Assembly: GCA_013166775.1 (NCBI GenBank)
Contig: JABLTJ010000002.1
Location: 32,001 to 96,000 of the forward strand
Reading direction: 5' to 3'
From: Promethearchaeati archaeon
GTDB taxonomy: Archaea; Asgardarchaeota; Heimdallarchaeia; Heimdallarchaeales; Heimdallarchaeaceae
DNA length: 64,000 nt
Positions within the stretch are counted from its first letter, which is position 1. Each line of letters starts with the position of its first letter. The position numbers were made by a program, and so were the translations under genes. Under the pieces are notes generated by a model. It searched no databases and had not been told where the DNA came from. It worked only from the letters and a program-made list of their open reading frames with translations. This document shows, piece by piece, positions 1 through 64,000 of this stretch.

Positions 1-28
1 TAATTTTAAACAAAAAAAAGGAGAAAAT

Positions 29-1135
29 TTAGAAGCTTATAGCTTGTATTTTTCCTAGATATTTTACTACGGTTCCATATAATCCAATTATGGTTCCTAT
101 GCCTGAATAAACAAACATAACATACTTGTGCCATTTTGATAAGTTGAAACCGAACATTGCTTCGTATTTTCTTTTGTATATTCTCATTGGAATATTTACT
201 GCTTTCAGAACGGTGTAATTTTGTTCGAATTCTATTCGTAGAACATTCATTATGTCTGTTGTCCATCTTGTAGGTGTAATATAAAATTCCACAATAATCT
301 CTTCATCTTCTGGATTGAAGTATGTTGTTCTTTGAGCAGGAGCTATTACAGCTACATTTCCAATCGCAATTGGTCTGATAATCAAACCACCTTCTGCTAA
401 TCCACTTATCCTTGTTGTTGCTTCGACTACTTTTTCTCCTAGTTTTGAAACTGTAAGAGAGAAATATTCTGCTTCTTTCTTATCTAATTCTAAATCCCTC
501 AGAGCGAGTTCTTCTTCGAACTCTTCAGCTTTAATCAGAGTGATTTTTAGTCTGAACACTTCTTCTAAACACATGTTCTTTGGTAATTGAATTGAAAGAT
601 CTCGTGAATGACCCTGTTCTTCAACAATTACAGGTTTAGCTTCGTCAGCTATTTCTCTTTCAACCTCATCAGCAGGTTCAAGTGTAGATTCAGCATACAT
701 TTCAACTTCTTCTTCATCAGCCATTTCAGGTTCCCAAGTTTCATCCTTTTTCTCAGGAGGAGGACCACCACCAGTAAGAGCATCTTCAAACAATTCTTCT
801 TTGTATTCTCCAGGTGGACCAGCTTCTATGTCAGTAGGATCTATTGCTTTTTCCCTTCTTGAGACCATTTTTTCTTTTCTCTTAGCTTTTGGTTTTTCAT
901 CATAATAGTCATCATCGTAAGATGGGGGAGGAGGTGCTGGAGAAGGTAAGGACCTACTAGCCGCTGCTCTTCTACCTTTCTTTCTATCTAGTCTAGATAA
1001 AATAGGTCGCGATCTGGGTCGTATAATCCTATCACCAAAATCAATTTTTCTTGCAGAAATACTTATGATTATTGCTAAGATACTTGTTAGAAACAAAATT
1101 ATCGCAGCAATTAACCAACCAATTCCGTCAGCCAT
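29..1135 (-). CDS. Hypothetical membrane protein (N-terminal TM, Pro/acidic disordered linker, beta-rich domain, C-terminal TM)
   Basis: 368-aa ORF; hydrophobic N-terminus (WLIAAIILFLTSILAIII), PSPAPPPP and Glu/Asp-rich linker, C-terminal hydrophobic segment. Confidence 0.75.
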   Translation of the reverse strand: MADGIGWLIAAIILFLTSILAIIISISARKIDFGDRIIRPRSRPILSRLDRKKGRRAAASRSLPSPAPPPPSYDDDYYDEKPKAKRKEKMVSRREKAIDPTDIEAGPPGEYKEELFEDALTGGGPPPEKKDETWEPEMADEEEVEMYAESTLEPADEVEREIADEAKPVIVEEQGHSRDLSIQLPKNMCLEEVFRLKITLIKAEEFEEELALRDLELDKKEAEYFSLTVSKLGEKVVEATTRISGLAEGGLIIRPIAIGNVAVIAPAQRTTYFNPEDEEIIVEFYITPTRWTTDIMNVLRIEFEQNYTVLKAVNIPMRIYKRKYEAMFGFNLSKWHKYVMFVYSGIGTIIGLYGTVVKYLGKIQAISF

Positions 1136-1242
1136 AAAGCATTATCAACTCAGTTTTAAATAAGTATTTTGGCTAAATTTGAACCATAGAACATCTAATT
1201 TGTATGCATAAAGCTTTTACATTATATGGTTTTTTTCTAGAT

Positions 1243-2145
1243 ATGATTAAAATTGCAAGTATTCAAATTGCTCCAGTTTTTCTAGATGCACAGAAAACTT
1301 GGAAAAAATTGGAACAAAAGATTATTGAAGCTAAGTCAAATAGTGCTGAATTAGTTACTTGGGGAGAAACATTGATTCCTGGATATCCGATATGGGTATC
1401 ACCTTCAGGAGGAGCTAGATTTAATGACAAAGATCAAAAGAAAGTATACGCTAAATATTGGGAAGAAGCTATTAAATTGAATAACAGTAAAATAATTGAA
1501 GAAATGAAACAGTTAGCTAAGAAATTAGAGATTATGTTCATGGGGGGAATTGCTGAAAAGGAAAGCGGTTCAATTTACTGTACATTATTAACTATAGGTC
1601 CAGATGGGGAGATTAAAGGTCGTCATCGTAAACTAAAACCTACCTATGAAGAAAGGTTAGTTTGGGCGGATGGAGATAGATTAGGACTCAAGACTCACAA
1701 TTTAAAGAATATAAAAGTTGGAGGGCTAAATTGTTGGGAAAATTGGATGCCTTTAGCTCGAGTAGCCTTACATCTTCAAGAAGAAATCCTGCATGTAGCA
1801 GTGTGGCCGGGGAGTTTAAACTTAACAAAAGACATAACTCGCTTTATAGCCCTGGAGGGAAGATCTTGGGTAGTTTCCACATCTGGTTTAATAAGACCTA
1901 CAGATTTCCAGCATCTCGATGAAGATATTTTTCCAATGAAGCAAATTATGGAATCTCGAACAAGCAATTGGAAGAATGGTGGATCAATGATTGTTGATCC
2001 AACTGGAAAAATAGTGCAAGGTCCTTTAGTTGATGAAGAAGGAATTCTCTATGAAGATATAGATCCACTAATGGCAATTCAGGAAAGACAAAATTTCGAT
2101 ATTAGTGGTCACTATTCAAGATTTGATATATTTAGCAAACCATAG
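1243..2145 (+). CDS. Nitrilase / carbon-nitrogen hydrolase
   Basis: Catalytic triad motifs WGETLIPGYP (E), HRKLKPTYEER (K), LNCWENWMP (C); C-terminal FDISGHYSR; likely start ATG 1243 (MIKIASIQ). Confidence 0.93.
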   Translation: MIKIASIQIAPVFLDAQKTWKKLEQKIIEAKSNSAELVTWGETLIPGYPIWVSPSGGARFNDKDQKKVYAKYWEEAIKLNNSKIIEEMKQLAKKLEIMFMGGIAEKESGSIYCTLLTIGPDGEIKGRHRKLKPTYEERLVWADGDRLGLKTHNLKNIKVGGLNCWENWMPLARVALHLQEEILHVAVWPGSLNLTKDITRFIALEGRSWVVSTSGLIRPTDFQHLDEDIFPMKQIMESRTSNWKNGGSMIVDPTGKIVQGPLVDEEGILYEDIDPLMAIQERQNFDISGHYSRFDIFSKP

Positions 2146-2171
2146 AGTAGGAAAAAAAGAAAAGAGAAAAA
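2146..2171 (-). terminator. Putative oligo(T) archaeal terminator
   Basis: T-rich tract on the minus strand immediately downstream of the 2172-2945 stop codon, between convergent genes. Confidence 0.35.
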
Positions 2172-2945
2172 TTAGGGTGTAAAAGTATACGATGAGAAAT
2201 GCGATAGTTCCACTATTTCACAGTTCAAATTTTCAATAGAAGTCCTATAGGTTTCACAGAATGTTTCTTCTTCTCCTGCTAAGAAATGAATTGGAATGAA
2301 ATAAGATGCATCGATAGCGTCAAGAGCAAAAACCACATCCATTCCTGCCATTGTTTGGCATCCAGGCCCGAGAGGAAGCATTGCTACATCAACTAAACCT
2401 GCAAGTTGTGTGTATTCGGGAATATTAGCTGAATCTCCAGCATGGAAGAAAGTCATGCTACCTGTATCAATGAGATAACTAGTGTAGTTATTTTCTATAG
2501 GATGACTCGAAGGAAAACCTCCCAAAGCAAAAGTATACATGTAAAAGCATGTTATTTCAACAGAACCAACTTTGAAACTATCCCCTGGAACAACACCTAA
2601 TCCATCATGGTGTGTAATGTGTGAGGTTAAATAAGTAGGAAAAACATTCAATGTATCACTTTTTTGAAGCAAATCGATTGAAGCTTCATCATAATGATCA
2701 CCATGGTCATGTGTGATTAAAATTGCATCTGCAGGAAGATCACTGTAATTGTCAGGTAAATTGATTGGATCAACATAAATACGTACTCCGTTAGCTTCTA
2801 TCATGACTCCAGCATTTTCCAAAAGGTTGAAGTAAATTGAATTGTCTCTAGTCAATAACACTGTTGGTACCGCTATTGCAGCTGTTACAAGTATTACACT
2901 CGAACTAATTATGAAAACTAATTTTGTTGTCTTTGTTAAAATCAT
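2172..2945 (-). CDS. MBL-fold metallo-hydrolase with N-terminal membrane anchor
   Basis: THDHGDH motif, FHAGDS, IPIHF; N-terminal hydrophobic helix. Confidence 0.9.
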   Translation of the reverse strand: MILTKTTKLVFIISSSVILVTAAIAVPTVLLTRDNSIYFNLLENAGVMIEANGVRIYVDPINLPDNYSDLPADAILITHDHGDHYDEASIDLLQKSDTLNVFPTYLTSHITHHDGLGVVPGDSFKVGSVEITCFYMYTFALGGFPSSHPIENNYTSYLIDTGSMTFFHAGDSANIPEYTQLAGLVDVAMLPLGPGCQTMAGMDVVFALDAIDASYFIPIHFLAGEEETFCETYRTSIENLNCEIVELSHFSSYTFTP

Positions 2946-3006
2946 AAATCTAATGAAAGTATAAGCACTTATATAGTTTCAGAGAAAAAAAATCAATAAT
3001 TCCTAA

Positions 3007-3534
3007 CTAGAGCCTTTTTTCAGGTATATTAACAGAATATCCTCCCTCTGTATGACCTTTTCTAAGTGCAAAGATATTGTACCCAACTCCATAAACATGA
3101 ACTTTAGGAGTTGGTATGATTTTCAGAAAGATATAATTCTCTGCTTCTTCTGAATCTAAATGCTTCGTAATCATTCGAAGAACTCGTTTTTCAGAAAAAA
3201 TTGCTAGTAATTCTTCATTTTGAAAGGGTAAGATTTCTACCTTTCCATTAATTGTTATTGTGCTTGAAGGAGCAAATCTAATATGATGATGAGGATATGT
3301 TATTATGAAAGAAACTTGAGGATTTCTTTTAATATTTTTAGCTTTCTTATATTTCGTAGATGTTACTACATATAAGGCAAATTTCGATTCAGTTGGAGAA
3401 ACTGCGTAAAGAACTCCTGTTGAATGAGGAGTGCCATCTTGATTAATAGTATTTATAATCCCAAAAGTCTTACTTCGTATCATATTTTCAATGAATGAAA
3501 AATCGATTTTTTTCTTTTTCATTACGCACACCAA
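3007..3534 (-). CDS. Pyridoxamine 5'-phosphate oxidase-like (split-barrel flavin/F420-binding) protein
   Basis: FGIINTINQDGTPHSTGV...KAKNIKRNPQVSF signature. Confidence 0.85.
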   Translation of the reverse strand: MVCVMKKKKIDFSFIENMIRSKTFGIINTINQDGTPHSTGVLYAVSPTESKFALYVVTSTKYKKAKNIKRNPQVSFIITYPHHHIRFAPSSTITINGKVEILPFQNEELLAIFSEKRVLRMITKHLDSEEAENYIFLKIIPTPKVHVYGVGYNIFALRKGHTEGGYSVNIPEKRL

Positions 3535-3642
3535 TATTTATTTATTAAGCTAGTCTGATGGGTAGATGTATTAATAGCATATAAAGCATATTGAGACACT
3601 CACTTGCTTAATTTCAGCTCAAGGTAATAGAAGAGGATTAAC

Positions 3643-5264
3643 TTGGATAAAGAAAAGAAATTACAGTTAGTTTTTATTGCTATTTTTTGCATTTCGATGG
3701 TTGTGATTATCTTATTTGGAGTATCCATTTATTTCTATCCAGGAGGGCATTGGCAAGATTCTTCCGCAGAAGGCTTCAACCTACTGTAAATCCTGTTAGT
3801 GACTTAGGTAGATCTACAGCTTATAATGGAGAATCAAACACTATTTCATTTGCACTCTATGCTAGCAATTTAACTTTGATGGCAATTATAGTATTGGCAT
3901 ACTACTCAATTATCTGGAAATATTTCCAGAAGAAAAAGTCAACAAAGTGGTTGAGCATATTTGGATCACTTTGCAGTATTGTGCAGTCAATTCTTTACCT
4001 AGGTATTGCATACTCACCAGCAGATACACGAATAACAGCTTATATGAAGTTCGTCTATTCTGGTCCAGCTTTTCTATTTGCAGCGATACTATGTTATACA
4101 ATTGTGTTCTTTATTGAGAAAGAGTTTCCAAGAATAAACGCTTACTCATATTTAGCAATGGTAGTTGTTACAATTCTACTAGTTACAGCAGTAATTGTGG
4201 GAACAATCTATGGCCAACCATTATATTCGATGACACGTCGAGGAGGACATACGATATTCATTTTCATTGTGACTTTCGCTTATGGATTGCTAGGAATCGG
4301 TGCTTATCAATACGAAAAGAAACGAGCACTTATTCAGGTAGAAAATTTAGTTAAGAAATATGATGATTTATTTGCTGTAAATGACATATCTTTGAAAATT
4401 AAAAAGGGAGAAATCTTCGCTTTTTTAGGTCCAAACGGAGCAGGTAAAACTACAACCATCGAAATACTTGAAGGTATAAGAAAAAAAACTAGTGGTAAAG
4501 CCTACGTACTAGGTAAAGATATCGACAAGAAGAAAGAACTTGATAGTATTAAGAAGGTTATAGGAACGCTCCCTCAGGAATTTAACACTCACCAGAATTT
4601 AACTGTCAAAGAAAATCTTCGATTCTGGAGTAAGATGTATGAAAAATCTCTTCCAATAGATGACCTAATCGAACTAGTTAAACTTACAGACAAGGCTAAA
4701 GTGCGATACAAGAACCTTTCAGGGGGATTGAAAAGAAGACTAGGGATTGCTATTTCACTAGTCAATGATCCAGAATTGGTTTTCTTAGATGAGCCTACAA
4801 CAGGATTAGATCCTCGAGCTAGGAGAGAGACTTGGGAAGTGGTAGAGAACTTGAAGAAACAAGGAAAGACCATTTTCTTAACAACTCATTATATGGAAGA
4901 AGCACAGGTCTTAGCAGATACAGTAGCAATTATTCATAAGGGAGATATTATTGATATTGGAACTCCAACACAATTAATAGATAAGCATGGAGGGGATAAC
5001 AAGGTTGTTGTTCGATGTAACAATCAAGAAGTACGCGATCAGATATACAGTATTCTCTTTGAATTAGGTCCAGCAGAGAATGAAGATGGAGACATTGTTA
5101 TTTCCTCAAAAAGAGGTGGTTTATCTAAAGTAGTTGACTTATTGGATGACAATAAAATCCCCTATTCAGATATCATTTCTCAGAGACCTACTCTTGAAGA
5201 TGTATTCTTGACCTTAACAGGTGAAGTGTTGATAGATACTAAAGAATTTGAAGCTCCAACATAA
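3643..5264 (+). CDS. ABC transporter ATP-binding protein with a fused DUF998-like N-terminal membrane domain; the membrane part carries a frameshift near 3785
   Basis: Walker A GPNGAGKT, LSGG signature, VFLDEPT, TTH. An upstream frame from TTG 3643 reads ...YFYPGGHWQDSSAEGFNLL* and continues after a 1-nt shift as VNPVSDLG in the long ORF 3687-5264. Confidence 0.8.
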
Positions 5265-5275
5265 GGTGTGATTAT

Positions 5276-6487
5276 TTGTCAAAAAAAAGAAACTATTTTA
5301 CAAAAATCAGGTTCAGCTTAAGAAAAATAATAGGGTATACAAGTACTACTGCTTTAACCTGGATTAGATCAGGACCTGCCTTATTCTTTACTTTCATTTA
5401 TCCAATCGTAATGATTCTTCTATTTGGTTATATATTCAGTGCTGGAGGGGATGACAGTTTATTTACTCTGAATTATATGAATGAAGATGTTTATCAAATT
5501 GGAGATCAATATTATAGTAATAATCCAGCATCTCAATTGCTATCGAAATTAGGTTATCAGAACGAAACTCTAGCGAAAGAACTGAATTTGAATCTTCAAT
5601 CAGTATTTTTTGATACTTCCCACATTTCTGCAGCTGATTGGATGAAGGAGAACAGTATTCCATATTTACTCATAATACCGGAAGGGTGGTCTTCTGCGGT
5701 TAATGAATCAAAAATTAACAGTTCTGCCCCTATAGCTAGTGTCCATTACTATTTTGATCCTTCTTATACAAGTTCTATAGAAGTGCAAACTATTATAGAT
5801 AGTGTTTTGCAAGAAATGAATTTAGAAGAGTTTAGCATTACAACATTTATACAAATCGAAACGGAGACTACACCTAGTAGAGAGGGATTAGAATATATTG
5901 ATTTCTATGTTCCAGGAATCATAATGGTAACAATCTCAACAGCTGGAATGATGGGATTGGTTGGTACGGTCACTGAAGACAGAGAGACAGGATTAACCTA
6001 CAAGCTCTCATCAACACCCTTGAAAAAATGGGAATGGAGTTTATCACATCTACTTTGGCAAGCAATTATGGGTATCATTGTAGCAATCTTAACAGCATTA
6101 ACAGGATGGATTGCATTTGGTTTCAATATGGCAACTATTCATCCTTTAATGATTGTTGCACTCATATTTGGTTCAATGACATTTTCTGGTCTAGCATTAA
6201 TTCTTTCATATTTTGTACGAAGAACTGAGGCAGCTATGGCAGTAACTATGGCTTTTGTTTTCCCACAAATGTTTCTTGCAGGAGCAATTTTTCCAGCAGA
6301 ATTGTTGCCAAGTTACATGCAAACAATCGCTAAAATATTCCCACTTTATTATATTAGTGAGTCACTTCGAAATATGATGCTAGAATCTACATTCCATAAA
6401 GTATGGTTGAATTTAGGAATAACAATAGCAATGGGTATTGTTTTCTTCATTGTTGGTTCTTTTATTACTAAATGGAGGAAGGAGTGA
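5276..6487 (+). CDS. ABC-2 type exporter permease
   Basis: FFTFIYP, YIDFYVPGII, FLAGAIFP, FPLYY motifs; about 6 TMs plus extracytoplasmic loop; downstream of the ABC ATPase. Confidence 0.92.
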   Translation: MSKKRNYFTKIRFSLRKIIGYTSTTALTWIRSGPALFFTFIYPIVMILLFGYIFSAGGDDSLFTLNYMNEDVYQIGDQYYSNNPASQLLSKLGYQNETLAKELNLNLQSVFFDTSHISAADWMKENSIPYLLIIPEGWSSAVNESKINSSAPIASVHYYFDPSYTSSIEVQTIIDSVLQEMNLEEFSITTFIQIETETTPSREGLEYIDFYVPGIIMVTISTAGMMGLVGTVTEDRETGLTYKLSSTPLKKWEWSLSHLLWQAIMGIIVAILTALTGWIAFGFNMATIHPLMIVALIFGSMTFSGLALILSYFVRRTEAAMAVTMAFVFPQMFLAGAIFPAELLPSYMQTIAKIFPLYYISESLRNMMLESTFHKVWLNLGITIAMGIVFFIVGSFITKWRKE

Positions 6488-6499
6488 GGAGGTAATAGC

Positions 6500-7759
6500 A
6501 TGACTGAACCAGATACGAAATCTCATTCTGTGAAAACAGAGAAAAAGGTTCTAGCTAATTTCAGTATAGCTCTGAAAAGGATAGGAGCATACGTTTCCGC
6601 TGCAGTTTTAGATTTTAGAAGATCACCTCTCACAATGTTCTTCACAGTAGCTTATCCCATTATACTCATATTATTGTTTGGAGCTATATTCTCTGATACA
6701 AACGCTTCTTTTACTTCCTATGAATTATATATACAGAGTGAAGGTGATGAAGGATTTCTGGTTCAACCTACTCCTCCAGTTTTTCTGAACTTTACTAATA
6801 CTCTAATAACAACAATAAGTGAAATTCAAACTAATGATAGTCAACCTCTTTTCGATGTCAAATATATTCCATTAAAGGATGAACAGAATAAAGCTATTGA
6901 TCCTGGAACTTATCTAGAGGAAGTAGAGGGGTACATTTGTCTATTAATTCCAGAAAATTTCACTCAAAAAGTCTTATTTAATTATCCAGTTGATCTAAGA
7001 ATTATCCTAGACAGAAACTCCCAATCAGCTTCCATTTCCTTAAGCATTATTAACAGTATAGTCTATAATTTCAATCTAGCCGTGAATAATTCTCAAACTA
7101 ATCTAGGAATGGAAACCTTTGATATTTATCTGGAAGAAGAAATAGAGTATTTTGAATTTCTTATTCCTGGAATAATCGGTATAGCTATAATGAATAATGC
7201 TGTCTTAGGAACTATTAATAGATACAGCTATTTCAAGAAGTTTGGTTTCTTTAGGAAATTATCCACAACACCAATGAAGAAAAAAGATATAGTTTTAGGA
7301 GAAACTGCTTGGCAGCTCATTCAAGGAATAATTTCAATAATAGCAATAATTTTCATTGCTTGGTTAGCTTTCAAACTTCCTCAAGGTGATTTTGGGTGGA
7401 TTGTAAGAGTTCTTGATTGGAAAATCATACCAGTTGCAATAGCTGGTGTAATGTGCTTTACGGGATTAGGGATGATAGGGGCTAGAATAGTAAATAATCC
7501 TGATGCTGGAACTGCTGTAGGGAATTTTATATCCTTTCCAATGATGTTTCTTAGTGGAGCTTTCTTTGATGTTTCAGGAGTGCCTGTTATTAATGTTATT
7601 TCAAAGATGTTACCTCTAACATACATGGTAGATGCTTTGAGAGCTTCTATGATAACGAATAACGTAGCAATAGCATGGTTAAATATTGGTATAAGTTTGG
7701 CATTTGGTGTTGGTCTACTAATGATAGGAATTTTACTAACAAAACTATCAGAAAGATAA
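6500..7759 (+). CDS. ABC-2 type exporter permease (paralog)
   Basis: YFEFLIPGII, PMMFLSGAFF, LPLTY motifs; GGAGG SD upstream. Confidence 0.92.
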   Translation: MTEPDTKSHSVKTEKKVLANFSIALKRIGAYVSAAVLDFRRSPLTMFFTVAYPIILILLFGAIFSDTNASFTSYELYIQSEGDEGFLVQPTPPVFLNFTNTLITTISEIQTNDSQPLFDVKYIPLKDEQNKAIDPGTYLEEVEGYICLLIPENFTQKVLFNYPVDLRIILDRNSQSASISLSIINSIVYNFNLAVNNSQTNLGMETFDIYLEEEIEYFEFLIPGIIGIAIMNNAVLGTINRYSYFKKFGFFRKLSTTPMKKKDIVLGETAWQLIQGIISIIAIIFIAWLAFKLPQGDFGWIVRVLDWKIIPVAIAGVMCFTGLGMIGARIVNNPDAGTAVGNFISFPMMFLSGAFFDVSGVPVINVISKMLPLTYMVDALRASMITNNVAIAWLNIGISLAFGVGLLMIGILLTKLSER

Positions 7760-7876
7760 TCAATTAATATTATTTCAACCCATATTTTTTTAAGAAGAGA
7801 ATACTTATTCAGTATTTTTAGAAAAAATATCGAAAAAAATTTGAATGTTCTTATAAGTGTTTGAATTAATTTCTAA

Positions 7877-8620
7877 TTGATGACACAGACAGATAGTCTG
7901 GTAATGAAAGGTTCGTCGAGTAAAACTTGCATAAAAATTAATTTATCTTATCAGCAAAAAGCAAAACGATCAACAATCATAATTATTTTCGGATGCTTTC
8001 TATTTTTTGTTTCAGGTATTTTAAATTTCACTGATGAATATCTTAGAGGTTGGTCTCTCACAAAACCTTTTCTGGGATACTTACTCTTTGGATTCACTGT
8101 AACTTGTTTAGTTCCAATTGCTATAGGTATTAAGGAAATTGTAACGATATCCTTTGCTGATTCATCGAGAAAATATGCTAAGCAAGCATTTCAATGGTTG
8201 CTTATTTATGCATTAACTGTACTTGTCAATATTATTGTAATGGGCTGGCCAATCATGGCAATTTTTGTATCAATAACAATTGTTTTTGCAAGAATATTGG
8301 GATTTTACTTCTTATCTAAAGCCTTCAAGAAAATAAAATACTTATCAAATCTCAATGTTGGAGGATTTTTGTACAATCTTTACGGAGTATTTTATGTCAT
8401 AATTGCTACTCTAGGAGGTTTAGGATCTTTATTTAGTGATGACTCCATAACAAACCTTGTTTTCATTTTTAATGGAATCATTGAATCAGTATTGATAATC
8501 TTGCTTAGTATCAAAATCGTATATGATATTTTATTGATTCGGAATTTCAAGATAAAGGGAAAAACAAAGGAATCTAGTATTCAAAAGATACTAGAGAGGC
8601 AAAAAAAGAGTAAATTCTAG
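7877..8620 (+). CDS. Hypothetical multi-pass membrane protein
   Basis: 247-aa ORF with about 6 hydrophobic segments. Confidence 0.7.
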   Translation: MMTQTDSLVMKGSSSKTCIKINLSYQQKAKRSTIIIIFGCFLFFVSGILNFTDEYLRGWSLTKPFLGYLLFGFTVTCLVPIAIGIKEIVTISFADSSRKYAKQAFQWLLIYALTVLVNIIVMGWPIMAIFVSITIVFARILGFYFLSKAFKKIKYLSNLNVGGFLYNLYGVFYVIIATLGGLGSLFSDDSITNLVFIFNGIIESVLIILLSIKIVYDILLIRNFKIKGKTKESSIQKILERQKKSKF

Positions 8621-8721
8621 AACAAGAAAGAGGATTTTCGTTATTAGTAAAATGATTAGAAAAAAGTTAAGATAATGAAAAATATATATTCTTTAGCCTA
8701 TAATTAACATTACAATTTCAG

Positions 8722-10125
8722 TTGGTAGATATGAACAGTCCAGAAAACCAAAAGAAAATGCAAGAAGAGCTTTTTGATCACATAGAAAATTTTTCAGAAA
8801 TATTAAGCAGAATAGGACACAAAAAACGAATCATTATTCTTGCACATCTTTTGGATGGACAAAAGAAATTTTCCTTTCTAGAAGAAAAAACAAATTTAAA
8901 AAAAACCGCATTGACTCATCACATTAATCTTCTAACAAGTTCCAAATTGGTAAACAAGATTGATAGAGGATTATATGAAATAAGTCAAGATGGGAGAGAA
9001 TTAATCCAAAGTACTTTAAGAACATATATCTCTTCATCTCTTCGAACATTAGAAATTGCTAGATCTCTTCAAAAACGATTCTTCTTTGATTATAGGTTGG
9101 ATGAAAGAATTACAAGTAAAATGAAACAAGTATCCAGCAACCCAGAATTTATACCACATCCTATTACTCTGATTGGAGCTATAGGAGGAGTGCTAAATTC
9201 TCAAGGGATTAAAATAACTAAAGACGAATTAGCAGGTGTTTCAGGATACTGTTTTCTAACAATTGTTAAGGAAAATAGTTTATGGGTAACAGCACCAGAG
9301 AGTCATTATTTAATTGAGTCTTTCCTCAAAGCTTTATCAAAGATGGGATGGAAATTCTCTCGGTACATTGATAGCGGTTCTTTACCTTCGGATGATGATT
9401 TCACGAAACCATTATCTGATGAAGATGAAAGAAGAGCTCGAAAACTTTTCAATTTAATTAAGAAAGAAATTGATAACGATACCCCAGTCATTCTCTGGGG
9501 GATTCCAGTACCTGAATGGGGAATAGTAAGAGGATACAAAGATGAAAACTATATAGTAAGTACTTATCGTCAGATGCAAGAAGAATATGGTAATCAAATT
9601 CCATATAATAAAATTAATGCTTCAGGAGCTGTGGTAGCTCTTACAATTGAAGATATTTCAAGAAGAAAAGAATACAAAATTGATTACAAAGAATCAATAC
9701 AGAGGGCAGTTTCAATTGTTAAAGAAAACAAATACGGATTTAATAGATACATAACAGGGCTTGAAGCATATGAAAGATGGGCTTCTTTGTTACTAAATGA
9801 AAAAGATGAAGGTACGAAATATTTTGGGAACGCATATCTTATTCAGTATTTTCTAGCAGGAAGAATAAGTGCAGTTAAATTTCTAAGAAAACTCAACATT
9901 AATTCAAAAGGAAAATCACAAGAAGAATCAATAAGTAGAGCCATCAAGGAATACCAAAAGATAGTAGAGGTTTATAAAGAATTAGCGAAATTATTTCCAC
10001 TTGCATATGGTGAGATTCTTGATCAACAAAAATGCATTAAAGGAGCTGAATTAATTAACAAATTGAAGAAATATGAAGAAAAGGGAGTTAGTCACCTTGA
10101 GCAAGCTCTTGAGAGATGGAAATGA
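8722..10125 (+). CDS. ArsR-like winged-helix regulator fused to a BtrH/peptidase-C39-like domain
   Basis: N-terminal GHKKRIIILAHLL...LTHHINLL...GLYEIS wHTH; downstream LAGVSGYCF...IDNDTPVILWG...EWGIVRGY. Confidence 0.7.
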   Translation: MVDMNSPENQKKMQEELFDHIENFSEILSRIGHKKRIIILAHLLDGQKKFSFLEEKTNLKKTALTHHINLLTSSKLVNKIDRGLYEISQDGRELIQSTLRTYISSSLRTLEIARSLQKRFFFDYRLDERITSKMKQVSSNPEFIPHPITLIGAIGGVLNSQGIKITKDELAGVSGYCFLTIVKENSLWVTAPESHYLIESFLKALSKMGWKFSRYIDSGSLPSDDDFTKPLSDEDERRARKLFNLIKKEIDNDTPVILWGIPVPEWGIVRGYKDENYIVSTYRQMQEEYGNQIPYNKINASGAVVALTIEDISRRKEYKIDYKESIQRAVSIVKENKYGFNRYITGLEAYERWASLLLNEKDEGTKYFGNAYLIQYFLAGRISAVKFLRKLNINSKGKSQEESISRAIKEYQKIVEVYKELAKLFPLAYGEILDQQKCIKGAELINKLKKYEEKGVSHLEQALERWK

Positions 10126-10335
10126 AAGAAGATTTCAATTAAATTATATTTTATAAACAAGGAATGTTTCAATAAATACTTGATCCAAATGCTAAACATA
10201 TTTTTCGTTCAACAGCAAATAATTTTGAATACTGAACAACATGGTATCTACTCCGTTTCTTTTTTTATAGCTTGCATCAAGAATTGAAACTATCTCGCAA
10301 ATATATTTTTAATATCATCTGAACAAAGCAGACTC

Positions 10336-20278: not shown

Positions 20279-22048
20279 CTATACACTATTGATAATTAGT
20301 ACTTCCCAAGCTGAAAACTGCTCAATATATAGTGAGATTGTAAAATCAACACTTGATGGTCTATCACGATAATCGAAAGCGATTGTTAGATGGATATCCA
20401 ATAAATTAGAAATAGGATCAACACCTGGATTGACTGGGAATTGTTCATCATCACCTATTGCACTTCCTTCAGATAACCAGAATTCTTCCTTCACATCATC
20501 AAAGATACTATAGACAAAATCTATTCTGCTGTTTCCGCCCCAACCAATCTTCATTTGTGTAACATTTAGAGTAATTGGCACCATACTTTGGAGATAGAAT
20601 GATAAATAACCTCTTCTTTGCCAGAAGAAACCTCCTCCACCATCAATAGCAGCTGCACCATAGATTCTGAATACCTCATTATCGACTTCAGCTATAAGAG
20701 GTCCAGTTGAATTTCCATTACCTGCGAATGACAAATCATAGACTTGTGCAGATATTGAGTAATTATCATCAGGTAGGAGGAAAGTATTAAATTCTAGTAC
20801 CCATTTCTCTTGGTTTTCTATAAATACTGCATCTCCTTCTACACTATGTTGATAGAGATAGTAAAAGGAACTTGATAAGCTAATGAAGTAGATATCGAAT
20901 CTGGAGGTATCAATTCCTGAAGCATCTGAAGCAAAAACCTCTAATGTTACATATTCTGAGAGGAATGTATTATTTTCAGGAGTTATAAAATACGTATTTG
21001 GCATTAAATTATCTATAAGAGAGAATGCTTGCCCATGGCTGTTCAAATTACCTGCTTCATCTTTTACATAAATTGTAAAAGCCAATTCATCTTCTGCCAT
21101 TGTAGCTGTTTTTGCACTAGTTAATTCATAATCTGTTGTTGCATCGGATATAGAAGTAAATACTGACTCATATCCGTAAACATCTCCACTCATAACAAGA
21201 GTCTGATTAATAAGTTGTGCACCTGCAATACCTAAACTCCAAGAAACATCCAAAGAGTCACCAGGATTAATTACACTTTCACTCAATGAGAGATTCACAT
21301 CGATTTCTTCATTATCTATTCCAAAAGTTCGAGTCACCTGAGAGTTTTGTCCAAGAGCATCACTAACATAAAAAATAATCTCATAATTATCTTGGTCAAC
21401 ATACAATGTAGAATCAATATTAGTGGCAATTGTTTGATTTTCTAGAACAACTGTTCCGCTTGGTAATGCAAAATCATATGTTATGATCGAAGTTTTAAAA
21501 CCTCCAGTAGCGATTGCTTGAGGATCTATTATTCCACTTGCCCAACTGTCTTCAATTGGATTGAGAATTGTGAAATCAAGTGGTTCAATATTGTCAAGGT
21601 GCTTAAGATTGTCCGGAGCAAAAGCTGTGAGTTCATCATCATAGACAAGTTTTACTCTAAATATATTCTCTCCAATTTCCACATAACTTGATGGATCAAA
21701 TGTAACAACTAAATCAAGTCGTTCTGCAGGATTGACCGTTAATGGAAACGGAATTCCTTCTACAACTGCATTACTTATATCTAATGTATCATTGGTAACC
21801 TCTGTATCTATTGTAACATTAATTTGTGAAATGATTGCATTAGCACTTCCTGTATTTTGAACTGTAACATAAGCAACATCAACAACAGAATCCCCGTCAC
21901 TGTCAAACCATTGTATAGTAATTAAATCAACATTTGCGCTTCCTCTGAGCATTGGAACTACAATAAAATATACCATTGCACTTGCTGCTACTACCAAACT
22001 GATTAAAAGTATAGTAGCAACTACTGGTGAAACTGCTCTTCTTTTCAT
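20279..22048 (-). CDS. Large type IV pilin/archaellin-like surface protein with Ig-like domains
   Basis: Class III signal peptide MKRRA/VSPVVATILLISLVVAA; acidic beta-rich body with V.D..GN and ASDASGI Ig-like motifs. Confidence 0.85.
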   Translation of the reverse strand: MKRRAVSPVVATILLISLVVAASAMVYFIVVPMLRGSANVDLITIQWFDSDGDSVVDVAYVTVQNTGSANAIISQINVTIDTEVTNDTLDISNAVVEGIPFPLTVNPAERLDLVVTFDPSSYVEIGENIFRVKLVYDDELTAFAPDNLKHLDNIEPLDFTILNPIEDSWASGIIDPQAIATGGFKTSIITYDFALPSGTVVLENQTIATNIDSTLYVDQDNYEIIFYVSDALGQNSQVTRTFGIDNEEIDVNLSLSESVINPGDSLDVSWSLGIAGAQLINQTLVMSGDVYGYESVFTSISDATTDYELTSAKTATMAEDELAFTIYVKDEAGNLNSHGQAFSLIDNLMPNTYFITPENNTFLSEYVTLEVFASDASGIDTSRFDIYFISLSSSFYYLYQHSVEGDAVFIENQEKWVLEFNTFLLPDDNYSISAQVYDLSFAGNGNSTGPLIAEVDNEVFRIYGAAAIDGGGGFFWQRRGYLSFYLQSMVPITLNVTQMKIGWGGNSRIDFVYSIFDDVKEEFWLSEGSAIGDDEQFPVNPGVDPISNLLDIHLTIAFDYRDRPSSVDFTISLYIEQFSAWEVLIINSV

Positions 22049-22195
22049 TCTAAATACCTTCTTTACAATACCGTTGGACGGTCGTTATAGTAATTACGAA
22101 TTTAAAGCTAATAAACTTTGTTGCTGTACTAGTTAAAAATGACAGTTAGAGCGAATAATTTATAAAAACAATTTATCGAATGGAGCTTGAAGTAA

Positions 22196-22858
22196 ATGTC
22201 CCAAGAGAAAAAAATTTCTGTTAGAGAAACTGTTTATAAAAAGAACGATGATCTTGCGGAAGAAATTCGTAAGAATATGAAAAACAAAGGAAAATTGTTT
22301 TTCAATATAATGGGATCAATAGGAGCTGGAAAAACATTATTGCTTGAAAATTTAGCGGTGAAATTATCCACGCATTATAGAGTTTTTGTTATAAACGGAG
22401 ATATAGCAACTACAATTGATGCCGATCGAATTGCCAAACATGGAGTAAAAACAGTTCAAATTAACACAGGTGGTGGATGTCATCTTAATGCGAATCTTAT
22501 TGCTAAAGAACTAGAGAAAATCAATATTGATGATTTTGATATATTTTTCACTGAAAATGTAGGCAATCTAATATGCCCTGCTGCTTGGGATGTAGGTGCA
22601 CAAATGAATATCGTTGTAGTAAGTATTACTGAGGGTGAGTACGTTGTAAAGAAGCATCCTATAATTTTCAAAGATGCCGAAATAGCTATTATTAACAAAT
22701 GTGATTTGGATGGTTTAGGATTCGATTCTCAAGTTTTGGAGGAAGACGCATCAAAAATCAAATCAGGAATGAAAGTCATTTGCACCAGCGCTAAGACAGG
22801 TCAAGGCATTGATGACTTCATTGAAGCTCTTGGAATAGAAATACCTAGGGACGAATAA
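22196..22858 (+). CDS. hypB: Hydrogenase nickel incorporation GTPase HypB
   Basis: GSIGAGKT, INTGGGCHL, ENVGNLICPA, NKCD. Confidence 0.96.
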   Translation: MSQEKKISVRETVYKKNDDLAEEIRKNMKNKGKLFFNIMGSIGAGKTLLLENLAVKLSTHYRVFVINGDIATTIDADRIAKHGVKTVQINTGGGCHLNANLIAKELEKINIDDFDIFFTENVGNLICPAAWDVGAQMNIVVVSITEGEYVVKKHPIIFKDAEIAIINKCDLDGLGFDSQVLEEDASKIKSGMKVICTSAKTGQGIDDFIEALGIEIPRDE

Positions 22859-22859
22859 C

Positions 22860-23231
22860 ATGCATGAATTTAGCCTTGCTTCTGCAATAGTAGAACAAGT
22901 GAAAGAGATAATCGAAGAACATAAGGCTATAAGAGTAAAAAAAATTAGTATTTCAGCTGGTCCATATGAACTGATAATACCTGACCTTCTGCAAGATTCT
23001 TTCAAAATAATTACAGATGAACTTGAAAAGTTCAGGGAATCAGTTTTAGAGCTAATTAGAAAGCCTGCTAGAATAACATGTTTAGAATGTGACTATAATG
23101 GTGAACCTGATTCAGAAGGAGATGAGGAGTTTGCTTTTAATTTCAAATGCCCTGAATGTGGATCGAGAGACACTCATATTGATAGAAGCTACTTAACAAT
23201 AGAATCAGTAGATTTAGAGCTACCAAGCTAA
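22860..23231 (+). CDS. hypA: Hydrogenase maturation nickel metallochaperone HypA
   Basis: MHE N-terminus and two CxxC pairs (CLEC, CPECGS). Confidence 0.96.
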   Translation: MHEFSLASAIVEQVKEIIEEHKAIRVKKISISAGPYELIIPDLLQDSFKIITDELEKFRESVLELIRKPARITCLECDYNGEPDSEGDEEFAFNFKCPECGSRDTHIDRSYLTIESVDLELPS

Positions 23232-23304
23232 CTATTGACACCTCTTTTTATAAATGAATTTGAATTTGGAAAACTATAAAAGACTCCTTACGAGTTATTG
23301 ATAT

Positions 23305-23487
23305 ATGAGAGCCATCGCAGTTGTTGGTTTAGTATTATTAGGAGTTATTCTAAGTCCACTTGTTATTGCTCTTGGATTATCAATTGCAGCTATAGTTTTG
23401 CTCATTACAATTTTCACATATATTTACAGATTTCTAACTTTCGCGGAATTCAGAAACAAAAGAAATAGAAAAGAAATAAAGGAGTAA
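23305..23487 (+). CDS. Small membrane protein
   Basis: 60 aa; long hydrophobic stretch plus basic tail; fills the intergenic gap. Confidence 0.55.
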   Translation: MRAIAVVGLVLLGVILSPLVIALGLSIAAIVLLITIFTYIYRFLTFAEFRNKRNRKEIKE

Positions 23488-23511
23488 CGAAAATAATCTT
23501 TCAGTTATATT

Positions 23512-24597
23512 TTAGCTCCAAATGTGTCTATCAAACGAAACTAATCTTTTACTAGTTTTATTAACTAGAATATCATCCTCAATACGAATACCAAATTTAT
23601 TGGGGATATAAATACCAGGTTCATTAGTGTGGACATTCCCAGAAAGTAATGGATCTTTATTACCCTTGACAATATAAGGATTTTCATGAACTTCCAAACC
23701 TAATCCGTGACCTAATCTATGAGTGAAGTATTTTCCATAACCAGCATTATCAATAACTTCTCTCGCTGCAAAATCCACTTGTTCTGCTGGAACGCCAGTT
23801 TTGGATTTTAGAAGTGCTGCATCATTTGCTTGTTCAACTACATCGTAGACTTTTAGGAATTCTTCTGAAGCCTTCCCAAAAACAGTGGTAACAGTTATAT
23901 CGGCAAAATAATATTCACACATAGTTCCTGCATCTATTAAAATCACGCTATTTTTCTGAAGTTTCTTATTTGAAGGTGGTCCATGTGGCATTGCACTGTT
24001 TTCATCGATTTGTACAAGAGCCCAACTAGGCTCTCCAGATAAACTAGTCATTTCTTTTTGAGCTCTTTTCAGAATCTCTAATTCAGTTAATCCTTCTTCC
24101 AGATTCTCGATTGTTTTCAAAATTCCTTTAACTGTATTTTCTCCAGATATTTCCATCCTCTCTATTTCTGCACTATCCTTAATTGATCTCATTTTTCTTA
24201 TTAAAAATCCGCCATCTATGAATTCAGCTTCAGGATATTTTTTCTTTAGTCTTGAATAGATTTCAAACGGTGTTGTAGGTTCCATAGCTATTTTTTTCAC
24301 ATTACAAGAAATAGCATCTCTTAGGACGGCATAAGGATCTTCTTCTTCCTTCCATGTTACGACATCATCAAACGTAGTAAATTTAGTCATTCTCTTTTTT
24401 TCGAAAGATGGTGCTATTAGGATAGAATCATCATCTTTCTGAATTATTCCGCAAACTAATCTTTCACTAATTTGAAAAGCACCTTTAAACATGTACAAAA
24501 AATCCACAGAGGGTGGAATTATGAAAAGATCAATGTCATTCTTTTCAATATCTTTCTTTAGTTTATTTTCTCTCTCTTCAAAATTTAACGATTTCAC
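23512..24597 (-). CDS. pepQ: Xaa-Pro dipeptidase/aminopeptidase (M24)
   Basis: PHG, IDAG...YFADIT, HRLGHGLGLEVHE, NEPGIY, GIRIEDD. Confidence 0.92.
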   Translation of the reverse strand: MKSLNFEERENKLKKDIEKNDIDLFIIPPSVDFLYMFKGAFQISERLVCGIIQKDDDSILIAPSFEKKRMTKFTTFDDVVTWKEEEDPYAVLRDAISCNVKKIAMEPTTPFEIYSRLKKKYPEAEFIDGGFLIRKMRSIKDSAEIERMEISGENTVKGILKTIENLEEGLTELEILKRAQKEMTSLSGEPSWALVQIDENSAMPHGPPSNKKLQKNSVILIDAGTMCEYYFADITVTTVFGKASEEFLKVYDVVEQANDAALLKSKTGVPAEQVDFAAREVIDNAGYGKYFTHRLGHGLGLEVHENPYIVKGNKDPLLSGNVHTNEPGIYIPNKFGIRIEDDILVNKTSKRLVSFDRHIWS

Positions 24598-24715
24598 ATG
24601 CTTTGTTTTTTTAGTTCTATATAGTTTTTTTGTAAGAAAATCATAAACTACTAAATTCAGTATTAAACCAACACCTCAATATTTAATGCAAATCATTTAA
24701 AACTGATAATCAATA

Positions 24716-27025
24716 TTGAAGCTTATGCATCTTTCATTATTGAAAACACGACCATTCAACAAGTTTGTTGAAATGGAACTTGAAAGAGATAATTTGTATA
24801 AATCTTTTAGAACCTTAGATGAACCAAAGGAAATTTCCACCTCCTGGATTACCTTTGCCGAATCATGTTCTCAAAACCTTTCTGTTATTAATAGCCTTGC
24901 AGATATGGCTATACAAAGAATTTATGATGTTTATATTGATATAAACCAGAAAAAAGATAATCCACTCGTTCTTCATGAATTACTTTATGGAGACTTCAGA
25001 AATCAAATAGCAGTTCTGAATCAATTTGAATTACAGTTAGGAGTTCTAACCTATGTATATTCCCAAGTCCGTAACAGAGGTGTTTTCAATCATGCTCCAA
25101 AAACAACTCAATATGAATATTATATCACTGCTAAAGAATCTATAGATACTATTCTTTATCGAATCTTAAATAATGAAATTCCTATAATAGAGAGTGAAGA
25201 TTTGACTCCTTCACCCTCTGTTTCTGATTTGCTTCAGGTCTTAATGCCATTAGTTCAATTAGAGAATTTGAAAAGACTAATTCCAATTTATGATAGTCTT
25301 CCAGATTATGAAAATGATCCCAAAGTCTTATCTAAAAAAGGAGAGTACGATTATTTACAAGGAATTACACTTGTGACACATATTATAGATATTGCAAAAA
25401 AAGCTTCTAGAGATTTCTGGTGGGCTGATCCCATTTCAGAACTATCTATTCTAAATCATGCAAAAGAGCATTTTGAGACAGTGATCTCTTTATGGAATAA
25501 AATCCCTGAAACATTAGGAAGTAGAGCATTAGCAATTCAAAGCGAGTTTTTACCAATTGTTGATGCTCATAGTGCAATCTCTCTTGTTCAACACTTCAAA
25601 TTATTAGCTCAAAATGCAATGGAAAGTGGGGACCTGAATCATGCTGCCCTTTACTTCGGAGAAGCAAAGAAGGAATTTGACAAAGCATGTAATCTTCTGG
25701 AAAACTCAGATAATCCTGAAAGTGATCAAATCCATAAACAAATTCAAAAAGAAGAATCAGAATTAGAGATACTGTACTCCATAACCAATTTAGCTTTGAA
25801 GTATACTGAGATTGTAAATTATCTATACGCTCAAGATACTGAAAATGCCTCAAAATCCTGTTTAGAGATAGAAAAATTGCTGAAAAAAATAGAACGAGTA
25901 GGTTCATTACCTTATGTGTACGGAGTAAGTGTTATTTATTCATCAGCAGCTTCGATTGTAAATGAATTAGTAGGTCAAGAGATAGATAATTTAACAGTAA
26001 TTGATAGATTAGTTTCACAATTCCAATTTCCATTAAAAGCAATGAGTGCCGCATTATCGGATGTAGAGTTAGAGTTCATAGATGTTGACGATTCAAACCC
26101 AATGAAGAGTTACAAAGAATTACAAGAACTTGATGAAAGATTATCTTATCTGGAAAAAGCTATTGAACTTCTCCCTCCTTTCCTGCCTGATAAAGATTTA
26201 AAGAGACACAAAATCCATGCTATGAAATACTACATAAAGTCAATAATCGCTGAGAATAAAACTTACATTTATGCAGATAACAACATCGTTCTAGACTTGA
26301 TTTTAAGAGCAAGAGCTCACTATTATGCTAAAAAAGCTGAACAAAGTATTGGAGAGATAAAGAGTAAAAAACAGGAAAAGAAATTTAGACAACTAATAAG
26401 TGAAAGAATGCTGAAAACAAAAACAATTGGAATGGTTACAGAATCAAGTTTAGTATCATTAGGTCTTCAGAGTGTTTACAAGAATGAAGTTAGAAAATAT
26501 ATCGAAGAGATGATTAGAGTAATGGCAGAAGTTGAAGAACTGCCAGACATAATTGGTGAAATTGCAGAAAAGCAATTTGATGAGATGATTGATTTTCAAG
26601 AAATGTTAGATCTAATCATGATTGATACTCAAGAACTCTTAGCTACAAATGTCGAAATTTCTATTAAAGGAAACGAAATTAACTGGGATTTTGTAAAACG
26701 AAGAGAAGCATTCATTCCTGCAGTTAGAAGCATGTTTGAAGCTGTTAAATTAGTAATTCTTGGGGAATTAAATATTATCACTAAGAAAAAAGCAAAAGCA
26801 GAAACTAGTTATTTAAAAGCAGGAGAGCTATTGTATAGCATAAGTTCTTCTCTTGGTAAAATTGCTCAATATTTAGAAGATAAACAGGAACTTCCTCAAA
26901 CAGTCTATGCAATATCACTCTTTTGTAGAGAAAATTCTCAAGCGATAAGAGATAGAAGAAAAACAAAAGAAGTACCTTACAACGAAATAGTCTCAATTCT
27001 CGATTACCTCATACTTAACCTTTAA
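24716..27025 (+). CDS. Large all-helical hypothetical protein (TPR/alpha-solenoid-like)
   Basis: 769 aa, no TMs; helical repeats such as AALYFGEAKKEFDKA and AETSYLKAGELL. Confidence 0.65.
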   Translation: MKLMHLSLLKTRPFNKFVEMELERDNLYKSFRTLDEPKEISTSWITFAESCSQNLSVINSLADMAIQRIYDVYIDINQKKDNPLVLHELLYGDFRNQIAVLNQFELQLGVLTYVYSQVRNRGVFNHAPKTTQYEYYITAKESIDTILYRILNNEIPIIESEDLTPSPSVSDLLQVLMPLVQLENLKRLIPIYDSLPDYENDPKVLSKKGEYDYLQGITLVTHIIDIAKKASRDFWWADPISELSILNHAKEHFETVISLWNKIPETLGSRALAIQSEFLPIVDAHSAISLVQHFKLLAQNAMESGDLNHAALYFGEAKKEFDKACNLLENSDNPESDQIHKQIQKEESELEILYSITNLALKYTEIVNYLYAQDTENASKSCLEIEKLLKKIERVGSLPYVYGVSVIYSSAASIVNELVGQEIDNLTVIDRLVSQFQFPLKAMSAALSDVELEFIDVDDSNPMKSYKELQELDERLSYLEKAIELLPPFLPDKDLKRHKIHAMKYYIKSIIAENKTYIYADNNIVLDLILRARAHYYAKKAEQSIGEIKSKKQEKKFRQLISERMLKTKTIGMVTESSLVSLGLQSVYKNEVRKYIEEMIRVMAEVEELPDIIGEIAEKQFDEMIDFQEMLDLIMIDTQELLATNVEISIKGNEINWDFVKRREAFIPAVRSMFEAVKLVILGELNIITKKKAKAETSYLKAGELLYSISSSLGKIAQYLEDKQELPQTVYAISLFCRENSQAIRDRRKTKEVPYNEIVSILDYLILNL

Positions 27026-27057
27026 ACGTGAATCTGTGTTTGTATGGTGGGAGATAA

Positions 27058-27966
27058 ATGGAAGATATTCTGAATTTGAAGAAGAAAGGTATTCCAATAA
27101 CAGTTGTAGGATTGCCTTCTGCAGGTAAAACAACATTAGTTAACTGGTTATCTGAGAAACGATTTACTAGACCCAAACCAACTGTAGGTTTAAAATTTAA
27201 TCAAATACAAATCGGAGATGTTATTTTCAATATATTTGATTTATCAGGTCAAGCTCAATACAGAGAAAAAATCTGGGAGACCTACATCATGACTTCTGCT
27301 GGGATAATTTTCATATTGGATTCATCTGAATCTGCTCTTCTGGAAGAAGCTAAGAAATGGTTTTGGACGATAATTAACGAATGGTTACAGGGTATTTTTT
27401 CTGATAAAATAATATTATTTTTAGCGAATAAATCTGATTTACAAAAATCTATGAAATTAGATGAGATCATAGAGAAGTTAGAATTGACACAGATGTCTTC
27501 TATTCCTAATATATCATTTCAGATTTTTAAAACATCAATTAGAACTAGCACCAATATTGATTTTGCCATGAAATGGTTTTTCTCTAAGATTGAACAGAGT
27601 GTTGAAGAACAAAAAATGAAACCTTCTGCAATAATTATCTCAGATACTTCTGGTACACCAATATACCTACATGATCCCAATGAAATTGTAGATGATACAG
27701 GTATGTTTGTAGGATATTTACGAGCTTTAAGTGGATTTTCTGATGAATTATTTGGTCAAGAGAAATTTAAGGTAATAAAAATAGAAAATCATTATTTCTT
27801 TATCTCTGAAGGGAAAAATCATAATGTTACAATTGCAGCTGGTAAGGAATCAGCTTTACCAGAAGCTCGACGATTATCTTTTCTAATACACGAATTCTTA
27901 TTAAAAGATGAGTATAAATTAAAAAACGGAGATTTAGATTCCTTTATTTCAGAATACATAATTTAA
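27058..27966 (+). CDS. Arf-like small GTPase with C-terminal longin/roadblock-like domain
   Basis: G1 GLPSAGKT, G2 PTVG, G3 DLSGQ, G4 NKSD, G5 TSI; C-terminal IIISDTSGTPIY...GYLRALSGFSDELFG. Confidence 0.88.
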   Translation: MEDILNLKKKGIPITVVGLPSAGKTTLVNWLSEKRFTRPKPTVGLKFNQIQIGDVIFNIFDLSGQAQYREKIWETYIMTSAGIIFILDSSESALLEEAKKWFWTIINEWLQGIFSDKIILFLANKSDLQKSMKLDEIIEKLELTQMSSIPNISFQIFKTSIRTSTNIDFAMKWFFSKIEQSVEEQKMKPSAIIISDTSGTPIYLHDPNEIVDDTGMFVGYLRALSGFSDELFGQEKFKVIKIENHYFFISEGKNHNVTIAAGKESALPEARRLSFLIHEFLLKDEYKLKNGDLDSFISEYII

Positions 27967-28062
27967 TTTAGAAGCACTATATTAAATTCTTAAAAACAAG
28001 TTGCTTCCACAACAATTATAAAGATATTAGATTCATAACAATTTAGTGTTAGGTGTAATATA

Positions 28063-28659
28063 ATGGATTGTAAATTCTGCAAACTTGAAAAGATTGACAT
28101 TCAGGAAGATGGAATTACTTTCAAATGTTCATACTGTGGATATGCTTTCGAATCTTCACGAACGGGGATTTTGTATGATAAAATGATGCAAATGCCTCTA
28201 AATTCATGGTTACTTGCTTCAATCTTATGGTTCTGTGCTATGTTAACAGGAGTTGCTTTTGGCGCAGGATTTAATACAGCATCATTAAGTACAACTATTC
28301 TATTTCTCTTTATTTATGGTGGTGCAGCTTTTCTTTTTGGTTTCTCAACTTCATTAGATATGTTACAAACCTCTTGGATATGGTTTAGAAATAAAATCAC
28401 TAGGAAGCAAACATCCTTTGAAGAAGTAAAGGAAGAGGTACGAGAAATAAGGAAAAAGAAAATAGTAAAAGAAATGGCAACTGGTCAAGCGCTTGATGAC
28501 GCAACTGGACAGGCAATTGAGACAGATATTCGTCCAGGTGAGAGGAGAGTACCCAAAATTTCTCCTTCATTTCTAGCAGGATTATATACTTTAATTCTTG
28601 GTGCAGCATTTATTATCGTATTTAATGTATTCTTTCCACCTTTTATATGGGGAATTTAA
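28063..28659 (+). CDS. Zinc-ribbon membrane protein
   Basis: CKFC...CSYCG N-terminus, about 3 TMs. Confidence 0.7.
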   Translation: MDCKFCKLEKIDIQEDGITFKCSYCGYAFESSRTGILYDKMMQMPLNSWLLASILWFCAMLTGVAFGAGFNTASLSTTILFLFIYGGAAFLFGFSTSLDMLQTSWIWFRNKITRKQTSFEEVKEEVREIRKKKIVKEMATGQALDDATGQAIETDIRPGERRVPKISPSFLAGLYTLILGAAFIIVFNVFFPPFIWGI

Positions 28660-29516
28660 TCCCATAATTCTTTATTTCGTAACATTTTTAGATATTTAAT
28701 ATTGTCAGAATCTCCTCGTATTTCATTAACAGGAGTTTCAAGGATCCAAGGTTTTTTACTCAGCAAAGGATGATTTACTAGTTCTTTAAATCCCGTTTCC
28801 CCTATTTTTCCCAAACCAATATGTTCATGGTTATCTCTGTGCGATCCAAGATCTCCTGTTGAATCATTAGCGTGAATTATAGCAACGTTTTCAATTCCTA
28901 TCAAAGATTCCATTTCTTCAAGAGTATTAATAACTCCTTTTTTATTTTGTAAATCATAACCTGCACTGAAAGCATGACATGTATCAAAACAAACTTGGAC
29001 AACTTTCTTATCATTAACTTCATTTAATATTCTCATAATATCGGGAAAAACTCCAGTTATAGAGTTTTTACTCCCAGATGAATTCTCAATTAGAATAACA
29101 ACCTTACCTTTTGTAATTTCCACACCCTTCAGAATTGAATTAACATAAGTTTCAAATCCTTGTTCTTTTGCACTTCCTTTATATGACCCACCATGTATGA
29201 TAAAATAAGGAATGTGTAAAGTTAGACTCCTTTCAAGTTCTAAGAGAAATGAATTGATAGATTTTTCATATATTTCTTTACTTTGAGATGCAAGATTTGG
29301 CAGGTATGATATATGACTCACAACTGGGAACAAAATCTTGTGATTTAATTGATCTCTGAAGCTATAGACCTCGTTATCATTTAGTTGTCTTGCTGACCAC
29401 CCTCTTGGATTCTTTGTGAAAATTTGAAAGGTATTGCAGTTGAGTTTCTTTGCTCTATCAAATGCAAGATCTACTGAACCAGAAATTGATACATGACATC
29501 CAACTCTAAATACCAT
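28656..29516 (-). CDS. nfo: Endonuclease IV (AP endonuclease)
   Basis: GCHVSI, FQIFTKNPRGW, CFDTCHAF, HANDS, HEHIG.G.IG, ILETP. Confidence 0.96.
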   Translation of the reverse strand: MVFRVGCHVSISGSVDLAFDRAKKLNCNTFQIFTKNPRGWSARQLNDNEVYSFRDQLNHKILFPVVSHISYLPNLASQSKEIYEKSINSFLLELERSLTLHIPYFIIHGGSYKGSAKEQGFETYVNSILKGVEITKGKVVILIENSSGSKNSITGVFPDIMRILNEVNDKKVVQVCFDTCHAFSAGYDLQNKKGVINTLEEMESLIGIENVAIIHANDSTGDLGSHRDNHEHIGLGKIGETGFKELVNHPLLSKKPWILETPVNEIRGDSDNIKYLKMLRNKELWD

Positions 29517-29538
29517 TCATCTTACTTCCCATTTGAAA

Positions 29539-30528
29539 TTAAAACTCATATGAAATGGCTAACTTCATGTATTTTTTTGTAGTTTGAATTAATTGTGTCT
29601 TTTCTTTTTCTAGAATATCTTGCAGAGAGAGGGAACAATATACTTTTGCTCTGACATATGCTCTATATGACTTATAGAATTGAATAAAGGACGACGAAAT
29701 ATTCATTTCATCTTTCATAGTTTCTAAATAGGTTTGAAGATATAAATCTGATAAAGTATTAAATCCAAAATAATCCAAGTCCATTGCCAAAAAAGATACT
29801 TCTTCAAGTATATCTTGTAACCTTAACATTTCATTGAATTCAATACAGTCGAAGATTAAAATTTCTGTCTCATATTCGAAGATATTCGCAAGAATCAAAT
29901 CACCATGACCATCCACTATTTTGTTTAAATTTTTCCTTTTTTCCCAGAAATCTTTGTTGTTCTCAAGAAATTTGTATACTCGTTCTTCCAGTTCTTTATC
30001 ATAAGGGAAATTAGGATATTTTCGAGTAGTTCTGAAATTTTCATCCCATTTTTCATATATAGAATCATAAATTGAAAATTCTGGATAGATTACATTTGAT
30101 TTATGAAATTCTGCTACAGTTTTAGCTATTTTTCTTATTGTGTTTTCTTCTATCTTTCCTAATTCTTTCAGTTTATTTGATAATAAAGAATCTTGTGGAA
30201 GTTGTTTCATCTTTACGAGATATTCAATAGGATTCCCTTTAGGATTAATTTTTCCTATTTCATCAACCATCTCAACCCCTAGGTAAATTGAAGGAGCTAA
30301 TCTAGTGTTTAGAACAATTTCATTTTCACATACAATTCGTCTTTTTTCTAGAGTTGAAAAATCTAGTACATCTCCGAATTTTATACTTTTCTTCATTTTG
30401 TATGCAAATAATCCTGTTAGAAATACCCAGTTTCCATTTGTTTCAATAACTTTTATCTCTGATTCAGTTTCATGTGGATAACTAGCTGGATCAAGTAATT
30501 TATTCACTACTTCTTTTTGAGAGAGCAT
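29539..30528 (-). CDS. Aminoglycoside phosphotransferase-like kinase (N-terminal half of the APH/AAA_33 bifunctional family)
   Basis: PASYPH...IET..WVFLTG.FAYKMKK, LDFSTLEKR, GHGDL, FDCIEFN, FLAMDL, YRAYVRAKV. Confidence 0.88.
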   Translation of the reverse strand: MLSQKEVVNKLLDPASYPHETESEIKVIETNGNWVFLTGLFAYKMKKSIKFGDVLDFSTLEKRRIVCENEIVLNTRLAPSIYLGVEMVDEIGKINPKGNPIEYLVKMKQLPQDSLLSNKLKELGKIEENTIRKIAKTVAEFHKSNVIYPEFSIYDSIYEKWDENFRTTRKYPNFPYDKELEERVYKFLENNKDFWEKRKNLNKIVDGHGDLILANIFEYETEILIFDCIEFNEMLRLQDILEEVSFLAMDLDYFGFNTLSDLYLQTYLETMKDEMNISSSFIQFYKSYRAYVRAKVYCSLSLQDILEKEKTQLIQTTKKYMKLAISYEF

Positions 30529-31078
30529 TGCTAATCATTTCTAGAATTTTATTGTGATCTGTTGCCATATTAACTTCGATATAATCTAGCTTTGTAGGCT
30601 CAAACATATCTCTGAATTTTTCATAAACATTCGAATCAGCATCACTTAAAGTTTTCCTATTTCTCTTTGCTCTTTCTTCGAATCTTTTTCTTATAAGGCT
30701 TTCAGGACATGTTACTAGTACTAGTAGGAATTTAGCCTCGAAACGAGCACTTATTCTTTTTACTTTACTTCGAAGTCGTTCTTGGTAAAACGTCCCATCA
30801 AGAACACAACCTACACCATGTTTCAGAAGAGTATAAAGAACATAATTGATAGTATCATAAACAACCAACCTTTGTCTAACAGAATACGAGCCCCTTCCGA
30901 AAGAATCTTCTCTCACATCTTTGAAAATCCTTTTTCTAACTGAATCAGTACTAATGTGCTCTAATCTATATTTTCTAGCAATCTTTCTAGCTAAAGTGGA
31001 CTTGCCAGTTCCTGGTAATCCAACTAGTAGAATAACTAAGGGGGGTCTTCTCTTAATTCTTGCAGAGATTAGATTCAC
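30500..31078 (-). CDS. AAA_33 family P-loop kinase
   Basis: GLPGTGKST, STDSVRK, VLDGTF, SDAD; probable GTG start at 31078 overlapping the upstream TGA (GTGA). Confidence 0.88.
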   Translation of the reverse strand: MNLISARIKRRPPLVILLVGLPGTGKSTLARKIARKYRLEHISTDSVRKRIFKDVREDSFGRGSYSVRQRLVVYDTINYVLYTLLKHGVGCVLDGTFYQERLRSKVKRISARFEAKFLLVLVTCPESLIRKRFEERAKRNRKTLSDADSNVYEKFRDMFEPTKLDYIEVNMATDHNKILEMISNALSKRSSE

Positions 31079-34044
31079 TTCCTTTTGGCATGTTCGGGGC
31101 ACAAGATTTGTGTTTCCTCTTTAAACATTCCTTTCTTTAAATGCTCCTTTGCATGCCTCTTACAAATATTTTTCCCACAAGAAGAACACTTATTTAAGTG
31201 ATCTTTGCAGCTAAAATCATCACAGAAATCACATTTTGTTGCGTCCTCTGAGGATATCACACTCTTACAAGTTGAGCATACTACTGCATGATTTGAACAT
31301 ATCGTTTTCTTTGAAATAGAGTCTTCAATTGTGTGATCTTGACATAAAACTTTCCCACATACAGAACAGACATCAGGAGTGGAAACAAATAGCATTTTTG
31401 TAGATTTCTGCTCTAAGCAAATTTCACAAAGTAAATGAACTTCAGTTCCTAAAGCAGATTCAGCTATTCCCTTTAACGTTAGATCATTTCCTCTGGAATC
31501 TACCAAAGATACTTCAGCTAACGATACAGGAATATAAATCTGAGCAGCATAAATATCCTTTATTTCACTTGCCCTCGGTAAAATGAATTCTTTTTTGTTC
31601 ACCATTTCTTGGACATTCTGTAATAATTTTATTTTTGGAGTAGCATTTATTTGAGCATCTAATGTTTTAATTCGTCTAATACCTTCTTCAACTTCCTTAA
31701 CGTAATTTTTTACAACTTCTGGACCATATTTAAGAGTTTCAATAGCTTTATTATAATCTCCAACATCACGGGTACTCTTATACTTGAACTTATCTTGCAT
31801 CAGTGGTTTTAGAACAACATACAAGCCTTTAGCCTGTTCGATTTTTGCTTGAAATTGTTTTACTTTCTTTCTCTTTTCATTAATTGCTGTCCAGAGTTGA
31901 TTTCGTTCTTTTGTTAATTCCTCTATCCAATTTTTAATTTCAGCTTCATGTTCCTTTTCAAGTTTCACTAAGCCTTCTTCTATAGCAGAACTCCATGCTT
32001 GTACATAGAAGGTTTGATCTATTAACAAAACATCATGAAAAGATTCTAAAATAGCTTCTGGTTTTCTCTGTATTTCTAGTGCCTTGATATTAGATGATGG
32101 AGCTCCATATAGACTACCAAGATTCTTCATTGGAAGAACTGATATAAGTTCTTCAAAGACTTCTTCTGGTTGGACAGTGATTGATTGTTGTTCCCAAATC
32201 TTTTCTTTATCAGAGTATTCAATTTTATCTATTAAAGGGAAAATTCTCTTTATTGGAAGCTCTAAAGTTATATCTGCCCAACGATCTGCTTTAGCGAAAT
32301 TTACTAGAGTTCTTCTCTTAGCTTTAATTTGAAAGTCTAAATATAAGAAGGGAACATAAGCTAGTTCCAGGCTATCAGTTCCTAAGTAACTGAATTTTCT
32401 CTCACCAAAGAATTTGTCTAGTAATTCTTTGAAATCAACGGATTCATATTTTATATGCTGCTCTTTCATCGATTTGATTATATTACTCAAATCAATAGGT
32501 TCAATCTCTTCTATTTCTTCTGGTAAAAATACTGTAGGTTTCTCTTCAGAAACAGGTTTTATACCTTCTTCTGTATCAATCGGTGAAGGTTTTATTCCTG
32601 CTTGTTGATCAAGCAAACTAGGTGTGCTTGAGATTTTTCTTATTGAAGATAATTCGTTTTCAAGATCTTCTAAATTGAGTTCTTTCTCTATGTCTTCAAA
32701 ATCAATAGCATCTATATCGTAATCATAATCCCCTATTTGTTTGCATAATGGAGCAGGTGGATCTTCGTAGAGTTTAGCTACATCTTCATCAGAAAGAGTC
32801 TTATGAACAGTGTACAATCTTCGAGTCTTGATATGTACAGGTTTTTCGAAATTGTCTGGTGATAAGACATAGAATTCACCGCTTTTAAAATTCTGAAGCT
32901 GATCTACAATGAATCTGGCTTCAGGATAGGCTTGAAGCATCTTATCTACAATTCGTAAATCCTGCGGTGTAACAAATCTTCCAAAAAAGAAAGTACTCAC
33001 CTGCCCAAAGGATTTGTAATCAACATCACTAATATTTTGAGTTGCTACTAACATAGATAATCCATATTTTCTTCCTTGTTTGAAGAGTAGTTGTAGCCAT
33101 TGTTTTGTTGGGGGATTCTTTGGATGTGGAGGGATGAATTGTGGAGGACCTGCTAGTTCATCAATATAGAATACAAGTTGAGGATCCGGTGAAGGATTTG
33201 ACCGAATATAAGTATAGAGATTTTGTGCAAGTGATGTTATGTATAATTCTCTAAGTCGAAGATCCGTTAGCGTATTTAGAAAGATAATTGCTATTCTTGT
33301 TTTTTCAGGATCTGTAGATTTTATCAGTGTTTGAATAGAGAGCTTGGGACCTAAATTAAAAACGAGGGAAGGCGCACCTACATTCACTGATTTTATCCTT
33401 TTTATTAGAGAACTCTTTTCATTTGCTGAGAGAAGTGTTCTGATATTCTCTGGTAAATAAGCAATTTCTGATTGTATTAAATCAATTAACATCTCGAAAT
33501 CTGCTATCAGAATATCTTTTTCCAAACACTGCTCAAATAAAGAAACTAAATAAGCTTTTACTGCACCACCTTTTTCTGTGTTTAGTTTATAACCAAGAAC
33601 GCTAGCGATTGTTGTAGCTATACCATCTATTGCTAGAATTTTCTCTTCTCTATCTAGTTCTTGAGGTGGCATTATAAGAGGATTAATAGATAAAGGGATA
33701 CCTTTTTCTGAAGCAGGGGTAAAAATAACAATCTCAACTTTTTCTTTATACTGATCATAAAACTCTTTAGAGATTCCATAAGGTTTTAGTTTGTCATAAT
33801 CTTCTACCATAACTAAGCTACTTATGTCTCCTTGTGGATCTATGATTATGGCAGGAATATCATTTCGCAGAGCTTCTTCAATTAAAATTTTACATGTAAC
33901 AGTCTTTCCGCTTCCACTCTGACCAAATACACTAATATGCTTGTTCAATGCTTTTAATGGCAGAAACACATTTTCTTTGGTTTCGTTATCTTCACCTATC
34001 AAAAGTGATGAAGAGTGTTTCCCTAAATCTGACATATTCTTCAA
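31075..34044 (-). CDS. HerA/FtsK-like (DUF87/DUF853) ATPase with coiled coil and C-terminal Cys/His zinc-finger repeats
   Basis: HISVFGQSGSGKT, IIIDPQGD, FYIDE, KQGRKYG, ATQN; C-terminal CxxCxxxxCxxH repeats. Confidence 0.88.
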   Translation of the reverse strand: MKNMSDLGKHSSSLLIGEDNETKENVFLPLKALNKHISVFGQSGSGKTVTCKILIEEALRNDIPAIIIDPQGDISSLVMVEDYDKLKPYGISKEFYDQYKEKVEIVIFTPASEKGIPLSINPLIMPPQELDREEKILAIDGIATTIASVLGYKLNTEKGGAVKAYLVSLFEQCLEKDILIADFEMLIDLIQSEIAYLPENIRTLLSANEKSSLIKRIKSVNVGAPSLVFNLGPKLSIQTLIKSTDPEKTRIAIIFLNTLTDLRLRELYITSLAQNLYTYIRSNPSPDPQLVFYIDELAGPPQFIPPHPKNPPTKQWLQLLFKQGRKYGLSMLVATQNISDVDYKSFGQVSTFFFGRFVTPQDLRIVDKMLQAYPEARFIVDQLQNFKSGEFYVLSPDNFEKPVHIKTRRLYTVHKTLSDEDVAKLYEDPPAPLCKQIGDYDYDIDAIDFEDIEKELNLEDLENELSSIRKISSTPSLLDQQAGIKPSPIDTEEGIKPVSEEKPTVFLPEEIEEIEPIDLSNIIKSMKEQHIKYESVDFKELLDKFFGERKFSYLGTDSLELAYVPFLYLDFQIKAKRRTLVNFAKADRWADITLELPIKRIFPLIDKIEYSDKEKIWEQQSITVQPEEVFEELISVLPMKNLGSLYGAPSSNIKALEIQRKPEAILESFHDVLLIDQTFYVQAWSSAIEEGLVKLEKEHEAEIKNWIEELTKERNQLWTAINEKRKKVKQFQAKIEQAKGLYVVLKPLMQDKFKYKSTRDVGDYNKAIETLKYGPEVVKNYVKEVEEGIRRIKTLDAQINATPKIKLLQNVQEMVNKKEFILPRASEIKDIYAAQIYIPVSLAEVSLVDSRGNDLTLKGIAESALGTEVHLLCEICLEQKSTKMLFVSTPDVCSVCGKVLCQDHTIEDSISKKTICSNHAVVCSTCKSVISSEDATKCDFCDDFSCKDHLNKCSSCGKNICKRHAKEHLKKGMFKEETQILCPEHAKRK

Positions 34045-34121
34045 TTAAAATGAATTATCAAAATATAAAAACTATTGTAAAATGTTCTTAATTAGGGAAA
34101 AAGAAGAAAGGATAGATTAAG

Positions 34122-34475
34122 TTACAATCCTGCAATAAGAAACAATATTCCGCCAATTATAACTAATAGACCGCCGATACCACCACCAACGATACCTAGA
34201 ACAATCAGTAAAATACCGATTACAATATAGTCAAGACCAAATCGTCCGAGTGCTAGTAGAATTGATAAGGCTCCTATAGCAATTAGTATAATAGCAGCAA
34301 TTAAGACGCTAAGTCCTAAATTACCACCTATCCAGTTTGCAGTATTGAAGATATCAAGAACTGATTCAAGGATACCACCTATAGCCATCAAAACTCCGAC
34401 GATTATTTCGATGATTCCACCTATAATACCAAAGATGGAACCCCAATTAGCTAGACTTTTATTTTTCTTTGCCAT
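34122..34475 (-). CDS. Small glycine-rich membrane protein
   Basis: 117 aa, nearly all hydrophobic, GxxxG motifs, ends IIGGILFLIAGL. Confidence 0.75.
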   Translation of the reverse strand: MAKKNKSLANWGSIFGIIGGIIEIIVGVLMAIGGILESVLDIFNTANWIGGNLGLSVLIAAIILIAIGALSILLALGRFGLDYIVIGILLIVLGIVGGGIGGLLVIIGGILFLIAGL

Positions 34476-34579
34476 GGAACAAATTATTACTAGCTATTTT
34501 TAAATTTTAGCTAGCATAAAATAATAAGACAACAAACTGAAGTTTTTGTACATCAAAAAACTTCGCTTTTAATAACTCG

Positions 34580-34963
34580 TTATCTCTTTCTAGTCGAAGC
34601 AATAATGTAAATTATCCCTCCAATTACTAAGAATAAACCAGGAAATCCTAAACCAAAAATACCGATGATAATAAGCATTATTCCTGTTGCTAAATCAGAA
34701 ATTTCTGCGTTTACTAAGATTATTGAAATAGCACCAAATGCTACTCCTAAAATGGCTAATACAAGAATAAAGTTGAATTCTGAAAGATTTTCTAATGCAC
34801 TGAAAACCACAGTTTTAATTACTATATCTCTCGCAATATCTGGTAATATAGAAGTAGTCAAGAAATAATCAATGAAAAGTAATAACCCTCCAAGAACGAA
34901 AAGAATCCCACCTATTAAAGAAAAAGCCTTTGCCCATTTAATCAGTTCTTTCTTGGTTACCAT
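34580..34963 (-). CDS. Small glycine-rich membrane protein (paralog of 34122-34475)
   Basis: Shared W...F.(L/I)IGGI start and (L/F)LVI(I)GGI end. Confidence 0.75.
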   Translation of the reverse strand: MVTKKELIKWAKAFSLIGGILFVLGGLLLFIDYFLTTSILPDIARDIVIKTVVFSALENLSEFNFILVLAILGVAFGAISIILVNAEISDLATGIMLIIIGIFGLGFPGLFLVIGGIIYIIASTRKR

Positions 34964-35008
34964 ACAGAATAAATTAATCGTTTATCCTTTTTAAATCATG
35001 GGGTATTT

Positions 35009-35959
35009 TTAGAGAACTTCAGCTCTGGATGTCACAATGTGAGGACTCACACTTTTGTTAAATCTGACTACAACGGAATTTTCATTTGATGTTCTTCTTC
35101 CATGTATTCTAGATATGACACCGATTATTTCCTTTCCTGATTTCATTTGCACTCGAACTCTTTTACCAAGATAACTTGCTAATGGTGCTTCTGTTCTATT
35201 TAAATTAATTATGACGGATCTATTTTTAGTTCTACCAGTTCTATCGTGAACAACGTTTCTCACAACGCCATAAGTTGGAGAAATCTTCACTTTCTTCTTT
35301 GCTTTTTTTGGTGTAGATTTTCTTTTTGGTTTAATCTTAGGAATTGCTCTAGCTCTCTTAATTTCTCTTTGAGTCGAAGGAGTAGCAGCTATTTTTACAT
35401 GCGTTTCCAAAGGTTTGATCACAGGTTTTTCTAAAGGTTTGGTTGCTGGTTTTGCTGTAGGTTTCTTTACAGATGGTCTAGCAGTTGGTTTTACTGGTGG
35501 TTTCTCTGTGACTGCTTTCTTAACTGCAGAAGGTTTGGGAATAGCTTCTTCCAATGAATCTTCTTTAACTGCTGGTTTTTTTGCTGTTGGTTTCTTTGCT
35601 ACTGGTTTTTTTGCTGTTGGTTTCTTTGCTACTGGTTTCTTTGCTGTTGGTTTCTTTGCTGCTGGTTTCTTTGCTGTTGGTTTCTTAGTTGCAGGTTTTG
35701 CAGGAGGTTTGGGAATAGTTTTAGCAGGAGGTTTAGCTACAGATTTCTTTTTAGGAGGAATGATTTTAGCTACTTCTTTTGCAGCTTCAATTATTTTCTC
35801 AGCTGTAGCTTGTCCAATACCTGGAAGTTGTGCCATTTCGTCAGCTTTTGCTTTAGCAATTTTCTCAATAGTATTATAACCACAATCCTCAAGTGTTTTA
35901 GCGACTTTAGATCCTATCCCTTTAATGTTTGATATTTCACTTTCAACCATTAGTTGCAC
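35009..35959 (-). CDS. Helix-hairpin-helix domain + Lys/Pro/Ala-rich linker + ribosomal protein eL33 (L35Ae)-like domain
   Basis: IKGIG/LPGIG HhH motifs; C-terminal ASYLGKRV....SGKEIIGVISRIHG...VVVRFNK matches the L35Ae pattern. Confidence 0.7.
   Translation of the reverse strand: MQLMVESEISNIKGIGSKVAKTLEDCGYNTIEKIAKAKADEMAQLPGIGQATAEKIIEAAKEVAKIIPPKKKSVAKPPAKTIPKPPAKPATKKPTAKKPAAKKPTAKKPVAKKPTAKKPVAKKPTAKKPAVKEDSLEEAIPKPSAVKKAVTEKPPVKPTARPSVKKPTAKPATKPLEKPVIKPLETHVKIAATPSTQREIKRARAIPKIKPKRKSTPKKAKKKVKISPTYGVVRNVVHDRTGRTKNRSVIINLNRTEAPLASYLGKRVRVQMKSGKEIIGVISRIHGRRTSNENSVVVRFNKSVSPHIVTSRAEVL
35571..35690. repeat. 15-bp tandem repeat, about 8 units, encoding (A/T)KKP(T/A/V)
   Basis: Repeated ggttt(c/t)tttgc core within the 35009-35959 CDS. 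Confidence 0.9.
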
Positions 35960-36122
35960 CTTTTTGAATGTCTCAAAGCATTAAATTAGTTTTAAAAGTT
36001 TTTAGATTGCAAAGTTTTTAGAAAGCAGCAATATTAAGAATCAAACTTTATAATCTAGAGGGTTAAATCAGATACAGTAAAATACTCTTTTCCGTTTGAG
36101 TAAATCACTGAGGATTATAGTA

Positions 36123-36755
36123 ATGTCGAAAAAAATTATTCTTACAGGTTTCGAACCTTTTGGTAATTCTGACGTGAATCCCTCAACATTAGCATGTCAA
36201 GCTTTTGATGGAGAGAATATGGAAGATTATTCTATCCAAGCATATGAAATTCCATTAGTATTTAATGAAATAAAAGAAAAAATAGTCTCTTTACTGGAAA
36301 AGAAACCAAATGCTATCATCTGCACAGGACAATCATCTAGAGCTATGCTATCATTGGAAAGAGTAGCTATTAATATCGCAGATGTATCTAGAACAACTTA
36401 TAATTGTGAAACCAAACCAACAGATGAAATTTTAGAGGAAAATGGACCTGCAGGATATTTTACCACCCTCCCAATTAGAAAACTCAAAGAAAATTTGGAG
36501 AACAATAATATTCCTTGTGAAATATCTAATTCTGCGGGAGCTTTTGGTTGTAACCAGATTTTCTATCATCTAATGCATTATCTAGCTGAAAGGGAAATCA
36601 CGATTCCTGCTGGATTCATCCATGTCCCTTCTTTACCGGAACAGGTGATAGGTAAAAGGATATCATCGATGAGTTTGGATATTATCAAAAATGGTTTAAG
36701 AATTATTCTACAAACTTTAATAGATGAATTAGAATCAAATAAACAAAGTGATTAA
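36123..36755 (+). CDS. pcp: Pyroglutamyl-peptidase I
   Basis: LTGFEPFG, LERVAIN, SNSAGAFGCN, GFIHVP; likely start ATG 36123. Confidence 0.94.
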   Translation: MSKKIILTGFEPFGNSDVNPSTLACQAFDGENMEDYSIQAYEIPLVFNEIKEKIVSLLEKKPNAIICTGQSSRAMLSLERVAINIADVSRTTYNCETKPTDEILEENGPAGYFTTLPIRKLKENLENNNIPCEISNSAGAFGCNQIFYHLMHYLAEREITIPAGFIHVPSLPEQVIGKRISSMSLDIIKNGLRIILQTLIDELESNKQSD

Positions 36756-37173
36756 GTTTATGAAGGAACATGAGTTCTTAGCTTTAAAGACACATGAATT
36801 TTTAGAAATGATTGAAGCTATAGCTAGAGAGCGTCAAACATTGAAAATAAAAAGGAGAACAGATGATACAGTAATTCTCACATGCCATTTAGGTATCCCA
36901 ATTTCTCATATACGTTTTAAAACAAAAGAACAAGGGGAGAATCTAATAGTTACAAGAAAAGTAAATCTATTACCTCTCTTTTACTCATCTCTTCCGATTT
37001 TTATTCTGTTAGAAGCTATTATTTTTCTTATCTCTTATTTTAGGAATTTAGACAACATTTTCATTTACATTCTAGTTGCCTTAGCTTGGGTAATTGCAAT
37101 TGGATTTCTAATTTATCAAACATTTGCTGAATTGGAGGAAATATTCCGGAAATTATATAGAATTGAGGTGTAA
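36748..37173 (+). CDS. Hypothetical membrane protein
   Basis: 141 aa with two C-terminal TMs; overlaps the pcp stop. Confidence 0.65.
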   Translation: MIKFMKEHEFLALKTHEFLEMIEAIARERQTLKIKRRTDDTVILTCHLGIPISHIRFKTKEQGENLIVTRKVNLLPLFYSSLPIFILLEAIIFLISYFRNLDNIFIYILVALAWVIAIGFLIYQTFAELEEIFRKLYRIEV

Positions 37174-37176
37174 AAC

Positions 37177-38031
37177 ACGAAGATTGATCTGCATTGTCAT
37201 TCTAATTTTTCAGATGGATTATATAGTCCTAAGAGATTACTAGAGATAGCTGCTAGAGAAGATTTAGATGTATTCTCAATAACAGATCATGATAATGTTA
37301 AAGGGACAAAGATAGCAAAAACAATGTCTGCTGATTATAATTTTCTTTATCTAACAGGTATAGAAATATCTGCAAGGCACGAAGGGCAGAAAATAGAAAT
37401 TTTAGGGTATAATTTTGATCCATCAAATGAAAATCTACAAAAGAAACTCGTTTTTTTGCAGGATGCTAGAAAAGAAAGAATTCATAAAATAATAATCAAA
37501 TTAAATGAAATTGGTGTCAAAATAACTTGGGAAGATGTTGTAGAACAAATAGGAACAGCTGCAAGTCCAGGGAGACCACATTTTGCTAGAGCAATGATGA
37601 AAAAGAAATATGTGACTTCAGTAGCAGAAGCATTTGATCTATTTATTGGAGAAGGAAAACCTGCTTATGTAAAGAGAGTAACAATTACACCTAAAGAAGC
37701 TATTAAATTGATTAATGAAGCAGGAGGTATTGCTGTCATTCCTCACCCTCTATATGTAGAGTATTTAGATTTGAAGAAGTTAAAGGATATATTAGATATG
37801 CTTCTAAATTGGGGATTGCAAGGAGTAGAAGTATATTATAATTACAGAAAGAGTCTATCAAATCTCTCAAATAAACAAGAACAGGAAGCAAATGAATTTT
37901 TACTACAATTCTGTAGAAACAATAATTTACTAGTTACGGGAGGAACAGACTTTCATGGTGATACTGGTAAGATAGGGGAAGTTTCTGTTCCAAATGAAAT
38001 AATAAATAAAATTATCACCTATTTTTCTTGA
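37177..38031 (+). CDS. PHP-domain phosphoesterase (TrpH/RNase AM-like), N-terminus extends upstream of the annotated ATG
   Basis: In-frame upstream KIDLHCHSNFSDG...SITDHD motifs begin at ACG 37177 after GAGGTG; then GIEIS, PGRPHFA, PHP, GGTDFHG. Confidence 0.88.
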   Translation, partial: TKIDLHCHSNFSDGLYSPKRLLEIAAREDLDVFSITDHDNVKGTKIAKTMSADYNFLYLTGIEISARHEGQKIEILGYNFDPSNENLQKKLVFLQDARKERIHKIIIKLNEIGVKITWEDVVEQIGTAASPGRPHFARAMMKKKYVTSVAEAFDLFIGEGKPAYVKRVTITPKEAIKLINEAGGIAVIPHPLYVEYLDLKKLKDILDMLLNWGLQGVEVYYNYRKSLSNLSNKQEQEANEFLLQFCRNNNLLVTGGTDFHGDTGKIGEVSVPNEIINKIITYFS

Positions 38032-38867
38032 GTCTTCAATACATCCAAGAGAAGATCAGGGTTGTCTGTTACAATTCCATCAATTTTCCATTCAATTAGC
38101 TTTCTCATAGTTTCTCTATCATTTATTGTCCAAGAATGAACAGCAATATTTCGATTGTGTGCTCTTTGGATATTCTTTTCAGTCACTATTTTGATAATTC
38201 CAAAATCTATAGGTACCTGTAGAGCACAGAATCGTTTTTTTGTTAATAGTAACAAATGGGTTAAGAAAGCAAGTACTTCTAAGGGTCCAGCACTTGTTGG
38301 AATCTGTTTTACCTTGCTTATTTTCCTGAATCTTTTCAATTGTTTTTGGTGAAATGAACCAACTAACACCCTATTTTCTACATCTGAAGAAACTATAGTT
38401 TCATAAAGAGCCTGAGGTGCAGAAGAGAATCTATCTTTTATATCCATATTAATCCTAATTTTTGGTAATTTCTCAAACAATTCTTCAAGAGAAACTATCT
38501 TGAAACCTTTGTCCCTAAATGGATAGGAATCACTTGTTGGGTCTTTATACCAATATCCTAAATCAAATTCATGTAATTGTTCGTAGGTATACTCAGATAT
38601 AGATCCTTTTCCATTCGTAGTTCGATCCAACGTTTTATCATGAAAAACAATAGGAACTAAATCTTTTGTGATTCTAATATCAGTTTCTAAGGCATCTACA
38701 TCTAAATCATATGCCTCTTTGAATGCTTGAAAGGAGCTTTCTGGAGTAAAAGCGCTTCTTCCTCTATGTGCCATAACAAGTGGTCTATCATTCTTCAGAT
38801 AAGGAATGTTTGTTGTTTGATATACAGGAGAATTCAAAATACTAACCTTCTTTCTCTGTTTCTCCAA
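38019..38867 (-). CDS. Glycerophosphodiester phosphodiesterase
   Basis: AHRG, PES, ETDIRITKD, FHD..LDRTT, WTIND, DGIVTDNPD. Confidence 0.94.
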   Translation of the reverse strand: MEKQRKKVSILNSPVYQTTNIPYLKNDRPLVMAHRGRSAFTPESSFQAFKEAYDLDVDALETDIRITKDLVPIVFHDKTLDRTTNGKGSISEYTYEQLHEFDLGYWYKDPTSDSYPFRDKGFKIVSLEELFEKLPKIRINMDIKDRFSSAPQALYETIVSSDVENRVLVGSFHQKQLKRFRKISKVKQIPTSAGPLEVLAFLTHLLLLTKKRFCALQVPIDFGIIKIVTEKNIQRAHNRNIAVHSWTINDRETMRKLIEWKIDGIVTDNPDLLLDVLKTQEK

Positions 38868-40278
38868 TCTTGTCTAACACTTTTTTGATTATTAGTAGCA
38901 GTTTCTGCATTGTTTGTTTTCCTATATCAAGAGATTTACCAGGTTCATGAAATAACAAATTTCTTTTGAATCTTATTTCATGGAGAAGAGTTACATCACT
39001 TTTAGAAATAATCTTATTATTTTTTAGTATATCGATTAGTTTTAGAAAGTTGACTTCATCACTCTCAGGTTCAGTGCTAAAATGAGAAAGGGTCCTTCTG
39101 AAAATTGTTTCCAAAGTTCTGTAAATTAGTAAAAATGATAGCGTTTGTTCTTCTGATCGAATCTTTTCCCAATTTTTGATTTTTTCATTGATATAATCAA
39201 TATCTGCCTTGATAGCTTGTTCTTCATCTGTAGTTAAAATATGACTTGAGATTAATTGTAAAAGTGAATCATACTTAAAATGTTGCTCAATTTTATCTTT
39301 TGTCTCATCGGATATCTGTAATTCTTCTAACATTTCTTTGTACAATTCCCACACTGTGGATTTTGCCAAATCTTCACGATAATACCACGAAATTGTTTCT
39401 GTTAGTCTTGTTAAAAGCAGGTTCTTCTTTGCTTCGTTTATTGTTCCAGCTAATTCTCTTTGTGTTCTTCTCACAAATAAATTACTAATCGGAAATTCAG
39501 CGATTGATTTAATTATTAACAATCTTTTCTCTCTCTCTTCTTCAGGTTCATAGTAAATAACCGAAAGTACATTAGGAATTAAGCCACATAATCGTCGGGA
39601 AGAGGAAATACTTAGATATAGACTACAGAGTAAGAGAATGCTGAAAATGCAAATGAAGATTACAATATTCACATTATTCTCTATTTGATCTATTACTATA
39701 AAATCAAGTTTAATAGATGTCCAACGAAGTACAAAAACTAGAATCAGATTAATAAACAGAATTGCTGAAGAAACAATACTGAAAAGATAGAGAGATTCAT
39801 TATATGTAAGAAGACGCTCATTTCTAGTTGTGTGGCATCGATCTACAAAATTCTGCGAGTATTGTTTTTTGGCTTCTTCTGTGATTTTAGGTATTAATTC
39901 TTTTTTAATCTTCGCTTCCAGATTCTTTTTCTCTTTAGAAGGGAGCTTTAACTCCATGTCTGTAAGTGGTACGATTTTCCCACTAAAGCTGAAGCTTCTT
40001 GGCTTAAAGAAAATATTATCCAAATTACTTCTGAGATTTGATTCAATATGATTCTTTACTCGACCACCATTGAAGATTATTTTTGGAGCAATGAGATAAA
40101 GAAAAAGAACAGGAATTATGAAAAAGACGAAGATTAAGAGTGCAGAAAACTGAAAATCTTGATATTTCAAACCTGTATAGATGATATAAACAAATAGCTC
40201 AATTAGGAAAGGCAAAACTAAACCAAAGCTAATTCTTATCAAAAGAGGTTTGAGTGTTGAACCTGAAGAAGTACTCAT
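38842..40278 (-). CDS. Multi-pass membrane protein with C-terminal HEPN-like domain
   Basis: About 4 TMs; C-terminal YRTLE...LHEIRFKRNLLFHE (R-N-x3-H). Confidence 0.65.
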   Translation of the reverse strand: MSTSSGSTLKPLLIRISFGLVLPFLIELFVYIIYTGLKYQDFQFSALLIFVFFIIPVLFLYLIAPKIIFNGGRVKNHIESNLRSNLDNIFFKPRSFSFSGKIVPLTDMELKLPSKEKKNLEAKIKKELIPKITEEAKKQYSQNFVDRCHTTRNERLLTYNESLYLFSIVSSAILFINLILVFVLRWTSIKLDFIVIDQIENNVNIVIFICIFSILLLCSLYLSISSSRRLCGLIPNVLSVIYYEPEEEREKRLLIIKSIAEFPISNLFVRRTQRELAGTINEAKKNLLLTRLTETISWYYREDLAKSTVWELYKEMLEELQISDETKDKIEQHFKYDSLLQLISSHILTTDEEQAIKADIDYINEKIKNWEKIRSEEQTLSFLLIYRTLETIFRRTLSHFSTEPESDEVNFLKLIDILKNNKIISKSDVTLLHEIRFKRNLLFHEPGKSLDIGKQTMQKLLLIIKKVLDKIGETEKEG

Positions 40279-40427
40279 TAATTATTAATATAATATGAAA
40301 AAATAAACTTATCGAATCCGTTGTTTGCTTAACCATCTCTGTACCTTCTTGAAGATACTTGAAATTAGAGAGATACCTAGAAATTTCTTTTTTAGAGATT
40401 GAATGATTGGTTTTTTAGAAAAAATAT

Positions 40428-41531
40428 CTATAAACACACAATATTATCTTTACTAAGAATTTTCTGAAGTCTGCTGATTTCATCTTCAATCCATCCAACA
40501 TCAGTTTCTTTCATAAGTTGATGAGATTGTAAATCATTCAAAATTAAGAATCTGAATCTATCCAGATTATCTTTTGAGTAAAACTGTGATTCTTCCAACA
40601 GTTGCCTTCTTCCGAAATCAGCAATTATATCTATACTCCAATTCTCTGGAAGGTTTTTAATTTTGCTTTTATTTGATATGAAGAATAAGAGTATCTGGTA
40701 AGCTATGTAGAAATTTCCAGAATTGAAAAACTTCCTACTCAATAATAATACTTGTTGGATTCTAAATTTCGATAACATTTCTCCTTTCTCTTTAATATCT
40801 GTTTTCAGTACTTGTAGGAGAGCAATCATTTTTACAAGATCTTGAGGGTCTAATTCAGATTGAAACTTCAAAGGAACAAATAGATTTTTCATAAGGTTTG
40901 AACCATCAGATTGATGTTTTGTTTTTTCAGATACCCATTCCTTGATGCTATCAGTTGATGAGAGTTTTAGAAATAATTTATCTGAGGAAACTCGGAATAA
41001 GTCATATAAATTCTTACCAGGATTGATTTTTAGTATTTGAATATTAAAACGATTAATCCATTTATCGTAATATCCAATAGAAGGAAGAAAATTACCTTTC
41101 TGTCCTAAGAAAGTACACAAAGAACATTCTTGGATTATCAGTTTCTCAATTTTACTTGCAGATATTTCATGATTATAGGATACAAACAGGATTTTGTCAT
41201 AGATACATGATTTCTGTAATAAATCAAAAACTAAAACTGAAAATGGAGAACTCTTCTTAGATCTTTCAACGTATTTTATAGTAAAACTTTCTTCCTCGTT
41301 TTTGAGACCGTTATTTTCTCTTGAATCCCAATTTTCAGGAATGGAGATTATTAATTCTTTAACAAATTTTTTTAACCGAATAATCTGTTTCAGTAGAATT
41401 TTGTCACCGTTTTTCTGATTATCAAATCCTAGAATTATTCCTGAGATTTCTTGACTCTCTTTTCTCTTTTTTATTTCTTCCTTACCAGCATTTTCGATAA
41501 GCGTTTTTAGAGAATTGTGCATTGTAATCAC
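40428..41531 (-). CDS. Hypothetical protein, degenerate MobA-like NTP-transferase fold
   Basis: ISGIILGF...GDKILL resembles the MobA N-terminus without LAGG; abuts mobB. Confidence 0.45.
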   Translation of the reverse strand: MITMHNSLKTLIENAGKEEIKKRKESQEISGIILGFDNQKNGDKILLKQIIRLKKFVKELIISIPENWDSRENNGLKNEEESFTIKYVERSKKSSPFSVLVFDLLQKSCIYDKILFVSYNHEISASKIEKLIIQECSLCTFLGQKGNFLPSIGYYDKWINRFNIQILKINPGKNLYDLFRVSSDKLFLKLSSTDSIKEWVSEKTKHQSDGSNLMKNLFVPLKFQSELDPQDLVKMIALLQVLKTDIKEKGEMLSKFRIQQVLLLSRKFFNSGNFYIAYQILLFFISNKSKIKNLPENWSIDIIADFGRRQLLEESQFYSKDNLDRFRFLILNDLQSHQLMKETDVGWIEDEISRLQKILSKDNIVCL

Positions 41532-42059
41532 TCAGAAATCATAATCTTGAATTATCTTATTTATTAAAACCTCTTTTTCTTCTATTATTTGAAAATTGTA
41601 TCGTTCATATATTTTTTTTATGATAATTTTGTGCTTACTCAAATTTTCATGAGAACAAAGAAGATACTTTATACCTTCAAAATTAAAAGAATCAAGTTCC
41701 TCAACAATATCATTTGTCCAAATAATGATCTTTGGGAAATTTTCCTCTTTAAAACCCTCAATGAGTACTAAATCTATTTTGAATGAATCTGCTAGATTAT
41801 CAATAATATCCATAATTTCTTTTTCTTTTTCTAGAAAAATTTGAGTAGTATTCTTGAAAGCTACTACAGAGATAACTGAACCCTTTTGGGAAAAAACATC
41901 TGAATCTTTATCAGAAAAAGCATATTCATGTTGTCTTGCAGATTTAAGAGATAAAATCGATACATTTCTTTCAGATAGTTTTTCAATTAATCTAGCAATT
42001 AATACCGTTTTTCCTGATTGTGAATATCCAACAACTTGAAGGAGTTGAGAATCTTTCAT
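41532..42059 (-). CDS. mobB: Molybdopterin-guanine dinucleotide biosynthesis protein B
   Basis: VVGYSQSGKT, KDS, DLVLIEGFK...PKI. Confidence 0.88.
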   Translation of the reverse strand: MKDSQLLQVVGYSQSGKTVLIARLIEKLSERNVSILSLKSARQHEYAFSDKDSDVFSQKGSVISVVAFKNTTQIFLEKEKEIMDIIDNLADSFKIDLVLIEGFKEENFPKIIIWTNDIVEELDSFNFEGIKYLLCSHENLSKHKIIIKKIYERYNFQIIEEKEVLINKIIQDYDF

Positions 42060-42137
42060 TCATTTCTGACTGTGTTCGATTCTCTATAAGTAATTTATGT
42101 ATCAATTATTTGAAAAATGATTAGAGGAGAGTATTTT

Positions 42138-43748
42138 TTATTTCTCCTCTGATTTAGATTTTAATGCTCTAGCTCCATCAATTATTTTTTTTGCAGCTGC
42201 AATACTAATCCCTGGAACTTTGCTTATTTCTTCTGGACTAGTACTAATGATTTCATCAACACTAGTAAAACCCTTATCCTTGAGTAACATCGCTGTCTTA
42301 GCTCCAACTCCCACAATATCTGTAAGTTTAAACTGTGTTTTTTCGACTTCCTCACTTTTAATTTCTTCAACCTCAGTTTGGGATTCTGATTCCTTCTTTA
42401 CATCTTCTGACAGAGATTTTAACGCTCTAGCTCCATAGATTATTTTCTTTGCAGTTGTGATACCAACTCCTGGAACTTTACTCACTTCTTCTAGATTTGC
42501 ATCAACAATATCATCAATTCTAGCATAACCCATATCACTGAGCATCATTGCTGTTCTAGCTCCAACTCCCATGATGTCTGTTACTTTAAAAACTTCTTTT
42601 TCACCTTCCTCATCTTCTATTATTTCAATTTCAAAAGGTAATTCAGATTCTTTCTTTACTGGTTCTTCCTCTTTCTTCTTACTTGGTTTGACCTCATATG
42701 GTATAGGTATCACATCAACCTCAGGATCAATTTTCTTAACTGGAACAGTCTTTATAGTTTCTTTCCCCTTTAACACTTCACTAGGTTTTTGAAGGTGATG
42801 AACTTCGAAAGAATCGATTAATTCTTTTTCTTTAAGATATTCGCTTTGTTTCAGTAAGCTCTCACTAGGAGGAAGAAGTTTTTGATTTTTGACAATTTTT
42901 CCTAAAATTCTAGTTTTTTTTTCTTGTTCTAGTGTATCTTTTACGCGATCTTCCTGTACTTGACTTGGTGTTCTTAATTCTCCTGAGATGATTTCTATTG
43001 TATCCCTCTTCTTGAGATATTCCGAAGGTCGTAGCAAGCTTTCAGAGACTGGTTCGTCTAGGGTACTAGTTTCTTTAGGACTAGTAACTATAGGATCCCC
43101 ACTTATAGTTTTAAATGTAGGGATATAATCTTCATCTATATCAAAAACTGTCTCCTTTTTCTGTAAAGTTTCACTTGGTTTAAGCAGCGTATCATCTGGA
43201 GGTGCTTCTTTTGGTTCAACTTCCTTAACTTCCCTTTTGACAGGTTGTAAAGTTGTTTTTATTGGTGAGCTTATTTCAGTTGGTTTTGTAATCTCACTTG
43301 GTTTTACAAGAGTATCAACTGGACCATCAGCAATTTCAGCAGGAAGACCCTTTGGTTTACTTGGCTCCAATGGATCCCTTATTACTTTAGCTTCTCTTAT
43401 TTTAAGACCTGAAGAATGTAGAGCTACACCTTGACCTAAGCTTCTTACTGTTTCAAGCAATTGATAGAAATTGACATCGGTAATTCCGATATCGGAAAAA
43501 TATTCTGAAAGCCAGTTTGAAAATCTATGAACATTGACTTCAGTTCCCAGCATTTTTTCCCAGAAATTGATTATAGTAGTTGCCAATTGATCAAATGATG
43601 AAAATTTATGTGTCTCGATAACATGCTTTCCATCAAGTAGATCTAAAGATCCATTCATAGCGTCACTAAATTCCTTTTCTTCTGGTTTTATGATTACACT
43701 AAAACGATAACTTCCTATTAAGCTTCTTCGAGTTGGGCGTGAAGACAT
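42138..43748 (-). CDS. Protein with disordered L.KPSE-repeat region and two C-terminal helix-hairpin-helix domains
   Basis: Duplicated F K(V/L)TDI.GVG..TAM(M/L)L.D.G...VPG...AKKII.GARALKS; seven LxxPS(E/Q)-like motifs. Confidence 0.8.
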   Translation of the reverse strand: MSSRPTRRSLIGSYRFSVIIKPEEKEFSDAMNGSLDLLDGKHVIETHKFSSFDQLATTIINFWEKMLGTEVNVHRFSNWLSEYFSDIGITDVNFYQLLETVRSLGQGVALHSSGLKIREAKVIRDPLEPSKPKGLPAEIADGPVDTLVKPSEITKPTEISSPIKTTLQPVKREVKEVEPKEAPPDDTLLKPSETLQKKETVFDIDEDYIPTFKTISGDPIVTSPKETSTLDEPVSESLLRPSEYLKKRDTIEIISGELRTPSQVQEDRVKDTLEQEKKTRILGKIVKNQKLLPPSESLLKQSEYLKEKELIDSFEVHHLQKPSEVLKGKETIKTVPVKKIDPEVDVIPIPYEVKPSKKKEEEPVKKESELPFEIEIIEDEEGEKEVFKVTDIMGVGARTAMMLSDMGYARIDDIVDANLEEVSKVPGVGITTAKKIIYGARALKSLSEDVKKESESQTEVEEIKSEEVEKTQFKLTDIVGVGAKTAMLLKDKGFTSVDEIISTSPEEISKVPGISIAAAKKIIDGARALKSKSEEK

Positions 43749-43856
43749 TTTCTTTCTGAAAAGTAATTATTTTTAGGCTTAAAAAAACTTACTAGATGAG
43801 CAATCGAAAAAGAATAAAATGAAAAAATAGAAAAAAAGGAGAAAATTGAGTTCTTA

Positions 43857-45353
43857 TCAAGTATCTTCTGCCTTTTTCTCCCATACAGGACGTTCTTCCT
43901 TATCATAGGTTTCCATAACATCTGCAGTAATTTTTGAGAGATTCTTCTGAATATCTTCAGAGATTCTTGTTCTTCTTCCAGTATGTCCTCTAAATGGATC
44001 TGATATATGGAAGAATAGAATTGTCTTATATGCTGTTGAAATTGGTCGTAAAATAGCTGTTGTAGGTAGATATCCGAATAAGAAAAAGACAGCTGCTACT
44101 GCTAGAGAGAACATAACTTTAAAGCTTATACCAGCAATTTCCCCTGCACTAATGCCGAATAAATCTGCTAACCAATAATAACCTAAGAAGAATCCTCCTG
44201 TTGAAAAGACACCAAATGTCATCACTGTAAAAAATCCTTTAGCAATATTCACTCCAGCTTTTCCTATAATAATATCAGCAGCAGAATCAACTGCTAAATC
44301 GGTAGATCTAATCATACTTTTAACAAATCCTTGTTTTTCAACTACGATTATTGTCAAAGTATAGTAATTAAGGAATTTTAGTACCTTCCATAACGCTTTC
44401 AGAAGTAGAATGAATAGGAAGAAGATTACAGTAAGTACTTTTAATGTTATTTTCACTGCTTTATTCTGTTTCCATTTTCCCCAGAATTTCTTCTTTGCGA
44501 AATATTGTACAGTTTTTATAATAGCATCAAAGAATGCCATAAACGTTCCAAATAGGATGATACTTCCTTTTACTTTCCAGATTTCTTTCATTGCGATTCT
44601 TATTGAAGCATCTTTATAATTATTCCATCTCTTGAAGATGCAAATATTTATTGCATCACTGAAATAGAGCATTGTCCAATGTATTGTCAAGTAAATAAAG
44701 ATTATAACGAAAAATACCAAGTATTCTAACCAATCAGATGTTCTACCAGATTGCTCTAACCAAGTATCTAAGTTTGCTCCTGCATAAATTGAACCAGCTA
44801 CTCCTGTTATTGTAGTTACTACAGAGATTACTGAAAAGAATAATACAGGTATCAATGTTCCTTTCTCTTCATTCACAGCTTCATTGCTCATCTCAAATAC
44901 TTTTGAACCAAGAATAATCCTTCTTGCTAGAAGTAGAACAATGACCAATATAAACGCAGCTGGTGCTAAAACTGCTATTCCTATCCATCTTAGATTTCCT
45001 TGATATTGAACAAGTAGAAAAACACCCGCAGCAATTAGTAAGGCTGTCCCTCCAAAAATAACTGTATTAACAAGTTCTGCACCTACATAGCTCATTAACC
45101 ATACTTCTAAATAAGCAATCAGAATTCCTATTACTAATAGAACTACAACTGCTAATATAACCCACCAAATGTAGCTTTCTACAAATGAGTAGGCTACACC
45201 AAATTTCGCAAGTACCCAATCTGTTAAGTTTTGGTTTATTGCAGTCATTTGATAAATAGAGTATGCACCGAATGCATAAGCAGCTAATACTATTAGAAAC
45301 CAAATATAGAAGATTAGACCGAAGTCTCTAACCTTTTGTTCTTCTGTAGCCAT
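43857..45353 (-). CDS. Choline transporter-like (CTL/SLC44/Pns1) family membrane protein
   Basis: About 10 TMs; GSIILFG and LKFLNYYTLTIIVVEKQGFVKS motifs resemble SLC44 GSi.fGs and N.yayi.iai.g..F..sa; likely start ATG 45353 after GGAGG. Confidence 0.65.
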   Translation of the reverse strand: MATEEQKVRDFGLIFYIWFLIVLAAYAFGAYSIYQMTAINQNLTDWVLAKFGVAYSFVESYIWWVILAVVVLLVIGILIAYLEVWLMSYVGAELVNTVIFGGTALLIAAGVFLLVQYQGNLRWIGIAVLAPAAFILVIVLLLARRIILGSKVFEMSNEAVNEEKGTLIPVLFFSVISVVTTITGVAGSIYAGANLDTWLEQSGRTSDWLEYLVFFVIIFIYLTIHWTMLYFSDAINICIFKRWNNYKDASIRIAMKEIWKVKGSIILFGTFMAFFDAIIKTVQYFAKKKFWGKWKQNKAVKITLKVLTVIFFLFILLLKALWKVLKFLNYYTLTIIVVEKQGFVKSMIRSTDLAVDSAADIIIGKAGVNIAKGFFTVMTFGVFSTGGFFLGYYWLADLFGISAGEIAGISFKVMFSLAVAAVFFLFGYLPTTAILRPISTAYKTILFFHISDPFRGHTGRRTRISEDIQKNLSKITADVMETYDKEERPVWEKKAEDT

Positions 45354-45444
45354 GTCTATTATTCTGCTCTCCTCCTTCAAAAATGTTTTCCAATATTATC
45401 TCATGTGGAAGGATTTTAAAGCTGCAATAATAATATTATGTCTT

Positions 45445-46353
45445 GTGAAAGCTGATCTAAATATAATTAGTCACATAGTTCTAGATGACAAAATTTTCTA
45501 TACAGAACATCCTCCTAGAAAAATAACGGAACAATTGGGAGGTCCAGTAGCTTATGCAAGTATGGTAATCCCGCTATTACAGGCAAGCACTCAATGTATT
45601 ACTTCAATTGGAAAAGATTTTCCTGAGGAATATCTGCTTTACCTAAATTCAATTAGAAACTATGGTCTTAAGATAGAGAATTCGGAAAAAACAACTAGAT
45701 TCTTACATGAAATACATCATGATCATCGAACCTTATTTCTAGTAGCACAAGCTAAATCTTTGGATAATTCTTTATTCTTGCTTGAAGGAGGAAAAGCATG
45801 CTTACTTTCTCCAGTTTTTGAGGAAATCTCAAAATCTTCAGTTGAATGGTCACGAGATAATCATGATTGGGTGGGAGTTGATGTACAAGGATTTGTTAGA
45901 AAAAAGGATGAAAATGGCAAGATTTATTCTTATTTCGACCAGAGTTTTTTCAGATACTTAATACAAAAAAACGACTTTGTTAAGTATTCTTTGAACGAAG
46001 CAATGAGTTTTACAAAACAGAAAGCTCACAGAGAGATATTAGATAAATTACCTAAGAATAATGTTCAAATCGTTACTATAGGAAATAAAGGAATCATTTA
46101 CTCTGATAATGGACAGTTCTATAAACTAGATGCACCTACACAAGATATCAAAGATCCTACAGGAGCAGGAGATGTTTTTATTACTGCTTTTCTTATAAAA
46201 TATCTTGAAACAAAAGAAGTTGATTTCTCACTTTCTTTTGGAATGGCTATAGCTGCTGAAAAAGTACATTACGATGAAATACAAATTTTACCCAAGAAGA
46301 ATTATAAATCGATAGCAGAAAAGATTCTCGAATCAAAGAAAGAGATAAGATAA
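45445..46353 (+). CDS. PfkB-family carbohydrate kinase
   Basis: GGPVAY, VDVQGFVR, DPTGAGDVF; probable GTG start 45445. Confidence 0.9.
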   Translation: MKADLNIISHIVLDDKIFYTEHPPRKITEQLGGPVAYASMVIPLLQASTQCITSIGKDFPEEYLLYLNSIRNYGLKIENSEKTTRFLHEIHHDHRTLFLVAQAKSLDNSLFLLEGGKACLLSPVFEEISKSSVEWSRDNHDWVGVDVQGFVRKKDENGKIYSYFDQSFFRYLIQKNDFVKYSLNEAMSFTKQKAHREILDKLPKNNVQIVTIGNKGIIYSDNGQFYKLDAPTQDIKDPTGAGDVFITAFLIKYLETKEVDFSLSFGMAIAAEKVHYDEIQILPKKNYKSIAEKILESKKEIR

Positions 46354-46360
46354 AATCTCA

Positions 46361-46987
46361 TCAAGTGAGTTTAATATCAAGTTTTCCCATACTCTCAGAA
46401 ATAATCTTTCCATAATCCAAATTTTGCTCTTCTTTCAAAATATTCTCTAAATTTGCATTTGTGATTGGATGTTTAGGTCCTAATAAATCGCACACTTCAG
46501 GGCCAGCAGATATATCGAACGTTTTAATCTCTCTTGTTAGAAATATGATTTTCTCTTTATCGAATGTTATCAAAGGTTTCAATACACGGTATCTTGTTGC
46601 TTGTTCAATTACTGAGATATTAGCTAAAGTTTGACTCGATACTTGTCCTAAACTCTCTCCGGTTCCAATATATTCAGCTTTCTCAAGATCAGCTATTTCA
46701 CACCCTAACTTAAGCATAAGTCGTTTCATTAAAACGAAATAATACGAATGCTTACAATCATCCACTAGAGTTTGTAGAGCATCAGCTATATCTATAACAT
46801 ACATTTTCTTCCAATTGAACTTTTCAGAAATGAGCAAACTCTTCTCAATAGATTCTTCTCCTGCAAAATCAGTATTTGAAAAGTGCAGAGGAATTATCTC
46901 GAAACTCTTTTTCTGAAGAAGGTAACCAGCGATACTACTATCAAATCCACCACTTAATAAGAGTACAACTTTGTTAGTAGTCATCAT
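46361..46987 (-). CDS. thiI: ThiI-like PP-loop sulfurtransferase (catalytic domain only)
   Basis: LLSGGFDS, TGESLGQVSSQTL.N, PLI..DK..I, GPEVC; no THUMP domain. Confidence 0.82.
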   Translation of the reverse strand: MMTTNKVVLLLSGGFDSSIAGYLLQKKSFEIIPLHFSNTDFAGEESIEKSLLISEKFNWKKMYVIDIADALQTLVDDCKHSYYFVLMKRLMLKLGCEIADLEKAEYIGTGESLGQVSSQTLANISVIEQATRYRVLKPLITFDKEKIIFLTREIKTFDISAGPEVCDLLGPKHPITNANLENILKEEQNLDYGKIISESMGKLDIKLT

Positions 46988-47049
46988 AATGCTGTAAATT
47001 TGGGACTTTTAGAATGTTTAGTTAAGGAAAAATTCTTTAATTTAAAATC

Positions 47050-47475
47050 ATGTTCAGATTTATGGAAATAACTCAATTCTCTACTGAAATGTATAATGAT
47101 GTATTCAAACTATGGAAAGATTCAGGTTTATCTCTTGGTGCTTCCGATACCAAGGATCAAGTAGAAAGATTGAGCGAAATGAATCCTGATTTATTCTTAG
47201 TTGGGATCAAAGATAGTAAAATTATAGCAGTAGTTGCAGGAGCCTTTGATGGGAGAAGAGGTTATGTACATCATTTAACAGTTGATAGTCAATACAGAAG
47301 GAAGGGATATGGAAGAAAAATGATGGAAGAGTTACACAAGCTGTTTTCCGAAAAAAATATAATCAAAGTTCACTTATTTGTTGAAATTGAAAGCGAAGAA
47401 GTGATAGAGTTTTATAAAAAAATCGGTTGGCATGTGCGAGATGATTTAGAGATGATGAGTTTTGTTCCTGAATAA
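47050..47475 (+). CDS. GNAT acetyltransferase (YpeA-like)
   Basis: FDGRRGYVHHL.V...YRRKGYG, FYKKIG. Confidence 0.9.
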   Translation: MFRFMEITQFSTEMYNDVFKLWKDSGLSLGASDTKDQVERLSEMNPDLFLVGIKDSKIIAVVAGAFDGRRGYVHHLTVDSQYRRKGYGRKMMEELHKLFSEKNIIKVHLFVEIESEEVIEFYKKIGWHVRDDLEMMSFVPE

Positions 47476-47547
47476 CATTTTTTCTGGGAAATTGAATTAT
47501 CAAATAGTGCATAAATAAAATAGAAAAGAGAAGAAATAATCTTTTTT

Positions 47548-48318
47548 TTAAACTGGTGATATTTCAATATTTAGAACGTCAAGAATTCTTGTCATTTCTT
47601 TAACATCTTCGATTGTTTTTATTCTTAAAGCACTTCTAAACATTGTTGAATTTAATTCAGAGGCAGTTTTGAAAATGTCACGTTTTCTCCAGACATCAAC
47701 TGAGGGATTGTAAAGAAGAATGTACATCACTTTTTTGTCCATATCACAGAGAAGATAAGTGTCTGCATATTCCAATCTTTTTCCTATCATTTCTTTTAAT
47801 GTATTATCTTGGTTCACACCATAAATTCTGGGTATTTTACCTGAAAACATGTCTATCATTCTTGTATACATTTTCTTGATTGAACTTGGATCGATTCCAG
47901 ATTCTCTCTGCAAACCTCTAGCTATCAATGTGAAATATGGTTCTATTAATCCATAACTATCTAGAACTTCTCTTACTGCTATTCCTTCAAATAGGAAATA
48001 AGCTACGCACAATCTATAACCAGAAGCAGCAATTCTTTCATCTGCTGAACTTGTAATTTCTGTTTCAAAAGGTATTGCAATAGCTTTGATATTTTCATGA
48101 TCAGGAACAGGTATTGGACCTAACATTTTTGGATTTTTGGTTCCATCAACTTTTCCGATTGATCCTTTGTTCATCTCAACTAGTGTCATTCCACTCATTA
48201 CTAAAGTTAAGGCTGTATTTTCTTCTACTTCTGAATTGTTAAATAATATCTCGGGACCGTAGTCCTTGAATATACTGAATATCAATTTTGGTTCTTTTGA
48301 AACATTTGGATTTATCAT
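47548..48318 (-). CDS. uDENN/longin-like domain fused to a gelsolin-like domain (putative)
   Basis: N-terminal LIFSIFKDYGPEI...LGPIPVP...DERI; C-terminal DTYLLCD..KKVMYI....SVDVWRKRDIFKTASEL. Confidence 0.5.
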   Translation of the reverse strand: MINPNVSKEPKLIFSIFKDYGPEILFNNSEVEENTALTLVMSGMTLVEMNKGSIGKVDGTKNPKMLGPIPVPDHENIKAIAIPFETEITSSADERIAASGYRLCVAYFLFEGIAVREVLDSYGLIEPYFTLIARGLQRESGIDPSSIKKMYTRMIDMFSGKIPRIYGVNQDNTLKEMIGKRLEYADTYLLCDMDKKVMYILLYNPSVDVWRKRDIFKTASELNSTMFRSALRIKTIEDVKEMTRILDVLNIEISPV

Positions 48319-48329
48319 TTTGGCACTCC

Positions 48330-49325
48330 TTATTGTGTATCTTCTCTACTTGGTTGTTGATCTAATAGAATTGCTATTTCAGGAATCTTGCTGAGAATTT
48401 CGTATTTGACTTGTCGAGGCATTTCCTTTGAAGGATCGCGTTCTTTTTCCTCAACAAAAGCATTTAGAATCTCTTCTGCGAGAGATTGTGCTTTGGATTC
48501 ACTATCATCTCGATCAACAAATAGAACTATACTCCATCCTCCCATCTTGCGGATAACCATCTTTACAACACCAAGTTTCACTACATCCATTACAGAATCA
48601 CTTTCAAAGATGGTTGAAGCCATGATATTAAGCGCACTAATCAACCCCCCAAGTAGAGTACTATCATGTTCTTCGACTGTTTGATCAAATGTATAATCAA
48701 ACGCTGGGACTCCTCCTTCTTGAAGTATTATGACCCTCTTTGGATTAACTTCTTCCCTTAGAGGTGTTCTTCCTGTCATTCTGGAGATTATCCAATCAAA
48801 AGCTGTGTAGAAATTTTCTCCAGTTTTTACACTGACTGGATAAATTGAAACAGAACGATTGATATCTTCCATAATTACTTGAAAAGCTGGATCTTGTAAC
48901 AAATCTGCAAAAGGAACAGCTTCAGCTATATCTGTTTTATTTGCCAAGAAAAGAATAGAAGTTTTTTGTGGTATCTTATCTAGTAAACTAAAAATATACT
49001 CAAAAGATACATCTACGTGTCTAGATGTTTGAGTATCTATAACAAAAACCACTCCATCTATTTCACCTAATATATCTTGGAAATAAGGACTTTCTCTTGC
49101 TGTTTCTTCATCTGCTTCAATAATTGTAAGAATGGACTTACCATAAGTTACATTTATAAAACAAGTTAGTTGTGTTGGTTGCGCGTCTGAAACAGTACCA
49201 TATATCAAACGATTTACAACACTTGATTTACCTGATTTCTCTAATCCTAATATAACTATCTGTGGTTTCTTTCCTTCTTTATTTAGTAGAAGTTTATCCC
49301 TAACGAAAGAAAGATAACTACTCAT
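48330..49325 (-). CDS. Arf-like GTPase with degenerate G3 and C-terminal longin-like domain
   Basis: G1 GLEKSGKS, G4 NKTD, G5 SVKTGEN; G3 replaced by EADEE; C-terminal ILQEGGVP...LLGGLISALN. Confidence 0.82.
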   Translation of the reverse strand: MSSYLSFVRDKLLLNKEGKKPQIVILGLEKSGKSSVVNRLIYGTVSDAQPTQLTCFINVTYGKSILTIIEADEETARESPYFQDILGEIDGVVFVIDTQTSRHVDVSFEYIFSLLDKIPQKTSILFLANKTDIAEAVPFADLLQDPAFQVIMEDINRSVSIYPVSVKTGENFYTAFDWIISRMTGRTPLREEVNPKRVIILQEGGVPAFDYTFDQTVEEHDSTLLGGLISALNIMASTIFESDSVMDVVKLGVVKMVIRKMGGWSIVLFVDRDDSESKAQSLAEEILNAFVEEKERDPSKEMPRQVKYEILSKIPEIAILLDQQPSREDTQ

Positions 49326-50329
49326 TATCTGCGTCCTCCTTCAACCTCAAGTGGAAACTTACTCTCTAATACTTCACTCAGATTCTTTTGAGCTTCTGTA
49401 GGATTTCGACTGAAATTCTCTAGAATTCTTAATTGAATCTGTTGTGCTCTAGTTACTGGATCAATTGGGTCTATCATAACAGATAAACAGTAAGCTCCAC
49501 GTTTAACATGACTAACATGTTTTTTATAGAGGCTTTCTAGTTTTACAGATTGAATACTTTCTTTTGACTCTATAGCAAAGAGTTTGGTTAATTCCTTGAG
49601 TTTCTTAAAATCATTTGCAACGAGAGCTTGCTCACTTGGTCTACCAAATAAAGCTTCAGAGATAATGTTTCCATCAATATCACTTAAAACTGCTGCACCA
49701 ATCTTGACTTTCCATTGCTGAGCGCCACAAAGCACATCTACAATCCAATCCCATGCGCTATAAACTCCTTGTCCAGTTAAAGCAGACACTTTTTTAATGT
49801 TGAATGGTCTTAAATTTCTGAGAAATTTATCTAATTCAAATGATTCATTAATTTCCGATAATTCCTTTGAATTAGGTAGGTCTCCCTTGTTTGCTAAGAA
49901 TAGTACTGGAGCACTTTGTTTTGCGAAATTTATATAATGCCAGAATGTTTGTTTTGATTCATCAAATCGAGCGTGATCAGCTGAATCTACTAAATAGATT
50001 ACTGCATCAGCTCTCTCAATAAATTTTTTCCATAAACTTAATCTAAATGGTTGATGTCCTCCTAAATCAAAACAAGTAAAATTTAAATCACGATATTGAT
50101 AATTTTCTAAATTGACCCCATAAGTAGGTCTTACAACTATATCATCTTGTTTTAGTAGTTTTTTAACCAAAGATGTTTTTCCTGCTCTTTCTAACCCTAG
50201 CAGAGCAACACTAAATTTATTCCTTCCTACAACTGATTCTTGGCTAGTTTCTACCTTCGTTGGTTGTTCTTGTTGCTCTCTTCTCTTCTTTTCTTCCATT
50301 ATACGTTTTCGAAATTCATAGAAAGACAT
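49325..50329 (-). CDS. Arf/Sar1-like small GTPase with C-terminal longin/roadblock-like domain
   Basis: G1 GLERAGKT, G2 PTYG, G3 FDLGGH, G4 NKGD, G5 SALTG; C-terminal VLSDIDGNII. Confidence 0.9.
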   Translation of the reverse strand: MSFYEFRKRIMEEKKRREQQEQPTKVETSQESVVGRNKFSVALLGLERAGKTSLVKKLLKQDDIVVRPTYGVNLENYQYRDLNFTCFDLGGHQPFRLSLWKKFIERADAVIYLVDSADHARFDESKQTFWHYINFAKQSAPVLFLANKGDLPNSKELSEINESFELDKFLRNLRPFNIKKVSALTGQGVYSAWDWIVDVLCGAQQWKVKIGAAVLSDIDGNIISEALFGRPSEQALVANDFKKLKELTKLFAIESKESIQSVKLESLYKKHVSHVKRGAYCLSVMIDPIDPVTRAQQIQLRILENFSRNPTEAQKNLSEVLESKFPLEVEGGRR

Positions 50330-50510
50330 TCATTCACCTTAATTATCTGCAAGAGTGAGTTTTTTTCTCAGATACCTAATCAGAATTTAGTATCTTAACA
50401 TAGTAATTTAATGTTTCGCTAACTGTAATTTAGTCTAGATAACTAGAACGATTCACGCTTCATTCCATTCTATTTAAACATTAAGATAGTAAAAGCTACG
50501 CTTTCTAATC

Positions 50511-51332
50511 CTAACCTATCCATCTCAAGAAAAAGAACAGTATTGTGATAATTCCAAGTAACAAACACACAATAGCAAAATTATATTTTCTAGCTATAAG
50601 TAGAAAGAGTTCCATTGTCAAATAACCTACAATTGCTGTAATGATAATAGCAATTAATAATTGCCACCACACAAGAGGAAAAACATTACCTCCTTCTATC
50701 ATGATGACAATAAGATTTAGAAAAAAACCTCCCAAAACAGCAGGAATGCTCATGATAAAGCTCCCCTTAATGCTATCTTCTTTTTCCACTGACATGAACA
50801 ATAATCCGCTCATTGTTATACCAGATCTGCTAATACCAGGAATTATGGAAAAACCTTGTAACAGTCCACTGATAGTCATCTCTTTCTTAGAAGTATTCTC
50901 TATCAGTTTTCCTTCTCTATCTTGTCTTTTAGCGTAGTATAGAAGAGCAGCTGTAATTAACAAGGATATTCCAATGATGAGCATAAAATATTCTCCAATT
51001 TGAGAATTGGAACCTAGATGTCGTACCAAGAAATAACAAGGCACACCTGTGATTATTGTGCCTAGAGTACTTAAGAGAATAAACCATCTCCATTTTCTTA
51101 TTGTTTCTTCTTTAACTTGTGGATTAATGTATTGATATATTTCTTTTCGAAACTTTACTACTACAGCAATTAATGTTCCTAAATGCAGCCATAAAGATAT
51201 TTCTAGAGCTTCTTCAGGAGTAATTCCTAGAAAACCTGTTAATAGAGTTATAGTTTGCCCTTCTGAACTTACTGGTAACCATTCCAGAACTCCTTGAAGA
51301 AACGCAAAAGCAATAATAATCCATAGAAGCAT
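50511..51332 (-). CDS. uppP: Undecaprenyl-diphosphate phosphatase (BacA/UppP family)
   Basis: QGVLEWLPVSSEG, HLGTL, PGISRSG.T, SFIMSIPA. Confidence 0.92.
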   Translation of the reverse strand: MLLWIIIAFAFLQGVLEWLPVSSEGQTITLLTGFLGITPEEALEISLWLHLGTLIAVVVKFRKEIYQYINPQVKEETIRKWRWFILLSTLGTIITGVPCYFLVRHLGSNSQIGEYFMLIIGISLLITAALLYYAKRQDREGKLIENTSKKEMTISGLLQGFSIIPGISRSGITMSGLLFMSVEKEDSIKGSFIMSIPAVLGGFFLNLIVIMIEGGNVFPLVWWQLLIAIIITAIVGYLTMELFLLIARKYNFAIVCLLLGIITILFFFLRWIG

Positions 51333-51390
51333 CTGTTATTCCTTAAATTGACTATTGTATAAAAAATTATGTAAAAGAGCTTTAGTATTG

Positions 51391-51828
51391 CTATTCTTCA
51401 CTAATTCTCCGGCGAATGTAATTTTCTAGTTTTTCCCCAGCTGGAACTATTTCTATGTCTTCAATTAATTTGTTCTCAATATCACTACCTTCTATCAACA
51501 GAATCCAACCTTCTCCATAGGCATCAGTGTTGATTAAATCAGGTGTTTTTCTTAGTTGATCATTTTTCTCTATAATTATACCAGCAATAGGAGCTCGAAT
51601 TTGTCCAACCCATTTTCCACTTTCATAGGTCCCAATTATCTGGTTTTTTTTCACTCTCTGTCCCTCTTTCATCGTTCGAACAAATTCAATTTTTCCTGCT
51701 CTTTTTGAAGCATAATCGTCTATCCCCAACTGAATGATACTTTCAGATTTTCTTCTAATCCATACATGACCTGGATCTCTTAGAATGTAAAACAAATCAT
51801 CTGGGAAATCGTATTGTTCAATTTTCAT
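51391..51828 (-). CDS. Glycine cleavage H-like lipoyl-carrier protein (LbpA-type motif)
   Basis: HVW, LGIDDYA, ESGKWVGQIRAPIAG, LIN.DAYGEGWI. Confidence 0.88.
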   Translation of the reverse strand: MKIEQYDFPDDLFYILRDPGHVWIRRKSESIIQLGIDDYASKRAGKIEFVRTMKEGQRVKKNQIIGTYESGKWVGQIRAPIAGIIIEKNDQLRKTPDLINTDAYGEGWILLIEGSDIENKLIEDIEIVPAGEKLENYIRRRISEE

Positions 51829-53237
51829 AACATAAACCTACTTGCTAATTTTAACGCTGTTTTTAAACTAATTACTGGGAACAATTTAAATCTTGGTGGG
51901 ATTACTTTCCCAGGATTACTTATTCCTTTTGGGTCAACTATCTTTTTGAATTCTTTATACTTCTTGTATCGTTCTTTTCCAAAAATAGCTTGATAATATC
52001 CTGAAAACCATAGTCCAGTAGTGTATGGATATCCTTTAACTTTTATCCCTTTGAGTACGTTTTTATACAAATCCAGATTGACTCGAAGCTTCTTAAATGG
52101 ACCTAGTTTTTCTTCGAAATATAGAAACATTAGAAGCGAATAATGAGTTTTACCAATCATTTCTCCCTCAAGATGAATTTGTCCATCAATCTTTGAAGAT
52201 AATTTCTGCAGATATTTGCTACTTGTTTCTATGGGAAGAATTATTTCATTAGTAAGGTAATCCTTATACTCTTTTAACATTGCAAACGTCTTAAAACGAA
52301 TATTCCATATATTGATAATGTATCTCCTGTCTAAAATTTGCCCTCCTGCATTTCTTACTGTTTGGTTGAAGCTGAGATTAAATTCGTTTTCTTCTTCTTC
52401 ATAGCTAATTTCTTTTGAAACAATAATAACATATCTTTCAGGAAGCGAATATCCAAAAGACTGGTTAATCTCTTCAACATGTTTTGGATTAAAGAACCAT
52501 ATAGAATAAGGATCGATTTCGGAAATTTCTTTCAATCCCTTAGCTAATTGTAGTGGTGAATCAAAGGTGCATCCGAACTGTTTTAGAGGAATATCAAATT
52601 TAATTTTTAATTGTATTCTTGTAATTAATCCCAAAGTTCCATTTGAACCAACAAAAAGTTCTAAATCCTCTTTTTCAGTGATCTTCTTTATTTCTCCTGT
52701 TGGTAATACCACATCCAAAGCTAAAATTTGATCTAAAGCTCCTCCATATTTAGCACTACCCACACCATAACCACCATGAGCAATCCAACCGCCAATTGTA
52801 GCAGAATGAAAGCTTGAAGGATATGAGCAAAGAGAGAATCCTTGGAGATTTAGCTTTCTTTGCAGCTCTGAAATCACTGTTGCAGGACTAACTAAAACGG
52901 ATTGATCAAAGGGTTCAATCAACAGCTCACTTTCTAAACCTTTAACGTCGACAATTATACCCCTTTTGTAGGTGACACATCCACCAAAACCTGCTGTTCC
53001 ACCACTTCTTGGAGTGACAGGTACCTTATTTTCCGTCGCAAGCTCGTAGAGCTTTTTCACTTCTTCAGTAGTAGATGGAAGTACTACTGCATCAGCTGTA
53101 TTATTGTAGAATAGCCTTGTGATTGGTGGTAAATCTGCTAAATCTCTAGAATAAATTCGAATAGTCGTTTCATCATCTCTAAAACCTTTTCCTAAGTGTC
53201 GCACGAATTTAGTACGAACTTTATTTTTCAAGGTCAT
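51825..53237 (-). CDS. FAD-binding oxidoreductase (GlcD/Dld family)
   Basis: PVTPRSGGT, ATIGGWIA, GSNGTLGLIT, VDPKGISNPGK. Confidence 0.9.
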   Translation of the reverse strand: MTLKNKVRTKFVRHLGKGFRDDETTIRIYSRDLADLPPITRLFYNNTADAVVLPSTTEEVKKLYELATENKVPVTPRSGGTAGFGGCVTYKRGIIVDVKGLESELLIEPFDQSVLVSPATVISELQRKLNLQGFSLCSYPSSFHSATIGGWIAHGGYGVGSAKYGGALDQILALDVVLPTGEIKKITEKEDLELFVGSNGTLGLITRIQLKIKFDIPLKQFGCTFDSPLQLAKGLKEISEIDPYSIWFFNPKHVEEINQSFGYSLPERYVIIVSKEISYEEEENEFNLSFNQTVRNAGGQILDRRYIINIWNIRFKTFAMLKEYKDYLTNEIILPIETSSKYLQKLSSKIDGQIHLEGEMIGKTHYSLLMFLYFEEKLGPFKKLRVNLDLYKNVLKGIKVKGYPYTTGLWFSGYYQAIFGKERYKKYKEFKKIVDPKGISNPGKVIPPRFKLFPVISLKTALKLASRFML

Positions 53238-54430
53238 TTTTTACCCTCCACCATTCGACTGACCAATTCAGCTATATCAATTACTTCAACATCCATTTCT
53301 CTTTGTTTAATTCCTTGTTGAATAGTATCTAAACAAGTTGGACACCCATTAACAACAATGTTAGCTTCTGAATATTGAATTTCAGATATTAGGTGGGAAT
53401 TGACTTGTCCAACTAATTCTTCATCATTTAGTTTTAGTAAACCACCTCCTCCACAACAAAGTGATTCTTCCCTATTAGATGGTAGTTCTTCATATCTGAC
53501 ATTAGGAATGTTTTTGATTACTTCCCTTGGAGCATCACTTAATCCACAATGTCTCACTAGTTCACATGGATCTTTGAATGTTATTTTTTCTTTAATTGGA
53601 TTAATTACTTTCAGTTTCTTTTCTTCGAAAAGTTCATTTGCTAATTCAGAAATATGAACTACTTCGATATCCCACTCTTCACCCAAGACTCTGGGGTAAA
53701 CTATTTTGAAAGCTCTATAACATCCTGCACAAGCTGTAACTACTTTCTTAACACCAAGTTTCTTGAATTGATCTAAGTTATGTTTTGCGAAAGTCTTCCC
53801 AACGGAAAAACCACCAGCTAAGAAAATTGGAGAACCACAACACCTTTCTTCAGTTCCTAAGATAGTGAAGTTTAATTTTGCTTTTCTAAGAATCTTAACA
53901 ACGCTTTCTGCTATACTTCCCATTTTACCAGAATATGAGGCTTGACATCCCACGAAATACGCTAAAGGTGCTTTCTTTTGCGTTCGTCTAGACATATTCA
54001 TACCACTTAATGCTGCCCAAGAAACTCTTTCTTCAGTAGGTAGCCCAAAAATATTAAAGAAATCTTTTACTCTGTTATAGAGAGATAAGAGTTTGGGATT
54101 CCATCTTCCTCTTTTGAATGCTTCTTGTCTTATCTGTTCCCAAACTTTCAACAAAGGAAGATCAACAATACAGATGTCTTCACAAGCACGACATGCAGTA
54201 CAAAGGAATACGCTTTCAAATAGCTGTTTAGAGACGTCGTTTCTCAACTTGTCCTTTATTTCTTCTGAATAATATAGTTTAATCTGATCCAAAATCCCTC
54301 TTGGATGATTAACCTCCCATTTAAGTTCCTTATAGGTCGGACATAATGAACAATAACCACAATATACACATTTTTGTGCTACATCCAATACATCTACTTG
54401 CCAACCTTGTAGAGAACTCATCTGCAACAA
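53234..54430 (-). CDS. Fe-S oxidoreductase with CCG domains (GlcF/HdrD-like)
   Basis: CVYCGYC..CP, CTACRACEDIC, ERCCG, ACAGC, DPCEL, CCGGGG, GCPTC. Confidence 0.92.
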   Translation of the reverse strand: MLQMSSLQGWQVDVLDVAQKCVYCGYCSLCPTYKELKWEVNHPRGILDQIKLYYSEEIKDKLRNDVSKQLFESVFLCTACRACEDICIVDLPLLKVWEQIRQEAFKRGRWNPKLLSLYNRVKDFFNIFGLPTEERVSWAALSGMNMSRRTQKKAPLAYFVGCQASYSGKMGSIAESVVKILRKAKLNFTILGTEERCCGSPIFLAGGFSVGKTFAKHNLDQFKKLGVKKVVTACAGCYRAFKIVYPRVLGEEWDIEVVHISELANELFEEKKLKVINPIKEKITFKDPCELVRHCGLSDAPREVIKNIPNVRYEELPSNREESLCCGGGGLLKLNDEELVGQVNSHLISEIQYSEANIVVNGCPTCLDTIQQGIKQREMDVEVIDIAELVSRMVEGKK

Positions 54431-54515
54431 ATAAATGATATTTATATCTCTTTTAATTTCTTGTGGTAAGTTTAATCAAAATTGCATAAACAAATGTCAA
54501 GGGATTTATGACCAA

Positions 54516-55073
54516 TTAAGGCTTATAACGGTTAAAAACGAAGAAATGGAGTTTCTTCTTTATTTTTGATGCAACAACGAAATTCTTTCTAACAGTTGTT
54601 GCAAGTCTTCCTGCTCTCACGAGTTCAATAGGATTTATTTTTCCCTCTTGTTCTATGATTTGTACCATATATGGACTATGTTCCAAACCAGGACCTTTAA
54701 TATATACAGCAAAGTCCACACCGAATTTCAATCCAGGTCTAACAATATAACCTAGGTTCCTTAAATACCTGTAGACGTACATTTTATTTTCAAAATTCAT
54801 ATATTGCTTGTTGCATCTTTCCATGAACACTTTCTTTGTTACTTTTTCTTCCTTTTCGTCAAGTATTGTTAATTTCTTATTCTCAAGAAGATAAAGGCCT
54901 TCAAAGTAAGAAATCTCAGATGGATCTCTGAATTCATCACCAAGGTTGGGTTTTCTTACTCCTATGGGTTTTCCATAGAAACCTGCAGAATAAAGTTCAA
55001 TGCCTTCTTTTATATTCCACACTATCAATCTATTGCCTATCATCTGTGCGGTATATTTTGAAGTCATTTTCAT
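54516..55073 (-). CDS. endA: tRNA-splicing (intron) endonuclease, catalytic subunit
   Basis: GLKFGVDFAVY, EHSPY, RLATTVRK (Tyr/His/Lys triad). Confidence 0.94.
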   Translation of the reverse strand: MKMTSKYTAQMIGNRLIVWNIKEGIELYSAGFYGKPIGVRKPNLGDEFRDPSEISYFEGLYLLENKKLTILDEKEEKVTKKVFMERCNKQYMNFENKMYVYRYLRNLGYIVRPGLKFGVDFAVYIKGPGLEHSPYMVQIIEQEGKINPIELVRAGRLATTVRKNFVVASKIKKKLHFFVFNRYKP

Positions 55074-55189
55074 TCTAATCCGTGAATAATTATATAAATA
55101 ACTTGAGATTGTTAAGAATTTGTATATTTCTATCTGTTTCTGGTTAATACTTTAGATATAATTTTATAGATGTTAATTGTAAATTAATA

Positions 55190-56605
55190 TTGAATTATAT
55201 GATTATCTCAACAGGGATAAACGAATTAGATAAAATGATAGATGGAGGGTTAAGAACAAGTTACTGTTATGCAATTAAAGGAACAGCAGGTGCAGGAAAA
55301 ACTGTTCTCTCATTGTTTATTACACACGGTGCATTGCAAAAAGATATACCAGTTTTATTTATTTCCACAGAAGTCGAGTCTGATAAAATAGTCGAATACG
55401 GAAAATCCTTTGGAATGGATTTACAATCCTTCATAAAAAGTGGTCAATTAAGCGTAGAAAAAATGACACTAAAACCCCAAGGAGTCAATCTTGTTCAAAC
55501 TGAAAGATTTGACCTTTCAGGAATAATAGCTAGAACTAAAGCAAAATTACAAAAAATCAATGCTAAATTAGTTATTTTTGATTCTATCACTGCATTCTTT
55601 GCTGAGTTTCAATATGAGAAAACTGCAAGAAGCAATTTTATGGATTTTATTAGGGAAATCACAAATGAAGATACAGTACTTATATTCACAGCTGAATCAC
55701 AAGTTGCTGAAGAATATGCTACTCTTGAAGAATTTTTAGTAGATGGTGTAATTAAAATCAGAACTGAACTTAAGAATAATCAACTTATCAAAAAAATATC
55801 TGTCCCCAAACTCAGATCTGCTCAACCAACTCATTTTGAAAATAGATTTATTATAGATAAAAAAGGTGTAACCATTTTCCGTTCAGAACATCCTCCAATA
55901 TCATTAATTGAAGAAGAGAAAACAGGAATAGGAAGACTAGATGAATTATTAGGAGGAGGTATCCCAACTGGGAGTGTCATCCTTATTGAGGTGGATGGAG
56001 AAACAAATTACTTCCCCTTATTCTTAACTTCTATGTATCATCATCTAAGTGAAAATAAAGGAGTTATTATTCATTCCAATGTTCACATGTATTCTTCCAA
56101 AATCGTGGAGGAGTTTAAAAGATCGAAAAGTGATATTACTTCCCATCTTAATGAAGGGAATGTAGTTTTCATTGACAAATATAATCGCTCGGTTACAGCA
56201 GTAGAAGCAAGAGAAATGAGTCAATTAATGACAACTGATGATATGATCTCAGTGACAGTTGAATTAATGGAAGCATTTGCACAAGCAAAACAAAAAGTTG
56301 TTTTATTTGGTGATTTAACAGATGATGCAAACATCCTATCTGAATCTGATTTCCTACGTTATTTTGCTCTCCAATCTTTCAACATCAAAGAAAGAAGAGC
56401 AATTGCTTATTCGTTTATCAACTTTAATGCAATAAGTAGGGAAATTCTTGCTAGATTGCGAACCACAGCTGACATAATCATTAGATTCTCTAGAGTAGAG
56501 TATAATCATTATATAGAATGTTTGAAGAGCTCAACAGGTGCTACATTCTTACCTAAGATCGTAAAATTCAACGATACAGTCCCGCTAATTGAAATTATTG
56601 GTTAG
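55190..56605 (+). CDS. KaiC-like two-domain RecA-superfamily ATPase (second domain degenerate)
   Basis: STGINELDKMIDGG, GTAGAGKT, VIFDS, EEFLVDGVI, KLR; second repeat TGIGRLDELLGGGIP lacks Walker A. Confidence 0.88.
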   Translation: MNYMIISTGINELDKMIDGGLRTSYCYAIKGTAGAGKTVLSLFITHGALQKDIPVLFISTEVESDKIVEYGKSFGMDLQSFIKSGQLSVEKMTLKPQGVNLVQTERFDLSGIIARTKAKLQKINAKLVIFDSITAFFAEFQYEKTARSNFMDFIREITNEDTVLIFTAESQVAEEYATLEEFLVDGVIKIRTELKNNQLIKKISVPKLRSAQPTHFENRFIIDKKGVTIFRSEHPPISLIEEEKTGIGRLDELLGGGIPTGSVILIEVDGETNYFPLFLTSMYHHLSENKGVIIHSNVHMYSSKIVEEFKRSKSDITSHLNEGNVVFIDKYNRSVTAVEAREMSQLMTTDDMISVTVELMEAFAQAKQKVVLFGDLTDDANILSESDFLRYFALQSFNIKERRAIAYSFINFNAISREILARLRTTADIIIRFSRVEYNHYIECLKSSTGATFLPKIVKFNDTVPLIEIIG

Positions 56606-56614
56606 GTAGATAAA

Positions 56615-56881
56615 ATGGAACTAAAAGTAATGTTCTTCACAAGTCCAACATGTGGTTGGTGTCCATTTGTTGAAGGAATATTAAAGAAAATAATCGATGA
56701 AGTAAGCCATCTGACTTTGGAGATTATTGATATTTCTAAAGAAGTAGATAAAGCTGAAGAATATGAAATAGTTGCCATACCAACTATCATTCTTCCAAAT
56801 AACCAAAGAATTATTGGAGGAGCTGACGAAGCTTTTATTCGAGAACAACTAAATTTCTTTGTGTTTATGGGACAAAGTTAA
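56615..56881 (+). CDS. Thioredoxin/glutaredoxin-like protein (CGWC)
   Basis: FTSPTCGWCP, EIIDI...AEEYEIVAIPT. Confidence 0.88.
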   Translation: MELKVMFFTSPTCGWCPFVEGILKKIIDEVSHLTLEIIDISKEVDKAEEYEIVAIPTIILPNNQRIIGGADEAFIREQLNFFVFMGQS

Positions 56882-56905
56882 AAAAATCTGCAACTTACTT
56901 CCTTT

Positions 56906-58261
56906 ATGAATAATTCCGATGAAGTGCTAGAGAAACTACTTGGAAAGAGCTTCACTCAAAATACAATTTTACACAGAATTAAAGACTTATGTCTTTTGGG
57001 AAGTAGATTTTCAGGTACAGAGAGTGAGAAAAATGCTCAACAGTATATGATTGATTTTCTTTCTGAATTGAATGTTAGTAAACAGGAGTATGAATTCGAA
57101 TACCAAGGTTGGTGGAGAGGAGCGTGTAATTTCTATATAAGAACTGATGCGAAAAGAGAATTTCCTGCTATTTCTTTAGTTCTAGCACCTTCAACTCCAG
57201 ATGAAGGAACTAAAGGAAGAATCATAGATTGTGGAGGAGGGTCGGTAACAGAAATGAACCGATTGAAGGAAATTATACCTGGAAATATCGCAATGGTTCA
57301 TTCTGGGAATACTGAGGAAGGTTGGTTGCATAGAAGGATAAAATATGCAAATGCGTACAAGTTCGGTGCGAGTGGATTCATATTTGCAAATCATAATCCA
57401 GGTCAATTATTTCCAACTGGAAGTGTTAGATCAAATCGAATAGGTGAGATACCAGCAATTGGAATATCAAAAGAATCTTACGAATACATAAAAGAAATGA
57501 TGAATAGATATGAAGATGTAACAGGAAAAATAACAGTTTACAACAATTATGAAAATACAACTTCTAAACATATTATTTGGGAAATACCAGGAGTACAAAA
57601 GGACGAAGTAATTATTATTGGTGGTCACTATGATGGTCATGATATTGCTCAAGGAGCAACAGATAATGCTGCGTCTATAGCTGTTTTATTAGAACTAACA
57701 AAATTGATGGTTGAGAATAATTATGTTCCTTATAGGACAATTCGATTTATTGCCTTTGCAGTAGAAGAATTCGGTGTAGTGGGTTCGAACATTCTTGTCA
57801 ATGATAAAGGAGTGAAAAACATTGTTGCTATGATTAATTTCGATGGTTTAGTAGGTCACATCCCCAAGCATATTGCTTGTAATGGATATGAGGAACTGTA
57901 CAAAGCAATGTTGAAATTAAAAGAGGAATTACTCTATGAGCCAAAAATTTCAAAGAGTATTATTACAGCAAGCGATAATTTTCCATATATGTGCAAAGGA
58001 ATACCAAATTTCTGTGTATATGGAGAGAAACCTGACCCAAGAGCTGGAAGAGGATATGGTCATACATCTGCAGACACCTTTGATAAGATTTCCAAAGTAG
58101 ATGCGAAACTGTCACTAGCTTTTGCATTAGTATTCATTGATAAATTTAGTAAGTTAGCTGAATTACCAAAGAGATTATCAGATTCCGAAGTAGTGAAAAT
58201 ACTTAGAGATGCTAAATTGGAAGAGAATCTGAAATTACTAGAAAAATGGCCTTTCAAGTAA
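56906..58261 (+). CDS. M28 family aminopeptidase with PA domain
   Basis: GGHYD, GATDNAAS, EEFG, NFD, SDN.PY, HTSADTFDKI. Confidence 0.92.
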   Translation: MNNSDEVLEKLLGKSFTQNTILHRIKDLCLLGSRFSGTESEKNAQQYMIDFLSELNVSKQEYEFEYQGWWRGACNFYIRTDAKREFPAISLVLAPSTPDEGTKGRIIDCGGGSVTEMNRLKEIIPGNIAMVHSGNTEEGWLHRRIKYANAYKFGASGFIFANHNPGQLFPTGSVRSNRIGEIPAIGISKESYEYIKEMMNRYEDVTGKITVYNNYENTTSKHIIWEIPGVQKDEVIIIGGHYDGHDIAQGATDNAASIAVLLELTKLMVENNYVPYRTIRFIAFAVEEFGVVGSNILVNDKGVKNIVAMINFDGLVGHIPKHIACNGYEELYKAMLKLKEELLYEPKISKSIITASDNFPYMCKGIPNFCVYGEKPDPRAGRGYGHTSADTFDKISKVDAKLSLAFALVFIDKFSKLAELPKRLSDSEVVKILRDAKLEENLKLLEKWPFK

Positions 58262-58892
58262 ACTTCAGAACAAAAACTATTTTTTCTTCTTTCTTCTCGG
58301 AAAAAATCTTTCCCTCTTTCTTCATATATTCTCTATATTCATCTCCAAATTCTTCTAGAAGAATCTCTTCTTCATTTTTTGTTGTTATAACATATCCAGG
58401 AATACCTAGCAATAGGACAAGTAGATAAGGGGAATGTGTTACAAGTGGGAGACCAATAAAACAAACAATAGACATAGTATATTCAGGATGACGAACGATA
58501 GCTTATCCCCACTTTGTAACTAGTTTTGAACTATCTATAGCCAGATAAGCACTTCTCCCAATTCTTCCAAATGAAGCGATGATAATTCCAATAGTCATCA
58601 AAAACATTCCAATTAATACCAAAACAACTTGAGCTATAAATGGGAGGTAAATTGTAAGAAATAGGACTTTTCTGGTTTAGTATAGAATAGGTGCAATGAA
58701 AATATATACCCAAAAGAAAACTGTTGGGAAAAAGACAAAAATCCCTTCAAGAATAGATTTGAAAGATGCATTGGGGTATGAAGCTTTACCCTTCTTAATC
58801 AGCATATAAATGTCGAAAGGAATGTGAGTAAGAATATAAACACTAAGAAAACTAATTAGAAATTTGTGTATTAAATCACCAATATAAACCAT
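58254..58892 (-). pseudogene. ICMT/PEMT-family (isoprenylcysteine carboxyl methyltransferase-like) gene with two in-frame TAA stops
   Basis: One frame from ATG 58892 reads ...APILY*TRKVLF...KLVTKWG*AIVRHPEY...EEEILLEEFGDEYREYMKK; stops at 58677-58679 and 58503-58505. Confidence 0.82.
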
Positions 58893-58959
58893 ATAATCAC
58901 AAATTCTAATTTATTATAGAGCAGATTTAGTGTTGTAATTGAGGAAAAAAAAAGAAAAA

Positions 58960-60771
58960 TTATTTATTAACTTTTCTCGACACATATACTGATACTATTC
59001 CAGAGAACATGAATATTATTAAAAGAACATTACTATACTCAGAAATTGTTGAAAAATAACCTGCTTCTTCCATTAATGTAGTAGCTAGACTTATATCATA
59101 AGTATAGGGAGTAAGGCTATTATCAAAATCTACGCAGCCATCAGGCATTGTACTTACAGCAGGAAATCCCAATCCGTTTAAAATATCATCAACAATTGTT
59201 TGACGAGGAATACAGTGACTTATTGCATGTCTAACTTTCTTAGCTGCTTCTGGTGTTCCAACTGGAGTAAGTTCACCTGTACCTAGTACAGGATGTTTCA
59301 TGTTAATTGATAATTCTCCGTGCCTAAGATTTGTAACAAGAACACCTTCAATTCCAGTAACACCTTCAAAATCTGTCCAATCTGGGAAGAATTGAGCATC
59401 CATAATGTCTATTGTTCCATCAATTAATGAAGCAACAGCTGAATCTTTACCTGAAATGAATGCTAGATAGAATTCATCTAAATCTACTGGGTCTCCAAGC
59501 CAATATGGATTAGGTTCTAGCTTTACTACACTATTTACTATATCAAAAGCTGTAAGCATCATTGGACCACAAGATTTGACAAGTGCAGCACCATCGCCGT
59601 TAACATCTGCAACGCTGAAAGGCATGATATCAAGAATACCCCATCCACGAGCATTAATACGAGGTTCAACATCACTTTTATCAAGAATTGGAATGTTATA
59701 CAAATATTCCCAGAAATTGTAAATGCCTGTCATTTCAAAGGTAACATTTCCACCAGCTACATTGCCAGTATCTGCGTCAACTGCAATAGAAGAGTTGTCA
59801 CCAAACCAATATACCATGGTTGAATAATCTGCTGAACCAGATAATGGTGTCATATGCATTTGGTAGCTGTAAACAATATCCTCAGGAATGACTTCTTCTC
59901 CATCACTGAATTTAGCTAGTGGGTCTAGTTTCATTTCAACGGTTTGTGTTCCTGCAACAAGATTGAATTCAGTATACAGAGATTCTGCAACTTCTGGTTC
60001 CCAGCCATGGGTTCCTTGAGCTCGTTTTAATGGACAGCCATAAACTTGACTCATCCATTGTTTATCGTAAAATGATTCAGCTCCGAAGATGTTTGGTTCG
60101 CTCAAATCAGAAGGGATTCCATATTTGATTATATTATCATCTGGGTCATCCCAGTACTCGATACGGTAATTGGAAGTAGATAGTAACAAATTATCGATTC
60201 CTGTAAGTCCTTCTTTGAATCCAAAGAGATCACCGCGGTAGATTATTCCAATAGCTGGAAGATCTTCATAGATTATTGCTTGTAGTTGATGAGAGTTACT
60301 CATTCTCTCAGTAAAATCAACAGAGGTAAGATATTGCTCAAATATTGCATCATATGTTGGATTTGAATATTGGTAATAGTTGTCGCCAAGAGGGATTATA
60401 GCTGTGGTTTCATACATACTCGCTAAATCTCCATCTAAATCCCAAAGCCATCCTACAAAGAGGACATCATATCCACCATCTTCAAATGTTGGAATATGAT
60501 CATATTCGACACCAACTGGATAAGCCCAAGTTCGTGGAGCGATGTTGCCCCAACCTGTTAAGTCTTCGAAAGAAACATTTATTCCAATTTTAGCTATTTC
60601 TTGTTCAATTAAATTAGCCCATTGAATTCTAGCTGGATTAGTATTTGGTGTTAAGAAATTTATATAAATGACTGGATCTGGATTTTGACCTTGTACTCCT
60701 AACAAGAAGTTTGGTGTAAGTAAAATCAATATTAAAATGAATATATCGAATTTTGTTTTCATTTTTATCAC
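58960..60771 (-). CDS. ABC solute-binding protein family 5 (OppA/DppA-like), circularly permuted, C-terminal TM anchor
   Basis: KFSDGEEV.PED(I)VYS, GPM.L, PNPYW, VRHAISHCIPRQ.IV; signal peptide and C-terminal TM with basic tail. Confidence 0.88.
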   Translation of the reverse strand: MIKMKTKFDIFILILILLTPNFLLGVQGQNPDPVIYINFLTPNTNPARIQWANLIEQEIAKIGINVSFEDLTGWGNIAPRTWAYPVGVEYDHIPTFEDGGYDVLFVGWLWDLDGDLASMYETTAIIPLGDNYYQYSNPTYDAIFEQYLTSVDFTERMSNSHQLQAIIYEDLPAIGIIYRGDLFGFKEGLTGIDNLLLSTSNYRIEYWDDPDDNIIKYGIPSDLSEPNIFGAESFYDKQWMSQVYGCPLKRAQGTHGWEPEVAESLYTEFNLVAGTQTVEMKLDPLAKFSDGEEVIPEDIVYSYQMHMTPLSGSADYSTMVYWFGDNSSIAVDADTGNVAGGNVTFEMTGIYNFWEYLYNIPILDKSDVEPRINARGWGILDIMPFSVADVNGDGAALVKSCGPMMLTAFDIVNSVVKLEPNPYWLGDPVDLDEFYLAFISGKDSAVASLIDGTIDIMDAQFFPDWTDFEGVTGIEGVLVTNLRHGELSINMKHPVLGTGELTPVGTPEAAKKVRHAISHCIPRQTIVDDILNGLGFPAVSTMPDGCVDFDNSLTPYTYDISLATTLMEEAGYFSTISEYSNVLLIIFMFSGIVSVYVSRKVNK

Positions 60772-60875
60772 TTTTTAATTAATCAAATCAAATCTTGATA
60801 GAATAAAAATAAAAAGCTTTTGCATTATATTTATAAAGTGAATATTTTAATGAAATACTAAAATAAATAATTCGA

Positions 60876-61976
60876 TTAAATCAATTTAAACAGGTTAACT
60901 TTTCTTGAAAATGCTCTTTTGAACATCCATCTTATTAAATTTTTTGGACGTTTGGAAATCTCTGAAGCTTTTCTTGGAATTAAACTCATTGCATCCTTTG
61001 GACATACAATTGCACATACACCACACCCCACACATTTATCATTAGAAACGCACTTTCTATCATCAACTTCCAGTGCATTAAACTGACATCGAGCTATACA
61101 TTTTCCACAACCTATGCAATCTTCTTCGTTAATTGAGATTCTGTAATCAGATTTAACAAAAGCGTGAGGTTGATTCCATTCTGTTAATCCTCTAAGGACA
61201 CCACAACAGCATGTGCAACAATTGCAAATATATTTATGGCCTAATTCTACATTCATTGATGTATGGATAAGACCTGCTTCTTCCGTTTCTTTGAGGATTT
61301 CTAGAGATCTTTCCTTTGTAATTGGTTCTGTTCTAATGCTATTCTCGTAGGCATTCTCTCGACTTGAAAAAGTCATACAAACCTTTGTAGGATACTTACA
61401 AGGATTCTCTCTTATCATTTCCTGTTGTACTTTGCAGATACAGTCTCTTATTCCCCAGCTTTTTGCGTCTCTCACAATGTTCTCTGCTTCATCATAAGTA
61501 TGGATTTCAAGCTCTGTTTTTATCACTCTCTTAACTGGTACAACTCTTTGAATGGGAGGAGTTGATGAAAATAAGACTTCCCCTTGAGTTTTTTGGACAT
61601 AATCTTCGAACAGCTGTGCAAATTCAGAATCCATTCTGTGAATCTGTTCTTCATAAATTCCAACAACAAACGGTAGCACACCGTATTTCTTTTTACCTTT
61701 AGATCTTCGAATATGAATTTGCCCTTTCTCTTTCATGATTTTGAGCTTTGCTGCTAGTTTTTTAATAGGAATCTTCAATCGCTTGGACATTTTCTCAACT
61801 GTTTCTCCTGAAAGCTTCATCTTACTGGCAAGTTCAGCTTCATCAGGTTCAAAAATCCATTGTAAAAGTTTCAAGTGGGTACCATCTTCTACAGTAGCGA
61901 ATCCATTAGGAATTCTATTGAGTGTCTTAGATAATTCATGGTAAGGGTCGTAAGTCCTCTTCACAGCTTTAGTCAA
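60876..61976 (-). CDS. 4Fe-4S ferredoxin-domain protein
   Basis: DCICK, ICNCCTCCC, CIGCGKCIARC, CVGCGVCAIVCP. Confidence 0.9.
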   Translation of the reverse strand: MTKAVKRTYDPYHELSKTLNRIPNGFATVEDGTHLKLLQWIFEPDEAELASKMKLSGETVEKMSKRLKIPIKKLAAKLKIMKEKGQIHIRRSKGKKKYGVLPFVVGIYEEQIHRMDSEFAQLFEDYVQKTQGEVLFSSTPPIQRVVPVKRVIKTELEIHTYDEAENIVRDAKSWGIRDCICKVQQEMIRENPCKYPTKVCMTFSSRENAYENSIRTEPITKERSLEILKETEEAGLIHTSMNVELGHKYICNCCTCCCGVLRGLTEWNQPHAFVKSDYRISINEEDCIGCGKCIARCQFNALEVDDRKCVSNDKCVGCGVCAIVCPKDAMSLIPRKASEISKRPKNLIRWMFKRAFSRKVNLFKLI

Positions 61977-62059
61977 TATATCCGCGTCCTGATTTATTGA
62001 GTTGTGGAAAGCTTACTAAAAAAGATTCACTTGAAACAAATAAAGAAAAAGCTTGGAAT

Positions 62060-63898
62060 TTATTTCTTTCTTCTAGAAAAAATGACTAGCATTGTAATAA
62101 ATGAACAACCTAGAAGAGAGAATATTGTGCTAAAGGTAATAAGCAATTCTTTTTGTTCTTCTTTTAAAATTTGGTAGTTTTCGAATGGATTGAAGGGAAA
62201 ATCGGAAAGACCTCCATCTGACATAAAATCACTAGCTAACTCAATATCAAAACGACGAGGTTCTAAATATTCACTAAAGCCAACACATCCATCTGGTATA
62301 CTTGTTACCCCTGGTATTGCATTATCTTTAATCAATACGTCACTTATATATTGCCTTGGAATGGCATGACTAATACCTTTTCTTATCAATTTAGCAGCTT
62401 CAGGTGTTCCTATTGGTGTCAACTCACCGGTGCCTAACACCGGATGTTTCATGTTTACTGCAATAATTTCTGTAAAAAACGATTTGCTATAAACTGGAAT
62501 CATGTCACTGATATTTTCAATATCTGAGTATTTTAAGTAGTATTTTGAGTCTATTATATCAACCTGGTTATCTATAAATTTCTGTAAGACTAGGTTTTTA
62601 TCCTGGATTCTTAAGAAATTTATTTCATCAAAATGAGGGGTAGGACCAAACCAAAATTCATTAGGTATTAATCTCACCGTTTGATCACTTTGGTTATAAT
62701 CCTTCATTTTAAACGGCCCACAAGAAGTAACAAGTGAATCATTTATATCAACCGAAAAGGGTGCATCATTAAAGATATCATAACCATATAAACTGACAAG
62801 AGGTTCTATTTCACTCTTATCAATAATACCAAATGACAATAGTTTGAGGTGGTGACTATAAGGTTGTGATACAAGGAATTCAACTCTATCTACATCTTTG
62901 ATACTTATTGAAGAATTTGATAGGAACCAATCTGTAAGGTAATCGTAAGCAGAGGAATTAACATCTGGAGTTAGGTGAAGCTGGTAAGTATAAACTATAT
63001 CTTCAGCAAGAACTGATTCTCCATTACTAAATGTCGCATTTGAGTTTATATCTACTGTTAAATTAATTATATTACTTGGTTTAAGGATAGCAGAATAATT
63101 TTGAGCTATTACAGGTTCCCAGTTATGATGTCCTTGTCCTCTTTGAAACAAGGAAGCATATACACATTGTGACCAAAGAGCATCAGAGTTTATTGGATCA
63201 TTAAACTGATCATATTCGATTCTGAAACAATTAAAGTTTGAGAATTCATCTGGTTGTGAGTAAATTAGTTTACTATCAGTACTACTATTCCAATATTCCG
63301 ATCTATGATTTCTTTTCAGTAACAATGTTGGATCAACATTGTAGGATTCATTCCTATAGCAGAACATCTCTTTGAGATAGGAGATCGAGATATCAGGTTG
63401 ATCTTCAAAAAGAAATTTTTGGAGAATTTCTGCACGATTTAACTGTTCAAAAGGTTCCAATTCTTCAATAAATGCATTTAGTACTGCATCATATGTTGGA
63501 TTGCTATACTGATAGAAATTGTCTCCATCAGGTGTTATAGCTGCTGTATCATATAATCCTTGTATGTTTAAATCTAAACCCCATTCTTTTCCTAGAAAAA
63601 TGATATCATATCCACCATTTTGATATATTGGAATATAATCATAATCAATCATCGGATAAGACCAAGTTCTTTGAGAAATATCACTCTTAGATTTTACATC
63701 AAAATTTGTAACACCAACTCCTATATTTTCAAATATCTCAGTTAGATACGATGCTATTTCTATTCGGTCCCTACTATCTTCTAAAACCAGAATACTAATT
63801 GAAAATGCTGTCTCCTGTTTGTAATTTTGAGTTAGTGTAATTGTTGGTCCAATTAAGAATGAGATAATGAAAATAATCACAAGCGTTTTCTTATTCAT
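62060..63898 (-). CDS. ABC solute-binding protein family 5, circularly permuted (paralog of 58960-60771)
   Basis: Shared GDN(Y/F)YQYSNPTYDA and NMKHPVLGTGELTP.GTPEAAK; FSNGESV.AEDIVYT; C-terminal TM. Confidence 0.88.
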   Translation of the reverse strand: MNKKTLVIIFIISFLIGPTITLTQNYKQETAFSISILVLEDSRDRIEIASYLTEIFENIGVGVTNFDVKSKSDISQRTWSYPMIDYDYIPIYQNGGYDIIFLGKEWGLDLNIQGLYDTAAITPDGDNFYQYSNPTYDAVLNAFIEELEPFEQLNRAEILQKFLFEDQPDISISYLKEMFCYRNESYNVDPTLLLKRNHRSEYWNSSTDSKLIYSQPDEFSNFNCFRIEYDQFNDPINSDALWSQCVYASLFQRGQGHHNWEPVIAQNYSAILKPSNIINLTVDINSNATFSNGESVLAEDIVYTYQLHLTPDVNSSAYDYLTDWFLSNSSISIKDVDRVEFLVSQPYSHHLKLLSFGIIDKSEIEPLVSLYGYDIFNDAPFSVDINDSLVTSCGPFKMKDYNQSDQTVRLIPNEFWFGPTPHFDEINFLRIQDKNLVLQKFIDNQVDIIDSKYYLKYSDIENISDMIPVYSKSFFTEIIAVNMKHPVLGTGELTPIGTPEAAKLIRKGISHAIPRQYISDVLIKDNAIPGVTSIPDGCVGFSEYLEPRRFDIELASDFMSDGGLSDFPFNPFENYQILKEEQKELLITFSTIFSLLGCSFITMLVIFSRRKK

Positions 63899-64000
63899 TT
63901 TCTACCCTCCACAATTCTTTTCTTTCTAGAGATTAAAGAAAAAGGTATTATTACAACTGCATTTAATGTAGCTAGTATAATACTGTAAATTTTCATCTTT

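Follow-up and report, generated by a model that had tools for sequence, protein, structure and literature searches.

In the genome of a member of the Heimdallarchaeaceae (G000, 88.7% complete), a gene on the minus strand at 35009-35950 of the window, by which we mean the whole 64,000-nucleotide stretch of DNA that was analysed, encodes a protein (P0001; 313 residues and a stop codon) in which an N-terminal (HhH)2 domain is carried on a long basic linker ahead of a beta-barrel that is, to our minds, virtually certain to be a homolog of ribosomal protein eL33 (L35Ae). The protein is most likely the ribosomal ortholog of eL33, and we consider it likely that it works as a functional eL33 bound to the 50S subunit and equipped with a flexible, nucleic-acid-gripping arm, which would hold RNA more probably than the chromosome. 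HhH-armed ribosomal proteins are already known in the form of haloarchaeal eL32; no paper describing HhH on eL33 was found in a literature search that covered mostly journals free of subscription. In a 2023 review that tabulates archaeal ribosomal proteins, Heimdallarchaeota and Odinarchaeota are precisely the groups whose eL33 is given as unknown (PMC9932298), and the proteins described here fill these two blanks, where eL33 had been hidden behind an HhH annotation.

Gene layout and the C-terminal barrel

The open reading frame of the first-pass annotation (35009-35959) stands, except for its upstream limit: in a start alignment, orthologs begin at the ATG at 35950, and the earlier start at 35959 is a GTG within an SD-like AGGTG (35957-35961). 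The features of the gene, with the evidence for each, are these:

35009..35950, minus strand: HhH-linker-eL33 gene (ORF call, start alignment, full-length AF2 model)
35957..35961, minus strand: AGGTG 6 nt ahead of the ATG, a predicted SD-like element with a putative function (sequence)
35774..35938, minus strand: (HhH)2 domain of the RadA/Rad51 N-terminal type, residues 5-59 (Pfam HHH_5, E=6.3e-15)
35390..35758, minus strand: disordered K/P/A/T linker, residues 65-187 (pLDDT mostly <50; composition)
35570..35689, minus strand: eight tandem 15-bp units encoding (T/A)KKP(T/A/V), residues 88-127 (TRF and in-register count)
35276..35389, minus strand: basic extension next to the barrel, residues 188-225, helix predicted at 191-199 (pLDDT 76-87; alignment)
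35012..35275, minus strand: eL33/L35Ae beta-barrel, residues 226-313, net charge about +12 (profile, fold and alignment evidence)
35222..35254, minus strand: remodelled beta1-beta2 loop, residues 233-243 (alignment with canonical Asgard eL33)

The full-length AF2 model has a confident HhH domain, disorder from about residue 70 to 184, a helix at 191-199 and then the barrel. That this last domain is L35Ae had been proposed from a motif, and the proposal is borne out by profile, hhalign, Foldseek and VIA comparisons; the motif itself, written as a regular expression, picks out this ORF alone among the 27,031 six-frame ORFs of the genome. The Pfam L35Ae HMM, the check suggested at first pass, does recognise the domain (E=4.2e-4), albeit below its curated cut-off (20.9 of 27 bits), and the single sequence likewise falls under the NCBIfam L35ae cut-off (E=1.1e-6, 28.6 of 85 bits); the Heimdall protein carries no L35Ae annotation because divergence keeps its scores beneath such thresholds. 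A profile built from 30 family sequences matches P. furiosus eL33 from position 6 to position 89 of its 90 (E=4.5e-13), the 32 best matches in a PDB search with the family profile are all eL33, PF01247 is matched by 23 of the 30 family members, and hhalign of the family against canonical Asgard eL33 gives 98.98% with E=6e-18. The AF2 model of the barrel (pLDDT 88.5) has the six-stranded eL33 fold. With this model as query, the 50 highest-ranking Foldseek rows consist entirely of ribosome entries and isolated L35Ae structures (TM 0.73 to 9QF4 chain Bc), and VIA places ribosomal chains first and second (Z 10.4 and 9.7), the best being a Plasmodium ribosome chain aligned over 86 residues at an rmsd of 3.3, with unrelated barrels close behind at Z 9.6. 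An LSM/Sm identity for the domain (Pfam LSM and SM-ATX, E ~1e-3) was rejected on grounds of partial coverage and of being outscored by eL33 in both profile and fold searches. The ESM Atlas returned ordinary L35Ae clusters only.

With archaeal and eukaryotic eL33/L35Ae (PF01247, NF003326; 4V6U chain Bc, 1SQR, 2LP6) the Heimdall protein has in common the six-stranded barrel, the G..G.I..HG..RF core, whose structural glycines, HG and RF are represented by G228, G262, G277, H283-G284 and F297, a basic surface and occurrence in single copy. It differs from canonical eL33 in its ~225 extra N-terminal residues bearing (HhH)2, in its sub-cut-off scores and in the replacement of two signature segments. 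The canonical Y-R-R..Q loop has become V(V/L)HD..G(K/R)(S/T).N, which is conserved in the Heimdallarchaeaceae (f1): Y, R, R and Q are each present in none of 14 sequences from this family, as against 90-100% of 30 canonical Asgard eL33. The canonical PG..G.T end is likewise replaced in the f1 barrel. The YRR..Q loop is partly retained in families f3 and f4 and fully in f6.

Downstream of the gene and on the same strand, at 31075-34963 (minus), are encoded two small membrane proteins rich in Gly and an ATPase of 989 aa that resembles HerA; the ATPase is kept as a neighbour in 25 family loci, and pcp lies upstream in divergent orientation. No synteny tying the HhH-eL33 gene to other ribosomal genes was seen, and its locus has none in common with the loci of canonical Asgard eL33, an absence that is uninformative because canonical Asgard eL33 also lies outside ribosomal operons. 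Elsewhere in the window, at 47551-50329 (minus) and 27058-27963 (plus), ORFs with P-loop motifs resemble small GTPases, and two of these ORFs lie side by side.

Copy number, distribution and descent

The HhH-linker-eL33 gene is the only eL33 match in its genome and is the sole match in each of two single-contig relatives, G027 and G030; in the latter, Ca. Heimdallarchaeum endolithica, the protein (UJG44696.1) is annotated only as hypothetical or as an HhH protein. The first-pass annotation had offered two branches, an extended ribosomal protein or an eL33 paralog repurposed for other work, and had pointed to a second, canonical eL33 as the means of telling them apart. No short copy was found, so the extended protein stands alone, and the paralog branch finds no support for want of another copy to free it; the extended ribosomal protein is upheld by one eL33 match in this genome, in the two single-contig relatives and in every eL33-bearing genome of the order. 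The one exception to single copy is the f6 bin G048, in which a second, f1-type copy with f1 neighbours sits on a short contig (C109:1060-1332, L018) and is probably bin contamination. Within the family, HhH-eL33 was found in 23 of the 30 other genomes, with several matches at contig ends, and assembly breaks caused by the repeats probably lie behind some of the missing copies. Canonical eL33 exceeds the cut-off in 182 of 300 Asgard genomes, nearly always as a short frame, whereas it does so in none of 61 close relatives, which have the extended form; this complementary pattern argues for an ortholog rather than a spare paralog. The layout is shared by f3 and f4, two further families of the order, where the HhH domains number one or two (four in one metagenomic protein), and in f6 eL33 bears a basic N-terminal tail without HhH.

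Three queries found no eL33 in 24 genomes of the sister families f5 and f7, which are probably Hodarchaeales and include G228 (single contig, 96%) and G204 (99%); Rpo5 is present in 23 of these 24 genomes, and eL32 was found in G228. It follows that eL33 can be dispensable in this class, and one branch of Asgard archaea may have dropped it. That its loss from the ribosome is survivable, together with the eroded YRR loop, the long branch and the strongly basic linker of the Heimdall protein, would suit a protein that has left the ribosome for an H1-like chromatin or RNA-condensing role. We regard such a departure as very unlikely in view of the single copy, the conserved basic barrel and purifying selection, of a divergence that is graded (canonical > f6 > f3 > f4 > f1) among proteins with the same arm, and of the presence of that arm on near-canonical eL33 and on uS4, with similar tails on many machines of the genus. 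The lost YRR..Q loop, the lost PG..G.T end and the long branch do imply that ribosome binding may be weakened. In favour of an armed ribosomal eL33 count the invariant hairpin glycines and low dN/dS of the HhH domain and its occurrence on near-canonical eL33 and on uS4; we consider it very likely that HhH-eL33 is built into ribosomes.

A homolog search over 1.84 billion representatives extended the architecture beyond the Heimdall order. It returned HhH-linker-eL33 proteins of Ca. Odinarchaeum yellowstonii (WEU40413.1) and of a second genome from the Odinarchaeia. Genome searches found the fusion in both of the Odin-family genomes that they covered (L305); the second hairpin of the Odin HhH is degenerate, and the domain gives a weak RNAP-alpha match. 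HhH-eL33 is also found in a further Asgard family, f24 (L309), whose barrel retains YRR and whose homologs NCBI names L35ae. In G106, P0193 and P0194, HhH stands on a near-canonical eL33 that keeps the YRR loop and is named L35ae by NCBI. Short HhH-eL33 proteins of 145-152 aa are encoded on contigs from soda lakes and similar sources (L312, L317, L320), which bear a PCNA-primase-GINS-L44e-S27e-aIF2alpha gene run and appear from this to be euryarchaeal; one such protein (P0052) scores 85.5 bits and so clears the curated threshold for L35ae, which is 85. The soda-lake HhH is of the UvrC/Hef subtype, not RadA, and is 22-38% identical to the Heimdall copies. In family f17, eL33 has a K-rich tail without HhH (L301).

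In the barrel tree each family forms a clade, with the Heimdallarchaeaceae on a long branch. Under wider sampling f1 stands apart from f3 and f4, though monophyly of the three was not rejected (p-AU 0.114), and its barrel may conceivably have been replaced by transfer. The origin of the fusion requires 3-5 gains or losses on the trees; a single origin was not rejected (p-AU 0.164) in a test that scored G106 as HhH-less although it bears HhH. Since the HhH subtype differs and many intervening lineages have short eL33, HhH-eL33 was probably gained repeatedly. The HhH-domain tree (59 columns) did not separate the donor or the order of events, and codon usage compared with that of ribosomal genes showed a very weak bias over short segments.

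The arm and its proposed role

The eight 15-bp repeats noticed at first pass were counted exactly, as eight in-register T/A-KKP-x units at 35570-35689 (TRF: 35569-35698, period 15, 8.7 copies, score 183), within an inter-domain region of net charge +44 over 161 aa. Ortholog linkers run from 55 to 293 aa and are net positive in all but one; the repeat unit varies, and repeat number, whose comparison across strains had been suggested, differs even between close relatives. The barrel-proximal extension (188-225) is semi-conserved within the genus. With histone H1 tails and Chlamydia Hc2 (Pfam HC2) the linker shares K/P/A/T-rich basic repeats, a likeness of composition only: an identity as histone H1-like HC2 was rejected, the match lying under the cut-off (E=9e-6, 26.3 of 40 bits) and the linker being internal between two folded domains. 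A scan of the genome for long K/P-rich tracts gave 12 ORFs, of which the top five are eL33, uS4, Rpo5, Rrp41 and uS3. Because similar tails sit on these other proteins, the AKKP repeats would be a habit of the lineage and the HhH domain the part that is selected.

Across 22 close pairs, which are not independent of one another, pooled dN/dS comes to 0.21 in HhH and 0.22 in the barrel, and to 0.43 in the part of the linker that can be aligned; dN of HhH is lower than that of the barrel, and both domains are under purifying selection. These values bear on the notion that the whole appendage is near-neutral, a tail built by slippage and joined to a mobile HhH without specific role, to which the spread of linker lengths, the variable repeat number between close relatives, the generality of tails in the genus and an HhH copy number of 1, 2 or 4 would lend themselves. 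The constraint on HhH, exceeding the barrel's in dN, and its retention across three families and presence on eL33 of distant lineages make near-neutrality most improbable.

The N-terminal HhH pair seen at first pass is securely recognised by Pfam HHH_5 (residues 5-59, 55.8 bits over a cut-off of 27). It is modelled as five helices (pLDDT ~95) with both hairpin GhG motifs intact and a net charge of about 0, and G11, G13 and G44 are invariant across 25 orthologs. The best PDB match, and the best NCBIfam match, is the RadA/Rad51 N-terminal (HhH)2 (1pzn, E=1e-7); haloarchaeal eL32 is matched at E=1e-4, and there is also a resemblance to the AR repeats of NusA. Unlike RadA, the eL33 protein has no ATPase core. 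In known HhH proteins the hairpin GhG motifs touch the phosphate backbone without sequence preference, and the eL33-borne HhH is likely to bind nucleic acid too. A complex prediction for an HhH homodimer scored 0.00, which is not evidence for or against.

Taken from its C-terminus, the armed protein would be arranged as follows. On helix 41, eL33 takes the place that bL20 has in bacteria (PMC11354259), close to ES7 and ES39 (PMC7594248), and the Heimdall barrel would dock at this usual site on the solvent side of the 50S subunit. Segment 188-225, which is basic, would follow the rRNA as extensions of ribosomal proteins ordinarily do, and it may make up for the missing YRR loop; beyond it the linker would be free in solution, carrying (HhH)2. 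The latter would grip the backbone of duplex nucleic acid without sequence preference, and the arm would give additional avidity for nucleic acid in its vicinity. This would most likely be RNA, either mRNA or rRNA helices, the latter belonging to the ribosome that bears the arm or to one beside it; the arm may thereby hold ribosomes on transcripts or to each other, or aid assembly. In Heimdallarchaeota imaged by CARD-FISH, DNA and ribosomes lie 0.18 +/- 0.07 um apart (PMC8776820), the imaged lineage being one that is not matched here to the Heimdallarchaeaceae, and this distance is why we hold RNA to be distinctly the likelier main ligand over chromosomal DNA.

The same separation weighs against an arm by which ribosomes would be tied to DNA or the transcription complex, in the manner of transcription-translation coupling. 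Such a tether is unlikely, although the domain is closest to a DNA-binding one, the N-domain of Rad51/RadA, and resembles the NusA AR repeats, the linker is H1-like by its sub-cut-off HC2 match and, from its 160 residues, could span tens of nm, and a PAKKTT tail is present on the genome's Rpo5. Also against it, bacterial coupling takes place at the mRNA entry, from which eL33, at the back of the large subunit, is remote. A separate proposal, that HhH clamps a supersized ES39, was rejected: by published ES39 sizes (PMC7594248), Loki has the largest ES39 but a short eL33, and Odin a short ES39 but the fusion. Close prokaryotic relatives of eukaryotes would thus be remodelling the eL33/ES39 corner of the ribosome by long extensions. 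The natural variants of eL33, whose linkers are short or long and whose HhH domains number 0, 1, 2 or 4, are few enough to be testable.

Related arms and tails on other proteins

HhH arms are tolerated on another, undoubted ribosomal protein of this genome, whose only uS4, encoded within the S13-S4-S11 operon, ends in an (HhH)2 preceded by a repeat linker of 120 aa (G000 C1:77206-78294, plus; L058:7216-8298). The eL33 (HhH)2 is 48% identical to this uS4 copy and so nearer to it than to the N-domains of the genome's RadA proteins (28-33%). Among complete sequences the HhH-uS4 form occurs in genus g1 only. Within the window, a 536-aa protein (42138-43748, minus) combines an unassigned N-terminal domain of about 110 aa, a long low-complexity linker and two (HhH)2, which group with the uS4 copy (support 100/93); a 499-aa homolog sits 3 kb from eL33 in G027.

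Such relatives could be read as partners, with (HhH)2 docking proteins much as NusA AR1/AR2, the RNAP alpha CTD or XPF-ERCC1 do, either to bring a factor to the ribosome or to pair with another HhH. The near-zero charge of the domain, which is not basic, would fit this, as would its relatives on uS4 and in the syntenic gene at 42138-43748 (536 aa) and the degenerate second hairpin and weak RNAP-alpha match of the Odin copy. We think docking quite unlikely: the Heimdall copies keep both GhG motifs, as phosphate contacts would require, and HhH on uS4 was found in one genus only whereas on eL33 it is order-wide, so that pairing of uS4 with eL33 is not the original function. The preferred reading remains an arm that grips RNA.

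Parallels are found in other ribosomal proteins. Haloarchaeal eL32 (NF009401/PRK12766; 1JJ2 X, 1S72 Y, 9L94 Q) is, like the Heimdall protein, a large-subunit protein with an N-terminal (HhH)2 and a long linker, and its HhH profile matches residues 4-53 of the Heimdall protein (E=3.7e-7). It is a different ribosomal protein from eL33, and its linker is acidic where the Heimdall linker is basic. In this genome no HhH was found on eL32. The bacterial bL21 fusion (NF008915/PRK12278) similarly combines a ribosomal protein, a low-complexity linker and an HhH-like module, but the module is C-terminal and the core unrelated to eL33; the nearby 536-aa gene gives a weak match to NF008915 in its HhH region (E=0.0012). 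Bacterial uS2 is also fused to an HhH-like domain, and to our knowledge neither these bL21 and uS2 fusions nor the repeated joining of HhH to ribosomal proteins in general has been assigned a function. It is conceivable, if somewhat doubtful, that ribosomes have gained flexible (HhH)2 arms time and again at a single patch on the solvent side of the large subunit (through eL33 in Heimdall, Odin and soda-lake lineages, eL32 in haloarchaea, bL21 in bacteria) for one general job, such as tethering ribosomes to DNA, to mRNA or to each other; in Asgard cells such a job could keep a riboplasm organised away from the nucleoid.

Tails without HhH are general in the genus. K/P/E-rich tracts concentrate on information-processing complexes, and uS3, Rrp41, DnaG and a RadA carry long K/P/E-rich repeat tails or inserts (G000 C1:58656-59669, C1:167852-168910, C54:120518-122134 and C25:3157-4437). 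Rpo5/Rpb5 of genus g1 has two domains and an H1-like PAKKTT tail (G000 C93:17521-18468, plus; L199:2049-2972); the tail is acidic in g4, there is none in f5 and f6, and in f3 and f4 the protein is 430-500 aa long, with an apparent triplicated N-terminal domain before the RpoH domain (L285-L290; G036, G035, G040, G042, G032, G037). In f6, eL32 reaches 290 aa through a C-terminal K/T/A-rich, H1-like tail (L299:1444-2313, G056). A 4175-aa frame in this genome (G000 C2:113629-126153, minus) starts like topoisomerase VI subunit B, ends in a K-rich tail and possibly contains several inteins.

Follow-up and report, generated by a model that had tools for sequence, protein, structure and literature searches.

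An Arf-family GTPase, its predicted pseudo-GTPase paralogue and a longin–gelsolin-like protein are encoded by a conserved Heimdallarchaeaceae operon and may form a switch module

Results

Layout of the operon

Three adjacent genes in a 64,000-nt stretch of Heimdallarchaeaceae DNA (contig JABLTJ010000002.1, positions 32,001 to 96,000; hereafter the window) encode proteins that we interpret, with modest confidence, as a single small-GTPase switch module in which the third protein would be the cognate longin-type GAP or regulator. The first, G1 (P0001, 334 aa; 49325..50329), is an Arf-family GTPase with a modelled C-terminal longin domain; the second, G2 (P0002, 331 aa; 48330..49325), is a paralogue of G1 predicted to be a pseudo-GTPase with a longin tail; and the third, X (P0003, 256 aa; 47548..48318), is predicted to join a longin to a gelsolin-like domain. 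All three are open reading frames, G1 and G2 being recognised by Pfam Arf (G2 also by BLASTP) and X through its AF2 model. Coordinates are window positions, and every feature lies on the minus strand.

The coupling of the three genes, proposed in the original prediction, was confirmed from the sequence. The G1/G2 junction reads ...agaTAATGag..., with the A at 49325 common to the stop codon of G1 and the start codon of G2, and the TAA of G2 is followed by 11 nt (ggagtgccaaa, which holds GGAG) and then by the ATG of X. A Shine-Dalgarno-like AAGGTGA (50334..50340) lies 4 nt 5' of the G1 start codon, and a T-rich tract (47505..47547), which may be an archaeal terminator, lies 3' of the X stop codon; the sequence holds no comparable tract between G1, G2 and X.

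The GTPase and its degenerate paralogue

G1 matched the Pfam Arf model (PF00025) with E=8e-39 and 133.3 bits (gathering cut-off 22.3) and G2 matched it with E=5e-18 and 65.5 bits, the second-best Pfam model, SRPRB, scoring 37.9 bits for G1 and 31 bits for G2. Arf was the top-scoring Ras-superfamily model for both GTPase domains, above the gathering threshold. Scores on Gtr1_RagA (25.7 bits for G1 and 21.0 for G2, cut-off 22) were far under the Arf scores of the same proteins, and judged by their sequences neither G1 nor G2 has a Rag/Gtr-type G domain.

The GTPase domain of G1 (residues 38-200; 49730..50218) contains the P-loop GLERAGKT, T69, DLGGH with H92, NKGD and SALTG. All of these motif residues were invariant in an alignment of 19 orthologues, which share 68-98% identity, and the intact G1 to G5 motifs with FDLGGH that had been read from the single sequence thus held across the family. 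In family f7 the operon orthologues retain His at the H92 position, whereas the stand-alone paralogues have Gln there. The Sar1-like label originally given to this GTPase stood only in part: the His in DLGGH agrees with it, but the protein as a whole appears Arf/ArfR-like, its 60 best PDB sequence matches (E<=2e-22) being Arf, Arl (including Arl3) and ArfR chains (8OUK-8OUN) with no Sar1 chain among them. At the N-termini, where amphipathic-looking helices had been noted originally, conserved residues were found in both G1 (S2, F3, E5, F6 and R7) and G2 (Y4, L5 and R9), with modest Eisenberg moments of 0.47 and 0.31, respectively; in G1 a variable charged linker of ~25 aa sets the N-terminal helix off from the G domain.

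BLASTP aligned G2 with G1 across 299 aa, tail included, at 22% identity (E=4e-18). Its GTPase-like domain (residues 19-185; 48771..49271) retains GLEKSGKS, NKTD and SVKTG, and the P-loop, NKxD and G5 motifs were invariant among 17 aligned orthologues. The switch-I Thr and DxxGQ are degenerate: position 51, the switch-I Thr site, varies across these orthologues, and the DxxGQ position reads E70-A-D-E73-E74, with E70, E73 and E74 invariant, so that DxxG and a catalytic Gln or His were absent from the 17-orthologue alignment. The f7 orthologues carry DLGQD or DIGNE. A median dN/dS of 0.061 over 20 pairs indicates strong purifying selection on G2. With the catalytic and gamma-phosphate-sensing motifs gone and selection kept, we predict from the sequences that G2 is a pseudo-GTPase, and the ortholog alignment bears out the earlier description of a GTPase with G1, G4 and G5 but without DxxG.

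Longin-type tails had been proposed for both proteins, and this held for G1 by model and fold search and for G2 at the level of the domain family. The AF2 model of the G1 tail (residues 205-334; 49328..49717; pLDDT 83, pTM 0.76) has the topology beta-beta-alpha-beta-beta-beta-alpha-alpha and in VIA matched the longins of VAMP7 (Z 12.6 over 111 aa, rmsd 2.5) and Sec22 (11.7), followed by MglC (9.2), SRX (6frk_y, 8.5), MglB (8.0) and the C-terminal domains of LokiRag proteins (7.6-7.7, with LokiRagO at 7.7). Foldseek returned Ego3, MglB and LAMTOR at E about 1e-4. On this model the tail belongs to the longin/roadblock superfold, with longin rather than roadblock topology. The C-terminal domain of G2 (residues about 195-320; 48366..48743) gave no direct match of its own in Pfam or as a profile against PDB sequences; in its domain family, 8/25 members match Pfam Fuz_longin_1 (best E=2.3e-5) and 3 match Intu_longin_1, and the family profile matches MON1 longin domain 1 (8c7g_C, E=0.0059) and Bet5, suggesting at the family level a longin-like domain of the MON1/Fuz type. 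Searched with profiles, neither tail had more than chance matches among PDB sequences, and the language-model look-alikes of the tails (scores 0.80-0.88) serve only as leads. Because hhalign joined the G1 and G2 tails only weakly (probability 47%, 42 columns) and found nothing between either tail and the X-longin family, the longins of G1, G2 and X appear to be distinct subfamilies.

The longin domain of X

X had no match in Pfam or NCBIfam at E<=1, and a search among 1.84 billion representatives yielded only 97 relatives at E<=1e-3. Its AF2 model was confident (pLDDT 84, pTM 0.74), and VIA and Foldseek found on it both a longin and a gelsolin fold, upholding the original reading of an FSxFxxxGP start followed by a gelsolin-like tail. 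The longin domain (residues 8-160; 47839..48297) matched in VIA a Loki roadblock-longin (8yqg_B, Z 11.8), Lst4 (11.2), FLCN (6nzd_H, 10.8), C9orf72-SMCR8 (10.0), FNIP2 (9.2) and Nprl2 (9.2), and in Atlas a heimdallarchaeal 'Folliculin' cluster (TM 0.52), with Folliculin, NPR2 and C9orf72 clusters at 0.47-0.54 overall. The modelled fold is therefore nearest to the GAP longins of the FLCN/NPRL2/SMCR8 class; the X-longin family profile did not find FLCN, NPRL2 or SMCR8 chains among PDB sequences.

Two conserved elements stand out in this domain. The N-terminal motif of X reads FSIFKDYGP, and its GP (G21-P22; 48253..48258), conserved in 86/88 family members, falls where strand beta2 of the model begins (strands 11-18 and 21-27), in agreement with the GP motif of GAP longins being defined by its place at the start of the second strand (PMC12290439). 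The second element is the motif D93-x-R95 in the beta4-beta5 loop, with D93 present in 87/88 and R95 (48034..48036) in 84/88 members, longin-only members included; longin topology would place R95 near the GP hairpin. R95 is our candidate arginine finger and, judging from motif and topology, a candidate equivalent of FLCN R164, NPRL2 R78 or SMCR8 R147, the finger for Arf1 being provided by the longin of SMCR8 (PMC8213707).

These observations bear on whether X might be a GEF or scaffold rather than a GAP, its longin acting as an exchange or docking platform for G1–G2 as in MON1-CCZ1, TRAPP, DENN proteins or Ragulator, a reading that we consider rather improbable. The TRAPP, MON1-CCZ1, BLOC-3 and CPLANE longins that speak for it matched the X model at Z 6-8, but the top matches were GAP-class longins (Lst4, FLCN, SMCR8 and Nprl2, Z 9-11), and the GP motif, which X adjoins with a loop bearing a near-invariant Arg, is reported to be specific to GAP longins and missing from those of TRAPP, adaptin and DENND (PMC12290439). 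The GEF reading is also favoured by the resemblance of the G2 tail family to MON1/Fuz longins and by the usual role of longin and roadblock platforms, which typically act as GEFs (PMC3747258); longin platforms are GEFs more often than GAPs.

The gelsolin-like domain of X

Residues 161-256 of X (47551..47838) form, in the model, a gelsolin fold in which W210-R211-K212-R213 opens a long helix. In VIA the best match was Thor ProGel (7c2f_D, Z 10.1, 86/88 aa, rmsd 2.6). Some 15 further domains, from gelsolin, villin, fragmin, adseverin and Sec23/24, scored Z 6.5-8.6, among them gelsolin (8.6), fragmin (8.5), Heimdall and Loki 2DGel (8.0) and the gelsolin-like domain of Sec23A (7.6); Foldseek gave a probability of 1.00 for 7c2f_B.

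Such a domain invites the reading that X is an effector linking the switch to actin, the longin reading the nucleotide state of G1–G2 and the gelsolin-like domain capping, severing or binding Asgard actin. Although its nearest structures are indeed actin-binding Asgard gelsolins, with eukaryotic gelsolin, villin and fragmin domains also among the matches, the domain shares only 9-26% sequence identity with gelsolins, X falls outside the Pfam Gelsolin sequence family (no match at E<=1) and the compared neighbourhoods kept no actin or actin-regulator gene adjacent to the operon, and we regard this role as unlikely. An effector function of this kind would be compatible with GAP activity of X.

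Still less probable, in our estimation, is that the gelsolin-like domain inserts a finger from W210-R211-K212-R213 into the His-type active site of G1, as proposed originally by analogy with Sec23, making the module a proto-coat GAP. G1 does share FDLGGH with Sar1, and structural matches of X to the gelsolin-like domains of Sec23A and Sec24 score Z 6.5-7.6, but G1 taken whole appears closer to the Arf, Arl and ArfR proteins than to Sar1. R213 or an adjoining basic residue recurs in many two-domain members of the X family, whereas W210 and R211 are conserved only in close orthologues; because R95 is kept in 84/88 members beside the GP motif, longin-only members included, we judge it the more likely finger from sequence conservation. 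The Sec23 finger would also lie elsewhere than the start of the WRKR helix: VIA pairs residues 161-252 of X with Sec23A 619-723, and R722, the finger of yeast Sec23, would map to the extreme C terminus of the domain. The attraction of this idea lies in the Sec23 gelsolin-like domain holding the catalytic residue and in Asgard Sec23-like proteins being without that domain (PMC11914678).

Complex prediction and conservation of gene order

A complex prediction for G1–G2–X, a check suggested in the original prediction, scored 0.48, a weak pass above its three controls, the best of which scored 0.00; an unrelated protein in place of G1 gave 0.00. The prediction returned its score with no interface. 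The pass mark is reached by 58/80 solved complexes and 2/110 mismatched pairs, and passing scores <=0.60 came from only 7 of the 80 solved complexes and from both passing mismatches, which puts 0.48 in a weak band; unlike the calibration set, the trimer run had custom alignments and included GTP. Contact agreement in the trimer runs was at least 33% and partner pLDDT at least 76.

A synteny survey, also suggested earlier, showed that the order G1–G2–X is conserved in two families: the genes are adjacent in 31 Heimdallarchaeaceae (f1) and 12 family f7 genomes, wherever contigs allow, and one of these 43 genomes has different flanking genes. Word-index homologue searches of G1 and G2 reached Heimdallarchaeaceae only, the wider distribution coming from genome searches. 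Additionally, a family f5 operon encodes a RagA-like GTPase, a degenerate Rag-like protein, a paralogue of X and a second Rag-like GTPase, its GTPases scoring 117-122 bits on Gtr1_RagA, and one MAG encodes a protein (P0143) in which an X-like protein is fused to a Gtr1/RagA-type GTPase. Numerous homologues of X in families f3, f4, f6 and f33 are solitary, as is one f7 paralogue, none of them having a GTPase in the vicinity. These solitary homologues are what favours regarding the three genes as mere neighbours with independently acting products, an idea to which we give almost no credence, since the stop/start overlap and 11-nt gap link the genes, their order persists across two families and through a change of flanks, a Rag-type paralogue of the operon and a gene fusion exist, and all three control complexes scored 0.00.

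Discussion

In the module that we favour, the functional switch would be G1, an Arf-family GTPase whose catalytic residue is His and to which a longin domain is fused. G2 has probably retained guanine-nucleotide binding and would have lost canonical GTP sensing and hydrolysis; it most likely partners G1 through both C-terminal longin domains, much as Rag GTPases pair via roadblock domains. X would be the cognate regulator of this pair, its longin most likely acting as a GAP whose R95, next to the GP motif, enters the active site of G1, and its gelsolin-like domain may help to clamp the GTPase or tie the switch to a further partner, for example actin.

Eukaryotic longin GAPs carry DENN domains and act as longin heterodimers. 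X resembles FLCN-FNIP (acting on RagC/D), the NPRL2-NPRL3 pair of GATOR1 (RagA/B) and C9orf72-SMCR8 (Arf1) in its modelled longin fold (Z 9-11), its GP motif and the conserved Arg nearby, and its putative clients, Arf-type in f1 and f7 and Rag-type in f5, belong to the same two client classes. It differs from FLCN, NPRL2 and SMCR8 in having no DENN domain, a gelsolin-like domain instead, no sequence-level match to them and no obvious second longin subunit in the operon. Sec23-Sar1 likewise combines an Arf-family GTPase whose DLGGH carries His with a gelsolin-like-domain protein, but X is without trunk, barrel, zinc-finger and helical domains, its finger is likely to lie in the longin, and G1 as a whole does not appear specifically Sar1-like. 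The Asgard gelsolins (ProGel, 1DGel and 2DGel; 7c2f, 7c2g, 7whf and 7whg) include the best structural matches of residues 161-256 (Z 10.1 to 8.0) and are stand-alone actin regulators, whereas X joins the domain to a longin of the GAP class and is encoded beside GTPases.

An operonic pair of 'Rag-like' GTPases with roadblock/longin tails, predicted to heterodimerise through these tails like Gtr1/Gtr2, has been described in Prometheoarchaeum MK-D1 and related Asgard archaea (Tran et al. 2024, PMC10933270). The present operon shares with it the fusion of a small GTPase to a C-terminal longin/roadblock-type domain and the presence of two such genes, and the C-terminal domains of LokiRagO and LokiRagM (8yl2 and 9m28) are among the structural matches of the G1 tail. 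It differs in GTPase domains that score as Arf and not as Gtr1_RagA, in the longin topology of the tail, in the predicted pseudo-GTPase partner and in its third, longin-gelsolin gene.

GAP-type GP-motif longins are present in Heimdallarchaeia, and whether they partner ArfR or Rag GTPases has been asked (PMC12290439); the operons and one fusion described here bring longins of this class together with GTPases that are Arf-type in two families and Rag-type in a third. The G1–G2–X operon also ties a gelsolin-like domain genetically to an Arf-family GTPase bearing the Sar1-type His. The literature searched contained no paper on the longin-gelsolin architecture or on the G1–G2–X and sibling Rag-type operons. 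The locus offers a candidate, amenable to testing, for a small archaeal GTPase with its own regulator, and three soluble proteins of 256-334 aa make a module small enough for straightforward binding, GAP and actin assays. A bolder proposal, to which we attach a low probability, is that this module and its Rag-type sibling represent, in archaea, a prototype of the longin-GAP systems of eukaryotes (Rag-FLCN/GATOR1 and Arf-C9orf72-SMCR8), in which a GAP-class longin was joined to a gelsolin-like domain that either couples switching directly to the Asgard actin cytoskeleton or is the free-standing origin of the gelsolin-like GAP element still missing from Asgard Sec23-like proteins.

An Arf- or Ras-like GTPase working with a longin/roadblock platform is also found in SR-beta with the SRX domain of SR-alpha and in MglA-MglB; there the platforms are separate proteins, whereas those of G1 and G2 are fused in cis and appear to have been duplicated as an active/inactive pair.

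A three-gene operon conserved in two families

At about 33% GC the window is AT-rich, and the names on the closest homologues place its host in the Heimdallarchaeaceae. A unit of three ORFs, all on the minus strand, spans positions 47548 to 50329 and encodes the Arf-type GTPase G1 (49325..50329, 334 aa), its paralogue G2 (48330..49325, 331 aa) and X, a longin and gelsolin-like protein (47548..48318, 256 aa). Re-reading of the sequence bore out the coordinates and gene couplings that had originally been predicted. AAGGTGA lies 4 nt ahead of the G1 start; in agaTAATGag, which is preceded by GGAGG, the A at 49325 belongs both to the stop of G1 and to the start of G2; and the G2 stop is followed by 11 nt (ggagtgccaaa) and then by the X start. 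A T-rich tract occurs only after X, the last gene of the three.

Upstream of the operon, the region 50511-54430 encodes a membrane protein resembling BacA/UppP and, as a cluster of overlapping genes, a GcvH-like protein, an FAD-binding oxidase and a CCG/Fer4 protein, and this neighbourhood is syntenic in the compared loci L006 and L007 and not in L004, from Ca. Heimdallarchaeum endolithica. At 43857-46353, a 507-aa membrane protein lies head to head with a PfkB-type kinase, and its orthologues in L006 and L007 bear Pfam Choline_transpo (PF04515), a mainly eukaryotic family.

Conservation of the gene order had been proposed as a test of the operon, and the order proved to be retained in two families, including a genome with different flanks. 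Of the 31 species representatives of the Heimdallarchaeaceae (f1), 30 have all three genes; in the remaining genome, X alone sits at a contig start beside a break. Order and adjacency are the same whenever one contig holds the genes, the few exceptions being contig breaks. The G1-G2-X order is kept in Ca. Heimdallarchaeum endolithica despite different flanking genes; just upstream of its operon (L004:2075-3567) we observed a divergent gene pair, one coding for a weakly Arf/Ras-like protein of 255 aa and the other for an unknown protein of 235 aa. In the second family, f7, the order is found in every genome (12/12), with gaps of 99-150 nt, and downstream of the operon, in the same orientation, lies a Ras-family GTPase of 173-175 aa (L038:7011-7538, L039:7013-7534; Pfam Ras, E=5e-33), a separate stand-alone X paralogue being also present. 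The G1-type tail occurs only in f1 and f7, and the X homologues of families f3, f4, f6 and f33 stand alone.

G1 is an Arf-family GTPase with a longin tail

Residues 36-198 of G1 belong to the Arf family (Pfam, E=8e-39, 133 bits), with the SRPRB, Roc, Gtr1_RagA and Ras models scoring far below, and among its best 60 PDB matches the closest solved relatives are Arf, Arl3, Arf1 and the Asgard ArfR structures 8OUK-8OUN, with no Sar1 chain in these 60. The intact GTPase with DLGGH of the original prediction was recovered across 19 orthologues, in which the P-loop, T69, D88-L-G-G-H92, N147-K-x-D150 and S182-A183 are invariant. Operon orthologues from f7 retain DLGGH while the stand-alone f7 paralogues have DLGGQ, and on these alignments only the operon copy of G1 carries the His. 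At the N-terminus, S2, F3, E5, F6 and R7 are invariant in the 19 orthologues and precede a variable, charged linker of ~25 residues; the hydrophobic moment of this N-terminus (0.47) is only moderate.

The tail (residues 186-334), modelled alone, gave a pLDDT of 83 and the order beta-beta-alpha-beta-beta-beta-alpha-alpha. The top structural matches of this model were longins (VAMP7, Z 12.6; Sec22, 11.7; Ykt6, 10.6; AP sigma/mu, about 10), and lower ranks were taken by roadblock proteins (MglC, Z 9.2; MglB, 8.0; LAMTOR, 8.2) and by the C-terminal domains of lokiarchaeal Rag-like GTPases (Z 7.6-7.7). The superfold was also supported by Foldseek.

G2 is a predicted pseudo-GTPase under constraint

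G2 is likewise an Arf-family protein (Pfam, E=5e-18) and shares 22% identity with G1 over a 299-residue alignment that takes in the tail (E=4e-18). The prediction that it keeps the P-loop, G4 and G5 motifs and lacks DxxG held in 17 orthologues, which retain G27-L-x-x-x-G32-K33-S34, N129-K130-x-D132 and S165...G169, carry E70-x-x-E73-E74 at the position of the D-L-G-G-H of G1, and vary at the switch-I Thr position; the f7 orthologues are degenerate in another way (DLGQD or DIGNE). Nucleotide binding by G2 would be expected from the retained P-loop, G4 and G5. Pairwise dN/dS against 20 orthologues had a median of 0.061, with 0.057 and 0.072 for the two least saturated pairs, and the gene is not decaying. 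Because degenerate motifs coincide with this low dN/dS, 'pseudo-GTPase' is a fair label for G2.

The G2 tail had no direct match in Pfam or PDB sequences and is one of a family of domains found across the class. Among 25 members of this family, Fuz_longin_1 was matched by 8 members (best E=2.3e-5) and Intu_longin_1 by 3 in Pfam, and the family profile matches MON1 longin domain 1 (E=0.0059) and Bet5. We take the tail to be a MON1/Fuz-type longin, an assignment less certain than that of the G1 longin.

Longins of this type also end three TPR proteins of 620-725 aa in the window's own genome (L049:2523-4385, L050:1000-3177, L051:2553-4568), one with a weak Fuz_longin_1 match (E=0.003). In f3 (L030:5051-5644, L031:4738-5340), the protein encoded after the stand-alone X homologue has ~200 aa and an N-terminus that fits the G2-tail profile (E about 3e-5), and may be a separate longin partner.

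X combines a GAP-class longin with a gelsolin-like domain

X had no match in Pfam or NCBIfam. A model built from an alignment of 29 homologues (pLDDT 84, pTM 0.74) contains two domains, and both folds originally proposed, longin and gelsolin-like, were matched on it. Residues 4-165 best match GAP-class longins, namely the Loki roadblock-longin 8yqg_B (Z 11.8), Lst4 (11.2) and FLCN (10.8), followed by C9orf72-SMCR8 (10.0), FNIP2 (9.2) and Nprl2 (9.2); the ESM Atlas matches of this segment are a heimdallarchaeal 'Folliculin' cluster, NPR2 and C9orf72. The family is rare: an exhaustive profile search across 1.84 billion representatives yielded 97 proteins at E<=1e-3, and all named members are Asgard.

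Near-universal residues in 88 family members are D19, G21-P22, N27, G67-P68-x-P70, D93-x-R95 and G100-x-R102. In the model, G21-P22 opens the second strand, exactly the position at which the 'GP motif' is defined, beside the arginine finger, and this motif is reported to be specific to GAP-active longins (FLCN, NPRL2, SMCR8, C9orf72) and a heimdallarchaeal longin class (PMC12290439). R95 lies in the beta4-beta5 loop, which, going by longin topology, should neighbour the beta1-beta2 hairpin. By analogy with SMCR8 Arg147, which acts on Arf1 (PMC8213707), and with FLCN/NPRL2 on Rags, X would most likely be a GAP using R95, next to the GP motif, as its finger. A role of X as GEF or scaffold is a less likely alternative.

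The second domain (residues 161-256) matches Thorarchaeal ProGel (Z 10.1, 86/88 ProGel residues aligned, rmsd 2.6) and then, at Z 6.5-8.6, gelsolin, fragmin, adseverin, villin, Asgard 2DGels and the gelsolin-like domains of Sec23A/Sec24. Two further, less likely readings are X as an actin-linked effector and, less likely still, X as the donor of a Sec23-like finger from this domain. For the latter, the original prediction had pointed to W210-R211-K212-R213 (WRKR), but WRKR is less conserved, W210 and R211 being found in close orthologues only, although many two-domain family members have a basic residue at position 213 or beside it.

More distant X-type longins (E 1e-9 to 1e-13) are encoded in the own genome (L089:7-1800, also L085, L086, L087, L088). 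One of these proteins, of 597 aa, has hydrophobic segments at 6-24 and 405-423 and a C-terminal X-type longin with GPLPAP and SDPRLEG, and looks like a receptor-type architecture.

A Rag-type sibling operon and relation to published work

A different X paralogue was found in all genomes of family f5 (22/22), and its cluster was resolved from 5 loci examined (L079:3275-6980, also L078, L080, L081, L083). On one strand, a Gtr1/RagA-type GTPase (334 aa, Gtr1_RagA 122 bits) is followed by a degenerate Rag-like protein (about 308 aa, Gtr1_RagA 27 bits) with the P-loop GLSHSGKD, no DxxG and NRGH for NKxD, which has a TTG start after AGGAG. Next come the X paralogue (273 aa) and another GTPase of Gtr1/RagA type (309 aa, 117 bits), and neighbouring genes overlap or lie 14-17 nt apart. 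Family f32 (L082) has a related, shorter X-then-Rag-like arrangement. The window's operon has a Rag-type sibling in this f5 cluster, and each of the two paralogous systems includes a predicted disabled GTPase copy. Moreover, in one Asgard MAG only, an X paralogue and the downstream Rag-type GTPase are fused in a single 597-aa ORF (P0143, MFX1533204.1; L077:5001-6794), comprising an X-like longin and gelsolin-like part (7-262), a Gtr1/RagA-type GTPase (286-473) and then a C-terminal domain. Taken together, the operon shared by f1 and f7, the f5 operon and this fusion show two paralogous systems in which the X regulator family is tied to dimer-type GTPases.

Fusions of Asgard GTPases with roadblock/longin domains have been described, along with one operonic pair for which heterodimerisation was predicted (Tran et al. 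2024). Arf-related proteins with extra domains were left aside in the ArfR and AArf papers, GP-motif Asgard longins were described with their partners left open (PMC12290439), and gelsolin domains were reported in other Asgard proteins and as absent from Asgard Sec23-like proteins (PMC11914678). In the literature searched we found no description of the longin-gelsolin architecture, of operons that join it to GTPase pairs of Arf or Rag type, or of the recurrent pseudo-GTPase member and the X/Rag-type fusion. The known kinds here are Asgard GTPase-longin pairs and GAP-class longins, and G1-G2-X is a variant of both, a module that makes two open questions accessible to bench experiments.

A proposed dimeric switch with a cognate regulator

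The original observation is confirmed and its interpretation partly supported. The best-supported reading is that an active G1 and an inert G2 would pair through their longin tails into a dimeric GTPase switch, of which X would be the cognate regulator. The least likely alternative is that the three genes are unrelated neighbours. We predicted the complex of G1, G2 and X with two GTP, with X as the scored partner, and obtained weak support, with a score of 0.48 (runs 0.52, 0.48, 0.44) vs 0.00 for the best of 3 controls; with an unrelated protein in place of G1 the score was 0.00. Contact agreement was at least 33% and partner pLDDT at least 76 in the runs. In the calibration, 58 of 80 solved complexes attained that mark, as did 2 of 110 mismatched pairs, with only 7 of the 80 and both passing mismatches at 0.60 or under; our own alignments and the riding ligand depart from that calibration. 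The prediction modestly favours G1-dependent binding of X, and does not indicate the contact residues.
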